Shown piece after piece: positions 1-58,974 of a stretch of DNA of 58,974 bases. Within the stretch, counting starts at the first letter, position 1, and each line of letters starts with the position of its first letter. A program made the position numbers and the translations under genes. The stretch comes from Promethearchaeota archaeon (GTDB lineage Archaea; Asgardarchaeota; Lokiarchaeia; Sigyniarchaeales; SOKP01). The notes beneath the pieces are model-generated. The model had not been told where the DNA came from and searched no databases. It was given only the letters and a program-made list of their open reading frames with translations. The stretch is from NCBI GenBank assembly GCA_048938445.1, contig JBHLME010000009.1, positions 1 to 58,974 of the forward strand. The letters are read 5' to 3'.

Positions 1-2
1 CA

Positions 3-1259
3 GAAATCGATCTTGAAAGCAGTAAACCATATCTTGAACCAGATAAGGACAATATTGATGTGATAAAAAAACTTTTAAGTAAGGGAGTAAAAATAAATAG
101 CTGGATTGTCTACATGCATATTAATTTAAACGTGCCTGCTGAACAAGTAAAATTAATCATGGATATAAGAGATAGGAACGGAAATAATATCGTAAGAGTT
201 GATACTATGGAATCTATTGATGATCCTTATCGATTTTCTTATTATGAATGCATTCACGCTCGAATCTGGGAAGGAAAAATTAGACAAGTAGCCATCACTG
301 ATTATTCAATGTCAGAATTGCCAGAACAATTTGGTAAAATTGATGGATTAAATTACCTAAAAATAAGTTTCAGTCAATTAAATTCGTTACCTAACTCATT
401 TGGAAATTTAATAGACCTCAAGGAACTTGATTTATCAAATAATAAACTTTCAGTGTTACCTGATTCTTTTGCGAACTTAACTGCATTAACAAGACTAAAT
501 TTAAGCAATAATGAATTTTCTGAAATACCCACGATTCTATGGGCACTTTCGGAATTAACTGAAATTAATTTGGATAATAATTCTTTAAGTAGCGAAGAAA
601 TCATCATAGCACAGAAAGTACCAGACTTGATAAGAAAATATTTGAGAAAAAAAGCAACTATTAAAATTTTTATCTCACACGCAGTCGTGGATTTTGAGAA
701 TTATCGGATTAGCGAGATTATTGAATATTTAGAAAATCAAAAAGAAATTTCCCAAGTTTTTTTCTGCGAGGAAAACCTCGCCGGTAATATAGACCAATGG
801 ATGTTGGATACCGTACAAAAATGCCATTTGGTATTGTTTATAGCTACAAATAAATCAGTATTTAATTCTCCGGATTGTGCTAATGAATTGCAATTAGCAG
901 ATAAGTTTTCAATTCCTATCATCCCTATAAAAGGATACGACGTAGATTGGCCCGATTTAATGGAAAAAAATCTATCTCGAGAACTAGGAGTGGAATTCGA
1001 TAAAAATAACTTTACAGCATTTTGTGGGAATTTATATAAGTATATTGAAAATTTTAAACGCGAAATTAATCTAATGGAAAAAGATAAACGCCAATCGGGA
1101 ATGGTAGATATTTATGAGCGATTCCGCCTCTTGATGGAAGAAAAGTTAAACGATGTCCAAAGAAAAATTGAAATGTTTGTGGAACAAAATGAAGCAAAGT
1201 TATCAAAATTGGAAGAAAATATTGCAGAAATAATGAAAAAAATGCAAGACATGAATTAA
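3..1259 (+). CDS. LRR + TIR domain protein with C-terminal coiled coil (5'-truncated by window edge)
   Basis: Frame is open from position 3 (EIDLESSKPY...), so the GTG at 60 is probably internal. LRR units LxxLxLxxNxLxxLP; TIR-like KIFISHA...SPDCANEL; heptad-rich C-terminus. Confidence 0.85.
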   Translation, partial: EIDLESSKPYLEPDKDNIDVIKKLLSKGVKINSWIVYMHINLNVPAEQVKLIMDIRDRNGNNIVRVDTMESIDDPYRFSYYECIHARIWEGKIRQVAITDYSMSELPEQFGKIDGLNYLKISFSQLNSLPNSFGNLIDLKELDLSNNKLSVLPDSFANLTALTRLNLSNNEFSEIPTILWALSELTEINLDNNSLSSEEIIIAQKVPDLIRKYLRKKATIKIFISHAVVDFENYRISEIIEYLENQKEISQVFFCEENLAGNIDQWMLDTVQKCHLVLFIATNKSVFNSPDCANELQLADKFSIPIIPIKGYDVDWPDLMEKNLSRELGVEFDKNNFTAFCGNLYKYIENFKREINLMEKDKRQSGMVDIYERFRLLMEEKLNDVQRKIEMFVEQNEAKLSKLEENIAEIMKKMQDMN

Positions 1260-1406
1260 AGAAGATCAAAAGTAAGAATTTAATACATTTTTTCTTTTTT
1301 TCTATTTTTAGCACATATTTAATACTAAACCAATATTATAGATTTATACTTATAATTAAACAATAACAAAATTGACTAGAAAATTTTTGGAAGTGAAGTT
1401 TATAGT

Positions 1407-1628
1407 ATGGAACTAAAAAAAAATGAACAAATTGTTGATATTTTATCAAAATTAAAAGGAAAACCAGTGAATGTCATGCTTAGCAATGGTGAATTAATAA
1501 GTTGTGAAGTAAAAACAGTAGGGGAATTTTGTTCTCTTATTGAAAGAAAAGATTCTAAATCATTCTACGACATAATAATTCGCAATGATAGTGTTATTGC
1601 TGTTGAGATGAAAGTAAGAAATTCTTGA
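1407..1628 (+). CDS. small Sm/Lsm-like fold protein
   Basis: 73 aa; LSKLKGKPVNVMLSNGELISCEV resembles Sm1, IIIRNDSVIAV resembles Sm2. Confidence 0.6.
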   Translation: MELKKNEQIVDILSKLKGKPVNVMLSNGELISCEVKTVGEFCSLIERKDSKSFYDIIIRNDSVIAVEMKVRNS

Positions 1629-1714
1629 GAATACATATCAATTAGTATAAAATACTATTAGTGAATAAAATTACATCAATCTTCAGATATTAGTATATAT
1701 TGCTATTCCAATAT

Positions 1715-2224
1715 TTAAAGGATCCAATCATTTGAGGTTTTAATTGGTTTTAATGATATATTAATATTCAAACTTTTAGCTAACTTCTTAATTGAATTAA
1801 AATGTTCAATCATATCATCATAAATAATGTACTCAACTTGATTATCGTTATTGTAGGATTTATTTTCAATGAATAAATTCTGTATTTTTTTAGTTTTCCA
1901 ATTAAAATATTCCTTCGATAAATATGATTTTTCTTCGGGATAATAAATAATCTTAAAAGGGGAAATTATTTTTAATGGAAATAACTGTGTTTGAGTCAAT
2001 TGGTTGAATGCTCTCTCTTTCCTTCCCGTCAGAAATATGTTCATCGAACCATTCACGCAATTTTGAGAATAATAATTAATAAACTCAGGAAATAAAACGA
2101 CATTTCTACTTCGGTTTATTACTTCTTTTATGATTTCCTCCTTTAATATATCATTATATTGAATATTAAAGAATACTGAAGGTAGTATGCATCCATCGAT
2201 ATCAAATATGTGAATTACTTTCAT
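1715..2224 (-). CDS. HAD-superfamily (cap-less) phosphatase-like protein
   Basis: motif I FDIDG, motif II LTGR, motif III K, motif IV YDD. Confidence 0.7.
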   Translation of the reverse strand: MKVIHIFDIDGCILPSVFFNIQYNDILKEEIIKEVINRSRNVVLFPEFINYYSQNCVNGSMNIFLTGRKERAFNQLTQTQLFPLKIISPFKIIYYPEEKSYLSKEYFNWKTKKIQNLFIENKSYNNDNQVEYIIYDDMIEHFNSIKKLAKSLNINISLKPIKTSNDWIL

Positions 2225-2370
2225 CTCAAAAAAGTAATACTCATTAAATTGTAAAAAATAATGTGATATTTTATGTTAATAATTTACGAGGGTATAAGAT
2301 TTTTAATTTCCTTTTAAAGAGAAGGATGGGAAAAAGAAAATAAATGTATTATTCTAAAGAAATAAATATA

Positions 2371-3594
2371 TTATAGTTCTTCAACGTAATAATGCCCTAG
2401 TGTGAGATAAGATTTTATCACTTTTCCAAGGAGGGATTTAATTATCATCCCACCTCGTTTCTTCGACTGTTTGGAGGGTTGCTCTCCTATGGCTAATTGT
2501 ATTATTTCCATCAAGGTGAGTATTGGTTGAGGTGTTTTTTTTTTGATTGAAAAAGAGTTTGCAACCAAAAATATCCAATTACATCCCCCACAATAATCCA
2601 CTACCACGTCTGCTCCAGATTTTTTAAATTGTTTTAATCTGATTTTTGCATGATGCAATAATGGAAATATACTATAAGTTGAGCAGGCAGCTGATAATCC
2701 ACAACATAAAGCATCTTCCTTAGAATGTTCTAATTCTATTATTTTAACGCCACATAATTTTAATAATTCACGCACCCTATTAAAGATGTCATTTCCACGC
2801 ATTTTAGGCCAACAATTATCATGAACGCATACCGAGAAATTCAAGGGTACTAGTTCATATTTTCCTGAAGTAAGCTCTTTATAAAGCCAATCAATAATGG
2901 ATATTACTTCAAAATTCATTTTAATCCCATAATTTGCATCATATACGTATTTGAACATATGATAACATGCAACGCAAGGAACTATAAGTTTTTTGAAACC
3001 AATTTTTTCAAGTTCTTTCTTGTTATTTTGAGCTACCAACTCATGCCCTTCAAACAAGCCAGCTCGATAAAGTGGTTCACCACAACATAACTTAGTCGAA
3101 CCAAAAATCGTCATATCCTTGTATAATTTAGAATCATACATATAAGGTTGTATCATCAAGTTACAGCTGGCAAACATCATCGTTTCCTTTTTATCAGGAT
3201 TTTGAACTTTATCTTCCCATAATTTTATTATCGCTCTTTCTTCCTTGGGAAGTTTTGGAATGATGAAAGAATGTATGTAAGGATTTTTAAATGGTAATGT
3301 TAATACAAGTTTAGCTCGTCCTGGAAGTCCTTTCTCACGATATTTATCATGCCACTTGTTTATTATGAGAGAATAAGGATTACAGTCATTTGGACAGTAT
3401 TGATTACAACTCATGCATCCCACACACTTTTTCAATACAATTTTCGAAGTATTATTCTCCAGAATTGATTCTATCTCCTTTTTAGCAATATCAAGGGGTA
3501 ATTTTAGTACGGGACATTTATGAAAACACTCACCACATCTAATACAGTCTTTATCTTTAAATTCCTTGTATTCATTAACTTGCTTTAATTCCAT
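2371..3594 (-). CDS. Fe-S oxidoreductase, HdrD/GlpC-like (2x[4Fe-4S] + CCG domains)
   Basis: CxxCxxCxxxCP twice, CCG motifs (LCCGEP, LCCGLS), CxxC. Confidence 0.85.
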   Translation of the reverse strand: MELKQVNEYKEFKDKDCIRCGECFHKCPVLKLPLDIAKKEIESILENNTSKIVLKKCVGCMSCNQYCPNDCNPYSLIINKWHDKYREKGLPGRAKLVLTLPFKNPYIHSFIIPKLPKEERAIIKLWEDKVQNPDKKETMMFASCNLMIQPYMYDSKLYKDMTIFGSTKLCCGEPLYRAGLFEGHELVAQNNKKELEKIGFKKLIVPCVACYHMFKYVYDANYGIKMNFEVISIIDWLYKELTSGKYELVPLNFSVCVHDNCWPKMRGNDIFNRVRELLKLCGVKIIELEHSKEDALCCGLSAACSTYSIFPLLHHAKIRLKQFKKSGADVVVDYCGGCNWIFLVANSFSIKKKTPQPILTLMEIIQLAIGEQPSKQSKKRGGMIIKSLLGKVIKSYLTLGHYYVEEL

Positions 3595-3634
3595 TTTAAT
3601 AACTCCAACTTATTATTGACATTAATTTTATGTC

Positions 3635-5029
3635 TTAACGAGTTTTCAATAGAGGCATTAGTATTTGAAATAAACGAGAATATAATATTCTAATTGACTT
3701 GATATTGAATGAGTGTCTGAGTAACTTTAATATCAAGTGTCTTTTTGGCTTGAAGGTACTCCGATTTTTATCATACATGATGTTTGTAATGAAAAAATTT
3801 TTCTGGAACATCGATATAAGCAATTGATACGTGATAATAGCAATTATATCCCATGCACGCTTTACGTGATCTATAGGATAATTTAATTTCTCGCCCATAG
3901 CCATTCTTACCACCTCGATCACGTGATAAACGTCCATCTTACTCCTAGTGAGCTCCCTTGTTGCCCAAAGTAAATAATAACACCCTCCACAATAGGTAAT
4001 CAATGCTTTGGCACCCGTTTTTTCTGCTTCCTTGAATTTTTTTGTTCCCTCAGAGATGATGTCAAATGGGATTGACATATTCTTGACCCATGAAGCGCCC
4101 GCTCCAAAACCACAACATAACGCATCTTTTTTATTGTGTTTCATCTCCTTAATTTTACATCCACATTTTTGAATAATCTCTCGTGGAGGATCCCAATAAA
4201 CGTCAGCATGAACCTTTGAATAGCAATTATCATGAATGGTGACAACAAGATCAAGTTTTTTTTCCAGTAATAACTTACCAGATTTCATATTATCTAAAAG
4301 CCAATTATTTAGATTTTTAAATGTTTGTTCGTGAATCACACCCAATTCATTTGGATGGGCTTCAGAAAATATGTATTGGACAGCATCGAGGGTTGCAGTA
4401 ATATTTTTAACACCCCAACAATCAAAATCCCGTTTAGTTTTTTGAGCAATTTTCTCAACGACATCTAAATAACCTCCTTGATACAAATATGCACCGCCTT
4501 CCCATTGGTCTATTCTATCAATGGGGCTAAAGAAATCTAATATCTTACTACCACCAATGATGAAAGGAAATAAATGGGTGTAATTTCCAATTAATAACAC
4601 CTCATCATCTTGCTTGGGAATGTAATTCATCCATTCATGTATCCACCTTTGTTCTCGGTTTGATAAAAAGATGTTTAGAAGTTGCCAAATATTGGGTACT
4701 TCCGTGGGACATACGAATTTATATAGTGGTGGGGCTCCACGGAACTTGTAAAGTTGGTTCCAATTCTCAAGGATGAGCTGATAAGGATTTGCTTGAGTAG
4801 GACAGTATAAATTGCATGAAAAACACGTGTTGCAGTTTGCGAGGACCTTTTTGGAACCCTTCAATTCAATTAAATCCCTTATTTCACTCTTAGCTTTATC
4901 CATTGGTATTTGCAAGACGGGACATTGATGGAGACACTCGCCGCATTCGTTACACGATTCTGCTTTAAATCCCGAAATTCTTTTACTTTGATCCATTTTA
5001 TAATACCTATTATCTCTTTTAATTACCAA
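3635..5029 (-). CDS. Fe-S oxidoreductase, HdrD/GlpC-like; first CCG domain degenerate
   Basis: two ferredoxin motifs; QWEGG replaces the first CCG; second domain HDNC...LCCGFG...YCGGC intact. Confidence 0.85.
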   Translation of the reverse strand: MVIKRDNRYYKMDQSKRISGFKAESCNECGECLHQCPVLQIPMDKAKSEIRDLIELKGSKKVLANCNTCFSCNLYCPTQANPYQLILENWNQLYKFRGAPPLYKFVCPTEVPNIWQLLNIFLSNREQRWIHEWMNYIPKQDDEVLLIGNYTHLFPFIIGGSKILDFFSPIDRIDQWEGGAYLYQGGYLDVVEKIAQKTKRDFDCWGVKNITATLDAVQYIFSEAHPNELGVIHEQTFKNLNNWLLDNMKSGKLLLEKKLDLVVTIHDNCYSKVHADVYWDPPREIIQKCGCKIKEMKHNKKDALCCGFGAGASWVKNMSIPFDIISEGTKKFKEAEKTGAKALITYCGGCYYLLWATRELTRSKMDVYHVIEVVRMAMGEKLNYPIDHVKRAWDIIAIITYQLLISMFQKNFFITNIMYDKNRSTFKPKRHLILKLLRHSFNIKSIRILYSRLFQILMPLLKTR

Positions 5030-6300
5030 GCTTCTCCATATGGAGGGGGGACTTCTGGAAGATCCAAAATTTTAAATTTCTTTTTACTTATAATTTTAGG
5101 AAATTGTTTTCTCATAATACCCCAGAAAAAAAGACTTGCTCGTTTTTTCTTTTGCTTATAAGACATTGGTGTTTCTCCAATTGCCATTTGCACGAGCTCG
5201 ATGATGTGATAAAGCTTCATATATTTTTTCATATATAGCTTCTTTTGAGTCAATAATGTTGCTAAACACCCTGCACAATAGACGCATATGGCATCAGCTT
5301 TGGTCTTTTTAAATTCACGAATGTTTCTGAATCCCGATTTCATAATCTTAAAGGGATTATAGGCAGAATCAACAGAAAATCCCCCTGCGATGCCGCAACA
5401 TCTCATATTTTCTCTGCAAGCAGGTGCTTCTGCTATTTTAACTCCAATATGATTTAAAATTTTTCGGGGTAAATCCATGTACTCATCACCAAACATTTTA
5501 GAATAACAAGATTCTTGAATGGTAACAGTCATTTTTATTTTATTTTTTACTTCTATTTCTCTATTTTGAATTTTCTCCCATATGAATTGAATATAAGATT
5601 TAATGGATTCAAATTTGTAAGTTAATCCATATTGGGGTAAAACATTTTTAAACACATTAGTCCCTGCCGTGCAGAGAACTAGCAAGTGTTTTGGTTTGAG
5701 AATATTAAACCAATTATCTAATCTTTTTGTAACTTTAAATAATTCATCTTCATACCCTGTCCGGAATAATGTTTCTCCACAACAATACTCTAATCTTCCT
5801 CGAATATCTAAATCTTGAAAAATGCAGGATTTTGTAAGTTCTGCATATGTAATGATATTACATCCTGGATATGTAAGTGTGTCACCCTTTAATGGTGTTA
5901 ATTCTGCCCATTTTTTAACCAGCTCCTTGGTGTCTCTTGGTAATTTATTCATCACATAGCTCCTAAAGTTTGGATAATAAGGATGAAATGTCATAAAATA
6001 CTTTCCCCTAATCCTCAATCCATTTTTTTTATATTGTTCATTCCATCTTTTAAGTATTAAAGATGTGGGATGAGCATTAGTTGGACAATAAAAATTACAT
6101 GAAAAACAGCTCTGACACTTCGTAAGAACAATTTTTGTTTCCTTTCCTGCAATTAATCTCTTAATTTCTTCTTTAGACTCTTCAATTGGCAATTTCAATA
6201 CAGGACATTTATTGAAACATTCTCCACATAACGTACAATCCTCTTCTTTGAAAGGGGAAAAAAAATCATATTTAACTTGTTTTATTTCTAACATTTTCAT
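5023..6300 (-). CDS. Fe-S oxidoreductase, HdrD/GlpC-like
   Basis: two ferredoxin motifs; YPGC...YCCGE; QESC...RCCGIAGG...YCAGC. Confidence 0.85.
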   Translation of the reverse strand: MKMLEIKQVKYDFFSPFKEEDCTLCGECFNKCPVLKLPIEESKEEIKRLIAGKETKIVLTKCQSCFSCNFYCPTNAHPTSLILKRWNEQYKKNGLRIRGKYFMTFHPYYPNFRSYVMNKLPRDTKELVKKWAELTPLKGDTLTYPGCNIITYAELTKSCIFQDLDIRGRLEYCCGETLFRTGYEDELFKVTKRLDNWFNILKPKHLLVLCTAGTNVFKNVLPQYGLTYKFESIKSYIQFIWEKIQNREIEVKNKIKMTVTIQESCYSKMFGDEYMDLPRKILNHIGVKIAEAPACRENMRCCGIAGGFSVDSAYNPFKIMKSGFRNIREFKKTKADAICVYCAGCLATLLTQKKLYMKKYMKLYHIIELVQMAIGETPMSYKQKKKRASLFFWGIMRKQFPKIISKKKFKILDLPEVPPPYGEAW

Positions 6301-6505
6301 TTATACCATTCGAGAATTTTCTATATAAAATTATATCCCCCAATTTTTACTCACAAATGTAATGATCAAAAAGTTAAATTTTTCAACAAGTTATTTATTG
6401 TTTTTAAACTTTTATTTTGTGTTTTTTTAATTTTTCATCATATCTATTCTTATTTTTTTTAAAATTATATGTTTTTGATAACAATTTCACGAATTTTTAC
6501 CAAAA

Positions 6506-6532
6506 TTTGTTCGTGATCATATCACGAACAAA
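6506..6532. promoter_or_regulatory. perfect 12-bp inverted repeat in the divergent Fe-S cluster / tfb intergenic region
   Basis: TTTGTTCGTGAT-cat-ATCACGAACAAA; extra TCACGAA/TTCGTGA half-sites at about 6487 and 6541. Confidence 0.5.
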
Positions 6533-6946
6533 GCTCATTTTTCGTGATTTCATGAGCTCTCCTCTTTAAAATAGAAAAGTATCAATGCATTAACATGCAA
6601 ATATAAATTTTTAAGAGCTCGTTTTTCCTATTTAAAGTTTTCGATCTTTGATCATCAAAAAATGTGCCGACAAATTTTATTAACACAAATTAGTTTTCTT
6701 AAATGCTTGTTTAACTAAAAAGCCATAAAGCAAAGGTTTAAATATGACATTTGAATTTTTTATTATAACGAACAAAAAATATTTGTTGTAAAAATAAGCT
6801 TTTTTGGATAACAAACATTTTTAATAAACATAAAAAAACACAAAAAAAAATATTCTTTTTTAACATAAAAGATTATAAACACATAAACGACACACAATTT
6901 TGTTTGTTATCTAGATAATAACAGGGTTAAAGTAGGGGAAAAAAAT

Positions 6947-7828
6947 ATGGTTGTGGAATTTGAAACGACATCTAATTTCTGTCCAGAATGTGGCGGAACA
7001 ACAATTTCCATTCAAGAGAGGGGTGAGACTGTTTGCCGGCTTTGTGGACTCGTTGTAGGAGAAAAAGGATTAGATATTTCTCATAGCGGCATTCGTGCCT
7101 ATACAAAGCAGGAAAAAGACAAAAAGGAACGAACAGGATGTCCTATTTCTATATTGATGCCTGACATTGGTTTGAGCACGATAATTGATAGAACTAAAAT
7201 TAAAAATCCTGACTTGAGACGAGCAGCGAAATGGAATACGCACCTTACTTGGGAGAAAAGAAACATGCTAATTGCCATTACTGAGTTAAAACGTATTGGT
7301 GGTAACTTAAATTTTCCTGAGCGTGTAAAAAAGGCCGCAATTCGTCTTTATAAGGAAGTATTCAAGCGTAAATTATTACGAGGTCGCTCTATTAATGGTA
7401 TGGTAGCAGCTTGTTCTTATTTTGTTTGCAAGGAAGAGAAAGTACCAATTACTCTCCAAGAAATCTTGGATGAAGCTTCCATAAATGCCAACATCGTGAA
7501 AAAGTGTTATAAGATATTGGTGAGGGAACTTAATTTGAAGTCTCAACATATAGATCCAATTTCACTCATTCCTAGGTATTGTGCTGACTTGGGACTTGAT
7601 ATTGAAGTTGAGAAAGAAGCAATAAGGATCTTACATAATTTTATCGATAAATCCTCAATCTGTGGGAAAGATCCAAAAGGCTTGTGTGCGGGTGCAATTT
7701 ATTTGGTGGCAAAGCTCAAGAACAAAAAAGTAAGCCAAAAGGAGATTTCTCAAGTAATCAGCGTGACCGAGGTGACCTTGCGTTCACGCTACAAGGATCT
7801 CTTGAGGAACATAAGTTTCACGCTCTAA
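6947..7828 (+). CDS. tfb: transcription initiation factor IIB (TFB)
   Basis: Zn ribbon CPECG...VCRLCG, B-reader ERTG, two cyclin repeats (LRGRS, GKDPKGL), C-terminal VTEVTLRSRY HTH. Confidence 0.95.
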   Translation: MVVEFETTSNFCPECGGTTISIQERGETVCRLCGLVVGEKGLDISHSGIRAYTKQEKDKKERTGCPISILMPDIGLSTIIDRTKIKNPDLRRAAKWNTHLTWEKRNMLIAITELKRIGGNLNFPERVKKAAIRLYKEVFKRKLLRGRSINGMVAACSYFVCKEEKVPITLQEILDEASINANIVKKCYKILVRELNLKSQHIDPISLIPRYCADLGLDIEVEKEAIRILHNFIDKSSICGKDPKGLCAGAIYLVAKLKNKKVSQKEISQVISVTEVTLRSRYKDLLRNISFTL

Positions 7829-7989
7829 GTAGAATTTTTTATTAATTATTTTTCTTTCATTTTTCTTCTTTTTATTTTATTTCATAGTAATTTTAAATCA
7901 TTTTTGGGAACTATAAAAAGAGATATATTTGCAGCATATTTATTATAGATCAAGACAAGAATTGATTAAAAACGACATTAATGTAATAA

Positions 7990-8140
7990 ATGGTAGATAA
8001 AGGATTCAACAAAGAATTCCTCACGCTTAAACTGGAGAACGATCATACTATCTTATATGTTAAGGGTAAGAGGTTCAATCAGTGTTTGCGCTTGGTATTG
8101 TAGATCCCCCTGAAAGATTTAGAGGATTTCCCAAGCTTTT
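7990..8140 (+). pseudogene. remnant 5' end of a Lokiarchaeal LRR-protein-type gene
   Basis: MVDKGFNKEFLTLKLENDHTILYVKGKRFNQCLRLVL*IPLKDLEDF resembles the N-terminal domain I recall on Lokiarchaeal LRR proteins; in-frame TAG at 8101; overlapped by the convergent SRPBCC gene. Confidence 0.5.
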
Positions 8141-8578
8141 TTTAATAACATCATGGCGGTGGCGAAAGACTCGTCGCATAAACTTTCCAATCAGTTGTGA
8201 AGCATGACGAGGTTTAAAGGTTAACTGATCGGTAATCATCGTGCCTGTATCAACTGTTTCTATTTCCCTCTGATGCCGCCAGAGTTCCATTGAAGTCATT
8301 GGGGATTGTTCGATAAAACCTTTACCTTCTGAATATTCTATAAGGGTCATATCGTCATGACCAAATGGTAGGAAACCAAATAAATAAATATGGCTTCGAA
8401 ATAAAACTTTCCCTAGCTCAACTTTGAGATCTTTTATATTTTTTATACCTTTAGGGGCGGTCATTTTGAAGTATGGCCACATTTCTTTTTGTATTCCTTT
8501 TAATGATGTTATCCATTCCCAAACCTCTTCTATTGGAGCCGAAACGATTGTTTGGAATTTTAAATTTATGGTGTCCAA
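8075..8578 (-). CDS. SRPBCC/START-like (polyketide cyclase family) protein
   Basis: IVSAPIEEVWEW start, WRHQREI...TMITDQLTF, terminal helix VFRHRH. Confidence 0.8.
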   Translation of the reverse strand: MDTINLKFQTIVSAPIEEVWEWITSLKGIQKEMWPYFKMTAPKGIKNIKDLKVELGKVLFRSHIYLFGFLPFGHDDMTLIEYSEGKGFIEQSPMTSMELWRHQREIETVDTGTMITDQLTFKPRHASQLIGKFMRRVFRHRHDVIKKSLGNPLNLSGGSTIPSANTD

Positions 8579-8632
8579 AGGATACTTCCCCTTTTTTGTA
8601 AAAAATTAACGTAATAAATAATATAAAGTTGA

Positions 8633-9361
8633 TTAATTTTGGTGTCCGGTTCTTCGCGCAGCAATTTGTCCTACTTTTCTTCCAGGAGGCGCATTCCTGC
8701 TAGTCGTAGTGGATTTATGAGGTGATTGTTTTGCTCCACCTCCATAAGGATGCGAGCACGCATTCATCGTTACACCTCGCACTATTGGCCATTTTTTAGC
8801 TTTCGAACGGATATAATGGTGTTTATTTCCTGCTTTCAAGAATGGTTTATCAGTTCTTCCTCCTCCTGCAATTACACCGATAGTACATAAGCATTGATTG
8901 TTTATCCATTTAGTTTTTTTCGAGCGGAACAATATTTCTACTTTATTTCCAGATTTGTTTCTGACAATTGCCCCTACGCCTGATGCTCGGGCAAATTTTC
9001 CACCATCTTGAGGCGTGCCTTCTATATTACATACGATAGTTCCTAATGGAATTTTTTTCAAAGGTAAGATGTTTCCCACTGCTACTTCTTGACCATAACC
9101 TGTTTTATGTTGTATGAACTCTTGTCCGATATATACTCCTTCTGGAGGGAGCCATAGACCATTTGACCTGTCTTCATATTGAATCTTTGCGACAGGTGCT
9201 CCTCTTCCAGGAGCATGAAGAAAATCTATTACCTTAAATTTGAATATTTTTTCTTTCTTTGTAAATGGACGATATTTAACTTCTCCTACATGTCTATGAC
9301 TTGGTGAACGAGCCCATAAATTTCCCCTGCCTTTTCTTTGTACGAGAATTCTTTTTCCCAT
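8633..9361 (-). CDS. rpl2: 50S ribosomal protein uL2
   Basis: MGKRILVQRKGRG, HAPGRGAP, DGGKFARASG, WPIVRGVTMNACSHPYGGG, PPGRKVGQIAARRTG. Confidence 0.98.
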   Translation of the reverse strand: MGKRILVQRKGRGNLWARSPSHRHVGEVKYRPFTKKEKIFKFKVIDFLHAPGRGAPVAKIQYEDRSNGLWLPPEGVYIGQEFIQHKTGYGQEVAVGNILPLKKIPLGTIVCNIEGTPQDGGKFARASGVGAIVRNKSGNKVEILFRSKKTKWINNQCLCTIGVIAGGGRTDKPFLKAGNKHHYIRSKAKKWPIVRGVTMNACSHPYGGGAKQSPHKSTTTSRNAPPGRKVGQIAARRTGHQN

Positions 9362-9739
9362 GACTTTTCACAAATTATACTAAATATCTTGAATATTTAA
9401 TTTGTTAATTATTTAAACCTAAAAAAATTTGTGGTTACTCCATATCAAGGTGATGAAATATGAACCTTTAAATCAATATTATCTTAAAATTCAACTTTAA
9501 TAACTATTATATTCTGATTAATTTGAATGGATATTTATAGGAGATGATGGTTTTTAACTAGAAGTCTTTATCGTATTTCTTTTTGCAATTATCTAACCAT
9601 ATAAAAAGATCATTACTTAGTTGAAAGAGGAGTAAACTTATATAATATCTAAAAATGATTTACTAAATTGCAACTTTTTTTCAATTTTTTTGGGTAAAAT
9701 AAGATAAAAAATAATTAAACTTACGAAAAATGATAAATT

Positions 9740-11926
9740 ATGGCTAAATCTAATAGTAATAAAGGTTATATCTCTCTCAAAGCCATTGCTTTAGATACGG
9801 GGGGTACTATGACTGATTCATTTATTATCAATGAGAATGGTTCTTTTGCTGTTGGTAAAGCATTGACTACGGGGAAAGAAGAATCTATAGGTATTTTAAA
9901 TTCTATTGAGGACTCACTAGGGGAATGGAAAACAAATTTAAAAAAAGTAGGGCAGGGCGTAGAGGCTTTGGTTTATTCAGGTACAGCTATGTTAAATAGA
10001 CTTTTAGAAAGAGAAGGAAATGATAATATAGGAGTTATTGTAAACGCTGGTTTTGAAGATTTACATCGATTAGGACGAGCTTTACAATGCTGGATGTGGC
10101 TTGATTATGCAGGGAGACTTCATGCTAGAGAACATGAACATCCCATACCGCTCATCCCTAGAAGACGATTTAAAGGTGTACGTGGTAGAATAAATTTTTG
10201 GGGTGAAGAATTAATACCCCTCTATGAAATGGATGTAGAAATAGCAGTAAAAGAACTACTTGATATGGATGTGGATAGTATATGTGTTTGTTTGTTATGT
10301 TCTTACATGAATGCACAGCATGAAATTATTGTAAAAAAAATTGCAACTGAAATTATGAAAGAAAGAAAGAAGCAAATCCCTATTATCCTTTCATCTGAAC
10401 ATAATCCTGTAAGAGGGGAAACTCCAAGATTGAATGCTCTCCTAATTGAACAATATGCTGCTGAACCTTCAAGAGAACAATTAAAAGGAATTGCTAAAAA
10501 GTTTGAAGAATTAGGAATACCTGCACCTCTAAGAATTTTAACAACTTATGGAGGGACAATGTCTCCTTACTCTAAATCACTTATTCCAACTATGGTTTCA
10601 GGACCAATAGGAGGCATGATCGGGACTAAATTCATAGCTAAAGAATATGGTATAAAAAATTTAGTATCTTCTGATGTTGGAGGAACTAGTTTTGATGTAG
10701 GTTTGACAATGGAAAAGTACGTACCTACAAAATGGGAGAGCTCTCTTGGAGGATTTATACTCAATATTCCTATGATTGCTTTAGATTCTATAGGTGCTGG
10801 TACTGGCATGTATGTGCGTTATAATGATATTTCAGGCAGGTTAGAATTTGGTCCTGAAAGTGCAGGTTATCTTATAGGAGTATGCAATGAGGAATCGGGC
10901 GTTGAAAATGTAACCATGACAGATTGTAGTTTAATTCTTGGATATCTCAATCCAAATTACTTTCTTGGTGGAAAAGTTTCTTTAAATAAAAAAAGAGCGT
11001 TAAAATATATTGAAGACCAACTAGCTATACCTTTTAATGCTGATCCATATGAAACCGCTAGAGGCGCATTGGATTTAATAGAAATTAACATGAAAAACCA
11101 TCTAAATGGTATGATTCAGGGTCTTGGATTCAGACCTGAAAATTATACGTTAATTTCCTTTGGAGGAGGAGGACCGCTTCATGTAGCAGGATATTCCCAA
11201 GGATTAGCATTTCAGGATATAATGATACCAGAATGGGCTGCGGCATTCTCCGCCTATGGATGTGCTTGCGCTGATCATTCATATAGACATGAAATTTCTG
11301 TAGATTTACTTATTGATCCTGCTAAAAATATGAGTGGATTTGTAGCTTCCATGCTAAGCTCAACATGGAGAGATTTGAAAGAAAAAATAATAAATGAATT
11401 TGAAGCAGAAGATAGAGATCCCAGTGAAATGGAATTTAGACCATCATTAAAAATTCAATATTTCGGCATGTTAAAGGATCTTGAAGTAGCATCACCTTCT
11501 ATAGAATTAACGGCAGAATATTCAGAGGAATTGGATCGATTTGATTCCCCTGAACTAAATCAAATTCTTAAAAATTATGATGAACTTTTTGAAAAGATAT
11601 TTCGAAGGGGTACAAAAAGTCCTGAATTAGGGTATCATATCACTAAAGCAATTGGAACAGGAGTTATTCCTGTACCTAAACCTAAGTTACCAGAACATAA
11701 ATTAAGTGGAAAAAATCCAAATGTAGACGCATCTAAAGGGACACGAGAGATTTTTTGGAAGAAAAAATGGCATAATGCATCAATCTGGGAAATGAAACTG
11801 CTTAAATCAGGAAATATTGTAAAAGGACCTGCTATTATTGAAGCTCCAGCTACAACTTTAGTAATCCCTCCTAATTATCTTGTAAAATTAGATAAACATA
11901 GAATTTTTCACATGGAGATGATATAA
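9740..11926 (+). CDS. acxA: acetone carboxylase beta subunit (hydantoinase/oxoprolinase A family)
   Basis: DTGGTMTD, SGTAMLNRLLER, SGPIGG, DVGGTSFD, DSIGAGTG, FGGGGPLH; operon with B and gamma subunits. Confidence 0.85.
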   Translation: MAKSNSNKGYISLKAIALDTGGTMTDSFIINENGSFAVGKALTTGKEESIGILNSIEDSLGEWKTNLKKVGQGVEALVYSGTAMLNRLLEREGNDNIGVIVNAGFEDLHRLGRALQCWMWLDYAGRLHAREHEHPIPLIPRRRFKGVRGRINFWGEELIPLYEMDVEIAVKELLDMDVDSICVCLLCSYMNAQHEIIVKKIATEIMKERKKQIPIILSSEHNPVRGETPRLNALLIEQYAAEPSREQLKGIAKKFEELGIPAPLRILTTYGGTMSPYSKSLIPTMVSGPIGGMIGTKFIAKEYGIKNLVSSDVGGTSFDVGLTMEKYVPTKWESSLGGFILNIPMIALDSIGAGTGMYVRYNDISGRLEFGPESAGYLIGVCNEESGVENVTMTDCSLILGYLNPNYFLGGKVSLNKKRALKYIEDQLAIPFNADPYETARGALDLIEINMKNHLNGMIQGLGFRPENYTLISFGGGGPLHVAGYSQGLAFQDIMIPEWAAAFSAYGCACADHSYRHEISVDLLIDPAKNMSGFVASMLSSTWRDLKEKIINEFEAEDRDPSEMEFRPSLKIQYFGMLKDLEVASPSIELTAEYSEELDRFDSPELNQILKNYDELFEKIFRRGTKSPELGYHITKAIGTGVIPVPKPKLPEHKLSGKNPNVDASKGTREIFWKKKWHNASIWEMKLLKSGNIVKGPAIIEAPATTLVIPPNYLVKLDKHRIFHMEMI

Positions 11927-11929
11927 AAA

Positions 11930-14146
11930 ATGTCAAAAAAACCAATTGGATGGTATGGAAAAACTCTAAAAGAAATGTTAGAAGAAAGTGAGAGGCTTAT
12001 AAAAGAAAAAAAAAAATATTATGGCATTGAAAAACTTAGTCTAAAAGAAGAGGATCCTTTTAGATATGAACGTGCTTATGCTAGTTTGAGAGGAGCTTTA
12101 GTATCTGCGAGAGAAACTGCTTTACATGTTGCGGCCTCACCAATAGTTACCGAAATTGGTGAGCTCTGCTTTGCGCTATATACTCCAGAAGGTGATTCTA
12201 TTGCTGTTTCTACGGGTATTTTAGTTCACGTCCACACGATGAGTGAGGGAATTAAATTTATGATAAGGGAAGAATATGAAGAGGATCCAACTATAAATCA
12301 AGGTGATATATTTTTAAATAACGATCCTCAATGTGGAAATGTTCATACAACTGATGTACAAACCCTTATTCCTATCTTTTGGGAAGATGAATTAATCGGA
12401 TGGGCTGGAGGAGTTACTCACCAGATTGATATTGGAGGGATAACACCAGGACACACATTAGTTTCTTCAATTCAACGATTTGATGATGGAGTTTATTATA
12501 CTTGTAGGAAAATAGGTTCTAACGATAAAATTTGGAGAGATCATATGATTAGCGCTAAAAAATCAGTTAGAAGTCCAATGTATTGGGAATTAGATGAAAA
12601 ATGCAGGTTAGCCGGGGATTTAATGATTAGAGATGCAGTATATGATTTCATAAAAAGAGAAGGAATTGACTATTATAAACAATTCATAAGAGAAGCAATC
12701 GAAGAAGGAAGGAGAATTGTTCAGGAACGAGTAAAAGAGAGACTAATTCCTGGTAGATACAGAGCAGCATCATTCATGGACCTTCCCATGAAAGATCAAG
12801 CTTGGGTACCAATAGCTCGAGTTGATAAATTAAATAATCATCCTATTGAAATAATTGTAAAGGAAGATGGGATATTTTCTCTATCATTTGATGGTGCAAG
12901 CTCAGGAGGAGCTAACGCTTTTAATTGCGATAAGGGCGCAATGGAAGGAGGTCAATGGGTTTTATTGACCCAAATATTAATTTATGGTGATAAGGTAAAC
13001 GATGGTGCTTATTTTGCGGTAGAAAAGGATTATCCTTTAGGAACATGGGCAAATCCCGGAGATCCATACCTTTCTTATCAAGCTCCATGGGGTAATTTGA
13101 TTCCAGCTTATACAACGATGATGAAATGCCTTTCTTATGGATTATTTTCACGTGGATTTAGAGAAGAAGTTGTTCCAGGTTATGGATTTACTGGGGATTC
13201 AATTCAAGGAGGGGGAATCTTTTCAGCTGGTCCGTTGTTAGGTGAACGATGGATGTTATCGACATTTGAAATTTCTGGTCAAGGATTAGGAGCAAGTGCT
13301 GTGAGAGATGGGCTTAATTGGGGGTATGCGATGTGGAATCCAGAAGCAGACTTAGGAGATGTCGAAACTTGGGAACTTTTTCAGGGAGGGATACCTTATT
13401 TATCCAGAAAAGTGAAACCAAATACCCCAGGGCACGGAAAATTTCGGGGCGGTGCGAATTATGGTAGTGTTGCCTATATCGCTAATTCCGAAAAAGTAGA
13501 ATTTTTTGCGGGAAGGGAAGGTCTGGTTTTTCATGGAGCTGGAGGAATGCACGGGGGTTATCCTAATGCAACTAGCTATCGATTAATTGGAACAAATACA
13601 AATCTAGAAGAAATTTTTCAAAATAAACAAGACTACCCAATAGACGATTCCGATCCAAGCAACGGTGAATTTGAAAGATATTTAAAAGGAAACATCAATC
13701 GCATACCAATAGGAACGATATATCCTATTTCGCTTGAAAATTATGACATAATCCATTTTGCAGAGAGCGGAGGGCCGGGTTATGGTGATCCTCTTGAGCG
13801 AAAGGTAGAAAGTATTAAACAAGATCTTGATGAAGGTTTATATACCTCTGATATTGTAAATAATGTCTATGGTGTTGTTGCTAACTATGACGAGAATAAT
13901 GAAGAATGGGTGATTGATGAGAATGCCACCAAAAAACGTCGAGAGGAAATCAGAAATGAAAGAAAGGATAAATCAATGTCTTTTAAGGAATTTTGGGAAT
14001 ATGAAAGGAAAAAAATCACGGAAGGTAAATTATATGAAGCGGTGAGTGTAATGTATTCAGAAAGTCTAAGATTATCTTCTAAATGGGGAAAAGAATTTCG
14101 TGAATTCTGGAAGGTTCCTGAAAATTACGAGATGGAGGAGGAATAA
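11930..14146 (+). CDS. acxB: acetone carboxylase alpha subunit (hydantoinase B family)
   Basis: ASPIVTEIGELCF, STGILVHVHTM, GNVHTTD and VTHQID metal ligands, GHGKFRGG, GGPGYGDPLER. Confidence 0.88.
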   Translation: MSKKPIGWYGKTLKEMLEESERLIKEKKKYYGIEKLSLKEEDPFRYERAYASLRGALVSARETALHVAASPIVTEIGELCFALYTPEGDSIAVSTGILVHVHTMSEGIKFMIREEYEEDPTINQGDIFLNNDPQCGNVHTTDVQTLIPIFWEDELIGWAGGVTHQIDIGGITPGHTLVSSIQRFDDGVYYTCRKIGSNDKIWRDHMISAKKSVRSPMYWELDEKCRLAGDLMIRDAVYDFIKREGIDYYKQFIREAIEEGRRIVQERVKERLIPGRYRAASFMDLPMKDQAWVPIARVDKLNNHPIEIIVKEDGIFSLSFDGASSGGANAFNCDKGAMEGGQWVLLTQILIYGDKVNDGAYFAVEKDYPLGTWANPGDPYLSYQAPWGNLIPAYTTMMKCLSYGLFSRGFREEVVPGYGFTGDSIQGGGIFSAGPLLGERWMLSTFEISGQGLGASAVRDGLNWGYAMWNPEADLGDVETWELFQGGIPYLSRKVKPNTPGHGKFRGGANYGSVAYIANSEKVEFFAGREGLVFHGAGGMHGGYPNATSYRLIGTNTNLEEIFQNKQDYPIDDSDPSNGEFERYLKGNINRIPIGTIYPISLENYDIIHFAESGGPGYGDPLERKVESIKQDLDEGLYTSDIVNNVYGVVANYDENNEEWVIDENATKKRREEIRNERKDKSMSFKEFWEYERKKITEGKLYEAVSVMYSESLRLSSKWGKEFREFWKVPENYEMEEE

Positions 14147-14148
14147 TT

Positions 14149-14643
14149 ATGAATGTAGACAAGAAAACATTGGAAAGAATGATTGCTGGAGATTTAAAAT
14201 GGGATGAACTCAAACCCATCATTAGCGGGAGGAAAGATCAAAATAGATTTGATAAAATTATAGAAATCTTACAAGAAAAAGTTACATGGGATGAAAAAAT
14301 TCTCTTACCTCTTCATGAACATCTTTATATTGTCGCAAAAGAAAAACAAAGAATAGTAAAATGTGATTGTGGATTTGAATTTGGTGATTATAATATCAAC
14401 TGGAAGACAAAATGTAGGATCAGAGTAAGAGATACAATTGAGGCAATAGAAGAACTTTATCCAAAATATATGGGAAGCGATCCAAAATGGGAAGAACTAC
14501 GAGAATATTATTGTCCAGGATGTTTCACACTCTTAGATGTTGAAGCCGTTCCGCCAGGATATCCAACAATATTCAATTTCTTACCTGATATTGACACGTT
14601 CTACAACAAATGGTTAGGGAGAAATCCGCCAGACCAGAAATAA
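14149..14643 (+). CDS. acxC: acetone carboxylase gamma subunit
   Basis: KCDCGFEFG, REYYCPGC, VEAVPPGYP, FLPDIDTFY..WLG. Confidence 0.9.
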   Translation: MNVDKKTLERMIAGDLKWDELKPIISGRKDQNRFDKIIEILQEKVTWDEKILLPLHEHLYIVAKEKQRIVKCDCGFEFGDYNINWKTKCRIRVRDTIEAIEELYPKYMGSDPKWEELREYYCPGCFTLLDVEAVPPGYPTIFNFLPDIDTFYNKWLGRNPPDQK

Positions 14644-14872
14644 TTCTATTTTAAATTCATTTTTCATCTCCTTTTTTATTAATCAAATTTTATCAAAAGA
14701 AATTCAATTGAAATTCTTTCAGATTTATTTCTAATTCATAGAAAATGATATTAATCTTTAATTTAAAGGTTAGTACATAAATAGCAAATGAAATTTAATT
14801 TATATACACGATGTAAGATTAAATTTTAGAGAAGTTTATAACCTTTAATTGAAAAGAAAAAAAGAGAAAAAA

Positions 14873-15424
14873 ATGAAAAGTGAAAATATAAAAAGAAACG
14901 AATTATACGTGTTTGATGAAAATGATTCGGCTTACAAGGTCATCAAGTCCATCTTATTGGATTTTTTCTTGACTGGATTTCAATCCTCCAATTATGTAAT
15001 GAATGGATTGTTCATGCCTGAATCACAAGAAGAAGCCGATTTTGTCCTGCAATGTCTTCAATCTGATTTTGAAGATTATTTTGCAAAAAATTTTGATACT
15101 ATTATCAATGAAATTAACACGAGAGCAAAGCATCTTGCTAGGATGGACTTGAAGAAAAGATACTTTAAAGACATAGAAGACCGTGACAAATTAAAAAAGA
15201 TCAATAAAATGAAAGAGAATGAAAAGGTATTGACAATTTGTCCGAAATGTCAAAAAAAGATTCTTGCTCGAGACTTAGATACATCCCAAATTGAGAGGTT
15301 TCCTTTCTCATATGTTGATGTTCATTCTCATGATGGTCATCCTGAGCATGGATTGTTGGTATATATCGATGCCCACGGGAAATGTCGTGGAAAAGGAAAT
15401 ATTGATTTTATTTCAATCGATTAA
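14873..15424 (+). CDS. hypothetical protein with C-terminal Cys2His2 metal-binding domain
   Basis: ATG at 14873 preferred over TTG at 14849; CPKC...FPFSYVDVH....PEHGLLVYIDAHG.CRG. Confidence 0.6.
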   Translation: MKSENIKRNELYVFDENDSAYKVIKSILLDFFLTGFQSSNYVMNGLFMPESQEEADFVLQCLQSDFEDYFAKNFDTIINEINTRAKHLARMDLKKRYFKDIEDRDKLKKINKMKENEKVLTICPKCQKKILARDLDTSQIERFPFSYVDVHSHDGHPEHGLLVYIDAHGKCRGKGNIDFISID

Positions 15425-15426
15425 GC

Positions 15427-16791
15427 TTAGAGTTGATTTTTACTAAGCAGGGTATCAATGTCATAATTAAATGCAATTGGTTTTTCTCTTTCAACAAATT
15501 CACCTGCAATATTGGTGAGTAATAATTCTTTTATTTCATTTGGGTCATCATGACGTCCTAAAACACACCCGAGTTTCACGTAAGCCGTTTCTGGTATCAA
15601 ATTTCTTCCCGGGATGACTCCAATTTCAAGTAATTCTCTTCCTGTTGAATAAACGTTCATACCAGTAAATCCATGAAGAGTTTGAACTGTCATTAAAACT
15701 ATGATTCCCTCTTGTATTGCCCTCTTTATAGAGGGGTATAATTCCGTGTCAACGTGTCCTAATCCCGTTCCTGCGATCACGATACCCTTATACCCTTTAT
15801 CCACGTAAAAATCGATGATTTCATCCTTCATTCCAGGATAAGAGTAAACCAAGGCTATTTTTTTTTCAAATTGAGTGAGTGCTTCTGTTTTTGATTTCGT
15901 TCTTTTCTTGTAAGAATCAGTAAACATCTTGATCTTTCGATCTTTAATCATTCCGAGGGGAATATCATCAATCGTTCGAAAGGTGTTCCTCACTGAAGAG
16001 TGCATCTTTCGCACGAGAGTTCCGCGATGGATGAGGCCATAATCGTGTGCGGATGAACCCAGCATGGCAACGACCACTTCAGCAATATCAGAGGTTGCAA
16101 TCGTGGCAGCGTTTATTAAATTCATTGCTGCATCGGAAGATGGTCTATCAGAGCTTCTTTGACTGCCCACCAACACGACAGGAATGGAAAGGTTCTTGAG
16201 CATGAATGATAGTGCCGCACTGGTAAATCCCATGGTATCCGTCCCGTGACCAATAACGATGCCATCTTTCCCTGAATTTGCCGCCTTTTCGACTTTCACT
16301 GCCAATTTTTGCCAATATTCTGGTTTCATGTTCTCTGACAAGATTTCAAAAACGATTTCTGTTTCCAAGTTGCAAATCTCTGCCAATTCTGGTACTGAAC
16401 TAAATAATTCTCCCGGTGTAAATGAAGGGATCACGGCACCCGTGGTATAATCGAGTCTAGATGCAACTGTTCCACCCGTTCCGAGTAGAGTTATATTAGG
16501 AAGTTTGTTATTTCTGGGAAATTTTTTTTCGGGTATTTGATAATGAGCTTCTTTTTTCCCTATTTTTTCTATTTTAGTGATTTTTGAGACATTAATACCC
16601 ACATTATAATTATTTTCTAACTTGATGTCGATATAATTGGGAGCTGAATATTCGGTCCGTGGCAATAAAATTCCTTCAAAATTACCATTCTCCGAATTGA
16701 CTTTTATTATATCCCATATTTCTAATTTATTTTTTTCTAACAATTCTTTTGACTTTCCTTTATATCCTTTTAATTTATCTTCCATTATCAT
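15427..16791 (-). CDS. gatD: glutamyl-tRNA(Gln) amidotransferase subunit D
   Basis: TGGTVASRLDYTTG, HGTDTM, GSQRSSDRPSSD, RKMHSS.R. Confidence 0.97.
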   Translation of the reverse strand: MIMEDKLKGYKGKSKELLEKNKLEIWDIIKVNSENGNFEGILLPRTEYSAPNYIDIKLENNYNVGINVSKITKIEKIGKKEAHYQIPEKKFPRNNKLPNITLLGTGGTVASRLDYTTGAVIPSFTPGELFSSVPELAEICNLETEIVFEILSENMKPEYWQKLAVKVEKAANSGKDGIVIGHGTDTMGFTSAALSFMLKNLSIPVVLVGSQRSSDRPSSDAAMNLINAATIATSDIAEVVVAMLGSSAHDYGLIHRGTLVRKMHSSVRNTFRTIDDIPLGMIKDRKIKMFTDSYKKRTKSKTEALTQFEKKIALVYSYPGMKDEIIDFYVDKGYKGIVIAGTGLGHVDTELYPSIKRAIQEGIIVLMTVQTLHGFTGMNVYSTGRELLEIGVIPGRNLIPETAYVKLGCVLGRHDDPNEIKELLLTNIAGEFVEREKPIAFNYDIDTLLSKNQL

Positions 16792-18707
16792 TTCAACTCC
16801 TCAAGTTTTTTTTGTAATAACTTCTTTAACGTTTCAAATACAATCTCACCATTAATTTTTCCTCTAACTTCCACCATTACACTTCCCATTAAGGGCTTAA
16901 TTGCATCCATTCCTTTCTTTTTGATTAATTCTTCATTATCATCAAGAATCGGATTGATTATTTTTTCAAGTTCACCTTCTGAAATGCTTTCAATTTTTAA
17001 TTTTTCTTTTACTTCCTTCATAGAAAATTTAGGTGAGTCAGCTTTTAAAATCATCATGTCTTCTATTGCTTCTTTTCCTATCTCCCCTTTTTTTAGGAGA
17101 GTAAACATGTCAATATAATCTTTCTTTAAAACATTTTCAACTTGCTTTCCATCTCTTCTAAGCGCCGTTGTTGTTTCTAGTAGCGTGGTAATGATCAAAG
17201 TTGGATTATCAGGAATAATTTTAATAAGTTCATTAAACAAATCAAGCATCCCACTAAAGATTAATTCTTTAATTAATCGTTCCTCTACCTTAAATTTCTT
17301 CGAATATTGCTTGATCACATCCCAAGGGTATTGTGGTAGTTTTTTCCGTAATATTTCAATTTCTTCATCAGTATTAAAAATAGCTTGTGAGTCCGTATCG
17401 GGATATAGCCTTGCACCACCATGTAATTCTCTTAAAAATTCAGTTTTACCATCCTCTAAAGCTCTCCTAGTTTCTGGGGGGACACCCTCAAACGCATATC
17501 TAACTCTAGTAAAGATTGTATCAATTGCTTTATCCACTTCATTTTTTGTTCCTAATACTAGGACAAAGCAATCCTTGTCTGTAGAACCTAGTTTATCCTT
17601 AAGAGTTTTTATATCTGCATCAGAGAATTTATATTTTTTCAGGTCTTCATCGGAATGAATTAATCCCTTTAATCCTGAAATTGACTTTACTTTACTACTC
17701 ACTTCTGTACCAAATCTATAATCTTTCATCAGTACTTTTCCAAAAATCCCCTTGAAACCTATAAAATTGATACCATATAACTTCTTACCACCTTTTATTC
17801 CCTTAGTAATAAAAGTAGATTTGGATTTTGCCATTACCTTGGATAAATCAATAGCTTTTTTAGGGAGGTCATCTTCTTTAATTTTTTTCTCTTGTAAGGT
17901 TTCTTTTAATTCAATCAATCCTTGTTGGCGTAAAATTTCTTGATTAATTAACACGGGGATCCAGTCAAGTTTTTGTACTCCTTTGATTTCAATTCTCGTG
18001 CCACCTTCAATGCTCACGTTTACATCCTGCCGAATTGAGCCAAGCACTTTTTTAACCTTGGTGGACCACAGCAATAATCCTAATCGTTCAGCACATTCTC
18101 GACATTCCATTGGATCATTAATATCTGGTTTGGTGGTAATTTCAACCAAGGGGATACCAAGCCGGTCTAACCTATAAAAATTATAATTATCTTCAGTTTT
18201 TATTTTACGAGCAGCATCTTCTTCTAAGCATAATATGTCAATTCCAATTTTTTTGCCACCTTCCAATTGAACATGTCCACCTTTGGCTAAAATCATAGTT
18301 CTTTGAAATCCACATGGTACGCTTCCATCTAAATAATTTTTTCTACACACGTGCATTTCTTCAATAATGTTAGAATTGAGAAGCAAGGCAATTTCAAGGG
18401 CAATCTTTCGTGCCTCATCACTACATAGGAACGGAGGAGTCTCGTCTAACTCATAGGTACAAATTACATCATTATAACATTCATACACGATTCCCATACC
18501 TTTTTGGTATTCAGTCAACATTGCTTCGTCATAAGTGCCCATTTCGCCTAAAACAGGTCTCATTGTTCGTTTTAAAGTGAAATCAGGTATGCGTGTTCCT
18601 TGGAGTTCGTTAGGACACCTGCAAAATAATTTTGTTTTTGAATCGAGCTGTTGGTGAATTTCTAGGCCACATTTAAGACCAATTTTTTTATAATCAAATT
18701 TTTCCAT
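16788..18707 (-). CDS. gatE: glutamyl-tRNA(Gln) amidotransferase subunit E
   Basis: GLEIHQQL, KLFC.CP, LEEDAARK, LDRLGIPLVEITT, IRQDVNVSI, ARLYPDTD. Confidence 0.97.
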   Translation of the reverse strand: MEKFDYKKIGLKCGLEIHQQLDSKTKLFCRCPNELQGTRIPDFTLKRTMRPVLGEMGTYDEAMLTEYQKGMGIVYECYNDVICTYELDETPPFLCSDEARKIALEIALLLNSNIIEEMHVCRKNYLDGSVPCGFQRTMILAKGGHVQLEGGKKIGIDILCLEEDAARKIKTEDNYNFYRLDRLGIPLVEITTKPDINDPMECRECAERLGLLLWSTKVKKVLGSIRQDVNVSIEGGTRIEIKGVQKLDWIPVLINQEILRQQGLIELKETLQEKKIKEDDLPKKAIDLSKVMAKSKSTFITKGIKGGKKLYGINFIGFKGIFGKVLMKDYRFGTEVSSKVKSISGLKGLIHSDEDLKKYKFSDADIKTLKDKLGSTDKDCFVLVLGTKNEVDKAIDTIFTRVRYAFEGVPPETRRALEDGKTEFLRELHGGARLYPDTDSQAIFNTDEEIEILRKKLPQYPWDVIKQYSKKFKVEERLIKELIFSGMLDLFNELIKIIPDNPTLIITTLLETTTALRRDGKQVENVLKKDYIDMFTLLKKGEIGKEAIEDMMILKADSPKFSMKEVKEKLKIESISEGELEKIINPILDDNEELIKKKGMDAIKPLMGSVMVEVRGKINGEIVFETLKKLLQKKLEELK

Positions 18708-18763
18708 GATATTTCATTCCTTTGGATTTATTAAAAAATAGTAAAAAAAAGTGATAAAGATTT

Positions 18764-18916
18764 TTATTCAATTTTAATTTTACCTTTTTGAATTTCGAAA
18801 ACCCACGAGTCCTTGCATTCTTTCGAGCAAAACACATGCGTGGTGATTTTTTGACATATATTTATATGACGAACCCTCGTGCGTGACATCGTTCGTCCAC
18901 ATTTTTCGCAAATCAT
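18764..18916 (-). CDS. small treble-clef (TRASH/eL24/FCS-like) zinc-finger protein
   Basis: MICEKCG...HVFCSKECK; ATG at 18916 gives 50 aa (ORF track starts at 18949). Confidence 0.65.
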   Translation of the reverse strand: MICEKCGRTMSRTRVRHINICQKITTHVFCSKECKDSWVFEIQKGKIKIE

Positions 18917-19014
18917 TTTAGATACTTTCTTCATTGATGTAAAATACAATACTGAATTTGATTTTAAGCTTTTTTTTTTGTTTAAGAAATTTATTACATG
19001 AATAATATTTTTTG

Positions 19015-20643
19015 TTATAAAAGTTTAGACATGTAAGGACCATCGGGAGAATAATCTTGTTCATAAAACCATCCTTTTACACCAATTCCACTTATTACAG
19101 CTAGTTTTTTAGCGTCAAATTCTTCTAATGCTATGTTCTCAGCATTTTCCATTAATAACTTTCCATATCCTCTATGCTGAATTTGAGTGAGATGTTTTGG
19201 TTTGGAATCTTTTGGAACTAACTCACCGACGACCTTTATTTCTCTCACGATCATTGTCTTTCCATCATTAAGTTCAGATCTATGAGCATATTCAGAAGGT
19301 TTTCTCAAGCGAAGATATCCAAGTAAATAATTTTCTTTTTGATTTTCATACGATAAAAAAACTTCCTTTCCTTGAGATGCATCGTAATCCAAGCGAAAAA
19401 ATTTAACATTATCAAAGGAATTGTCATTTAAGGTAGATTCTTCTTTAGAGATTCCATATTCTCTACAACGTATGCAATTACAGCTCAAGTTTTTTTCAGT
19501 GAGTTTTTTTTGAACAAGTTGTCTTAAATTGCTATGCTTACATCCTGCTTCGATAAGTGTAGCAGGGATATCTCTCATTATTCTTTGAATTCTTACATAT
19601 GGTGGAAGATTAGATTTGATTGTTGAAAGTAAATCTACTAATTCTTCTGTAGTATAAGGTGTATATTGTCCATTTTTCCACCATTCATATAAACCCGTGC
19701 CTTTAATAACAAGACAGGGATAGATTTTTAGCATATCTGGACGATAATCGGGATTTGAATAAAGATTATCAAATGTTTTAATATCTCTTGAAAAACTGCT
19801 CCCCGGTAAATTAGGCATCACGTGTGCATTTACTTTTAAACCCGCATCTTTTGCAATCCGTATAGCTTCAATACTATCTATAGTCCTATGCCCTCTTTTC
19901 ACTAACTCGTATATCTCATCATAGATCGTTTGAATACCAATCTCAACGCGAGTTGTACCATAACGAAGCATCATATCCACTTCTCGTTCTTTACAATAAT
20001 CTGGCCTGGTTTCCACGGTAATTCCTATAACCCGTCTTTTAGATCTTTCTGCAATTTCTTTGGCATCCTTCAAGTTTTTAACTTTTTTATCTATTATCCC
20101 TTCTAATGCTCCTTTTACAAATTCTTCTTGATAATCAGGACTAGTCGAAAGAAACGTACCTCCCATTATTATCAATTCAATCTTGTCTACTTCATGTCCA
20201 ATCGCTTCTAGATCTCGTATTCTACTTTGGACTTGCTTGAAAGGATCATAATTATTATGAATTGAACGCATTGCAGCTGGTTCTTTACCGGTGTAGGATT
20301 GTGCAACGTGTTCACCGGGTTGGGAATCTTCTCCTGGACAGAAAATGCAAGTTCCTGGACAAGGCAAAGGTTTTGTCATAATGGCAATAATTGATACGCC
20401 CGATAAAGTTCTTGTCTTTCTTCTTTTAAGAATTTTCGTAATGATTTCCTTTTCTTCTTTCGTGGCCAATTCTAGGATTGTTGCATTCTTTATAACACCA
20501 TTATAAGAAAATTTCTTGGCGAATTTAGCCTTTATATTTGTTATTTTAGATTTACTAATTTCTGGATGGTCAAGAAGATAATTAATTGTTGCTCTGGAAA
20601 TTTTTTCTATCTTTTCTCCATCTTGTTCTTCTGAGCGCGTCAT
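19015..20643 (-). CDS. elp3: Elp3 tRNA U34 carboxymethyl synthase (radical SAM + KAT)
   Basis: RTLSGV, PCPGTCIFCPG, QSYTGKEPAAMR, ETRPD, KIYPCLV, QHRGYGKLLM. Confidence 0.96.
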   Translation of the reverse strand: MTRSEEQDGEKIEKISRATINYLLDHPEISKSKITNIKAKFAKKFSYNGVIKNATILELATKEEKEIITKILKRRKTRTLSGVSIIAIMTKPLPCPGTCIFCPGEDSQPGEHVAQSYTGKEPAAMRSIHNNYDPFKQVQSRIRDLEAIGHEVDKIELIIMGGTFLSTSPDYQEEFVKGALEGIIDKKVKNLKDAKEIAERSKRRVIGITVETRPDYCKEREVDMMLRYGTTRVEIGIQTIYDEIYELVKRGHRTIDSIEAIRIAKDAGLKVNAHVMPNLPGSSFSRDIKTFDNLYSNPDYRPDMLKIYPCLVIKGTGLYEWWKNGQYTPYTTEELVDLLSTIKSNLPPYVRIQRIMRDIPATLIEAGCKHSNLRQLVQKKLTEKNLSCNCIRCREYGISKEESTLNDNSFDNVKFFRLDYDASQGKEVFLSYENQKENYLLGYLRLRKPSEYAHRSELNDGKTMIVREIKVVGELVPKDSKPKHLTQIQHRGYGKLLMENAENIALEEFDAKKLAVISGIGVKGWFYEQDYSPDGPYMSKLL

Positions 20644-20888
20644 TCAATAAATTAGAAATATTATTTTTCTTAAAATTATCCTTATATTCTCTTGAATCTT
20701 TTATATGTCAAAAAATTTTTGGTTATAAACCTCAAGTATTACAATAAAAATTTTTGCTAAATTCACTTTAGAGCCTTATTTACCTAACTGAATTATATTT
20801 TTTGTTTCAATAAACTAAAAAGGTGGATCGTTACAAAAATATTTAAATATGAAACGTTGCATATATATCATAATACAAAATAATTGAG

Positions 20889-22421
20889 GTGATATTTCAA
20901 AAAATGAAAAGGTCTGATGATGAAATTATCGCTACTATTACGACGAAAGTTAAGGAAAAATTAGATTTTGAACAGATTGCTAATAACCATGCTGAAGTAT
21001 TTTATAATCCTACAAAATTTCCGGGATTGGCCATTCAAATCGAAAATCCAAAAGCAACTGTAGTATTATATTCCACTAAAAAAATTGTTATTGCAGGACT
21101 TATGCAAATATCAGAAGTCGATCAAGTCGTAGAAAAAATAAAAAAAATATTACGTGAAGAAGGAATTGAATTAACAGACCCTGAGATCCATATTGAAAAT
21201 TTAAAACCAATTATATTAAAAATCTGTCTTTTAGGTGACAAGGGTGTTGGAAAGACTACATTAATGAACCATTTTTTAGAAGATTCAAAAAATCGTAAAT
21301 TCCAAGATAAAAAAGAAATAATTGGTGTAAATTTTTTCGAGACGACAACTACTGATATTGAAGGGAGAAAAGTCATAATGCAATTATGGAATATAATTGA
21401 TAATGAGAAATTTAAAAATATTCAACGACATTATCTCAAAGGAGCAAAAGCAGGAATCATTGTATATGATATAACAAATAAATCCAGTTTTAAGAGTATT
21501 GATGATTATATTTCCATGTTTAGGAAATCGAAAAGAAATCGAGATTTACCAATCATTTTAATTGGAAATAAAATCGATTTGAAAGATAACAGAGAAATTA
21601 TCAATACTCAAGGGTCTCAAATGGCCATAACGAGAAAATTGGCAGGTTATTTTGAATGCTCTGCAACAGATGCAAAAGGAGTAAAAAAAATATTTGATTT
21701 AATATCTCAAACTTTATTTCGTGGAGTATATTTGAACACTATTTCAAAAGCATTAGAAAATGAGCTTACTCTAAGAATCCTTATCAATTTAAACATGTTT
21801 AAAGAATTGAGTTTAAGTGAACTTTCGAAACACGTGCACAAAAGTAAAGCAACATTATCTCGTCATACAAGGAAATTGATCAAGTTGGGTCTTATTGAAA
21901 CCACCATTAAGGACATAAAACCTCAAGCAGGTACGATTAATAAACAATATTATTCTTTAAAGAAAGAGTTAAGTTATCATCTTGGAAAGGAGCATTTCAA
22001 TTTTATTAACATGAAATCTAAGGTAAAATGGGAGACTTTTAATGAGTTCTATATTAAAAAATTGTTTACCTTCAACTCAATCAATTTAATATCAAAAAGA
22101 CTAAATGATATGGTATTAGATTTTAGCAATAAAATTTTTACAGGATACCCGCCATTAGTTAAAGAGTTTGGAAAGTATTTAGAACACTTACCTATAAATA
22201 TGCATTATTTAAACGAGAAACAATATAAAAAGGTACAAGTACTTATAGGAGATTTTAATTTGAATTTAAATAAAATTCTGGCTGAAGATGATGCTTCAAC
22301 GAAATGTTACTTACTAGCGAATATGATCCTTCCAATTATAGACACCATTAACCTCTTTGACAAACCTAACATGTTTTATCAAATAGTTTTGAGACGCCAA
22401 TTGAAAAAACAAGAAAAATGA
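20889..22421 (+). CDS. fusion: single TBP repeat + Rab-like small GTPase (degenerate G2/G3) + ArsR-like wHTH + helical C-terminus
   Basis: YNPTKFPGL..IENPKATVVLYSTKKIVIAG (TBP); GDKGVGKT, NKID, ECSA (GTPase); LRILINL...LSLSELSKHVHKSKATLSRHTRKLIKLGLI (wHTH). Confidence 0.85.
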   Translation: MIFQKMKRSDDEIIATITTKVKEKLDFEQIANNHAEVFYNPTKFPGLAIQIENPKATVVLYSTKKIVIAGLMQISEVDQVVEKIKKILREEGIELTDPEIHIENLKPIILKICLLGDKGVGKTTLMNHFLEDSKNRKFQDKKEIIGVNFFETTTTDIEGRKVIMQLWNIIDNEKFKNIQRHYLKGAKAGIIVYDITNKSSFKSIDDYISMFRKSKRNRDLPIILIGNKIDLKDNREIINTQGSQMAITRKLAGYFECSATDAKGVKKIFDLISQTLFRGVYLNTISKALENELTLRILINLNMFKELSLSELSKHVHKSKATLSRHTRKLIKLGLIETTIKDIKPQAGTINKQYYSLKKELSYHLGKEHFNFINMKSKVKWETFNEFYIKKLFTFNSINLISKRLNDMVLDFSNKIFTGYPPLVKEFGKYLEHLPINMHYLNEKQYKKVQVLIGDFNLNLNKILAEDDASTKCYLLANMILPIIDTINLFDKPNMFYQIVLRRQLKKQEK

Positions 22422-22576
22422 TTTATAGGACTAATAATTGGTTTTCATAAATAATTAAATCATTTTTTAAAATGATTAAAAAAATGGATGTGATATCTCT
22501 ATAAAAGTACATTTAAAAACTTCCTCGAGAATTATATTTAATAAAGAAATATGAAATATAGATAGAGGGTAAATTC

Positions 22577-23014
22577 TTGAAGTGTCTAGTTTTAAGTCAT
22601 TTTAACAGTACAATCGGACCTAAGATTATCAAGAAGGTTGGTGATGAAATTTTAAAAGACCATCTAGAAGAAATCTTAGGATATATAGACTATCATGAAA
22701 AGGGTTATTTTATTCACGAATTCAAGGAGATTAAATCTGCAAACATGATTTTTTCTGTGAAAAGTCCCATTGCTAGGGGGAGTAAAGAAAAAATAATGAT
22801 ATCCGTTGTTTTAATAGGTGATGAGACCGATCCAAGGAGATATTACCATCTCTTAGAACTATTTGTAAAAAAATTCAAACAAATAAAGGATGTTTATCAA
22901 GGTTTTTACTTAACTGAAGATAATAATTCCATTGCTCAAGAATATTTAATAAAAATGGAAAAATTAATGTTTGAAATTTATAAAAAATTTCCTTTAAAAT
23001 CAATTGTTATCTGA
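22577..23014 (+). CDS. uDENN/longin-like domain protein
   Basis: LVLSHFNSTIGPKI matches the F-x4-GP start of uDENN/NPRL2-like longins; ARG motif; 145 aa alpha/beta. Confidence 0.55.
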   Translation: MKCLVLSHFNSTIGPKIIKKVGDEILKDHLEEILGYIDYHEKGYFIHEFKEIKSANMIFSVKSPIARGSKEKIMISVVLIGDETDPRRYYHLLELFVKKFKQIKDVYQGFYLTEDNNSIAQEYLIKMEKLMFEIYKKFPLKSIVI

Positions 23015-23078
23015 GAGAAATTGATTTAAATTCACTAATAAAATTCGATTTATAGATGAAGTTAGAAAACTTAAGGAA

Positions 23079-23948
23079 CTATTTTAGAGAAATCTTCTTT
23101 CCAGTAAAATCTCTTTTATTTTTTCCAAAATCTTCCATTTTACTTAAGATTTCTGAATTAAAAATAGGGCCATCCTTGCAAACTAACATTCCTACTGGAT
23201 CAATGGTGCATAATCCACACAAACCACATCCGCATCTCATTATTCTTTCAAGACTTGCATGCATTTCAATTCCATATTTGTGGCATATCTTAAGAAGTTC
23301 ACACATCATTATTTCTGGGCCACACGTGTAGACAATAGTATCTTCATACTCTTCACTCGCAATCTCTTTAATTTGATTCTCAAAGATTTTTGTAGCAAAA
23401 CCTTGCTGTCCATAGCTACCATCATCCGTACAACATAAAAATTCGCAGTTTTCTCGGGTTATCTCAAAAATTTCATCGATAAATATTAACTCTCTATCTT
23501 CCTTTGCACCCTCAATTACTTTAAATGTAAATTCAGAATTCTTCAATATTTGGGAAAGAAATTTAAGAGGTGCCATGCCTATACCTCCACCTACCAAGAA
23601 CACGTGTTTTTGTGATTTTTGAGGTAATTTAAAGTAATTGCCAAGCGGACCTCTTACTCCAATGTAATCTCCGGCTTTCAATTCATAGAGTGCTTTTGTA
23701 CATTCTCCAACATCTTTTACTGTAATTGACCAATTACCAATATCATCACAAGAAGAAATGGACATTGGAATTTCATCTACTCCTGGAACCCAGATCATTA
23801 CAAACTGGCCTGGCTTTGGCACATCAACATTATTCAATTTAAAAAAAAAAGTTCTAATCCCTTTACATTCATTGATAATTCGTGTAATTTTTACAGTTTG
23901 GATGATATTTTTAGTCAAAATCAGGTTCCTCCTGAGTAGTAAATTCAT
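23079..23948 (-). CDS. pyrK: dihydroorotate dehydrogenase electron transfer subunit
   Basis: PGQFVMIW, RGPLGN.F, GGGIG.AP, CGPEIM, MRCGCGLCGLC...VCKDGP; true start may lie slightly downstream. Confidence 0.93.
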   Translation of the reverse strand: MNLLLRRNLILTKNIIQTVKITRIINECKGIRTFFFKLNNVDVPKPGQFVMIWVPGVDEIPMSISSCDDIGNWSITVKDVGECTKALYELKAGDYIGVRGPLGNYFKLPQKSQKHVFLVGGGIGMAPLKFLSQILKNSEFTFKVIEGAKEDRELIFIDEIFEITRENCEFLCCTDDGSYGQQGFATKIFENQIKEIASEEYEDTIVYTCGPEIMMCELLKICHKYGIEMHASLERIMRCGCGLCGLCTIDPVGMLVCKDGPIFNSEILSKMEDFGKNKRDFTGKKISLK

Positions 23949-24840
23949 GAGCTAATCCTTTTATTTCTGAAATGTTTTTGAATTCATTTTGTCTTAAATA
24001 TTCTAACAATCCATCAGTAATATCATTGATTATTTCAATTCCTTGGTGTAAGGCAGTACCAAGTTGTACAGCTGTCGCTCCGGCTAGAAAAAATTCAATT
24101 ACATCTTCCCATCGAGAGATCCCTCCACATCCAATTATAGGGATTTTTAATACTTTATATAGGTCATATACTTTTTTAATTGCAATTGGATGAATGGCTT
24201 GTCCTGATAACCCACCACTTCCATGGGCTAATATTGGTCTTCTTGTATTAACATCTATAGCTAAAGCAACGACAGTATTTATAGCAACAACTGCGTCAGC
24301 ACCACCTTTCTCAGCAGAAAGTGCTATTTCTCCTATGTTTGTAACATTAGGATTTAATTTTACAAATAAAGGAATTGTTAACTTTTGCTTTAAATAAGAA
24401 ACTACTTCATATGTTAATTCTTTGTCTATTCCAATTGATGATACTTCAGCATGGGGGCATGAAATGTTTATTTCGATAGCATCAGCACCTTCTTTCTCAG
24501 CTTTTAACGCTATATCTAAATAAGTTTCCTTTTTATCTCCAAAAACACTTACAATTAGGGGGATATTATAATTTTTTATTTCCCTTATCTCATTTAAGAA
24601 TTCTTCAATACCCGGATTTCCCAATCCGACAGCATTCATAAACGTGCCAGGGTAAATCTCGATTATTGAAGGATTTTTATAACCTTTTCTTGCAACGGGG
24701 CCAATAGATTTTGACGTTACCGCGCCTCCCCCTGCTTCAATAAATCTTTTCATTGAAGAATGAGATACACCTAGAATTCCAGAAGCTAAAATCAAAGGAG
24801 AATCTAATTTTAGTCCAGCTAATTCAATATTTAGTTTCAT
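23911..24840 (-). CDS. pyrD: dihydroorotate dehydrogenase 1B catalytic subunit
   Basis: ASGILG, NAVGLGNPG, EINISCPH, KLNPN, GGLSG, GCGGI. Confidence 0.96.
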   Translation of the reverse strand: MKLNIELAGLKLDSPLILASGILGVSHSSMKRFIEAGGGAVTSKSIGPVARKGYKNPSIIEIYPGTFMNAVGLGNPGIEEFLNEIREIKNYNIPLIVSVFGDKKETYLDIALKAEKEGADAIEINISCPHAEVSSIGIDKELTYEVVSYLKQKLTIPLFVKLNPNVTNIGEIALSAEKGGADAVVAINTVVALAIDVNTRRPILAHGSGGLSGQAIHPIAIKKVYDLYKVLKIPIIGCGGISRWEDVIEFFLAGATAVQLGTALHQGIEIINDITDGLLEYLRQNEFKNISEIKGLAHEFTTQEEPDFD

Positions 24841-24971
24841 ATTTCGGAATTTTTTTACTGTATATAATAAAATACATTAAATTATAATATTGTGGTTATT
24901 TATTGGATTAGAAATTATTTATTATATAAATTGCTATATTTAATGAAATTAATAGTATGGAATTTTAAAAA

Positions 24972-26198
24972 ATGAAATGCTACATCATTGATACCTTAAG
25001 TGGTCTATTTGCGGTGGATGAATCTGGAACACTTATTAATTTTTTAGATTTCAACGATAATGAGCAAAATATCGTGGAATTCTACATTTCACTTGATGAG
25101 GGAGAAATTATTGGAGATATTAATAATTTATTTTCAGAATTAACTCACACGGGATTTAACGAGTTCATTTTTGATAATAAACAATTTAAAAATGTAATAG
25201 ATCAAAAAAAACATTATACTTCTCATTTAGAGATAAACTCCTTAGAATTCAGAAATTTTAGATTTAATTTAGAATCACAACTCCAAAATGTTGGTATCAG
25301 CAAAACAAAGGACGAGATTCTATTAAAACACAAAAAAGTTAGTCAAGATTTAATAAAATTACAAATTAGTAAAGCAGGTCAACAAGGAGATGTAGCAATA
25401 ATCCAAGCAATTGAGACATTAAATACGTTAAAGAAATCTATTAGCTTATTTTCTGTGCGTCTAAGAGAGTGGTATGGAATACATTTTCCTGAGTTAACGG
25501 ATAAAGTAATTGAAGATAATATTATCTTAGCAAAGTTAGTATCTACTTTAGGCCATAGAGATAATTATACTCTCGAAAGACTCGGGGAAAATTTCGATTT
25601 AAGCTCAAAAAGGATTGATTTTCTAATAGAAAATGCTTCAAGTTCAATGGGTGCTGATATTGATCTTACAATGGTAAAAAATTACGCAAACCAAATTATA
25701 ATGTTAGATTCATATCGGGAAGAATTAGAAGAATATTTAGAAAAATTAATGGAAGATGTTGCCCCAAACCTCATGTCAATAATTGGGAGTTTGATTGGTG
25801 CTAAATTAATTACAAAAGCAGGAAGCCTAAAGAAATTGGCTTTTATGCCCGCATCAAGGATACAATTACTTGGTGCTGAAACGGCTTTATACCGCTTTCT
25901 TAGAACTGGTAAAGGAATTCCAAAGCACGGTTTAATCTTTCAATGGAATCAAATTCGTGGAAGCAAGGCATACTTGCGAGGTAAAATAAGCCGGATTGTT
26001 TCAGGTAAGATTGGAATTGCTGCAAAAGTCGATTATTTTAGAGGTGATTTTATTGGGGAGGATATTTCAAAAGATTTATCTAATAAAATTAAAGAAATTG
26101 AAAACAAATATCCAAATCCTCCAAAAAAAATAAAAAAAACAATGCCAAGTAATAAATCAGTAAAAAAACAGAAAAAAAGGGGGAAGCGTGGTAAATAG
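24972..26198 (+). CDS. nop5: box C/D sRNP protein Nop5 (Nop56/58)
   Basis: RLREWYGIHFPEL, APNL, PASRIQLLGAE.ALYR, PKHGLIFQ, RGKISR. Confidence 0.96.
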   Translation: MKCYIIDTLSGLFAVDESGTLINFLDFNDNEQNIVEFYISLDEGEIIGDINNLFSELTHTGFNEFIFDNKQFKNVIDQKKHYTSHLEINSLEFRNFRFNLESQLQNVGISKTKDEILLKHKKVSQDLIKLQISKAGQQGDVAIIQAIETLNTLKKSISLFSVRLREWYGIHFPELTDKVIEDNIILAKLVSTLGHRDNYTLERLGENFDLSSKRIDFLIENASSSMGADIDLTMVKNYANQIIMLDSYREELEEYLEKLMEDVAPNLMSIIGSLIGAKLITKAGSLKKLAFMPASRIQLLGAETALYRFLRTGKGIPKHGLIFQWNQIRGSKAYLRGKISRIVSGKIGIAAKVDYFRGDFIGEDISKDLSNKIKEIENKYPNPPKKIKKTMPSNKSVKKQKKRGKRGK

Positions 26199-26896
26199 TG
26201 AATGATGTAGAGATAAGAGCACATCCAAAATTTTTCAATGTATACGTTTCTGGATCTCCCGAAAATTTAAAACTATATACTAAGAATTTAGTTCCTGGAA
26301 TTAATGTATATGGAGAAAAATTAATCAATTTTCGGGACGTGGAATATAGAGAGTGGGATCCTTATAGAAGTAAACTTGCAGCAATATTACTAAAAAATCC
26401 GAGACTTAATTTTTTAGAAAAAAATCTAAACTGCTTGTATTTAGGGGCTTCATCAGGCACGACAATATCCCATCTTTCTGATATTATAATTGAAGGAGTG
26501 ATATATGGTGTTGAATTTGCTCCAAGAAGCATGAGGCAACTAGTTCAAAATACTAGTGAACGGAATAACATAATACCCATTTCAGGAGATGCTAATTACC
26601 CCGAAAACTATGCAAAGGCAATTTTTACTAGAATTGACTTGATATATCAGGATGTTGCACAGCCAAATCAAGCTGAAATAGCACTGAAAAATTGTAATTA
26701 TTATCTCAAAAAAGGAGGAATTTTAATTTTAGCAATAAAATCTCAATCAATCGACAGTCTAGCAAATATTGAAAAGATATTTAATGAAGAAAAGAAAGTG
26801 CTCGAAAATTCCGGATACGAAATAATCGAAAGCATTAATATTCAAAAACATGCTGATAAACACGCGGTTCTTATTACAAAAAAAATTAGTGGTTAA
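26198..26896 (+). CDS. flpA: fibrillarin rRNA/tRNA 2'-O-methyltransferase
   Basis: EYREWDPYRSKLAA, LYLGASSGTTISH, YQDVAQPNQ. Confidence 0.97.
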   Translation: MNDVEIRAHPKFFNVYVSGSPENLKLYTKNLVPGINVYGEKLINFRDVEYREWDPYRSKLAAILLKNPRLNFLEKNLNCLYLGASSGTTISHLSDIIIEGVIYGVEFAPRSMRQLVQNTSERNNIIPISGDANYPENYAKAIFTRIDLIYQDVAQPNQAEIALKNCNYYLKKGGILILAIKSQSIDSLANIEKIFNEEKKVLENSGYEIIESINIQKHADKHAVLITKKISG

Positions 26897-27593
26897 AATA
26901 CTCGGTTATTTTTTTATTTTCTAACTCTTGATTTAAAATTTTTTTAGTAGTATCCCAAGTTTTTCGTGCAAATTCTGGAGCTTTTTTATGTTCCTTTATC
27001 CATTGAACGAGAAATTTTCTCGTTCTCTCATCAGAAGGATATCCCGATCCTATTTCTCCGTAATTCTTTTTTAATTGTTCTATGATATCATCCCTTTTAT
27101 TCTTAGCAATTATAGATGCTGCTGAAACTATTGGAAAAAGATCATCAGCTTTATGTTTTGATATAATTTTTTTTGGTTTGTATTCAAGGAGTTTTTTAAT
27201 TGAGTTCCCAAATCTTTCCTCATTTACATCAGCAGCATCTAAATAGAGGAAATCAGGTTTTAACTTATTAGCAATCTCTGCCATTTTTATTTCCTCAATT
27301 CGGTTTAAAGTAATTTTTAATTGTTCTCTTTGGTCGATTTCTCGAGGAGATACAATGATTAAATGATATGAGGAGCATTTTTGGATTATTAAATTAGCTA
27401 ATTCTTTCCTTTTTTTTGAACTTAACTTTTTAGAATCTTTTGCACCAATTTGCACTAAGAATTCCAATTTTTTTTCAGGAAAACAAACACCGCATAATAC
27501 TAATGGTCCTAAGACGGGGCCTTTAGGGACATGAACCTAATTGATTTATATTCTCCCAGCCTCGTCAATCCCACAAATAATTGATTCGCCCAT
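26886..27593 (-). CDS. rnhB: ribonuclease HII, split by a 30-nt insert (exon 1 27593-27552, exon 2 27521-26886; 225 aa if joined)
   Basis: exon 1 MGESIICGIDEAGR; exon 2 GPVLGPLVLCG...DSKKL...LDA...HKAD..FPIVSAASIIAK..RD...GSGYPSD. Confidence 0.9.
27522..27551 (-). other. candidate BHB-like mRNA intron in rnhB
   Basis: ATATAAATCAATTAGGTTCATGTCCCTAAA with in-frame TAA and TAG; exon/exon and exon/intron pairing gives a bulge-helix-bulge-like fold; boundaries can shift by 1 nt (27523-27552). Confidence 0.7.
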
Positions 27594-27608
27594 TTAGACA
27601 CCTTGCAC

Positions 27609-28049
27609 TTAAAGAAACATATTATCAGATTGCTTTTCTTTCTTTTTTGCTTCTTCATGTGCTTTTTTCATTTCTTCAAGGATTTCTGCGCCTTTCGGAT
27701 CTTTTCTATACATGAATTGAACTAACCTGTTTTGTTTCAATTGTAATTCAAATAAAATATTTGCAATATGATTCATTATTTGAAATTGGGTATCGCACAT
27801 TTGTTTCAGGTTTTCAACATTACATTCGTCACAATTGTTAGCGCAATCTCGCCAATCGTCAAAAAATAAGTCAATGTTAACATCTCGACTTGTTTGCATC
27901 CGATAAATACAATCCTCGCAGTTTTTATCTGCCCTTACTTTGTATTCATATATTTGCTTGACCAAGGTTTCTGCATAATTCCATTTCGATTTATCATCGA
28001 GTTCTTTAAACTCTTCTTCAGATAATAAGGTAACTTTTAATTCGTCCAT
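27609..28049 (-). CDS. hypothetical Cys-rich helical protein
   Basis: 146 aa ORF; CEDC, CANNCDEC, MC. Confidence 0.6.
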   Translation of the reverse strand: MDELKVTLLSEEEFKELDDKSKWNYAETLVKQIYEYKVRADKNCEDCIYRMQTSRDVNIDLFFDDWRDCANNCDECNVENLKQMCDTQFQIMNHIANILFELQLKQNRLVQFMYRKDPKGAEILEEMKKAHEEAKKKEKQSDNMFL

Positions 28050-28144
28050 TAATAATGCAATATTCGATTTATTAAAAAAATTTAGGAAGCAAGTTAGATC
28101 AATTCTTAATTCCTTTTTTTATCTCTCTTTTTTCCATAAAGGAA

Positions 28145-29158
28145 CTAAGATTCGTCTTTTTGAATAAATTCCACAAATTCAAATTCATTGTCAATTTTTT
28201 CTAAATTCTTCATTTTCAGAATAGGTATTTTTTTATTCCTAATAGTATCAGAAATCCGAAAATCGTTATCAACTATGAAAATACCCTTTTTTTGGAATAA
28301 TTGAGAAAACATGTATAAGAAGTATTTGAAGCTCAACTCGCTAGCTTTTCCTTTTTCACTTGGAACTTTAGAAAAAAGAGGAAATATTGCATTTTCTTCA
28401 CAATTCCTTTCATATTTATTACAATGAATAGACATCTCGAAAGGAGTTAATCCTTTTTTATACCAATGTGCTTCTATACCTATGTCTTGAATTACATCTT
28501 GTATGTGAGATTCAAATGGACTAAGCTCTTGACCAGCAAATGAATGTTCATCATTTATATTAAATTTTACATTCCATTCAAATATATTGATACTCTTAAA
28601 AATGGTTTGCTTTGGATCTTCTAAAATTTTAATAATTTTTTCTGCAATTTGTTGAGAAGGGCGCATGCTTTCATTTTCATATGAACAAATCGTTCTTTTT
28701 GTAACTTCAAGCTCCTCTGATAATCCTTTCCTATTAATGTTCTTTTTTTCTCTTAATTCTTTCATCTGTACACCATCAAGAAAGATTACTCCTCCTCCTC
28801 TTCTAGCTAACACATATGGATAACTTTGATTTAAAATTGTGTTTTCAAAAGTATTATAAGTAATAAAGGGTAAATCCTCACGAATATATATCGTATTATC
28901 TTCTAGTTTTTGATAACGATTCTTAATCCCAATTAATATTGGTTTAGATTTCAATAAAATAGACATAGATTTAATTCCATTAATGATACTCATATTTAAA
29001 TTATCTATATTAGAGAATACCTTTATTAACAAGATGGCACTCTCTTTTTTAACCAATAAATCGAAACAATACTTATTTTTTTCCTCAATAGTAAATGTTT
29101 CATAATTAGCTTTCTTAAGTAAGACGCTAACCTTTTGAACTATATTTTCAACTAGCAC
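28145..29158 (-). CDS. archaeal XRE-HTH transcriptional regulator (COG1395-like)
   Basis: FDLLVKK..LLIKV..NID, ARRGGG..V..DG..MKELRE...LSEELEVTKRTICSYE. Confidence 0.85.
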   Translation of the reverse strand: MLVENIVQKVSVLLKKANYETFTIEEKNKYCFDLLVKKESAILLIKVFSNIDNLNMSIINGIKSMSILLKSKPILIGIKNRYQKLEDNTIYIREDLPFITYNTFENTILNQSYPYVLARRGGGVIFLDGVQMKELREKKNINRKGLSEELEVTKRTICSYENESMRPSQQIAEKIIKILEDPKQTIFKSINIFEWNVKFNINDEHSFAGQELSPFESHIQDVIQDIGIEAHWYKKGLTPFEMSIHCNKYERNCEENAIFPLFSKVPSEKGKASELSFKYFLYMFSQLFQKKGIFIVDNDFRISDTIRNKKIPILKMKNLEKIDNEFEFVEFIQKDES

Positions 29159-29441
29159 TTTTCTATTTATACAAAATCAAATGTAATAAAAAAAGGTTAC
29201 TTTTAAACTAAATAAGAGTCCATTCATAACGAACAAGAAATTGAAACATTGATAAATACTTACCTCTAAGCTATTTTTTTAATCTCAACTTTATACAGAT
29301 TGCCCTTTTAGTTTGATTTAAAGACATTTTTTACTTTTTTATTTTAAAAAATAAAATTTTTTTTATAACATGGTTAATTTAAAAATATACTTAAATGAAC
29401 ATTTGAATAAAACAAAGAACTTACAATTGAAAGTTGATTAA

Positions 29442-30677
29442 ATGTTAAAAATTGACAGAGCAAAATTTGATCCTATCGAAAAATCTGACTTTCCTGAAAT
29501 TGTAGAAAGAAAGGGTGTTGGACATCCAGATTCAGTGTGTGATGCTGCCGCAGATGCTTGTTCTAGAGCATTATGCACGTATTATTTTGAAAATTTTGGT
29601 CGTTATTACCACCATAACGTTGATAAAGCAGCGTTAGTTGGTGGAATTTCCAAGCCAGAATTAGGTGGAGGATTGATAATCGAACCAGAATATTTCTTAA
29701 TTGTTGGTCGTGCAATCAACCAAATAATGCGGGAAAGTAAATTAGAATATATTCCTGTTGCTACAATATGCCTTGATGCTTGCCGTCAAGTAGTTGGTGA
29801 TGTGTTTAGAAATATTGATATTCAATCAAATAAGCACATTCAATTTGATTACGCGGTTCGACCAGGTTCTATTGATTTAACAGGAGTTTTTGAAGAATCT
29901 GATGCAATGGAACAAGTTCCTCTTGCAAATGATACAAGTTTTGGAGTGGGATATGCACCATTTTCTGATGTCGAGAAAATTGCTTTAGAATCTGAAAATT
30001 TACTTAATTCTGATGCCTTTAAAGATAAATGTCCTGCTTCAGGAGAAGATATTAAGGTTATGGTACAACGTGTAGATAAAGACATCGATATTACTGTCTG
30101 TGGAGCAATGGTGAGTAAGTATTGTAATGATAAGGATGCATATGTCAATGCCACGAATCAGATGAAAGACGCTGTCTTAGATTTAGCTGCAAAAATCATT
30201 CCTGAAAAGAATTGCTCGTGTTCAGTTAATGTTGGTGACAATATTGAAGCGGGAATTCTATATTTAACCGTGACAGGCACTTCAGCAGAAGCGGGAGATG
30301 ATGGTGAAGTTGGGAGAGGAAATCGAAGTAATGGATTAATTACCCCCTGCCGTACAATGTCATTAGAGGCCGTCTGTGGCAAGAATCCTATAAACCACGT
30401 TGGAAAGATTTATAACGTATTAAGTACTGAAATTGCACGAGAAATTGTTGAAAAAGGTCAAGGGGATATAGTTGAGGCACATGTGAAATTACTATCACAA
30501 ATCGGACGCCCTATCACAGATCCTTGGGTTAATTCAATAAGTCTTATCCCAGCAGATAACGTTAATTTTGAAAGCATAAGTAAAATTGCTGAAGAAGTCA
30601 GTAGAAGTAAATTATCTCAAGAATATCTCATAGATTTAAGAGAAAGACTCATTGCTGGAAAGGTTCAAGTATTTTAA
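29442..30677 (+). CDS. mat: archaeal S-adenosylmethionine synthetase
   Basis: EIVERKGVGHPDS, HHNVDK, ANDTSFGVG, GEDIKVM, GDDGEVGRGNR, GKNPINHVGKIYN. Confidence 0.97.
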   Translation: MLKIDRAKFDPIEKSDFPEIVERKGVGHPDSVCDAAADACSRALCTYYFENFGRYYHHNVDKAALVGGISKPELGGGLIIEPEYFLIVGRAINQIMRESKLEYIPVATICLDACRQVVGDVFRNIDIQSNKHIQFDYAVRPGSIDLTGVFEESDAMEQVPLANDTSFGVGYAPFSDVEKIALESENLLNSDAFKDKCPASGEDIKVMVQRVDKDIDITVCGAMVSKYCNDKDAYVNATNQMKDAVLDLAAKIIPEKNCSCSVNVGDNIEAGILYLTVTGTSAEAGDDGEVGRGNRSNGLITPCRTMSLEAVCGKNPINHVGKIYNVLSTEIAREIVEKGQGDIVEAHVKLLSQIGRPITDPWVNSISLIPADNVNFESISKIAEEVSRSKLSQEYLIDLRERLIAGKVQVF

Positions 30678-30784
30678 GATTTTTTAATAGCAAAAAAATT
30701 TTTCTTTTTATTTCTTTTTTTCTATTAAATAGAAATAGTAATCTACTATTAAGTATAATTAAGAAAAAGAAAAGTGATCATTCA

Positions 30785-31048
30785 ATGAGTTTAGATAAAT
30801 GGATTAAAACTGAAAAAAAGAACGATGATAAAAGACAAAATAAAAAGCAAGCTCAAGTAAGTAACTTAACAACTATAGCAAAACAAGATAAAAATATAGA
30901 ACCTACAAGCAAATTATTAAAAAAATTCATACTTAATTGCATTAAAAAAAGCTGTAATTACCAAAAAACAGTAAAGAAAAGAATTCTTAGCGATAAAGAC
31001 ATGATTTGTCCTCGTTGTGAAGGAAAAATGGAAGTAAATGAAGTTTAA
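30785..31048 (+). CDS. small Zn-ribbon protein
   Basis: MSLDKWI N-terminal motif; C-x4-C ... CPRC. Confidence 0.65.
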   Translation: MSLDKWIKTEKKNDDKRQNKKQAQVSNLTTIAKQDKNIEPTSKLLKKFILNCIKKSCNYQKTVKKRILSDKDMICPRCEGKMEVNEV

Positions 31049-31281
31049 ATAGTACTTTCTAAATTCAAATCACGTGGAAGAGGAAGATTATCTAAGTCAA
31101 AGAAAGATTGGCAATTAGGACACGAATTCTTTTTTTTACTTAATTTAAGAAGGATATAACCAAGTCCAAAAGTAAAAGTTATGAGAATACATAAAATTTC
31201 ATGATATTTATGCTCAAATTGTTTACGTCTTAAAATCACATTAGCTTCGCATGTTTCACAATAAACGATTCTTTTTACCAT
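31045..31281 (-). CDS. LITAF-like zinc/membrane-hairpin protein
   Basis: CETC - hydrophobic ILCILITFTFGLGYILL - CPNC. Confidence 0.6.
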   Translation of the reverse strand: MVKRIVYCETCEANVILRRKQFEHKYHEILCILITFTFGLGYILLKLSKKKNSCPNCQSFFDLDNLPLPRDLNLESTI

Positions 31282-31482
31282 AGAATAAGCACTATATAAT
31301 AGATAATGAGTTCAATTCTTTAAGATAATGAAGGATCTTTTATTTATTTTATCAACTTACATTTTAATTTTTGAATAATAATGTAAAATTTTAAAATTTA
31401 ATAAAAAAATTTTAATAAAAATTCAATTATATTTACCTTACCATATTTAATTTGAAGAAAAAAATTTGAAGAGGAATGATAA

Positions 31483-32493
31483 ATGCCTATATGCTATCTT
31501 TGTGGAGAAGAATTTCATCAATTATCTCATTGTCATGAATGTGGTCATGATTATTGTAATTTACATATTGATAAAGACATACATGGATGTCAATTAATGA
31601 AAGAAGAACACACGCATCAACCATATGCTACACCACAACCCACTTATACTAATGTTATGGAATCGAGGCCACAAATTTCTAATTTTCAACCCTCCCCTCA
31701 ACAAATAGTTCAAACAACTGGTCCGATACGCGGGACTACAGATGGTACTTACACTTGGTATCGTTCAGAAATGTCAATTCCTGAAAATGCATTCTCACCA
31801 GATTCTGGTATAGATTTTAGCGGAATATTATTTCCTTATAAGTCAGAAATTAGCCATTTCTTAATTGGTATCGCCGTGATTTATATAATTGGTCTTATAA
31901 CCTTTTATAAAAGAGATTTAATAACAAGGAATCTTGGATGGGCTATATTCATGTTGGCAGGTTTTTATACAACAGCATTTTTATTTCATGAATTGGGGCA
32001 TCGTCAAGTAGGAACTCATTTTAAATTCCCTACTAAATTTAGACTTTTAACAATTGGTATGGTATTAACCATCATTAGTATAACCATGGGATTGTCATTT
32101 CTCTTATTGGATTTGGGTATACCGGCACCAACTTTTGCATTACCTGGAGCAGTAGTCGTTTTAGGTTTAGATAAAATAAGTAAAGAAACAGGATTATGTA
32201 AGGCGGCAGGACCAACAGTTAATCTCGTGTATGGAAGTATTTTATTATTTATATCATTAATTCTGCCAAATTGGCTTTATCCATTAAATTACCTTATTGC
32301 TGCTGCCGCAAGCATTAATTACATGTTAGGTTTGTTCAACATGATTCCTATTGGTATTTTAGATGGTCAAAATATATTTAAATGGAACAAGAAAGTATAC
32401 TTTGCATTAGCCTCGTCTTTAGCAGCCTTATTGGTATTAACTTACATCTTTATCTATGTTCCTAACTTGGTATTAATAATTTGGCAACTATAA
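31483..32493 (+). CDS. AN1-type zinc finger + M50 (site-2) intramembrane metalloprotease
   Basis: CYLC...CHEC...YCNLH.....HGC; HELGH, AAGP.VN, NMIPIGILDG; several TM segments. Confidence 0.88.
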   Translation: MPICYLCGEEFHQLSHCHECGHDYCNLHIDKDIHGCQLMKEEHTHQPYATPQPTYTNVMESRPQISNFQPSPQQIVQTTGPIRGTTDGTYTWYRSEMSIPENAFSPDSGIDFSGILFPYKSEISHFLIGIAVIYIIGLITFYKRDLITRNLGWAIFMLAGFYTTAFLFHELGHRQVGTHFKFPTKFRLLTIGMVLTIISITMGLSFLLLDLGIPAPTFALPGAVVVLGLDKISKETGLCKAAGPTVNLVYGSILLFISLILPNWLYPLNYLIAAAASINYMLGLFNMIPIGILDGQNIFKWNKKVYFALASSLAALLVLTYIFIYVPNLVLIIWQL

Positions 32494-32747
32494 CCTTAAT
32501 ACCCTTTTTTTTATTTGTTTTACTTGTATTTGAAAAAATAGTTATAACTATTTATTACATATATTAATCAATATTAATTACTTTAAAAAATTGAAAATCT
32601 TTTTTTAATTAGATTTCTCATATCTATAATAATAGAGAATATAACTTAAGATGTATAAAGATAAGACTAAAGAACGATAAAAAATATTAATAATACAAAT
32701 TAAATAAAAACAAATTTGATTATCTTAAAAATTTTCGTGAAACAATA

Positions 32748-33710
32748 GTGCCATTTTGTGAACATTGTGGAAATGAAATCGGATACCTTCCTTTTAATTG
32801 TAATTATTGTGGAGGGACGTTTTGCAAGCAACATAGATTACCTGAAAACCACGAATGTAGCTTTGAATTAAAGCATAAACCTGCTGTTTCAACTGCTGCA
32901 AAAAAAAAACGGCAATCCCTGCAAGAAGTAACACGTCCAATATCTCAAGATTATCTATATAAAGGTCCAAGACAATTAAAAAAATATCTTAAACGACAAG
33001 AGAAGGAACGTAAAAAAACGAGAAGAATGGCTGAACCACGTATGAGATCTCCCACGAGACCTTGGAAATTAGGAAACGGCACTCTTTTTATAATGTTAAT
33101 GATCATTATTTTTTCTGCATTAGAAATTGGACGTATTATCATTGAAGATGACCCTAATGTGTTAAAATTAAGTCAAATTGGTCTTTATGCTATATATATA
33201 TGGAGGATAATAACCACTTCATTTATATATACTTCAAATTTATTAGGTTTCTTCTTTCTGTTCATAATGATCTATTTTTTACGCTTTATGGGTAAATTAA
33301 TTGAAGTCCAGTATGGAACAAAGTTTTTTTTAAAATTTTATTTTTTATGTGTAGGATTAAAAATTTTAATACATGCTATCCTTATGCTACCATTTGCATT
33401 GATTTATCCTGAAGATCTAGAATTATTTGTATTTATTCCTTCGGCATCTGCTGCAGCAGCAATATTTGGATTGATCGCACTACTCTTGTTGCCAATGTTA
33501 AATAGAGAAATAACTGGATTCATGTATTTTTTTCCAGTGAGAACCAAAGGAAAGACATTTCTTTTGATTATGGTATTGTTTATATTGCTTCCAGGTTTAT
33601 TGTATTTATTCTTATTAGATCCTTTTCCTCTAATATTTAGCATTTCGGATTTAGGAGGGCTATTAGCTGCATATCTCATAGTTTATCAAAAAATCAGGTT
33701 AAAAAATTAA
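32748..33710 (+). CDS. AN1-type zinc finger + rhomboid-like (probably inactive) membrane protein
   Basis: CEHC..PFNCNYCGGTFCKQHRLPENHEC; WRIITT.F; IEVQYGTKFFL.FY; PSASAA in place of GASG; SDLGG in place of HLGG. Confidence 0.82.
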   Translation: MPFCEHCGNEIGYLPFNCNYCGGTFCKQHRLPENHECSFELKHKPAVSTAAKKKRQSLQEVTRPISQDYLYKGPRQLKKYLKRQEKERKKTRRMAEPRMRSPTRPWKLGNGTLFIMLMIIIFSALEIGRIIIEDDPNVLKLSQIGLYAIYIWRIITTSFIYTSNLLGFFFLFIMIYFLRFMGKLIEVQYGTKFFLKFYFLCVGLKILIHAILMLPFALIYPEDLELFVFIPSASAAAAIFGLIALLLLPMLNREITGFMYFFPVRTKGKTFLLIMVLFILLPGLLYLFLLDPFPLIFSISDLGGLLAAYLIVYQKIRLKN

Positions 33711-33810
33711 TACTGACATCCTCATATTAAAAACAAAAAATTATCAACGAAAATTTATTTTCTTATATAATTGTAAATATTTCATATAAACATTCATAAG
33801 AAATGATATT

Positions 33811-34467
33811 ATGCCCGAAGAGGAAATTTCTAGAATTGTTGAATTGAATGAGGATTTGATACAAAATAACGATAAATTAGCTTCAAGAAATCAACAAATA
33901 TTAAGAATTAATGGAATTAAATCTTTTGATATTGTAGGTGCAATAGGAGCCGGTAAAACGGCCATCTTGGAAATATTGTGCAAAGAATTATCGAAAGATA
34001 AAAGAATCTTAGTTATTAATGGAGATGTTGCAACTCGCGTAGATGCAGATAGGATTGAGAAACATGGTGCAAAAACAATTCAAATTAATACTGGACGGGA
34101 ATGTGCATTAAATTCCTATCACATATCTCAAATCATAAATAATATCAATCTTAGCGAATACGACGTTTTATTCATAGAAAACGTAGGAAATCTTATATGT
34201 CCTTCAGATTTTATATTAGGAGCAGAGAAAAGAATTGTCGTTGTAAGTATTACTGAAGGCCCTTGGGTAATAAGAAAGCATCCTATTCTCTTCAAATTTT
34301 CAGATATAGCGATCATAAATAAGATTGATTTAAAAGATTATATTGAAGTGGATATTAGTGAAATGATAAATGATGCTAGACAGATCAATCCAAACTTAAA
34401 AATATTTACTACAAGTGCGAAAACAGGAGAAACAATATCTGAATTAATTGATGCTTTGGAGATATAA
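33811..34467 (+). CDS. hypB: hydrogenase nickel incorporation GTPase HypB
   Basis: GAGKT, GDV...DA.RI, INTGRECAL (usual CH His replaced by Ala), ENVGNLICP, NKIDL, SAKTG. Confidence 0.9.
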   Translation: MPEEEISRIVELNEDLIQNNDKLASRNQQILRINGIKSFDIVGAIGAGKTAILEILCKELSKDKRILVINGDVATRVDADRIEKHGAKTIQINTGRECALNSYHISQIINNINLSEYDVLFIENVGNLICPSDFILGAEKRIVVVSITEGPWVIRKHPILFKFSDIAIINKIDLKDYIEVDISEMINDARQINPNLKIFTTSAKTGETISELIDALEI

Positions 34468-34536
34468 ATCAATTAAAAATTAATAGAAAAGAACATAATA
34501 ATAAAATATTCAAATATACAATTAGGTCTGATAATC

Positions 34537-34965
34537 ATGTCTTTAAGACAATATAATAGTGAATTAGGTACATTAATTGATAAAATCATTAAAGTCTACT
34601 TAGATGGAGATAAATTTATTGTTGGGCAATTGAAAGGTATTTCTGAGGATTCTAATCTCATATTAACAAATGCGAAGAATGAAAAGAATAAACTATTTCC
34701 CAAGATTGTTATAAGGAATAGTTACTATAATTATTTCACTTTAGAGGAAGAACCCTTTCCAATGGAAGCTCTTGCAGAGAGAATAAGTAAAATATTTTCA
34801 AAAGGTCATGTAAATTATATTGCCGAACAAAATGTTATATCAATATTAAATGGAAAAATCGTGGTTAATGAAGATGGTGTGAGAGGCGAGGGACCATCAG
34901 CAGACCGCGTTAAAAAGATCTATGAGCAATTTATAATGGATCTTGAAAATCCTCCTAAAGAATAA
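34537..34965 (+). CDS. Lsm family RNA-binding protein with C-terminal extension (SmAP3-like)
   Basis: Sm1 LIDKIIKVYL...GQLKG...NLILTNA, Sm2 IVIR; Lsm_C-like EGPSADRVKKIY. Confidence 0.85.
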   Translation: MSLRQYNSELGTLIDKIIKVYLDGDKFIVGQLKGISEDSNLILTNAKNEKNKLFPKIVIRNSYYNYFTLEEEPFPMEALAERISKIFSKGHVNYIAEQNVISILNGKIVVNEDGVRGEGPSADRVKKIYEQFIMDLENPPKE

Positions 34966-34985
34966 GCCCTTGGGGCCTTTTTTTT
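34966..34985 (+). terminator. short hairpin + T-tract between convergent genes
   Basis: GCCC-TTG-GGGC followed by a T run. Confidence 0.45.
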
Positions 34986-34992
34986 AATAATT

Positions 34993-35499
34993 TTAAGTAT
35001 TTTTGAATATATCGATTAAATTTTGTAAATTAAGATCTTGAAATATTGTGTAGAACGTAGCTTTCGTAAGGGGAGTGACTTTAATTATATCCAAATCTTC
35101 AAATTCTCTTAAATAATCTTTTTCAATGAGCGTTTTAACGTCTGTAGTCCATACTTCGGAAAAAATTTCTTTTAAATCACTTATCTTCATATTTTCATCA
35201 ATTTCCTTGCTAAGTGCTAATATTAAAGCTAAAGTTCCATATTGACTAGGTGTTATGTCATCATCTTTACCTTCTGCTATCAATACGTAGTATTTTTGTT
35301 CTTGAAAACTAGTTTTTATCAAGTCAAAACCTACATTTTTTAAGAAAGAATAAATATCACCCATTATTTGGTCAAAGTCTAAAGTTGCACCACATAAATT
35401 CAATAAATCTTTTTCTCTAATCATTTTCTGTTGGTGTGTTAATATAACACGAGAAATTTTTTTTACTGTATTGTCATAGTTATTCAATTCATCTGTCAA
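34993..35499 (-). CDS. tandem winged-helix, kite-like (Nse1/MAGE/MksE-like) protein
   Basis: FLKNVGFDLI......KYYVL, then GTLALILAL...ISDLKEIF...LIEKDYL...IKVTPL; directly downstream of an SMC-like gene. Confidence 0.5.
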   Translation of the reverse strand: MTDELNNYDNTVKKISRVILTHQQKMIREKDLLNLCGATLDFDQIMGDIYSFLKNVGFDLIKTSFQEQKYYVLIAEGKDDDITPSQYGTLALILALSKEIDENMKISDLKEIFSEVWTTDVKTLIEKDYLREFEDLDIIKVTPLTKATFYTIFQDLNLQNLIDIFKNT

Positions 35500-35516
35500 T
35501 CATTCCACCATCTTTT

Positions 35517-37034
35517 TTAAATATTTTTAATTATTAAATTTTCTATTTCATCTTTCAATTCTAAATTAGATAATACAAATATAAGCCTGTATTTTTTAAA
35601 ATTTGGCTCGGTTTCAAATATTGGTATTAATTTTCGTATCGTTCGAAAAATAGACCCTCTTTTATTATATTTATTATGAATGAATAAATTGGTAAATATG
35701 ATATCCTTTAAGTTTAATTGCATTTGTATTGAAATATGAAAACCAAGGATAAAATATATTTTTTCAGGGGTAGTTAAATCTTGAAAGTTAATTTTTTCTT
35801 TATTTGAACGTAAGAATTGAATGTTAATTATGAGATTTTTGTTATCTTCCTTAATGTAAAGATTGATAATACTTTCTAAGTTTATTTCTATTAAGAATTT
35901 ATTTATAGTTCCTTCAATTTTTTTAATGAGATGTTCTATTAATTTAAATTTTTGCATTATATCAGAGATAAATTCTTTTTTTTCTGAGATAATAATATTC
36001 CTTCTATTTTTTTTCAAATTTTCGTTTATTTTTTCAATTTCTGTTGCAACTATTGAAAGATCTTTAGGATCCTCATTATTTAAATATTGTATTGATTTTT
36101 CTATTCCAGTTAATTCATCATTGATGGATGCTATTTCATTCTGAATTTGGTTTGAAGATTTAATGAGGGTTAAATTATTGATATCAAGATTTATCAATTC
36201 ATCATTTTCCTCAGTTTTTAAGTTTTTTTCTAATTCCTTTTTGAGTGATTTAATTTTCTCTTCATCATTTTTAAGAATTTTAACTATTTCTTGATAATCT
36301 TTTTCAATTTTTTCATATTTAGGATTTATTCTATTATATTTTATTTGAGATTCTTGTATTTTAGATTTAATCTGCTTGATTTTAAATTGTACTTCCTTGG
36401 CATTCATTTGAAGATTTTTAATTTTTTCAGATTTTGGAATTCCTTTTTCTTCGCTATTATTGTCATTTGAAATATCTTCATCCATATCGCGAGTAATCTT
36501 ATTTATTTGGTTGAAAAATTCCTTCTTTTGGTTGTTTAAATCTAAAATTTCCAAGTTTAGACTTTCAATTTCATTATAGACAGCATTCTTTTGGTTTTTT
36601 ATTTTTAAATAATCTTCCTCAAGGTAAGTTAACTGCTTTTTAGATTGGTCTAAAGATTTTGTTAATTTATTTAATAAATCAGTTTTAGCAGCAATATCAC
36701 TAGATTTTGTTTTTATTTGGGCGATTTTTAATTCTTTTTCTAATAAATCTTTCTCATTTAATAATTTAATATATTTAAGTAGAGCTATTATATTTTCGAT
36801 TAGATTACAATGTTTATCGACTGTGTCTGAATTATACATAGTAGTGGTTATGTAATTATTTAAAACTTCTAATAATGAAAGAGATTTATCCAAGTCTCTT
36901 AAATTATAAACTTTATTGTTAAAAATGATAAGAAATTCTTCTAAAGGAATCATTTCAAAATTTTCAAAATTTTCAAGGAAGCTAAGATTTTGAATTTGAG
37001 TTAACATTTCTTTATTGAATTTACCCTTTATCAA
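35517..37034 (-). CDS. SMC/Rad50-like coiled-coil protein with degenerate ABC motifs (frame open up to 37118)
   Basis: about 300 aa coiled coil; C-terminal INFQDLTTPEKIYFILGFHISIQ sits at the LSGGE signature position, followed by IIFTN and YRLIFVLS strands; no Walker A. Confidence 0.55.
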   Translation of the reverse strand: MIKGKFNKEMLTQIQNLSFLENFENFEMIPLEEFLIIFNNKVYNLRDLDKSLSLLEVLNNYITTTMYNSDTVDKHCNLIENIIALLKYIKLLNEKDLLEKELKIAQIKTKSSDIAAKTDLLNKLTKSLDQSKKQLTYLEEDYLKIKNQKNAVYNEIESLNLEILDLNNQKKEFFNQINKITRDMDEDISNDNNSEEKGIPKSEKIKNLQMNAKEVQFKIKQIKSKIQESQIKYNRINPKYEKIEKDYQEIVKILKNDEEKIKSLKKELEKNLKTEENDELINLDINNLTLIKSSNQIQNEIASINDELTGIEKSIQYLNNEDPKDLSIVATEIEKINENLKKNRRNIIISEKKEFISDIMQKFKLIEHLIKKIEGTINKFLIEINLESIINLYIKEDNKNLIINIQFLRSNKEKINFQDLTTPEKIYFILGFHISIQMQLNLKDIIFTNLFIHNKYNKRGSIFRTIRKLIPIFETEPNFKKYRLIFVLSNLELKDEIENLIIKNI

Positions 37035-37114
37035 TGTATATTGGTCTTTTATAGCTATTTTATTTTTTCCAATAATAATCTCTAATTTTTCCTTTGAAAT
37101 TTTTAACTCACGAT

Positions 37115-38164
37115 TTAATTATCTTTTTTAAATTTTTTTAAATACTTCTGGTATTCTTCCTTTTTCTTTTTCTTCCTTTCTCGAATTAGATCTAATGGAT
37201 CTAATTCATCATCTTTCTGTATTAGATATTCTTCTTCAAAATTTTTTTCAAATTGGGATTTGAATTTCTCTATTTTTTCAACTACATCATCACTTAGCTC
37301 TATTTCTTTTGAAGGTTTTTCAGCTATTTCAGATAACTTTTCTCTTCTCTGTTTTCTTCTTCTCCTTTCAAATTCCTCATCAGAAAGTCGGATGTATTCT
37401 TGATATGTACTTGAGTGGAACTGATCCTCTTGTTTTTTCTTCATATCTTCTATGACTTCTTTTTTTTTTAGCTCCTCAATGATTTTCCTTTTCTTTTTTA
37501 ATTCTTCAGCAGTAAGTTGTTTTTCTATTTCATATAAAAACTCCTCAAATGAAATTGGACTTCTTAAATATGTTTCTTTAAATTTATTTACTATTTCTGT
37601 ATCTATGTCATCTGGTACCTTCTCTAATTCTAATTCAAGTTTAGATTCAATTATAGAAATGAAGTATTTTTCTATATTATTTACTCCTGTTAAAAAAATA
37701 GAATTTAATTTCAATGAATTTAATAATTCTAACCATTCTTCGAGTGATAAAGAAGGTATAAAAGATATTGTTTCAATGTTTTTGCTTATATTCCTATTTT
37801 CTATTAAGTATAAACCAAGTTGCTTCGTGTAGCTTTGAGTTAAATTGATGGCTTTTAAAGAATCCTTGAAAGCTTCTTTGTATTTTTGAATTAAAAGATC
37901 CTGAAAGAATAAAAATTGATTTAAATTCTGTGATGAAATTTGCCGTATTTCTTGATAAGATTTACTTAAGATTTCATTAACTTCTTCTAATTGAGTAATA
38001 AAGTCATCATTTTCAAATATATTTGAAACTATAATGCTTTCTTCTTTGTAATCCTCGTAAAGTTTATCCAGTTTAGCTAAATTACCCTGCAATCCTTCAA
38101 GAGGTCCAATTAAATCCTTTATTTTTTCTAAATTAAATATTTCAAATTCCATAGTATCATGCAA
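37115..38164 (-). CDS. hypothetical coiled-coil protein with charged C-terminus
   Basis: 349 aa, E/K/R-rich helices. Confidence 0.7.
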   Translation of the reverse strand: MHDTMEFEIFNLEKIKDLIGPLEGLQGNLAKLDKLYEDYKEESIIVSNIFENDDFITQLEEVNEILSKSYQEIRQISSQNLNQFLFFQDLLIQKYKEAFKDSLKAINLTQSYTKQLGLYLIENRNISKNIETISFIPSLSLEEWLELLNSLKLNSIFLTGVNNIEKYFISIIESKLELELEKVPDDIDTEIVNKFKETYLRSPISFEEFLYEIEKQLTAEELKKKRKIIEELKKKEVIEDMKKKQEDQFHSSTYQEYIRLSDEEFERRRRKQRREKLSEIAEKPSKEIELSDDVVEKIEKFKSQFEKNFEEEYLIQKDDELDPLDLIRERKKKKKEEYQKYLKKFKKDN

Positions 38165-38169
38165 TTAAT

Positions 38170-39234
38170 TTATATTTCTGGAGGTAATGATCGACCATTC
38201 TTAGATTTATTTCCCTTATCATTATCAAATTTTTCACCACTCAGTGTATCTTGTCTCCCAACATGAATTGCCGTACCTCCAACTAATTTTAGTGAGGTAT
38301 AAAATATATCATAGGTTAATAATTCCGTATTAATACTCTTAAATAAAGCAACATTGGTTCCTCGTTCAATATCGGATCCAGAATAACCAATTGTGAGATA
38401 TAATATCCCATCCTTATTTTTTTTACGAATCTCCTTTTGAAAGACACTTTCATTAAATTCGGATACAGTATGTCCAATTTTTTTCTTTAAATCTAAAGCT
38501 ATGGAATCAAATAATTTGTATTCTTCCTCCATTTTTTTCATAATAGAATCATCAACACCAATTTTTGCATCTTTTATTTTTTTAATAAAAGATTCAATAA
38601 TCAATTTCCTTAGTCTAAAATCTGGAAAGTCAAATTTAAGATGAAACATAAACCTGCGCCAAATAGCAGAATCTAACTGTCCTTGATGATTTGTAGCACC
38701 AAAAATTGCTAATGGGACACCTTCATAGTTTACTTTATCAATAACTTGTAAAAAAGAGATTACAGCTCTTTTGATCTCTCCAACTTCATGAATGTTAGAC
38801 CTTTCTGAACCAATTGCATCTATTTCATCAAAAAATAGGATAAATGCGTTATTTTCTTTTGCAATATCCGCTGAGAGCTCCACGACATTCCTAATATTTT
38901 TGATCGTATCGCCGAGTAATGGAGATACTAATCGATCTGATTCAACCACACAAATGGGTATATCATATTGCTTGGAGAATGCTCTTGTTAAAGAAGTCTT
39001 ACCCGTACCAGGAGGTCCATATAATAAAACGGTTAAACTTGGTGATAATTTTGAACTTTTTAATTGGTCTTTAATGTCATCATATTTTTTCAAAGCTTTA
39101 AAAAAATCGTCTAGTCTTTCTTTAATATCTTCATTACCTAGGATATCATCAATTGATTCCTTAATATTATCGGGTAAAAAAACAGCACCATACTTCCCAA
39201 GACGTTCTTTTATTTCATCATCTGAATATGTAAT
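38170..39234 (-). CDS. classical-clade AAA ATPase (single domain); probable ATT start at 39234
   Basis: GPPGTGKT, FFDEID, ATNH..QLDSAIWRRF; conserved SIDDILGNEDIKERL lies upstream of the called TTG at 39093. Confidence 0.85.
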   Translation of the reverse strand: MTYSDDEIKERLGKYGAVFLPDNIKESIDDILGNEDIKERLDDFFKALKKYDDIKDQLKSSKLSPSLTVLLYGPPGTGKTSLTRAFSKQYDIPICVVESDRLVSPLLGDTIKNIRNVVELSADIAKENNAFILFFDEIDAIGSERSNIHEVGEIKRAVISFLQVIDKVNYEGVPLAIFGATNHQGQLDSAIWRRFMFHLKFDFPDFRLRKLIIESFIKKIKDAKIGVDDSIMKKMEEEYKLFDSIALDLKKKIGHTVSEFNESVFQKEIRKKNKDGILYLTIGYSGSDIERGTNVALFKSINTELLTYDIFYTSLKLVGGTAIHVGRQDTLSGEKFDNDKGNKSKNGRSLPPEI

Positions 39235-39261
39235 TCTTTATCATCTCTTTCTTTTTATATT

Positions 39262-40569
39262 TTATTTACTTTTTCTTTCTTTATCAATCTTTTCACATTC
39301 ACTCGCAACTTCAGAAATTAAATCTTTAAGATTATCTATTTGAGATCCAATGAAATTAAAAATTTCTTTTCTATATTGAGGAGAATCCCTAATTTTCATC
39401 TTATCAATTCCTAAATAATTTGGAAAACATGCAAGTTTCATTAAATAAGGGAGTACTTTTTCATTTGTCTGTAAATCTTTAAAAATTGAATAAAAAATAT
39501 TCTCTTCTGATAATTTCCACTTTAATATTCCCATATATATTAAAAAAGAAAAATTCAATGCAATCCAATTGATCAATTCTCGACTTAAAAATCCCCGCCT
39601 CATCGATGCGAATGCTAAATAATGCAATAATAATGTTTCATTGCTAAATTGAGGAATATATCTTAAGGTGCCATCAGACTGCTTGTTTTCTCGTAAAAAG
39701 TTATTATCAAGTAAAATTTGTACGAAATTTTCTTTAGGAGCTAAAAATATACCATCAATTATTCTCAATCCCATTAAATCAGCTAATTTTTCAATGGACT
39801 CTTCTTCTGTATTAGCAATTGAATCTATATATGGTGAAAATACTTCACTTTTCAAGATCATTGGGATTTCATGATTTTCTCTTTCGGGGAATTGTCCATA
39901 ATTAGGATCGAGATTGAATAATGAAACGATATTGTTGATAATCTGATAAATCTTTGGTGAAATTCCAGGAATTTCAAATAAATCTGGATTTTCTAACTTT
40001 TCTCTATAAAATGTATGGGACTGTAGTAAATGTCTTTGGCATTCATAGAATTCTGGAACGTGTTCTAATAATTTTTCATATATAATTTTCAGGTTTCTAC
40101 CCCTCGGGAAGAGTATTTCTTCTAAAAATTTTACTGAACGGTATAAATAAGTACTTTCAAAATTTTTTTTATCAGGTGATGTTATGTGCTGCAACACGTT
40201 CAAAGCATCAACAGATTCATGGAGAAATTCTAAAATATAATCCTTTATATCGATAATTTCTATTTTTTCCTGATATTTTGTAATAAAATCTTTCATTATT
40301 TCATAAATATTTGATCGATACATTGCAGAGAATTCAGATAAAGCTCGAACTGTTCTAATGTTTCTCTTTTCCTCTTCTTGCCTTATTTTATCTAAAATCT
40401 CAGTATCTAATAACAAATCGGGATCTAAATCTTTAATGATTCTCCTTGTCTCTCGGAGTATTGGCCTCATGTGGCTGATAAATGTTAAATATCTTGGAAA
40501 AATATCTGTCCATTTTTCTCTTCTCTTTCCAGCTTTAACGGTTCTTGAATAATTTCTTTTACTGCTCAA
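39262..40569 (-). CDS. hypothetical helical protein
   Basis: 435 aa ORF within a tight operon; no motif recognised. Confidence 0.7.
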   Translation of the reverse strand: MSSKRNYSRTVKAGKRREKWTDIFPRYLTFISHMRPILRETRRIIKDLDPDLLLDTEILDKIRQEEEKRNIRTVRALSEFSAMYRSNIYEIMKDFITKYQEKIEIIDIKDYILEFLHESVDALNVLQHITSPDKKNFESTYLYRSVKFLEEILFPRGRNLKIIYEKLLEHVPEFYECQRHLLQSHTFYREKLENPDLFEIPGISPKIYQIINNIVSLFNLDPNYGQFPERENHEIPMILKSEVFSPYIDSIANTEEESIEKLADLMGLRIIDGIFLAPKENFVQILLDNNFLRENKQSDGTLRYIPQFSNETLLLHYLAFASMRRGFLSRELINWIALNFSFLIYMGILKWKLSEENIFYSIFKDLQTNEKVLPYLMKLACFPNYLGIDKMKIRDSPQYRKEIFNFIGSQIDNLKDLISEVASECEKIDKERKSK

Positions 40570-40584
40570 TTGAACACCTATTTT

Positions 40585-41724
40585 TTATTCTTCATTATAT
40601 CCAACTAAAATTTCAGTGAAAATGTTAGCAATTTCGACGAATATTGGGATTTCAACACGAACCATATTTCCTAATATCCATTTATTCACGTCCTTCAATA
40701 AAAACCGAATTTGATTCATAATACTAGATTCTTTTTCACTGGTGATTATTTTTGAAAACCATAATCCCCCACCAACTCTATAAGCGATAATTTTTATCAA
40801 GGGTTCAAAGAGTGATTCTAAAACTTGTTTTATCATCCATGATTTTGGAATCACGCTCATATTTTGTTCATCATAGGAAGGATCTTTTAAAATAGGATTA
40901 GTTTCATCCACGGATACTTTTGGCATGAAGCTCAATAACAATATCAAAGCAAAAATCGCTGAAATCCCATTAATAGTATATGATCCTCCAATTTTATCAA
41001 GATCATCCCTATTTACTGCCAAATTTGCTAAAAACATGCAAATGAACACGTTTCTATCAAAGGCTTCTGAAACATATGCATGTCCAAGTTTTTCATCTAT
41101 GATTACATATTTTTCTTCTAATATAGCTAATATTTCTAAAGGAAATGTATAAAATGTATAAACCTTTCTTTCACTTCTTCTAATATCTTTCTCAACAACG
41201 AGTTCTTTAGACACCAAACCAAATAATTGTACTAGTTCATTTAATTGTTTTTTTACATAGCTTCGAGGTTTGTTAGGATCACCAAACATTGCGAAAAATT
41301 GATGGTCGACTATATGAAAATCGTTTCTCTTACTAAAAGCTTCAACCATCCTATCAATGATAGGTCCTTGAGAGTATGAAGCAATTGCTTTTGCTTTTGA
41401 GGTAACAAAACCATTTAACAATTCATTTATGATAAAATCTTGTTCATGCGTTCTAGATTTGAGGATTTTTGTAAAAGCTTCAGTGAAATCTTTAGTTACT
41501 GGAAAAAATGAATTCTGGATCTTGTCATCAATAGCTTTAATAAAGATTTCTCCATCATTCTTAGGAAAGTGAATTTTCATATTATTTAGCCTGTTTAAAA
41601 GTGCTTCTCTTGCTCCAGGAATGTTTTCCACATCTCTTTTTTCTAAATGCTTTATAGCACTATCAACTCCCGCTTCAAATTCTCGTAAGAGTGCTTTCCA
41701 AGTGATATTCATACTTTCTTCCAT
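40585..41724 (-). CDS. hypothetical protein
   Basis: 379 aa ORF within a tight operon. Confidence 0.7.
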   Translation of the reverse strand: MEESMNITWKALLREFEAGVDSAIKHLEKRDVENIPGAREALLNRLNNMKIHFPKNDGEIFIKAIDDKIQNSFFPVTKDFTEAFTKILKSRTHEQDFIINELLNGFVTSKAKAIASYSQGPIIDRMVEAFSKRNDFHIVDHQFFAMFGDPNKPRSYVKKQLNELVQLFGLVSKELVVEKDIRRSERKVYTFYTFPLEILAILEEKYVIIDEKLGHAYVSEAFDRNVFICMFLANLAVNRDDLDKIGGSYTINGISAIFALILLLSFMPKVSVDETNPILKDPSYDEQNMSVIPKSWMIKQVLESLFEPLIKIIAYRVGGGLWFSKIITSEKESSIMNQIRFLLKDVNKWILGNMVRVEIPIFVEIANIFTEILVGYNEE

Positions 41725-41740
41725 GGTTCAATACTCTTTT

Positions 41741-42721
41741 CTATTTATCCTTAATATCCCAGTTTAATTCTTTTGATATTTTTTTAAGTGCGACAATCAA
41801 CGGCTTGAGTTCTTTTTTATCATAAATGTTTGGTGAAGATACTCCTTTTTGAAGTTTCCATCCTAATTGCGTTCCTGCACCCATATCTCTTTGTCCATAT
41901 TTCATCAAATTCTTTAAATCTCTTGTCCACCAATAGAACCTAAGCCACTTTTTATTTGGATTATCTTTTGAATAAATCACGACTAATGCTTTCCACTCTC
42001 CCATTAGCCATTTGATTGTTATACCACTAACAGGTAAATAAAAATTGATTGGAAAATTTCCTTGAAAATTTAAATCTAATTCTCTTGAATCTATGTCAAA
42101 AATTGGCTGTCCATATCCTTCCATAATAACAATCTCTCCACAATGGGGGCATTCATAATGAAATTTTTCTTTATCCATTTTTTTTTGACAATTAGGACAA
42201 GTTCGATTTTCTAAAATTCGATATTTTATAATATCAATTTGTTTTTCTTTTAATTTTTGATCTTCTGATTTTGGTTCATCACGTCCATATTTCCCATGCC
42301 ATCCCCAATATTCATCAAAATCATCATCTATTTTTTGTAAAGCAATGATTAAGTTATTTAGTACATCTTTTTCATGAATTTTGATCATTCCCCCATGTCC
42401 ATAAAAAGATTTCGTCCACCAAGATAATCTTACATATTTTTCACTTTTTAAATATGCATTATGGCATATTAATGCTGCAAACCATCTTGTTGGGGTTTTA
42501 CTAATCGTGATTCCTTTTTCAGCAATTTCATATTGTTTATTTAATCCACCTGCATTATTATGAAAAAATTCCCCTTTGAGAAAATCTCCTTCTTCAATCT
42601 TTTTATTAACTTGTGCTTCCGCTTTTTCATCTTTTCCCTTAATAATCTTCTTACACTGAGGGCATTGAAAGATTCCCTCCACTAGGGGTTCCATATCAAC
42701 ATTACAAGCAGGACACTTCAT
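41741..42721 (-). CDS. duplicated Zn-ribbon + PC4/Pur-like domain protein
   Basis: CPAC/CPQC and CPNC/CPHC ribbons; repeats KYVRLSWW...IHEKDVLNNLIIALQKI and KWLRFYWW...IYDKKELKPLIVALKKI. Confidence 0.6.
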   Translation of the reverse strand: MKCPACNVDMEPLVEGIFQCPQCKKIIKGKDEKAEAQVNKKIEEGDFLKGEFFHNNAGGLNKQYEIAEKGITISKTPTRWFAALICHNAYLKSEKYVRLSWWTKSFYGHGGMIKIHEKDVLNNLIIALQKIDDDFDEYWGWHGKYGRDEPKSEDQKLKEKQIDIIKYRILENRTCPNCQKKMDKEKFHYECPHCGEIVIMEGYGQPIFDIDSRELDLNFQGNFPINFYLPVSGITIKWLMGEWKALVVIYSKDNPNKKWLRFYWWTRDLKNLMKYGQRDMGAGTQLGWKLQKGVSSPNIYDKKELKPLIVALKKISKELNWDIKDK

Positions 42722-42723
42722 TT

Positions 42724-43821
42724 TTAACTTGTTAAAACAAACCTCTCAAAATCTAAATTCATTAACTTCACTTGTTTCTTTGTCAATTCAGAAATTTCAT
42801 CATTAGTTTCTATTATTTTTTTCCTTAAAGTTATTAGCGAATCTTGAATCTCATTAACAATATTATCTTCATTATAAGAGACTTTTTCAATGAATTTCAA
42901 ATAGCTATATTTTTTATTCTTACCTGAATAATAACTTTTTATATCTAATAATTTTTTCTCAATTTTTTCCATTTGGGAACGATAAGTTAGTAATTTTAAT
43001 AACAGGGCATTCCAATCTTTAAAAATTTGAGCATTTTTATCAATATCTTTCCAATCAAATTTATCTGACAATTTTATTTTTTCTTCCTTAAGGAACTTAA
43101 AGATATCCTTATTTTCTTTCAAAGCAACATTAATTTTTTTAATTGTTGTTTTAGCATTTAGTCCTGAATCAAAAACAGAGATAAAATCTGTCAGTTTAGT
43201 TGATATCTCCTCAAAACGTTTATAAAATCCTTCTATCGTTATTTCCATTTTAATTGCTTGATATATGTTTCCATATTGCTCCAAAATATAAAATAGGTCA
43301 TCAGTTAAGGTATAATCATTTTCTCCAATTTGAAGAATGAATGGATGAATCATGCTACTTTTTTCACATAAGACACTTTTTAATCTTGTTAAAGCAGAGT
43401 TGAAGTTTCTTCTCGTGAAAAATTTAAATTTTTTAGTAATCATATTAAATAAAGTATCATCAGGAATCAAAATTACATTATTTTCAATTGTAACTGTTTC
43501 TTCACCAAGCTTTATAATAAAATCATTTTCTTTATTTTCAAACTCTTTTATACTTCTAATGTTTTTAAAAAGCCCTAAATCTATAGCAATTTCAATAAAT
43601 TCTTTAGGCCAAAACATAGTAATGTTTTCCTTATAAATATCATCAAGGACTAACACTTTTTCATAGGAGTCTATTATAGTTTTATCGTTTAAATCTTGAA
43701 GAAAATCGTTTCGAATTATATACAAGAATAAAATTATATACCTATTATCGACGTTATCTAAAATTTTATTTATTAATGTTTTATCATAGTCTAGATCTAA
43801 TTTTTCATGTTCCATTCCCAA
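42724..43821 (-). CDS. wHTH + coiled-coil protein, first gene of operon
   Basis: TRRNFNSALTRL...PFILQIGENDYTLTD wHTH-like segment followed by long helices. Confidence 0.6.
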   Translation of the reverse strand: MGMEHEKLDLDYDKTLINKILDNVDNRYIILFLYIIRNDFLQDLNDKTIIDSYEKVLVLDDIYKENITMFWPKEFIEIAIDLGLFKNIRSIKEFENKENDFIIKLGEETVTIENNVILIPDDTLFNMITKKFKFFTRRNFNSALTRLKSVLCEKSSMIHPFILQIGENDYTLTDDLFYILEQYGNIYQAIKMEITIEGFYKRFEEISTKLTDFISVFDSGLNAKTTIKKINVALKENKDIFKFLKEEKIKLSDKFDWKDIDKNAQIFKDWNALLLKLLTYRSQMEKIEKKLLDIKSYYSGKNKKYSYLKFIEKVSYNEDNIVNEIQDSLITLRKKIIETNDEISELTKKQVKLMNLDFERFVLTS

Positions 43822-43920
43822 AATCCACTCACTAGCTATTAATACTCTATTTTATTCCGCTAAAAAAAGATATTTTAATATAATAAACCATTGCTAAAAA
43901 ATTTTACGATTTTGAAGCGA

Positions 43921-43950
43921 GAAATCAAAAAATTTTTTAGTTTTGATTTC
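43921..43950. promoter_or_regulatory. 10-bp inverted repeat in the divergent operon/elf1 promoter region
   Basis: GAAATCAAAA-N10-TTTTGATTTC. Confidence 0.4.
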
Positions 43951-44034
43951 CAATAATAAACTGAGAAATTATTTTTCTTATATAATTTTGATTTTTTATC
44001 TTTTTAAATGAAAATTTATCAATAGGTAATATTC

Positions 44035-44619
44035 ATGGGAAGAAGAAAAAGAAAACAACAAACATATAAAAGAGTCAAGAGAGTACCTAAGATCTTTACT
44101 TGTCCAGAGTGTGGTGAAAAGTCCGTTAAGGTCAAGGATATAAGAAAAGGACCCATTGCCACTGTCAAGTGTGGATATTGTGGATTGGAAAAAGAAGTAT
44201 TAGTAAATTCAATATCAGAACCCGTTGATGCCTTTGGAGATTTTATTGATATATATTACGCAGACCAAGAGCTCACAAGACTTGAAAAAAGAATTGTAAA
44301 ATTAAAGGAAGAAAATGAACTTGGAGAATTAGCTCTGTGTTATTCAATTCTGTCAGATATATGTAAGGCAAAAGCAGCTCAACTTATGGAAGATGAGGAT
44401 AATGTAAATATGGAGCAAGTAAATGCTTGGAAAGAAAAAGCGGAAAAATATAAAAGACTTGAAAAAGATACTATTCAAAGATTAGATGCCGAAGAGCTCG
44501 AACGAGGAATTAAAACAGATGATGAGACATTATTCGCAGAGCATGAAGAAACTGGAGGCATAAAGAAAGAGAAGAAGATTAAAGATGTCTTTAATGATCC
44601 AGGATTTCTTGAATTTTAA
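44035..44619 (+). CDS. elf1: transcription elongation factor Elf1 with helical C-terminal extension
   Basis: MGRRKRK...PKIFTCPECG...VKCGYCGL...EPVDAF..FID. Confidence 0.88.
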   Translation: MGRRKRKQQTYKRVKRVPKIFTCPECGEKSVKVKDIRKGPIATVKCGYCGLEKEVLVNSISEPVDAFGDFIDIYYADQELTRLEKRIVKLKEENELGELALCYSILSDICKAKAAQLMEDEDNVNMEQVNAWKEKAEKYKRLEKDTIQRLDAEELERGIKTDDETLFAEHEETGGIKKEKKIKDVFNDPGFLEF

Positions 44620-44723
44620 AAAGATAAATTTCAGGATCTAATTCTAAATATTAGATTTAATTGAATTACTCATTTAAAAAACTGTACTAAATCAATTTTA
44701 AAAAAATTTGCTATAAAAAAATA

Positions 44724-45191
44724 TTAGCGTTTTCTTTTTGCAAATAATTGCTTGAGTTCACCCATTATTGCCCCTCTTAAAGAAACAGGATTGGCAGGAC
44801 GGGCTGGAGCCGGATTTGGTCCTCCAGGTGGTGGAGGTGGTCCTCCAGGTGGTCCTCCAGGGGGAGGCGGCGGTCCTCCAGGTGGTCCTCCAGGCGGTCC
44901 TCCAGGTGGTCCTCCGGGTGGTCCTCCAAGGGGAGGGACACCAGAAGATGCCATAGCAGGTCCAGAAACACCACCTGATTTTAGAGCATTAAGATCTCCA
45001 TTCAATGCATTAATACGTGATTCGAGAGATGAAATTTGTTGAGTAATAGTACTTAAAGAATTATCGACTAAATCCGGTATCCTTAATACGATACTCATAA
45101 TCTTTTCGATAATAGATCCAAACGCATTAACCTTCTCGTCAAGAGGACTTTTCTTAGCAGATTCCAAAAAGAGATTAAATTCTTCAGCCAT
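44724..45191 (-). CDS. coiled-coil + Gly/Pro-rich + C-terminal WH2/VASP-like helix protein
   Basis: ATG 45191 (MAEEF); heptads ITQQISSLESRINAL; (GPPG)n and PPPPP tracts; SLRGAIMGELKQLFAKRKR. Confidence 0.75.
   Translation of the reverse strand: MAEEFNLFLESAKKSPLDEKVNAFGSIIEKIMSIVLRIPDLVDNSLSTITQQISSLESRINALNGDLNALKSGGVSGPAMASSGVPPLGGPPGGPPGGPPGGPPGGPPPPPGGPPGGPPPPPGGPNPAPARPANPVSLRGAIMGELKQLFAKRKR
44818..44928. repeat. intragenic 12-bp tandem repeat (GGTGGTCCTCCA variants) encoding GGPP
   Basis: eight GGTCCTCCA/G cores with synonymous variation. Confidence 0.85.
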
Positions 45192-45515
45192 AAGAAACAA
45201 TCTACAATTCTATTTATTATTCATTAATTTAGGTAAATAAAAAAATTATTCTATTTAATATATGATCTATTAATTAATAAATTTAAGTCGAAAGTAATAA
45301 TGTTCGTGTTATGGAAATTAATGAAGATTAGACTACCTTTTTAAGAGTTCTCTAACTTCAATTAGCGTTTATTTCAAGGTATTAAAAAAAAATATAAAGA
45401 ATTGGTCTATTTAATTTGATTTTAAATTTCTGAGTCTATCAATAAAAGAATTGATAAATATTACTCATATAAATGGTTTGTATGGTTCTATTAAAATAAA
45501 TTACTATAGATAAAA

Positions 45516-46133
45516 TTAACTAAATTCTGATATTTGTATTTTTGTCCATAGCTTATTAAGTTCATCCCTGACTTCTAAAAATTGGCCTACATGTTTTAGA
45601 AATACATCTCTAGCTCGATCAAAATCTCTTTGAATATCATTTAATTCTTGGTCAAGTAAATTCAATTTATCTCCTTCAATTAACTTGTTTTTAGCCTTTT
45701 CTACGCGTAATGCCTTTTTTATAACACCAGATCTCCTACTGGCAACATCATCTAATTTTTCGGCAAATTCTTTCTTTTTTTCGATGAAATATTCTTTTTT
45801 AATAATGACGTCTTTATGGGCTTCTAAATACTTTTCTAACGCTTCAATATAACCTGTATTTTTATGGACTAAATCATCGAAAATATTTACTTCTTCTTCT
45901 TTGATGTTTGACCTTTTTTCTCTTGCAAGAGTTTGCATTTGTTTGAGAACATCCCTCATAGAACGATTCACGGCTTTTCTTGTGATAATCACTTTAGAGA
46001 CATCATCAATATATTTTTTTTGCGATGAAATTAAAGATTTTTGATCACTTGCTAGCTTATTAAGCTTAGAAACTAATTCTTTTTCCATTTTTGCTAACTC
46101 TAGCTCATCTTCATGTGTTATTATCGGGCTCAT
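45516..46133 (-). CDS. all-helical coiled-coil protein
   Basis: 205 aa, almost no Pro/Gly, three long amphipathic helices. Confidence 0.7.
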   Translation of the reverse strand: MSPIITHEDELELAKMEKELVSKLNKLASDQKSLISSQKKYIDDVSKVIITRKAVNRSMRDVLKQMQTLAREKRSNIKEEEVNIFDDLVHKNTGYIEALEKYLEAHKDVIIKKEYFIEKKKEFAEKLDDVASRRSGVIKKALRVEKAKNKLIEGDKLNLLDQELNDIQRDFDRARDVFLKHVGQFLEVRDELNKLWTKIQISEFS

Positions 46134-46236
46134 GTTAATAATCCTTTATTATTAATTTTTAATTTTTTTTTATTCATTATGATTTTGTATTACTTCAACA
46201 CAACATTTCCTTTTAAATTTTTTTTATATTCAAGAT

Positions 46237-47280
46237 TCATTTGGGATAATGAGCCGTGATGATATTATCTTTATAATTTGCTTTTAAAATTCTTACTGTT
46301 AATTCTTTTCCAATTAAATTATCTGAAAAAGTAAGTGGTTTTTTTAAGAGCACTTTAATTCCTTGATTTTCATCTAATTTTCCTATACATTCATTTTTCC
46401 AGCGTCCCTTTGAAACGACACTTATTTTTATTAAATCCCCTTTTTTAAATCTTGTACTAAAAACTGCTTTTCTTTTATGTATTCCAAAATCATTAGGTCC
46501 CATTTTTAATTTTATTTGATATTTAGTTTCGAGACTTGATAATTGCTTATAAAAATATCCCCATGACTTTGGACGTATTTTTTTTAATTTTCGACCTGTA
46601 TTGTATATCAGGTATTTTTGAATACCTAGCATTATGTTCTTTTCTGAATATCCCTCATTCCTCTTTTTTATCGTGAAATTAATTATATCTTCAATATCTT
46701 TATCATTTTGTCCAGGAAACCAGACTGGTGCGAGTAAGACATCAATGTTCGAATCTAAAAGTAAATTGATATTTTGGATTAATGTTTCCATATTATAATT
46801 AGTTATATTGCATAAATAATTAGCCATATCTCTATTTAAAGTGTTTAGACTTATGTTAATTCTCGTGAGGTTTACCTGTTCCAACTTTTTTATGATTTCA
46901 GTATTTAATAACAAACCATTTGATTGCATTGAAATTATTTTTACTCCAGAAAGCGTCCAAAGAGATTGAATTAACTCAAAAATTTCATTATATAATAAAA
47001 TCTCCCCATAAGGAGCTAGATGGATTTCAAGGTCATAATTTCCCTTTATTTCAATGACCTCCTTTATTTTTTCAATTAAATATCTTAATTCTAAGATGAA
47101 ATTAGTTTCATAATTTCCAGAGTTTACAAAACAATATTTACATTTCAAATTGCATAAAGTTATAGGTTTGATTTCTATAATATTTGTTCCGCGGTCAATA
47201 ATTCCAATAAAATCAACTCCAAATAGGGGAATCCCTGAAGTTTTATCAACCTTGATAACGTTTGATGCCATAGTGATCAT
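46237..47280 (-). CDS. radical SAM protein with C-terminal TRAM/OB-like domain
   Basis: IPLFG..FIGIIDRGTN.IE, CNLKCKYC, SMQSNG. Confidence 0.85.
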   Translation of the reverse strand: MITMASNVIKVDKTSGIPLFGVDFIGIIDRGTNIIEIKPITLCNLKCKYCFVNSGNYETNFILELRYLIEKIKEVIEIKGNYDLEIHLAPYGEILLYNEIFELIQSLWTLSGVKIISMQSNGLLLNTEIIKKLEQVNLTRINISLNTLNRDMANYLCNITNYNMETLIQNINLLLDSNIDVLLAPVWFPGQNDKDIEDIINFTIKKRNEGYSEKNIMLGIQKYLIYNTGRKLKKIRPKSWGYFYKQLSSLETKYQIKLKMGPNDFGIHKRKAVFSTRFKKGDLIKISVVSKGRWKNECIGKLDENQGIKVLLKKPLTFSDNLIGKELTVRILKANYKDNIITAHYPK

Positions 47281-48354
47281 TCATTCTATATATCGTAAAA
47301 TAGCAACTAAGGAACCCAAATCAACAATTTGTTTTCCTGTAGGTTGCTCGCTATTTAAAATATAAATTTTTCCCCCTGCATATTCTACATTATTAATTAA
47401 TTTTTCAATTTTCAGTTTATGTTCTTTTGAGGTACCCCTTATTAAAGTATCTGCTATGAATAGATCTTTAATTGATCCTTTTTCAGCAACCTCATTAATT
47501 TCCTTGAAACCAATCTTAATCATTTCATCATGAGTACTTAATAACTTAAAAATTTCTTGAATTTTCTCTGTTTCTTGAAAAATTTTTACTTTTTCTTTTA
47601 AATCAACTAATTCCTTTGATTTTAAAGATTCTAATATAGCACTCTCAGTGCCGGAACTCGCATGAATGCTTTTTATTTTAGGAAGATAACTTGATGCTCC
47701 TTTTTCTTTAAGATATTTTATAAATAGATCTCTCGTATTTCCTGGTCCGCATATTATTATGAGATTAATCTCAATATTTTTAAGATTTTCTTCAAGAATT
47801 CTACGAATGTCGGAAAAGAAATCCTCTAATGCTTTATTCCTATGGGTTTGCTCATATCTTTTTCCCGGGATGTTTTTTTTAATTGTAGAAATACGTTTAT
47901 GACTAAAATTTGTTATTTGGGAGATGGTTGCCAGACCTGTTTCTATAGCAATTATGATCATTATAAAGTTAGATTTAAATTTTGAAGATTTTTTTAATCT
48001 ATTTAATTCATTTTTTAACCATATTTCTTTTTTAATGGTTAATTTTTGGCCCGGTTCAACATTAAATGTATGATACGTTCCATAACTGACTAATTCGTCT
48101 GGACCTTCTATAATAGTACCTTTAACTCTTAATCTGTTTGAAAATTCATGAAATGCAATATCCTCAACTTTTAAAGTAAGAACCATCGGTTTTCGGGTGC
48201 CTTGGGTGCCTTCTTTTATAACTACTCTTCTAGTTGTTCTAGCAGTTGCTATGTCGCCTTTTGAAAGCACGTTATATAAGGTCCATAGGTCATTAAGATC
48301 CTCTACTCTTAGTGTAATTTCTCCTTTTTTTTGATCATTTTCTAAAATTTTCAC
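47281..48354 (-). CDS. pelA: mRNA surveillance protein pelota
   Basis: EDLNDLWTLYN, T.RRV, RLRVKG.I, GTYHT, GPG..R, LGSLVAILRY. Confidence 0.95.
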   Translation of the reverse strand: MKILENDQKKGEITLRVEDLNDLWTLYNVLSKGDIATARTTRRVVIKEGTQGTRKPMVLTLKVEDIAFHEFSNRLRVKGTIIEGPDELVSYGTYHTFNVEPGQKLTIKKEIWLKNELNRLKKSSKFKSNFIMIIIAIETGLATISQITNFSHKRISTIKKNIPGKRYEQTHRNKALEDFFSDIRRILEENLKNIEINLIIICGPGNTRDLFIKYLKEKGASSYLPKIKSIHASSGTESAILESLKSKELVDLKEKVKIFQETEKIQEIFKLLSTHDEMIKIGFKEINEVAEKGSIKDLFIADTLIRGTSKEHKLKIEKLINNVEYAGGKIYILNSEQPTGKQIVDLGSLVAILRYIE

Positions 48355-48493
48355 AGAATAATCTTATCCCATTGCTTTTTTTTTGATTATTATAACATTA
48401 CACATATTATAAAAAATAAGAATATTAGAAAAATTAAATTAAAAAAAGAAAAAATTTTGAAAAAAATTAATTTACTTTAATACCTATTTTGAG

Positions 48494-48646
48494 TTATTTA
48501 TCTCCTAAAGCTTCGCGAACTTTTTCGAGTTCTTGCCTACGCTTCTCTTTTTCTTCTTCTCTCCTCTTTAACTCCGCCTCATCGACCTTATCTAGAGATA
48601 CTCCCTTCTTAATTTCTTCAGCTAATTCTTTATCTACTGGAGCCAT
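48494..48646 (-). CDS. 50-aa microprotein with WH2/beta-thymosin-like motif (absent from ORF track)
   Basis: SD-like AGGTGTTGA before ATG; MAPVDKELAEEIKKGVSLDKVDEAELKRREEEKEKRRQELEKVREALGDK; coding-like composition inside AT-rich flanks. Confidence 0.75.
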   Translation of the reverse strand: MAPVDKELAEEIKKGVSLDKVDEAELKRREEEKEKRRQELEKVREALGDK

Positions 48647-48912
48647 ATATTCAACACCTTTTAATTTTAATTATTAGATAGCTATCATATAATTTTGTTT
48701 GAAAAAATAATAAAACATTTTTTATATAAATTTTCGCGATCACGAATTTTTTTGAAAACCATTAAAAGTTAGATTTTTATCCATTTAAGGAGGAAAATTC
48801 TTATTAGAACCTTCGCTATTTAAAATAGACAAATATTATATTTTAATTATTTAATAGATATTTTTATCGGTAAGAGATTCTTTTTGAAAAAATTTTTTTG
48901 TACTAATTTAAT

Positions 48913-50082
48913 TTATTCCAAGTCCTCTATAATAAATTTTCGATTATCATCTAATTCTTTCATAAATACTTTAATTGGCGTTGATTCTGTTATTTGGAAA
49001 TAACTTTCATCTCTAAAAGGTATTATTTCCACTATCCTGCAATCCATATTAAACCTATCTAATAAAGATATGAATTTTTCATTTAACGTGATATTTATGG
49101 GTAATAAAAGCTTGTTGTTTTTTATGGGCATATGATCAGGAGGTAAATTATATTTTTTTACCAAAATGTCTTGTAAGATGATTATATTTTCACTCCTCCC
49201 CTCGATTTCTGCATAAATTAGTAAGCCTTCTTTAGTAACCTTTTCATAGGGGAGTTTGATGGCTTTTGCACGTCTATAATATCTATTTTTAAGTTGATGG
49301 TAATCTTTAGCTATAATTGAACAGAAATGAATCTTAACCAAAACTCTCGATCTAATTTTTTTTATCATATCAATTGCAGTCATAAAACTATTTTCAACTG
49401 AAGCTATCGTTCCTTCTTTTAATTTAAAACCTTTATCCTTTAAATGTTGGCTATTGGGAAAACAATATTCAAATTCATTTAAATTTATGAATTCTGCTCC
49501 TATATTATCCAAATAAACAATGAAATCTTCCAGTTCTTTTATAGAATGAGATTCAGGAATGACAGGAACTTCAGCACCTACTGAAATCCCTTTATTTAAT
49601 GCATATTGAATGTTTGACCATTTATTTTTAGGAGGATTGAATCGAATTTCATCTAGACCTGCTTTTGAAAGTTTTTTGGCTATTTTATCATCAAAATTAA
49701 TCCCATTAGTATAGAGATGAACGTGAAAACTCTTACCTTTTTTCATTTTCACGTATTTTATATAGTCTAATGTCTTGTCTAAATTTGAATTGTAAAGGGG
49801 TTCACCACCAGTAATGCTCATTCCCTTAGCATCAATTTTATTGATTTCTTCAAGTAATTCTTCCTTATTACTTATTTTTATTTCGTTAGCATAAGTAGAA
49901 TCTTTACCCTTACGTTCTTCAGAAATTGGGCAATACCAAGAGCAATGCCCCGGAATTTGACAAATTCCGTTTAGAAAGAGTACTACTTTAGCTCCTTTTA
50001 AACATAATTCACAACCTTTGGGCATTCCCCTACCTTTTATATAAAATGTTCCTTCTTTTGACTCAATAATTTTCTTTTTCAT
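48913..50082 (-). CDS. radical SAM protein (COG2108-like)
   Basis: PKGCELCLKGAKVVLF.NG.C....CSWYCP, SITGGEP, HVHLYT, GLDEIRF. Confidence 0.85.
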   Translation of the reverse strand: MKKKIIESKEGTFYIKGRGMPKGCELCLKGAKVVLFLNGICQIPGHCSWYCPISEERKGKDSTYANEIKISNKEELLEEINKIDAKGMSITGGEPLYNSNLDKTLDYIKYVKMKKGKSFHVHLYTNGINFDDKIAKKLSKAGLDEIRFNPPKNKWSNIQYALNKGISVGAEVPVIPESHSIKELEDFIVYLDNIGAEFINLNEFEYCFPNSQHLKDKGFKLKEGTIASVENSFMTAIDMIKKIRSRVLVKIHFCSIIAKDYHQLKNRYYRRAKAIKLPYEKVTKEGLLIYAEIEGRSENIIILQDILVKKYNLPPDHMPIKNNKLLLPINITLNEKFISLLDRFNMDCRIVEIIPFRDESYFQITESTPIKVFMKELDDNRKFIIEDLE

Positions 50083-50780
50083 TTTTTATACAATTTTTTT
50101 CTTATAATTGAATGTTTAGCTGCGATTTTCTTTAAGACTTCTTCGATAGACTCGTTCATATCAATTACTCTCTTAAAAAATACCCCAGTTCTACCATAAC
50201 GTTCTCTCCTTAATAATACATTTTTTCTTTCATTGATGAATTCAATGTTTATTCCCATCTCTTTAGCAACAACATTTTCATTATTTATTATCGATAACTC
50301 TTTATGTCCTTTAGGTATAGGCTTAATCATCACTAGTCTTTTGTCAATTCCAATTGCCCTAATGTCATTTTTTATTTGTTTTAAATCAACCTTACCACCA
50401 AAATCATAAAATTGAAGATTCTTTCTTTCCAATCTTGTCAAAGGTAGAGTGATACATTCTAATTCGTTTAAATGAATGTATAGTCGTATTGAATCTTGTG
50501 GAGTTGCTATGATAATCTCTCTGAAGTAATTATTAAATCCGTACTTTTCAAGAATCAATTCAATTTGAAATGAAGGGATATCGTTTAGTATGATTATATC
50601 TATGTCACTATCACGATGTACATCACCGCGAGCAACGCTTCCATATACATATGGATTATATTGTTCGAACATACTGAGTAATTCAATTGCTCTTTTTCTT
50701 TTTGCTCGTAAAAGGTCCCATTTTTCCTTAGAATAAGTCACGGTAAGATGGTGTTCCCTCAATATGCTTTCTTTTGACAT
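50079..50780 (-). CDS. Pol-beta-like nucleotidyltransferase (COG2413-like)
   Basis: VYGSVARGDVHRDSDIDI, FYDFGG, GIDKRL, GRTGVF. Confidence 0.9.
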   Translation of the reverse strand: MSKESILREHHLTVTYSKEKWDLLRAKRKRAIELLSMFEQYNPYVYGSVARGDVHRDSDIDIIILNDIPSFQIELILEKYGFNNYFREIIIATPQDSIRLYIHLNELECITLPLTRLERKNLQFYDFGGKVDLKQIKNDIRAIGIDKRLVMIKPIPKGHKELSIINNENVVAKEMGINIEFINERKNVLLRRERYGRTGVFFKRVIDMNESIEEVLKKIAAKHSIIRKKLYKK

Positions 50781-50804
50781 AATTAAAGATTAAAGAAGTG
50801 ATTC

Positions 50805-51623
50805 TTAAATAAAAGATTCTAAAAAGTCAATAACCATTCCTAAAAGGAAAGTTTCATAATACTTAAACAGTTTCCGGCTTTTCTCAATAATTTTTATGTT
50901 CAAATCTCTCTTTTCATAATCGGGATATAATTTTAAAAATTTTTTTAAATTTATATTATTTAGGAAAAAAAATGACTTCTTACTAAAAATAATTAATAAT
51001 TTTTGCTTCAAATTTGTATCAGACAGAATATTTGAAAGCTTTCTGATTAAAAATTTATTTATTTTAGGATTTATTAATATCAACGCTTTATTGTTTATTG
51101 AACTTAGCATCGAATATTTTAAAAACATAGCTTTAGAATCTAAGATTAATGTATATGAATTTAAATTTAATTTATATTTTTGTAGAATTGCCTTTAGCTC
51201 TATAATAAGGTTAGCAAGTGCTTCTTTATGATATATTTCCTCTAAACCATTAATTTTATTTTTGAAGTCTATGTTTACGTTTACAACATCAAATCCATAA
51301 CTTGACAAACCCCTTATCAGGAGCTTGTGTATTTTTTTTCCTTCATTTTTCAAAAAAGTAATAATCGTATTTTCTATAGGTTCATGCTTGCTTAATTTCA
51401 GATTACTCACTAAATTTATTCTCCTAATTGAATAAAATTCTCCTATTCTGCTTAAGTTATGATCTTTAATTTTTTTCTTGAGTAATTCAATATGTGAAAA
51501 ACTATTTCGCCACCTTGTTTTTTTTATGAAGACTTTAACACCAAATAAGATTATAAGCAGAATTATGATAATTATACTATCAATGAGGATCCAATCAAGC
51601 CTAAAAATATCAATAAATAACAT
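50805..51623 (-). CDS. membrane-anchored hypothetical protein (possibly degenerate alpha/beta hydrolase)
   Basis: N-terminal TM helix; LSSYGFDVV and LILINP segments; no GxSxG. Confidence 0.5.
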   Translation of the reverse strand: MLFIDIFRLDWILIDSIIIIILLIILFGVKVFIKKTRWRNSFSHIELLKKKIKDHNLSRIGEFYSIRRINLVSNLKLSKHEPIENTIITFLKNEGKKIHKLLIRGLSSYGFDVVNVNIDFKNKINGLEEIYHKEALANLIIELKAILQKYKLNLNSYTLILDSKAMFLKYSMLSSINNKALILINPKINKFLIRKLSNILSDTNLKQKLLIIFSKKSFFFLNNINLKKFLKLYPDYEKRDLNIKIIEKSRKLFKYYETFLLGMVIDFLESFI

Positions 51624-51645
51624 TTATTGGATACAACCACTAAAA

Positions 51646-51960
51646 TTAATTTAAAACATCTTTAATCCAGTTCAAGTATTTCTCAGATCCCTTATCAATT
51701 TTAACACCTATACATTCAGGATTTTCATAACTGTGAATATCAATTATCTTTTCAATTAATTTCTCACTTTTTTCTTCTGTAGTTTTGATTATTAACAGAA
51801 TTTCAGTATCATTTTCTATTTTTCCCTTCCACATATAAATAGAATTTATATCCTTAATAATATTAACACAAGCAGCGATTTGTTTTTCAACCAATAAATT
51901 TCCAATTCGTCTTGCTTCTTCAAAATTACCAACAGTTACAAAAAACAAATATTCATTCAT
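51646..51960 (-). CDS. cutA: divalent-cation tolerance protein CutA
   Basis: AACVNII..INSIY.WKGKIE..E.LLIIKT, HSYENPE, YLNWI. Confidence 0.95.
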   Translation of the reverse strand: MNEYLFFVTVGNFEEARRIGNLLVEKQIAACVNIIKDINSIYMWKGKIENDTEILLIIKTTEEKSEKLIEKIIDIHSYENPECIGVKIDKGSEKYLNWIKDVLN

Positions 51961-52222
51961 AATAATTCAAAATTATATATTTTAGTTAAAAATCTTTAAA
52001 AGTTCTTATTAGAAATAATATCGTAGTTTTTTTATATAAGTAATTTAATTGTGCGGTATAAAAAATTTTCTACACCAGAAATTATTAAATAACCAAATTT
52101 TTATTATTATAAAAGAGTTCTATATTAAGTATAAAATGTTTTCATTATTATAAAAAATTTAAAAATTTATATCAATAATGGTTTATATCATTCTAGAGGC
52201 TTATTAAAAATGAGAAGTCGTA

Positions 52223-52963
52223 TTGGAGGTATTTAAAATGCTTCATAATGTCTATTTAATACATCAACTTACAGGTATCTGTTTGATCCATCGCAAGTAT
52301 GGTTCAATCGAATTCAACCAAGATTTAGTTTCAGGTTTTTTAACCGCACTTAAAGATTTTAGTGTTGAATTTTCTAAAGGAAGTGGAGAGTTGAAGGTAA
52401 TTGACATGCAAGTATTTTATTTGATGCTAGTTTTTAAAGAAGGAGTATTAATTACTGCTGCTGCTGATAAGAATGATGATAGCAAGATAACCCATAAAGC
52501 TTTAACTGAAATAATAGATAAATTTGTCGAAAAATTTGGAGATATTCTTAATGACTGGGCAGGAGATGTCCGAATATTTAGGGGATTCGACGAAATAATT
52601 GACACGACCTTAAAATCAGGTAAGGTAGCTGAAATTCCACTTAGAATTCCGATATTAAAAATCTATAAAAAAGATTTTACCAAATCTCAATCAACTATTG
52701 CAAAGAAGGGAATGATTCTTTCTGCAGATGATTTACAACAAGTCAGTGAAAAAAAACCAGAATGGGTTTCAAAGCGTTTACCAACACAAGTAATTACTCA
52801 GGGATATTTAGATGAAAAACAATACGAAATTGCCCATTTGGCAGATGGTTTTCACACGGTTAGTGATATAGCTGAAGATGCAGGAATTCCCGTTTCAAAA
52901 GTTCAAGGAATTATAGATAAATTAGATCAATATGGATTATTAAAATTTATTGATATAAAGTAA
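52223..52963 (+). CDS. longin domain + C-terminal winged-helix protein
   Basis: NVYLIHQLTGICLI..Y, DLVSGFLTAL..FS.E (longin); ADGFHTVSDIAEDAGIP...IIDKLDQYGLLKF (wHTH); likely ATG at 52238. Confidence 0.75.
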   Translation: MEVFKMLHNVYLIHQLTGICLIHRKYGSIEFNQDLVSGFLTALKDFSVEFSKGSGELKVIDMQVFYLMLVFKEGVLITAAADKNDDSKITHKALTEIIDKFVEKFGDILNDWAGDVRIFRGFDEIIDTTLKSGKVAEIPLRIPILKIYKKDFTKSQSTIAKKGMILSADDLQQVSEKKPEWVSKRLPTQVITQGYLDEKQYEIAHLADGFHTVSDIAEDAGIPVSKVQGIIDKLDQYGLLKFIDIK

Positions 52964-53091
52964 GATTTTACTTTTTTTGAACAAACATTTTTTTTATTGC
53001 TTTTTATGAAATATTTTACTAAGAATGTAAAAATTATTTCTTATACTGTTAAATAAAAAAATTTATGAAAATTAAATTACTATTTTGAGTA

Positions 53092-54564
53092 ATGAATGTA
53101 AAAAAGATTGGAGACAACATTTTCGAAATTGCACCAATGACATTGATGGGGAGAGTTCAAGGTAAGATAGAAAAATTTCAGATGAAGGTTCCTGTTCATA
53201 TATATGCAAATGATTACATTTTAGAGAAAATTAAGTTGGATCGTACTTTAGATCAAATAAGTAATGTAGCCTGCTTACCTGGAATTGAAAAACATGCGAT
53301 TGCTCTTTCAGATGCTCATCAAGGTTATGGATTTTGCATTGGTGGTGTTGCAGGAACGGATGCAGATACTGGAATGATATCTCCTGGTGGTGTTGGTTAT
53401 GATATTAATTGTGGTGTAAGATTATTAAGAACTAATTTATATCAGAAAGATATTGAAAAAATCCTCCCTAATCTGTTAGACAAAATATATAGTAATATTC
53501 CTTCAGGATTAGGATCAAAAGGTAAGTTGTCGTTAAATTATTCTGATTTAGATGAAGCATTAAATAATGGATTGAATTGGGCTTTGGATAATGGATATGC
53601 GATTGAGGAGGATCTTCGTCATTGTGAGGAGAATGGATATTTAAAAGATTCAAATGCAGATTTAGTATCACAAAAAGCTAAGCAACGTGCAATCAAACAA
53701 CTAGGTTCTTTAGGGAGTGGAAATCATTTTCTCGAAATTCAAAAAGTTGATGAAATATATAACAAAAAAATTGCTGAGAAATTGGGAGTTAAAGATAAAA
53801 ATCAGATAATGGTCATGGTTCATACTGGAAGTAGAGCACTTGGTCACCAAGTTTGTACTGATTCCATAAGAAACATTGAAAAAGCCATGAAAGAATATAA
53901 CATTAAGGTTCCTGATAGAGAGCTTGCCTGTGTTCCTGCGGATACTCCAGAAGCACAAAATTATCTGAGTCAAATGTCTTGCGCGGCAAATTTTGGGTTT
54001 TCAAATCGTCAATTAATAACTCATTGGATTAGAGAATCATTTCAAAATTTATTTAAAAGAGATATAGATGAATTGGACTTTAAATTAGTTTATGGTGTCT
54101 GTCATAATATCTTGAAAATCGAAGAACATAAAGTTAACGGGAAAAAAATGTCTTTAAACATTCATCGAAAAGGTGCAACTAGAGCATTTCCTCCAGAACA
54201 TCCTAAAGTTCCACAAGAATATAAAAGCATTGGACAACCAGTATTAATCCCTGGAACAATGGGTTCTTCTTCATATTTATGTGTTGGGAAGCCAAAAGCG
54301 ATGGATCTCACTTTTGGTTCAACTGCTCATGGAGCAGGAAGAGTAATGTCTCGTTCGAAAGCAAAAAAAAAATATTGGGGAGATAAAATTCAAACAGATC
54401 TTCAAAAAAAAGGAATTTTAGTTAAAGCAGCTTCAATGCAAGTAATAGCAGAAGAGGCCCCTGGAGCATATAAAGACATAGATCAAGTAGTTCAAGTAAG
54501 CCACGATCTCGAAATAATTGAAAAAATCGTTAAGTTAACACCCATAGGAGTTGTTAAGGGTTAA
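53092..54564 (+). CDS. rtcB: RNA-splicing ligase RtcB
   Basis: DAHQGYGFCIGGV, GYDINCG, LGSGNHFLE, HTGSR, HN, HRKGAT, PGTMG, HGAGR, EEAPGAYK. Confidence 0.98.
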   Translation: MNVKKIGDNIFEIAPMTLMGRVQGKIEKFQMKVPVHIYANDYILEKIKLDRTLDQISNVACLPGIEKHAIALSDAHQGYGFCIGGVAGTDADTGMISPGGVGYDINCGVRLLRTNLYQKDIEKILPNLLDKIYSNIPSGLGSKGKLSLNYSDLDEALNNGLNWALDNGYAIEEDLRHCEENGYLKDSNADLVSQKAKQRAIKQLGSLGSGNHFLEIQKVDEIYNKKIAEKLGVKDKNQIMVMVHTGSRALGHQVCTDSIRNIEKAMKEYNIKVPDRELACVPADTPEAQNYLSQMSCAANFGFSNRQLITHWIRESFQNLFKRDIDELDFKLVYGVCHNILKIEEHKVNGKKMSLNIHRKGATRAFPPEHPKVPQEYKSIGQPVLIPGTMGSSSYLCVGKPKAMDLTFGSTAHGAGRVMSRSKAKKKYWGDKIQTDLQKKGILVKAASMQVIAEEAPGAYKDIDQVVQVSHDLEIIEKIVKLTPIGVVKG

Positions 54565-54571
54565 AAATACT

Positions 54572-55024
54572 TTAAAGATCAAATACAATTTTTATATCTA
54601 CTTTATTTTCTTGTTCAATAATTTCTATAAAAGAATACGTGATTGCCTTTACTTCTGTTCCAATTTCATGTTTATTGGTATTGAATGGTTCTCCTTTCAA
54701 TTTTGCTTCTAATTGAAATTTTCCTTCAATATTTAATATCTGATTTACTGAAATTTCACAAAATATTAATCCATCTACATCAAAAATATAGAGAAGTTCA
54801 GAAAGAAAATCAAATAATAGCGCTTCTTTGTCTTCAGCTTCAATTTTCACTGATTTTTCAATTTCGGGAGCAATATTTTTCAGATTAGGAGAAATTATCG
54901 TCATTAAACTAAGAGCACATTGAGAAAAAGCTTCTTCTAAATTCTTTCCCCAACTATGGCTTTGAGTATCAGCAGTATGGTCTAAAAATTTAAATCCTTT
55001 CAATTTGTTAATACAAAATGTCAA
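54572..55024 (-). CDS. archease
   Basis: FLDHTAD, WG..LEEAF, EVKAITY, terminal VFDL. Confidence 0.95.
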   Translation of the reverse strand: MTFCINKLKGFKFLDHTADTQSHSWGKNLEEAFSQCALSLMTIISPNLKNIAPEIEKSVKIEAEDKEALLFDFLSELLYIFDVDGLIFCEISVNQILNIEGKFQLEAKLKGEPFNTNKHEIGTEVKAITYSFIEIIEQENKVDIKIVFDL

Positions 55025-55102
55025 GATGTTTAAAAATTTTTAGAACAGATCAATTTCAATAATAGAGGACTTTAAAGTTATAATAATAAATCTATTTTTA
55101 AC

Positions 55103-55606
55103 ATGTTAAATACTTTAATTGATGATTTATTTTTATCTCAAAAAATTGAATTTAAGAAGAAGTTTACAAATAAAGAACTGCTCCTTTTTCAATATTTTAA
55201 AATAAAGACAAAAACTTTTGCAGAAAATATCATAATTATCAATAAGAATATATTTTATTTCGTAAAAAAAAATGATTATTTTAAGGCTAAGATGTATCAG
55301 CATTCATTGAGAATGGATGCAAAAAATATGAAAGTAATAGTCATAAGTTCAGAAAAGATATTGATAAAGCAAATCTTTAGCTTTTTTCCAGATACCTTTA
55401 TTTATGACATTAAACTTGAATTAGATGATAAGAAAGGGTATTATAAAATTATCCTTTTTTTTTTATCTTATAAGGATAGGGGAATTGCTATTGGTAATAG
55501 TGGAGAATATATTGGAGCAATTAATTATATATTTCAAAACTATATTTTCTTGAAAGGAAATTTTGGTAAGAGAAATTTTATAAAAATTGAGTGTAATTTA
55601 ATTTGA
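55103..55606 (+). CDS. divergent archaeal NusA-like KH protein
   Basis: KDRGIAIGNSGEYI KH motif; first KH GxxG missing. Confidence 0.55.
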   Translation: MLNTLIDDLFLSQKIEFKKKFTNKELLLFQYFKIKTKTFAENIIIINKNIFYFVKKNDYFKAKMYQHSLRMDAKNMKVIVISSEKILIKQIFSFFPDTFIYDIKLELDDKKGYYKIILFFLSYKDRGIAIGNSGEYIGAINYIFQNYIFLKGNFGKRNFIKIECNLI

Positions 55607-55612
55607 AAGGAA

Positions 55613-56386
55613 TTACCATGGAACTTCTTTCAATCCAAGCATGTAAGCAATAGTATTAGCCAATAAACTCACTGAAGGAGTTAAAATGATTATGAAAATT
55701 AATATATTTATATCTGGAATTAAAAAGATTGATGGAAAAAACAATCCTGGAATAGATATAAATAAAATAGCACCAAGGGCAAAATCTAATTGATCTACAA
55801 CCCAAAAAGGTGCTCCACTTTTATAATTTAATCTTCTTTTAATGAATGAACCTATTAAATCTCCAAATGCGGCTCCATATGAAGAGAGGATAATTCTAAT
55901 TAGTAAAATTAAAATACCTAGTGGAAGAGTTCCGCCAATAAAATAAAATTCATAATAAAATGGATATTTGTAAAAGAAATACGTATTCAATGGTATCATT
56001 GTGTCGGGTATTAATTTTATAAATGGCCATAATACCATTAATAATAAGAAGATTGCAAAAGAGATGGGAATTCCTATGTATAAGGGGCCTTTAATAAGAC
56101 CATTCCATGTTTTATGATCTCCTAATATTCTTTGACCATTTTTAAAACATCTCCCTCCATCAATGGGTCTTCCCCCGCCAACGATTACCATTGCTGCATT
56201 AGAAAGGTAAGCCGGAAATATAAGTAGTATGGCAAATAATAATAAAGCAATCCAATCAGCAAAAGAATAGATTATTGATGTTACCATTATCTCAATTAAA
56301 AATAAGCAAAGGAATACTAATGTTAGTATTAATGCTATTTTTTTACTTTTTTTTTCTTCAGCAGTTAATTCTCTTCTCTTTTTCAA
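55613..56386 (-). CDS. carS: CDP-archaeol synthase
   Basis: PAYLSN, GGGRPIDGG, ILGDHKTWNG, GDLIGSFIKRR, DQLDF, LGLKEVPW. Confidence 0.95.
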   Translation of the reverse strand: MKKRRELTAEEKKSKKIALILTLVFLCLFLIEIMVTSIIYSFADWIALLLFAILLIFPAYLSNAAMVIVGGGRPIDGGRCFKNGQRILGDHKTWNGLIKGPLYIGIPISFAIFLLLMVLWPFIKLIPDTMIPLNTYFFYKYPFYYEFYFIGGTLPLGILILLIRIILSSYGAAFGDLIGSFIKRRLNYKSGAPFWVVDQLDFALGAILFISIPGLFFPSIFLIPDINILIFIIILTPSVSLLANTIAYMLGLKEVPW

Positions 56387-56688
56387 GTTTTAATTACCCT
56401 GAAATGTATTCTAATCTCATAATTTTCTTAGGTTAATATTTGATTAAATAAAATATTTTTTATTGAAATCTAATTAATAGGACATTAATAATATTGCTCA
56501 ATAAACAATAATCTTTTAAATATCCGACATTAATATAATAAATTACTGCTATAGATGTTTAAACTTTGGTAGGTATTAACAAATTAACATTTTTTAATAA
56601 TCTATGAATTAATAAATAACTTTAAATATCCAAGCGAAATAATTTATAATAAAAAAATTTCGAATGGAATGATGGTGGTGCTAACTAA

Positions 56689-58002
56689 GTGTTGAAAGAT
56701 CCAAATAATAGTAATAATCGCTTTAATATTGAAAAGTTTTATAAAGGTTATTTAAATGCTCCAAAAATATTTAAAAATCAAAATGCATTGGAATCCACCT
56801 ATATTCCAGAGGACCTACCTCATCGTGATAATGAAATTCGCATGATCGCTGAAAAAACAGCCTGTGCATTAAGAGGAGATACTCCCTCAAATTTCTTATG
56901 TTATGGAAGGACGGGTACTGGTAAAACAGCAACCATTCGCTATGTGAGTCAAAAACTTGCCCAACAAATAATCAATCATAAACCTTGGTGGATATATATT
57001 AATTGTAATTTAGTATCAACACCCTATCGCATTTTGGCTCATATTTATAATACAATTTCAGGAAAAGAAAGAATACCTCCGACAGGATTACCTAAAGATG
57101 TCATATTTAAGAAATTATTGGGTTTATTAGATCAAAAAGTTGGATTAACTATCTGTTTTTTAGTATTGGATGAAATTGACGTATTAATAGAGAAAGCCGG
57201 AGGCAACGAGATATTATATCTCCTCACTCGACTAAATGAGAATCTAGATTCTTGTAGAACGAGTTTAATTGGTATATCTAACAAGTTAAAGTTTAAACAA
57301 TTACTCGATCCGAGAGTCTTATCTAGTTTGGGTAAAGAACCTCCAATTGTATTTCATTCATACAATGCAAAGCAACTTGGGGATATTTTACTAGAAAGAG
57401 CAAAAGTAGCATTTTATGAAAACGTCTTAAATGATGAAGTTATTCATTTATGTGCTGCATTAGCGGCCAAAGAAGATGGAGATGCTAGAAAAGCGCTCCA
57501 ATTACTAAAAAAAGCAGGAGAGATTGCAGCTAGATGCCAACATAAAGTTGTTAAAGAAAAGCACGTATATGAGGCTTATGATGAGCTGGAAAAAGATTAT
57601 GTGGAAGAATATATGCTAGGAATGCCTTTACAGGCTCAAATAGTACTTACAGCAATATTTTTAATTAAAAAATTCAATCAAGAATATATTATAACATCTG
57701 GAGATATTTATGAGGTACATTCAGATTTATCTAATAAAATACCAGGGATAAAGCAACTAACTAAGAGGAGAATTAGTGATTATATTAATGAATTAACGTT
57801 ATCTGGAATTATTACAGCGGATACTAGATCTATGGGTCATTATGGAAGGACTAAAATCATTAGTTTAGATGTTGATATGAGTCTAGTAGAAAAAGTATTA
57901 AAAAAAAACACTAAAATTAGAAATATATTGAATTACAAACCAATATTATTACAATCAGATAAGGTTATCTTAAAAAAGAATGTATTTAAGAAATTAATTT
58001 AA
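56689..58002 (+). CDS. cdc6: Orc1/Cdc6 replication initiator
   Basis: YIPEDLPHR, YGRTGTGKT, YINC, VLDEID, LDPRVLSSL, GDARKAL, C-terminal wHTH GHYGRT. Confidence 0.96.
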   Translation: MLKDPNNSNNRFNIEKFYKGYLNAPKIFKNQNALESTYIPEDLPHRDNEIRMIAEKTACALRGDTPSNFLCYGRTGTGKTATIRYVSQKLAQQIINHKPWWIYINCNLVSTPYRILAHIYNTISGKERIPPTGLPKDVIFKKLLGLLDQKVGLTICFLVLDEIDVLIEKAGGNEILYLLTRLNENLDSCRTSLIGISNKLKFKQLLDPRVLSSLGKEPPIVFHSYNAKQLGDILLERAKVAFYENVLNDEVIHLCAALAAKEDGDARKALQLLKKAGEIAARCQHKVVKEKHVYEAYDELEKDYVEEYMLGMPLQAQIVLTAIFLIKKFNQEYIITSGDIYEVHSDLSNKIPGIKQLTKRRISDYINELTLSGIITADTRSMGHYGRTKIISLDVDMSLVEKVLKKNTKIRNILNYKPILLQSDKVILKKNVFKKLI

Positions 58003-58011
58003 TCCTATTAC

Positions 58012-58686
58012 TTATCCTGTAAAATCCCATTCATTAATATTATTAAGAATTTTTTCAAGGAAAGAGATTGTTGAAGCTTCGTTTTTTTCTTTTAAGATAA
58101 GAAAGAGTTTAATTATGTGCTTACAAAACTTTTTTTCTTTAGACTTTCTAGAAGTAAAATCATGACAATCATGAGACAAGATACATTTATTAATATCTAT
58201 ATAGATGTTATAAGGATTTTCTTTAGTTCCAGTTATTTGCGCCTTAACTATTCCATTATTAAAATTGATTTCCAAGAATTCCACTGCATCATTCGAAATT
58301 GATACTGCTCGATTTAAAGCTCCTTTATCTGAAAGTGCTTTTAATATGGTTCCAAAGGGTGATTTGATGGTGCTTTCTCTTTTTTGTACTAATTCCTTCT
58401 TTTTATTTATGTTGGATTTAATCTCTCTTTTTCTTTTTTGATTCCAGTTTATTAGTTCCTTTTCTAATGATTCTGATAATGATATAATGGACTCTTCATT
58501 TTTCGTTATGAGATTATTTTTAAGACCACTTTCAATTAACATTTCGGCCTTTTTTGGTGTTAGAAGAAATAATTCAAAAGAAATCTTATATAATAAATTT
58601 TTTTTTGAAATTTTCGGAAAGTTAATTATTTTCCAGATATATAACAACAATTCAGACTCATTATTGCGAGGTATTACAAAATTCAT
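58012..58686 (-). CDS. SWIM zinc-finger protein with N-terminal wHTH-like domain
   Basis: PYNIYID.....HDCHDF......FCKH; N-terminal ISFEL....PKKAE.LI. Confidence 0.7.
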   Translation of the reverse strand: MNFVIPRNNESELLLYIWKIINFPKISKKNLLYKISFELFLLTPKKAEMLIESGLKNNLITKNEESIISLSESLEKELINWNQKRKREIKSNINKKKELVQKRESTIKSPFGTILKALSDKGALNRAVSISNDAVEFLEINFNNGIVKAQITGTKENPYNIYIDINKCILSHDCHDFTSRKSKEKKFCKHIIKLFLILKEKNEASTISFLEKILNNINEWDFTG

Positions 58687-58724
58687 TAGTATTTAAATTA
58701 TGTTAATCTATTTTATATTAATGT

Positions 58725-58974
58725 TTATATGTGTTTAAAATCTATTTCAGAACATTTATATGTATCTAACTCAATAATCGGGACAATACCTGGTGTTGGT
58801 GAAATTCCAAAACTTTTCATGAAATCCGTTTGAGCTTGAAAACAACCAGAATTGATTAAGGTGACGTTCTTATACTTGTCTCTTCCATTAATATGAACAT
58901 GCCCTGTATGAAAAATGTCCGGAATTTTGTCTATTACTAACCAATCTTGACTCGTGGGTGCGATTTGAGTCCTC
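58725..58974 (-). CDS. polB: DNA polymerase D small subunit DP1, C-terminal fragment
   Basis: DWLVIDKIPDIFHTGHVH...LINSGCFQAQTDF.....PTPG.VPII; truncated by window end. Confidence 0.92.
   Translation of the reverse strand, partial: RTQIAPTSQDWLVIDKIPDIFHTGHVHINGRDKYKNVTLINSGCFQAQTDFMKSFGISPTPGIVPIIELDTYKCSEIDFKHI

Follow-up and report, generated by a model that had tools for sequence, protein, structure and literature searches.

We conclude that the gene at 20904–22421 on the plus strand of the 58 974-nt stretch of DNA analysed here (the window) is a genuine, conserved fusion under purifying selection, encoding four parts in one chain: a TBP N-lobe, a Rab-like G domain, an ArsR/Phr-like winged helix-turn-helix (wHTH) and a C-terminal helical domain. 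Our preferred explanation, to which we give a probability of about 0.55 as a whole, is that the product is a homodimeric, probably self-repressing Phr/ArsR-like regulator that carries a G domain and an auxiliary TBP lobe. Such a protein would pair through its C-terminal helical domain, as structure prediction suggests, and its two wHTH domains would bind a dyad, ATGAAACGTTGCAT, which directly follows the TATA box and whose conservation marks it as a candidate site. The G domain would act on the wHTH as an allosteric input or a docking module, and is probably linked in this way to control of the gene's own promoter. In this subfamily the N-terminus would have gained the N-lobe of the resident TBP, broken off shortly after the start of strand S1' of the second repeat; the lobe would serve as an auxiliary minor-groove module, extending to the neighbouring TATA box and competing there with genuine TBP, and would probably not nucleate a pre-initiation complex. 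The initial annotation had asked whether the gene encodes a GTPase-gated transcription factor. Its fusion, dimer, motifs and palindrome are supported here, while its two-repeat TBP saddle and its dimerization through the wHTH are not.

A conserved fusion within a wider family

The open reading frame at 20889–22421 (plus strand) was confirmed in all but its start. GTG 20889 lies inside a Shine–Dalgarno-like element, GAGGTGAT (20886–20893, plus strand; the ATG is 10 nt further on), and the Met matching ATG 20904 is the start in all nine full-length homologues; GTG 20889 was therefore rejected and the gene taken to be 20904–22421 (505 aa plus stop). The GGTGAT of the element is kept in three of four orthologues, the fourth (L019) reading GGTGGA. 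The same 505-aa protein is on record (P0002). The domain order first proposed, a TBP repeat, a Rab-like domain and a wHTH, was correct as far as it went; the true start and the C-terminal helical domain of ∼140 aa had been missed. The AF2 model of the monomer is only moderately confident in how the domains pack (pTM 0.63). An Rfam search in and before the gene gave only two matches, both far below their gathering scores, and a scan for sigma-70 promoters and terminators, which is not relevant to archaea, found 17 against 13.0 expected, not above shuffled sequences.

The existence of nine full-length homologues (54–80% identity, from four sources), together with copies in several genomes, rules out an assembly chimera or a singleton. 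The fusion is carried by five of the 135 genomes of its family (G000, G002, G162, G267 and G349), all five copies being free of stops and frameshifts, and its synteny is conserved: Elp3, then the fusion gene, then PyrK-PyrD-Nop56. A downstream 145-aa ORF (22577–23014) has no Pfam match, and was rejected as a conserved partner because the ORF at the same place in locus L014 is dissimilar. The dN/dS values for L013 versus L014, which are rough in this 30% GC genome, were 0.31 for the TBP lobe, 0.20 for the G domain, 0.09 for the wHTH and 0.18 for the C-terminal domain. Between clades, where dS is at least 1.0, identity was 51% in the lobe, 51% in the G domain, 70% in the wHTH and 51% in the C-terminal domain.

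These figures bear on whether the lobe could be a relic, neutral or in decay, of an accidental fusion specific to the lineage, in a protein that works just as its lobe-less paralogues do. Such a history would fit the narrow distribution of the fusion and the change of several canonical TBP residues in the window's clade. However, the dN/dS of the lobe is similar to that of the G domain, its inter-clade identity equals that of the G domain and of the C-terminal domain, all five genomic copies are uninterrupted, and four residues of the fusion junction (P98, E99, I100 and E103) are invariant in 10/10 members. We regard a leftover lobe as highly improbable; by the measure of these comparisons, the lobe is under purifying selection.

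The wider family consists of ∼400-aa proteins in which a G domain, the wHTH and the C-terminal domain are joined, with variant members in which the place of the TBP lobe is taken by an additional G domain or by a receiver domain. The wHTH plus C-terminal module was found in 14 of the 301 genomes of the phylum, all in one order: 12/68 in family f1, 1/7 in family f2, plus G000. On this sampling, the fusion gene belongs to an unnamed wider family confined to a single taxonomic order. The architecture was not found in print: neither a TBP–GTPase nor a GTPase–wHTH fusion appeared in the literature searched, which included the accessible text of PMC11188069, PMC10933270, 10.1101/2020.10.19.343400 and PMC3597702; supplementary tables of Asgard domain architectures may list such a fusion. 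The words ‘GTPase’ and ‘Ras’ do not occur in the text of PMC3597702. The ESM Atlas returned generic GTPase clusters only (scores of at most 0.80), and a word-based search with the TBP part alone, which gives no view of other TBP fusions, returned the window's protein and two close relatives only.

A TBP N-lobe, a degenerate G domain and a predicted dimer

The single TBP repeat reported at first proves to be a true N-lobe, running S1-H1-S2-S3-S4-S5-H2 at 20925–21158 (plus strand). Pfam TBP matches it with E = 1.4e-13 (PF00352; 50.9 bits against a cut-off of 22.9; aa 17–90, counted, as are all Pfam ranges here, from the GTG), a profile scan of the genome places the repeat at 20934–21158 (54.6 bits), and the PDB TBP 1mp9 matches with E = 1.4e-20. 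AF2 gives the secondary structure as strands at 8–15, 32–34, 41–47, 50–56 and 60–66 and helices at 22–28 and 69–85. The lobe is colinear with the first repeat in all three TBPs encoded by the genome and is 44–49% identical to canonical TBPs of related genomes. One stretch only was found, not two tandem repeats in one chain, and the whole-protein TBP models of NCBIfam (PRK00394 among them) scored at most 58.8 bits against cut-offs of 181 to 347. What follows the lobe, at 21159–21203 (plus strand), is the TBP inter-repeat linker and the S1' remnant of the lost second repeat (GIELTDPEIHIEN). In alignments this fusion junction falls opposite GMQLTGKPKIQIQNI in 1mp9 and NPxITIQN in the genome's TBPs. 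AF2 models it as a strand (91–99), and the chain then runs directly into the G domain, a turn of three residues being all that separates the two in the model.

The Phe of the FPG motif is kept, as had been claimed (F44 is invariant in the family alignment), and the second Phe position is indeed Tyr in the window's clade (3/10) while it is Phe in the other seven of ten members; we take these two positions to be the intercalating pair of TBP–TATA structures. The same clade differs at four presumed DNA-contact positions of TBP, where N has given way to E/Q, R to Q, F to Y and T to A, and the lobe of the window's copy may, to judge from these residues, bind DNA weakly or differently. The stirrup is of the N-lobe type, YNPxKF, with an invariant Asn at the first position and Glu at the second in 4/10 members. 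The accessible text of PMC7221094 reports that a pair of Glu residues in the C-lobe stirrup contacts TFB/TFIIB; this acidic pair, which we ourselves map onto E-P-E, is absent from the stirrup of the lobe.

TBP-fold domains bind proteins in adaptins and COPG, according to the accessible text of PMC3597702 and PMC11188069. By analogy with an adaptin appendage, the lobe could work as an adaptor or a decoy, with canonical TBP, TFB or a small-GTPase partner as its ligand; the loss of several canonical DNA-contact residues in the window's clade would suit such a role, and a canonical small-GTPase gene directly upstream of a TBP gene hints at a GTPase–TBP link. We nevertheless consider a protein-binding lobe unlikely, since adaptin-type domains share the fold only and the lobe is close to TBP in sequence. 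In seven of ten members, moreover, the residues at what we take to be the DNA contacts of the concave face match those of the genome's own TBPs, and DNA binding is the simplest explanation of this match. The lobe is most likely an auxiliary TATA-contacting module.

The Rab-like G domain (21204–21728, plus strand) matches Pfam Ras (PF00071; E = 8.5e-36; aa 111–275 in GTG numbering) and Rab7 (E = 1.4e-26). Alignments with Rab7 and with the family bear out both halves of the first description. G1 (GDKGVGKT, 21234–21257), G4 (NKID, 21567–21578) and G5 (SAT, 21660–21668) are intact, and G116, K122, N227, K228, D230, S258 and A259 are invariant in 10/10 members. The G2 Thr and the G3 DxxG are gone: the G2 equivalent reads IIGVNF (21318–21335) against TIGADF in Rab7, and the G3 equivalent WNIIDNEKF (21387–21413) against WDTAGQERF, all motifs lying on the plus strand. 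Across all ten members the Thr position is Ile, Lys or Leu and D-T-A-G is replaced by [ND]-I-I-D. Because G1, G4 and G5 are invariant, nucleotide binding would be expected, and the domain most likely binds nucleotide without a classical switch, although binding could also suffer from the absence of the G3 Gly. The idea of a non-switching nucleotide sensor is to that extent favoured, its binding motifs being kept and both of its gamma-phosphate sensors lost in 10/10.

Elsewhere, a small-GTPase gene was seen directly upstream of a TBP gene in this genome and in 8/8 hand-picked related genomes. The TBP-linked GTPase of this genome (contig C75), at 33% identity, is not specially related to the fused G domain.

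One long helix in the AF2 model joins the G domain to an ArsR/Phr-like wHTH at 21741–21983 (plus strand), which, in keeping with the first description, scores above the curated Pfam threshold for HTH_5 (ArsR, PF01022; E = 4.8e-7; 30.0 bits against 22; aa 296–337 in GTG numbering). Its recognition helix, KSKATLSRHT, hardly varies within the wider family, with K315, S319, R320 and T322 invariant in 20 sequences. ArsR/SmtB chains reach Z 10.2–13.2 in structure comparison, and the NCBIfam metalloregulator model gives 25.3 bits against a cut-off of 55. The remaining ∼140 aa (aa ∼365–505; 21996–22418, plus strand) form helices in the AF2 model and match no family, Pfam included; they are the predicted homodimer interface.

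Three models of the homodimer gave ipSAE values of 0.61, 0.66 and 0.66 against 0.00 for the best of three controls, on a scale where the mark is reached by 20/30 proteins solved as same-chain pairs and by 1/23 solved as single chains. At least 59% of contacts recur between runs, and partner pLDDT is 66 or more. This pass may partly reflect likeness of the protein to solved ArsR/Phr dimers. Dimerization had been proposed to occur through the wHTH; a dimer is indeed predicted, but its confident interface comprises residues 370–499 of both copies, within the C-terminal helical domain. The model names no confident TBP–TBP, G–G or wHTH–wHTH contacts, and in this it counts neither for nor against a TBP saddle.

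A palindromic TATA box and a candidate operator

The 12-bp AT-only palindrome ATATTTAAATAT at 20839–20850, pointed out in the initial annotation, is present and is likely the TATA box. It occurs once in the window against 0.14 expected, with at least one match in 12/100 shuffles, and 31 times in the 4.63-Mb genome, as a common TATA-like word. The dyad ATGAAACGTTGCAT (20849–20862) forms the core of an imperfect palindrome of 24 nt (20844–20867); the inverted repeat there has 15-nt arms that are 87% complementary. Palindrome and dyad are both kept, the former unchanged, in 4/4 orthologous promoters, within a block, AAATATTTAAATATG.AA.GTT.CATATA, that is conserved despite the divergence of the two clades. 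From this conservation we propose ATGAAACGTTGCAT as a candidate operator for the wHTH.

Within the genome, ATGNAACGTTNCAT at the dyad is the sole intergenic copy, the other match (C83) lying in coding sequence; a regulon search with the looser TGNAACGTTNCA gave matches inside ORFs in C10 and C176 and a further match in C26. The longer word AAACGTTRC occurs 12 times in 4.63 Mb. The core AACGTT lies within 200 nt upstream of six of the nine G-domain paralogues without a TBP lobe, that is, 6/13 usable genes overall, against a background of 0.027 per 200 nt; three of these loci (L029, L031 and L035) are mutually orthologous, so the six represent about four independent groups. It is absent upstream of the other three paralogues and of all four stand-alone wHTH relatives. 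The presence of this core upstream of paralogues points to autoregulation via the wHTH. Since the layout of TATA box plus AACGTT is common to paralogues that have no TBP lobe at all, operator targeting would belong to the wHTH, where the earlier proposal had a TBP saddle directed to specific operators.

That proposal would have the dimer bring two TBP lobes together as a two-fold saddle on the palindromic TATA box, making the protein an alternative basal factor controlled by its G domain. Several observations are in its favour: the lobe is a genuine TBP N-lobe, similar in sequence to canonical TBPs in related genomes; most members have Phe at each of the two Phe positions; a homodimer is predicted; a perfect AT palindrome in every orthologous promoter would suit a symmetric binder; and the genome has no stand-alone single-repeat partner, its seven PF00352 matches being accounted for by three two-repeat TBPs and the lobe. 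Nothing, however, shows a two-repeat saddle in the dimer. At what we take from TBP topology to be the edge where the second lobe docks, the lobe carries the S1' remnant and, after a very short turn, the G domain; the stirrup lacks the pair for contact with TFB/TFIIB; the window's clade is changed at the four presumed DNA contacts; the 12-mer is a common word; and paralogues without a lobe share the promoter layout. We consider this alternative quite unlikely. Distinctly unlikely, too, is its fuller form, in which the dimer would set two N-lobes on symmetric AT-rich DNA, either the palindromic TATA box or two AT arms flanking the wHTH operator, as a split two-fold TBP, its promoter occupancy governed by the nucleotide state of the G domain or by that domain's partners. 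The self-repressing regulator with an auxiliary lobe remains our preferred explanation.

Significance and known systems

The small GTPases of Asgard archaea are commonly taken to indicate membrane trafficking of a eukaryote-like kind. In the present case a whole family is joined to a DNA-binding regulator, and one of its branches has also acquired half of the cell's TBP. For the closest archaeal relatives of eukaryotes, the fusion provides a concrete and testable connection of G-domain signalling to promoter control, with the conserved candidate operator beside the TATA box as a ready DNA target, and a natural single-lobe TBP in a dimeric protein bears on the question of whether TBP arose as a one-repeat homodimer. 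Were the split TBP true, the protein would be a living model of that proposed single-repeat homodimeric ancestor and, together with the conserved GTPase–TBP gene pair, would imply that part of the expanded set of Asgard small GTPases controls basal transcription, not membrane traffic.

Compared with archaeal TBPs (1mp9, 1pcz and the genome's own three), the lobe is a true N-lobe homologue with the linker and the start of S1', conserved in its FPG stirrup and, in seven of ten members, at both Phe positions; it differs in standing alone, without a C-lobe and so without the TFB-contacting Glu pair, and in being fused to other domains. Monopartite TBP-domain proteins, namely halobacterial TbpA and a euryarchaeal single-domain group, indicate that a single domain is apparently functional (accessible text of PMC3597702); they are small and stand-alone, unlike the fusion. 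The N-domains of RNase HIII and of DNA glycosylases provide one TBP-fold nucleic-acid-binding module within a multidomain protein (accessible text of PMC3597702 and PMC4132731) and would be the best analogue for how a lone lobe works, although they share the fold alone and are fused to enzymes, whereas the lobe is TBP-like in sequence and is fused to a regulator.

Rab7-like and Asgard Rab-like GTPases are the best sequence matches of the G domain, which shares their G1, G4 and G5 but has lost the G2 Thr and the G3 DxxG-Gln throughout the family and is joined to DNA-binding domains; because it is internal, no C-terminal lipid anchor is possible on it. PseudoGTPases likewise have the GTPase fold, with motifs for catalysis and switching that have degenerated, and are used for interactions, but those of class i bind no nucleotide (accessible text of PMC12490416), whereas the binding motifs are invariant here.

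The closest likeness of the regulator part is structural. Phr of Pyrococcus furiosus (2p4w) and PH1932 (1uly, 2cwe) likewise have an ArsR-type wHTH followed by long C-terminal helices, and 2p4w superposes on the wHTH with Z 13.9 (rmsd 1.3 Å over 77 aligned aa, 32% identity; VIA). With wHTH and helices together, Foldseek finds 4g6q (E = 2.6e-4, 202 columns) and 2p4w (E = 3.2e-4, 187 columns). The likeness is confined to structure, the NCBIfam Phr model (NF053602) giving 15.6 bits against a cut-off of 320; Phr has neither a G domain nor a TBP lobe, and the C-terminal helical part aligns poorly (rmsd 17 Å, Foldseek). Phr itself recognizes a palindrome and represses (accessible text of PMC10746257).

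Structure and distribution of the fusion gene

The open reading frame at 20889-22421 (+) is present as listed in the initial annotation, although its start moves. GTG 20889 lies within the Shine–Dalgarno-like GAGGTGAT, and the Met matching ATG 20904 is the start in all nine full-length homologues of the family alignment; GTG 20889 was therefore dropped and the gene taken as 20904-22421 (+), encoding 505 aa (protein record P0002). The three domains already recognized each exceed the curated Pfam threshold: TBP (PF00352; E 1.4e-13, 50.9 bits vs 22.9), Ras (PF00071; E 8.5e-36) and HTH_5 (ArsR; E 4.8e-7, 30.0 bits vs 22). A C-terminal helical domain of ∼140 aa, which matches no family, had been overlooked.

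A word-indexed search returned 17 proteins; nine of these are full-length, share this architecture and show 54–80% identity (sources JGI, ENA, Logan and NCBI). With an N-terminal query, the fusion was found in at least 5 of 135 genomes belonging to this taxonomic family, a lower bound because the best 30 candidates per genome were scored. Matches run past the junction in four genomes (G000, G267, G349 and G162) and in G002 the match ends at a contig edge, while the remaining matches are ordinary TBPs. The gene is always flanked by a divergent Elp3 on one side and PyrK-PyrD-Nop56 on the other. The architecture search that the initial annotation called for thus rules out both an assembly chimera and a singleton, given the nine homologues, the copies in family genomes and the constant neighbours. 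The Elp3 gene upstream is one ORF in the window and in the orthologous locus L013; in a second orthologous locus, L014 (3532-5197), it appears as two (157 aa with ELP3_N; 385 aa with radical-SAM and GNAT). Just downstream of the fusion gene, a 145-aa ORF (22577-23014) has no Pfam match and shows no similarity to the ORF that occupies this place in L014.

Origin of the TBP lobe and the family of G-domain regulators

Judged by its sequence, the TBP part is a true TBP lobe and more than a TBP-like fold. Its match to solved archaeal TBPs reaches E 1.4e-20 (1mp9); it aligns colinearly with repeat 1 of the three two-repeat TBPs that this genome encodes and is 44–49% identical to canonical TBPs in related genomes. 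The AF2 monomer model (pLDDT 79.2, pTM 0.63, alignment of 28 rows) gives the TBP order S1-H1-S2-S3-S4-S5-H2, followed by an extra strand (aa 91-99) and then the GTPase strand (aa 103-111). The TBP match spans the inter-repeat linker and the beginning of the second-repeat strand S1′ (PEIHIEN vs PKIQIQN), and G-domain beta-1 and the P-loop begin three residues past this remnant; the fusion therefore appears to have arisen from a TBP gene truncated just within the second repeat and attached to a pre-existing G-domain regulator. The third TBP paralogue of this genome (contig C98, locus L005, 961-1764; 267 aa) has an ∼85-aa N-terminal extension without obvious match and MarR-like genes on both sides.

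As initially read, and as alignments with Rab7 and within the family bear out, G1 (GDKGVGKT), G4 (NKID) and G5 (SAT) are intact and the G2 Thr and G3 are lost: the switch-I Thr position is Ile in the window protein, and WNIIDNEKF stands in place of Rab7 WDTAGQERF. The invariance of G1, G4 and G5 under purifying selection argues for guanine-nucleotide binding, while loss of the switch Thr and DxxG-Gln in 10/10 members (the window protein and nine homologues) argues against a classical switch and intrinsic hydrolysis. In the monomer model the last G-domain helix runs on as a single helix (aa 257-285) into the wHTH, from which we infer that allosteric coupling between the two could be possible.

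An exhaustive search gave 39,305 matches at E ≤ 0.001, nearly all GTPases, and 34 at E ≤ 1e-30. Together with alignment, it delineates a wider family of ∼400-aa proteins comprising a G domain, a wHTH and a C-terminal domain, with G3 degenerate throughout and the G2 Thr kept in some members only. One branch (P0012, P0013) has a second, N-terminal degenerate G domain, another (P0016, P0017, P0022) a C-terminal receiver domain (PF00072), and some relatives consist of the wHTH and C-terminal module only (open frames of 209–246 aa). Among 301 genomes sampled from the phylum, the module was detected in 14, which all belong to one order (12/68 in family f1, 1/7 in family f2, and G000). The branches with other add-on domains indicate that the G-domain regulator takes several accessory input modules; the TBP lobe is thus one of a number of add-ons. 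One paralogue match (L011; G017:C184) holds a single in-frame TAG, which may mark a pseudogene, reflect a sequencing error or represent a recoded stop.

Elsewhere in this genome (contig C75, locus L002), a small GTPase gene (2291-2821, −) is the immediate upstream neighbour of a canonical TBP gene (1441-2061, −), with a gap of ∼230 nt. By tblastn, the same-strand pair is present here and in 8/8 related genomes of three genera, hand-picked from TBP matches in the 135-genome search, with gaps of the order of 300 nt (L020-L027) and identities of 64–70% (GTPase) and 73–77% (TBP). This GTPase is canonical, with G1, G2 and G3 intact, and shares only 33% identity with the fused G domain.

A putative operator for the wHTH

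The 12-bp palindrome at 20839-20850 has 31 copies in the genome (29.6% GC) and is therefore a common TATA-like word. The distinctive feature is the block in which it lies: AAATATTTAAATATG.AA.GTT.CATATA is kept in all four orthologous promoters (window, L013, L014 and L019); the clades are separated by a synonymous divergence of at least 1.0. The block includes a 24-nt dyad (20844-20867; core ATGAAACGTTGCAT). No other match to the promoter 29-mer exists in the genome at ≤5 mismatches; the other exact ATGNAACGTTNCAT (C83) is inside an ORF, as are looser TGNAACGTTNCA matches on C10 and C176, and a C26 match also exists.

Fifteen paralogue loci, less one duplicate and one with an unreliable start, left 13 usable genes. 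AACGTT occurs within 200 nt upstream of six (6/9 with a G domain, 0/4 stand-alone forms), against a background of 0.027 per 200 nt; the 4.63-Mb genome contains AAACGTTRC 12 times. The six genes represent about four independent groups, since one set of three is made up of mutual orthologues, and three share one layout, TATA then ATGAAACGTTACAT. These six lobe-less paralogues, in other genomes (L029, L031, L035, L032, L034 and L030), have upstream AACGTT-core dyads (TGAAACGTTACA, TGAAACGTTGCA, TGCAACGTTGCG), which in three directly follow a TATA-like ATATTTATATAT, with a further, partial copy (AGCGTTGCAT) flanking the TATA from the opposite side. Because paralogues with AACGTT lack the TBP lobe, and because the recognition helix hardly varies within the wider family, the putative operator is best assigned to the wHTH. 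The simplest reading is autoregulation, in which the wHTH would occupy the site, which lies downstream of the TATA box and ahead of the expected transcription start, and repress its own promoter. Archaeal repressors, Phr among them, usually bind at this position. For one stand-alone relative made up of wHTH and C-terminal domain (L036; G007:C101), the 200 nt upstream of the start contain several repeated CGAA-n-TTCG-like words (e.g. ACGAATGTTC, CGAACATTCG, CGAACTTTCG), which may represent a different operator for that branch.

Dimerization, the role of the lobe and known relatives

Prediction supports a homodimer: ipSAE was 0.61, 0.66 and 0.66, whereas the best of three controls reached 0.00, with at least 59% of contacts shared between runs and partner pLDDT of at least 66, although likeness to solved wHTH dimers may add to the pass. 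The mark is reached by 20/30 proteins solved as one-chain pairs and 1/23 solved single chains, a calibration that is only rough here as a custom alignment was used. The initial annotation had envisaged a wHTH-driven dimer that pairs two lobes into a TBP saddle. A dimer is indeed predicted, but its confident contacts all fall within aa 370-499; the model names no TBP–TBP contacts, but under the criteria of the prediction method this does not count as evidence of absence. The seven PF00352 matches in the genome are three genes with two repeats each and the fusion lobe, with no stand-alone single-repeat partner among them. We consider a saddle formed by two lobes unlikely.

The lobe and the G domain are equally slow to evolve (both 51% identical between clades; dN/dS of the lobe 0.31). 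At the positions that we take to be the minor-groove contacts of TBP (Asn in S1, Arg after S3, both Phe, and Thr of VTG), 7/10 members have the same residues as the TBPs of the window's genome. In the window's clade, E/Q, Q, Y and A are found at these positions, so that the copy in the window may bind differently. The stirrup is of N-lobe type (YNPxKF) and, on our own mapping, lacks the two C-lobe Glu, which contact TFB/TFIIB in TBP (available text of PMC7221094). Slow evolution, contact residues kept in 7/10 members and this stirrup favour a role as an auxiliary DNA module, which would reach the adjacent TATA box and compete with TBP. A role of the lobe in protein binding is the other alternative to be taken seriously.

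The observation behind the initial annotation is thus confirmed and its interpretation supported in part: we conclude from sequence comparison that the protein is a G-domain wHTH regulator that has acquired a TBP lobe. Our literature search found no report of this architecture in the text covered, although supplementary tables may list it; single-domain TBP proteins and fusions of the TBP fold to enzymes are known (PMC3597702, in part). A separate model of aa 280-510 (pLDDT 83.3, pTM 0.77) resembles Phr of P. furiosus (2p4w; VIA Z 13.9, rmsd 1.3 Å, 77 aa aligned, 32% identity; Foldseek E 3.2e-4 across 187 columns), which binds a palindrome and represses (PMC10746257, in part), and 4g6q (Foldseek E 2.6e-4). 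It also matches PH1932 and ArsR/SmtB repressors, the modelled likeness to solved regulators being well supported for the wHTH and only approximate for the helices.

Follow-up and report, generated by a model that had tools for sequence, protein, structure and literature searches.

A conserved 50-residue microprotein of Loki-type Asgard archaea as a candidate WH2/beta-thymosin-like actin regulator

Between pelota and a radical-SAM gene, the stretch of 58,974 nucleotides analysed here (contig JBHLME010000009.1 of a Promethearchaeota archaeon, hereafter the window) holds a 50-codon frame on the minus strand, which raises two questions: whether this frame is a gene, and if so, whether its product is an actin-binding peptide of the WH2 or beta-thymosin kind. 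An initial annotation had proposed both. Translated from the ATG at 48646, the product is MAPVDKELAEEIKKGVSLDKVDEAELKRREEEKEKRRQELEKVREALGDK, of which residues 6-22, KELAEEIKKGVSLDKVD, match the transcription given in that annotation. The host had been taken for a Loki-type Asgard archaeon, and relatives of the frame indeed carry the labels Promethearchaeota or Lokiarchaeum in their source records. The features of the locus are listed in Table 1.

Table 1. Microprotein gene, its parts, local signals and neighbours, in positions of the window
Feature	Position	Strand	Basis
Microprotein CDS, 50 codons	48497..48646	minus	ATG ORF, conserved ends, dN/dS
Stop codon TAA of the microprotein	48496..48494	minus	ORF reading
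WH2-like half, residues 4-22: amphipathic helix V4/L8/I12, G15, L18-x-K20-V21	48581..48637	minus	alignment, AlphaFold
Charged amphipathic helix, residues 23-49: E30, E32, K33, K35, R36, E39, L40, K42, L47	48500..48580	minus	alignment, AlphaFold
Shine-Dalgarno-like AGGTGT, 7 nt 5' of the ATG	48654..48659	minus	invariant in 8/8 aligned upstream regions
TATA-like element, ~80 nt 5' of the ATG	48718..48736	minus	invariant-column block, 8/8 relatives
Three T-runs of 6-7 nt, 28-55 nt past the microprotein stop	48441..48466	minus	sequence
pelota (conserved downstream neighbour, context only)	47281..48354	minus	Pfam eRF1_1, eRF1_2, eRF1_3
Radical-SAM gene (other flanking gene)	48913..50082	minus	
62-aa frame, antisense shadow of the microprotein gene	48489..48677	plus	broken in 9 orthologues

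A short gene under purifying selection

The minus-strand ORF 48494..48646 is a real gene under purifying selection. Conservation among Asgard genomes, on which the initial annotation had made its reading depend, was found when 61 related genomes, 36 of them belonging to the window's family, were searched in six frames with the single sequence: 56 of the 61 gave a match at a loose E <= 10, and 31 of the 36 same-family genomes gave one at E <= 1e-5, in open frames of 48-81 codons. In 19 of 20 family loci the frame starts at the same position and runs for 48-63 codons; the exception, L017, has an 81-codon frame in which the conserved inner GTG gives 52 residues, and the positions of start and stop are identical across 30 loci. 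Nei-Gojobori dN/dS for eight in-register sequences, with rows of the out-of-register L011 excluded, lies at 0.03-0.16 in 11 of 12 unsaturated pairs; the near-identical pair L013/L016, with one change of each kind, gives 0.23, and the window compared with genome G002 (7 synonymous and 3 non-synonymous changes) gives 0.093. A protein database search also returned 38 relatives of 42-52 residues, all unnamed or 'hypothetical', whose source labels are Promethearchaeota or Thorarchaeota.

A clean match was absent in five of the 36 family genomes (G001, G003, G004, G005 and G032). Except in G004, pelota was likewise not found in these genomes, and therefore the region is probably unassembled in the four concerned; G003 retains a 16-residue fragment of the microprotein at a contig end. 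G004 is 90% complete, and no microprotein frame lies in the 287 nt that separate its pelota gene from the end of the contig.

The claim that a real minus-strand gene had been missed by the gene track is thus upheld by the fixed ends and the dN/dS values, together with the signals in front of the frame. The ribosome-binding site suggested earlier is unchanged in all eight aligned relatives, and the conserved block ~80 nt before the ATG reads C-x-AAAA-x-TTATA-x-ATAA in the upstream alignment; we take it to be an archaeal BRE/TATA box, presumably the promoter of the microprotein gene itself. The T-runs past the stop probably act as an archaeal oligo-T terminator separating the gene from pelota. 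A look-up of RNA runs for positions 48150-49000 listed none. On the plus strand, the 62-aa call had been described as an antisense shadow, and this description stands: of 30 orthologues, 21 keep this frame open and 9 interrupt it, and selection acts on the minus-strand frame. That the antisense frame is so often open follows from the GAA, AAG and AAA codon content of the minus-strand gene, which allows it. That the frame is open by chance, or that the AT-rich spacer holds a non-coding element instead of a gene, could be suspected from the open plus-strand frame and from the fact that gene callers missed the ORF in the window. Such a non-functional reading is already refuted, with next to no probability left to it, by ends fixed in 30 loci, the dN/dS range, the conserved ribosome site and promoter box, the 38 database proteins and an 8.24-kDa protein, matching a relative in mass, that was seen by mass spectrometry with 5 peptides in the published data considered below.

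In 25 of 30 loci, among them that of the window, the gene immediately precedes pelota in the same orientation. These are 19 of 20 family loci (L017 ends before pelota) along with L033, L035, L036, L038, L039 and L044, while no such adjacency is seen in L032, L034, L037 and L043. In all five further genomes inspected (G044, G045, G050, G053 and G055), pelota occurs without a microprotein frame upstream; in two of the five, a ZPR1-domain gene is the convergent neighbour of the stand-alone gene. EF1-alpha is a working partner of both pelota and ZPR1. A small translation-linked protein, for example a partner of pelota, EF1-alpha or ZPR1, may therefore be considered, a reading taken solely from gene order and, in our view, very unlikely. 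The ZPR1 pairs are convergent, so that the two genes are not co-transcribed. Against a translational role stand the five genomes with pelota alone, the absence of any match to a ribosomal or translation family, and fusion partners of the module (profilin, GTPase and LRR domains, see below) of which none is translational. Linkage to pelota is not obligatory, as seen from the 25 of 30 loci and from the five further genomes, and co-transcription is not indicated, given the putative promoter box and T-runs that the gene has of its own; because of these signals, the linkage is read as inherited gene order and not as an operon.

The family is confined to one order of Loki-type Asgard archaea, as judged from profile searches. 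With the family profile (A2) at E <= 0.001, the module was found in all 25 genomes sampled from the window's family (f1) and in both genomes of a second family (f2) of the same order, and in none of 123 genomes from 25 other Asgard families; in the single-sequence search, other families of the same class reached E 0.7-2 at best. Among 1.84 billion representative proteins, the family profile gave 78 at E <= 0.001. The window's own genome has one copy of the module and, at E <= 0.001, no tandem protein of the kind described below. Two candidate relatives were rejected as compositional matches, namely a 736-residue chelatase/vWA-like ORF (G000:C217, E 0.2) and a set of bacterial histidine kinases (P0092, P0101, P0104 and P0114), whose 'EEKEKRAAEL' repeats align with profile positions 23-40 alone.

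Likeness to WH2 and beta-thymosin peptides

The usual WH2 consensus consists of an LL pair in a helix, then a G, then L-x-[KR]-[VT]. An amphipathic helix, the G and the L-x-[KR]-[VT] motif are present in the microprotein at canonical WH2 spacing (L8, I12, G15, L18, K20, V21), and the beta-thymosin layout is present as well, that is, a free-standing peptide of ~40-55 residues with a helix, a linker motif and a second helix. The position beside L8 is A, Q, E or K and not the second hydrophobic residue of the WH2 LL pair. It had been pointed out in the initial annotation that LDKV departs from the canonical LKKV, and correctly so; the second residue of L-x-K-V varies within the family and is D in the window.

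By the curated Pfam models, the microprotein is not a member of WH2 or Thymosin. A Pfam scan of the window's protein gave no match to either at E <= 1, and a scan with PF02205 across its own genome did not match the ORF 48494..48646. When 37 family members were compared with Pfam WH2, one matched (E 0.079) and none rose above the curated cut-off of 23.1 bits; Pfam Thymosin (PF01290) was matched by 0 of the 37 at E <= 10. Weak Pfam matches, all below cut-off, were seen to DUF3006 in 18 of the 37 members (best E 0.012) and to DUF7067 in 7.

Searches that started from the family itself led elsewhere in part. On comparing the family profile with 177,635 PDB sequences, the top match was 3m3n_W, an N-WASP construct with three WH2 domains, at E 0.0028; profile positions 7-24 align with its L-L-D-Q-I-R-x-G-x-Q-L-K-K-V stretches. 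The 13 PDB matches further include Spire (3mn7_S, E 0.15) and another N-WASP chain (2vcp_D, E 0.28), and are otherwise made up of helical designs, de novo TIM barrels, an M protein and two enzymes. Taken singly, the WH2 matches are weak (independent E 13-200), and the whole-protein E-values look good because mutually copied repeats are summed.

In the search of 1.84 billion proteins, the profile matched P0105 at E 2e-4 over five stretches, a protein which Pfam WH2 recognises at 3.4e-23. It also matched P0084, in which FHA, PP1_bind and SAP domains are combined with seven repeats resembling WH2 (below the Pfam WH2 cut-off, at E 0.0021). Alignment of profile A2 with the five WH2 repeats of P0105 by hhalign, P0105 having been selected by the profile, gave a probability of 68%, a P of 4.7e-5 and a score of 22.1 over residues 8-30. 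That score was not reached in any of 300 column shuffles (mean 7.05, sd 1.88, maximum 16.5), with the same preselection of P0105 applying, and the reversed alignment of the family with these repeats scored 9.3. Since the same profile had picked P0105, the hhalign comparison is not an independent test. In the ESM Atlas, after the family's own clusters, there came the nearest named cluster, in which 52% of the members carry Pfam Thymosin (score 0.86, 162 of 256 features), which is to be regarded as a lead only.

The WH2 pattern proposed earlier therefore holds in one respect and not in another: residues 8-24 were recovered by unbiased searches, and the curated WH2 and Thymosin models reject the protein. 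What had been described as a generic E/R/K single-alpha-helix tail turned out otherwise, since the C-terminal helix, and not the WH2-like half, is the best-conserved part of the microprotein. K35, R36 and K42 are invariant in the alignment of 37 sequences, and I12, G15, L18, E30, E32, K33, E39, L40 and L47 are nearly so. This conservation, together with the failure of the curated models, speaks for the main alternative, which we regard as possible, if on the unlikely side: an order-specific helical module may act in the actin cytoskeleton or its signalling through its charged helix (E-x-E-K-x-K-R-x-x-E-L-x-K), without a WH2-like grip on the monomer. Its partner might then be the sides of filaments, profilin, gelsolin or some other protein, and convergence or coincidence would account for the WH2-like stretch. 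The near-invariance of I12, G15 and L18 in the N-terminal half weighs against this alternative, as does the fact that it was through the N-terminal half that WH2 proteins were found.

An AlphaFold2 model of the 50-mer, built with the 37-sequence alignment, predicts a helix at residues 6-14, a non-helical stretch at 15-22 (G-V-S-L-D-K-V-D) and a second helix at 23-49, which is the helix-loop-helix shape expected of a WH2-like reading. The mean pLDDT is 86, with values of 91-94 in residues 21-40, and the pTM is 0.42. Foldseek returned no match of this model in the PDB at E <= 10, and a wide search with VIA-align reached Z 4.0 at best (rmsd 4-13 A), all hits being generic long helices and coiled coils.

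The module in larger proteins and in a Lokiactin pull-down

The module also occurs as ~10 copies in proteins of 479-497 residues (L026, L027, L028, L124, P0039 and P0094) in the second family of the order. The pattern h-h-x-E-I ... L-K-x-h repeats ~10 times along the chain, a regularity that counts against the charged-helix alternative, and the Pfam scan recognised no other domain in these proteins. Neighbours of the tandem genes are of the Ala_racemase_N type, a HAD hydrolase, an AsnC regulator or unmatched, and none is cytoskeletal. The AlphaFold model of L027, made from an alignment of just 8 sequences (pTM 0.18, mean pLDDT 66), consists of twelve helices that do not pack against one another, nine of which measure 36-41 residues; its loops, with pLDDT < 50, fall at the G-x-x-L-K-K-h sites.

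A second group of proteins carries the module C-terminal to a profilin domain, in one copy (L040, L041 and P0102), two (P0075) or four (P0063), with another conserved domain behind the modules at the C-terminal end. Pfam Profilin is matched below threshold in these proteins (E 0.00025-0.0085); against Asgard profilin structures, the L040 domain gives 1e-10 with 5zza_P, 4.8e-9 with 7pbh_A ('Profilin'), 1.4e-7 with 5yed_A and 8.8e-7 with 5zzb_A. The last entry, 5ZZB, is the Lokiarchaeum profilin-actin complex (PMC10907219). Kinship of the module with the conserved C-terminal tail of the ~205-residue 'long profilins' was considered and found no support (hhalign probability 5.8%, 12 columns).

Other partners of the module include a Ras-type GTPase with an RHH domain (L030), LRR with RHH or LRR with a zinc ribbon (P0093 and P0109), a RING-like zinc ribbon (P0098) and RHH alone (P0103, P0106 and P0112). 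As far as domain content indicates, these RHH, LRR, GTPase and zinc-ribbon partners are not obviously related to actin, and they count against a simple actin reading. In the copies linked to RHH, LRR or zinc-ribbon domains, the spacing before L-x-K-[VP]-D is altered and the helix is retained, which again favours a role carried by the charged helix.

Published data allow the module to be sought among the proteins co-purified with Lokiactin. The 55-residue stand-alone protein L123 of genome G055 has exactly the sequence of a RefSeq entry that bears the name of Candidatus Lokiarchaeum ossiferum, and therefore the ORF masses of G055 were compared with the sheet in Supplementary file 10 of PMC13716822. 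The masses in that sheet are monoisotopic, as its actin row stands at 42.75 kDa and 42.747 kDa is computed for the 377-residue actin of G055. For the 488-residue ten-copy protein at L027, the computed monoisotopic mass is 56.414 kDa, and the file contains one row of 56.41 kDa, GNAMCCOK_04085 / UYP47766.1 ('hypothetical protein NEF87_004051'). This protein is represented by 44 peptides with 70.5% coverage and 366 spectra, at proteome rank 301; its log2 actin/IgG ratio of 4.53 (adjusted p 0.0021) makes it the fourth valid row of the sheet, directly above Lokiactin itself (4.44). By mass match, then, the tandem-module protein is as enriched as Lokiactin in the co-immunoprecipitation reported there. 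Exact-sequence searches with 6 start variants of the tandem protein and with homologues gave no accession, and word-based homologue searches gave P0125 alone, so that its assignment to GNAMCCOK_04085 is one by mass.

The stand-alone form behaves differently in the same sheet. A 69-residue GTG reading of the L123 gene has a computed mass of 8.239 kDa, which matches GNAMCCOK_02436 / UYP46132.1 (8.24 kDa) by mass alone, so that a chance match is quite possible. This putative orthologue was detected (5 peptides, 43.5% coverage, proteome rank 519) and was not enriched, with a log2 of 0.57 and an adjusted p of 0.105. The rows above GNAMCCOK_04085 include a GTP cyclohydrolase (04250), and therefore enrichment in this sheet need not equal direct binding. 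The samples were formaldehyde cross-linked (PMC13716822), and cross-linked pull-downs also capture indirect partners. This circumstance, together with the lack of enrichment of the stand-alone relative, again lends some weight to a module acting through its charged helix. Even so, two independent lines tie the module family to actin: its fusion to profilin, and the co-purification of its tandem form with Lokiactin.

A candidate actin-monomer-binding peptide and its relation to known systems

The module resembles WH2 and beta-thymosin in motif, in spacing, in predicted shape and in architecture, occurring alone, in tandem and with profilin. We consider it moderately probable that the 50-mer binds Lokiactin monomers directly in a WH2-like manner. 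The ORF would then encode the free-standing form of a ~45-residue, order-restricted module, an actin-binding peptide of the WH2/beta-thymosin kind. Its short amphipathic helix (V4, L8, I12) would fit into the hydrophobic cleft on the barbed face of the Lokiactin monomer, with G15 terminating this helix, and L18-x-K20-V21 would run extended across the actin surface as LKKV or LKKT does in eukaryotic WH2 domains. The charged helix 23-49 may lie along the same monomer or contact a second partner. In this way the 50-mer could hold or shuttle actin monomers, and its tandem and profilin-fused relatives could line up or deliver several of them.

With the WH2 domains of N-WASP and Spire (PF02205) the microprotein shares the amphipathic helix, the G and L-x-K-V, and the I-x-x-G-x-x-L spacing is found in both; the module likewise exists as a single unit, in tandem arrays and joined to other actin-binding domains, and the 50-mer is likewise predicted as a helix followed by an extended stretch. 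It differs in failing the curated model, in having a residue other than a hydrophobic one beside L8, in the highly conserved charged helix of 27 residues that follows, which WH2 lacks, and in its restriction to one archaeal order. Beta-thymosin, ciboulot and actobindin (PF01290) offer the same plan of a free peptide of ~45-55 residues with a helix, an LKKT-like linker and a second helix, and also have tandem-repeat relatives. Here the differences are the absence of Thymosin matches (0 of 37) and a second helix that is longer in the microprotein, starts after K-V-D and has a motif of its own. The 55-residue forms of the second family presumably come closer still to thymosin, to judge by eye.

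Spire, Cordon-bleu and VopL/VopF are tandem-WH2 actin nucleators. They recall the ~490-residue relatives with ~10 copies in a row, modelled as a flexible string, one of which is enriched with Lokiactin by mass match. In the Asgard proteins the repeat recurs every ~45 residues and long helices connect the L-K-K sites; nucleation by these proteins is putative.

For the combination of a WH2-like element with a profilin fold there is a published precedent. In PMC10907219, a WH2-like insertion in Leishmania profilin is described as adding to actin binding, so that both elements lie in one chain, as in the Asgard fusions; the charged-helix alternative is made less attractive by this case. The Leishmania element is an internal insertion in a eukaryotic profilin, whereas the Asgard fusions place 1-4 modules after the profilin domain and then a C-terminal domain. 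Asgard two-domain gelsolins are reported to have a four-residue, actin-contacting WH2-like linker between their two gelsolin domains, LVDV, LKDV or LRRV (PMC9433394, PMC7444086 and bioRxiv 10.1101/2025.11.30.690169). Linker and microprotein are both WH2-like, the former as L-x-x-V, but the microprotein, with 50 residues in all, has no gelsolin domain, possesses a preceding helix and is free-standing. In the literature consulted on WH2 or thymosin in Asgard archaea and Lokiarchaeota, this linker was the sole Asgard WH2-like element found. Arcadin-2 of Crenarchaeota binds the hydrophobic groove of the actin homologue crenactin, the site used by WH2 and thymosin (PMC5173319); it is likened to the microprotein by description, and differs from it in sequence, in lineage and in the actin concerned.

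The same consulted literature on WH2 and thymosin gave no description of the microprotein family, and no mention of UYP47766, NEF87_004051, GNAMCCOK_04085 or UYP46132 was found in a literature search. Both versions of the Lokiarchaeum motility paper name gelsolins and profilins as actin regulators (Nature version PMC13716822), and the Nature version counts profilin and gelsolins, along with BAR proteins and an ARF GTPase, among the partners of Lokiactin. In its main text 'WH2' and 'thymosin' each occur 0 times, and the tandem protein is not mentioned there. The microprotein is a strong candidate, though still a putative one, for a regulator of archaeal actin that has so far gone undescribed. 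An ambitious form of the same proposal, which we consider unlikely, would see in these proteins a third, overlooked class of actin regulators in Loki-type Asgard archaea, next to profilins and gelsolins and composed of true WH2/beta-thymosin modules that bind Lokiactin: the 50-mer would be an archaeal thymosin, and the proteins with profilin and 1-4 modules and those with ten copies would be deliverers of monomers or nucleators similar to Spire and Cordon-bleu.

The host order of the family is not usually placed closest to eukaryotes, and binding is putative. Were it true, a WH2/thymosin-like family would supply the archaeal actin system with a tier that has been missing, one that holds monomers and possibly nucleates filaments, and with its profilin-fused and ten-copy forms it would bear directly on the question of what share of the eukaryotic actin toolkit is older than eukaryotes themselves. 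If the module is homologous to eukaryotic WH2 and not convergent with it, then WH2-based actin assembly would predate eukaryotes or would have been exchanged between the lineages.

Repeats resembling the microprotein

Among the proteins of the large protein search, P0084 (762 aa), a eukaryote-like FHA / PP1-binding / SAP protein, was found to carry seven repeats of the type T-P-L-R-N-E-I-K-A-G-x-x-L-R-x-V, which align with the WH2-like half (residues 4-22) of the microprotein profile at an E-value of 2e-8; the Pfam WH2 model gave an E-value of 0.0021 on this protein, below the cut-off. Bacterial histidine-kinase-type proteins (P0092, P0101, P0104 and P0114) contain up to 18 repeats each of the form F-Q-N-E-E-K-E-K-R-A-A-E-L-x-I-A-N-K-E-L, aligning to profile positions 23-40 only, and these are probably compositional look-alikes of the charged helix (residues 23-49).

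Lokiactin, profilins and pull-down proteins

In the window's genome (G000), Lokiactin is encoded by a gene broken across two contig ends, the pieces sharing a 25-residue overlap and both being identical to the complete gene of the related genome G030. On contig C136 this gene is followed by an ORF with leucine-rich repeats that is truncated by the locus end and spans at least 456 residues. A second Lokiactin paralogue, with 84% identity to the main one, is directly adjoined by profilin-type domain ORFs of 401-444 residues in two related genomes (G028 and G006). A 'long profilin' of about 205 residues is widespread (loci L093-L119, including L113); it has a profilin domain of the Asgard type, a linker rich in G/S/A and, at the C-terminus, a tail whose sequence is strongly conserved, with the motif I-D-P-Q-L-K-x-E-I-Q-x-F-L-D-W-I-K-D ... 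Y-Y-L-Q-Q-N-N ...; its hhalign comparison with the microprotein family reached a probability of only 5.8%.

When valid rows of the Lokiactin co-immunoprecipitation sheet (supplementary file 10 of PMC13716822) are ranked by enrichment, GNAMCCOK_00333 (37.53 kDa, log2 9.18), GNAMCCOK_02751 (67.05 kDa, log2 7.72) and GNAMCCOK_04250, GTP cyclohydrolase 1 (log2 5.11), stand highest. No discussion of these three was found in the main-text passages covered (PMC13716822).

Gene neighbourhood of the microprotein

Two genomes from the order's second family have the stand-alone 55-residue gene arranged tail to tail with a gene encoding a ZPR1 jelly-roll domain. In the window, the microprotein-pelota pair is bracketed by two radical-SAM genes, and this gene order (radical SAM / microprotein / pelota / radical SAM) is conserved across the window's family.

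Coordinates of the genes and loci described
Feature	Location	Coordinates	Strand	Remark
Long profilin	G000:C131 (L113)	1279-1911	minus	window's genome
Profilin-type ORF	G028:C6	646253-646639		adjoins G028:C6:647116-648192
Profilin-type ORF	G006:C58	6637-7194		adjoins G006:C58:5422-6549
Lokiactin piece	G000:C218 end (L025)	1474-1614		window's genome
Lokiactin piece	G000:C136 start (L021)	1-1080		window's genome
Radical-SAM gene	window	46237-47280	minus	downstream; weak TRAM match
Radical-SAM gene	window	48913-50082	minus	other side of pair
55-residue gene with ZPR1 pair	L122 (G044)	733-1416		
55-residue gene with ZPR1 pair	L123 (G055)	1691-2314
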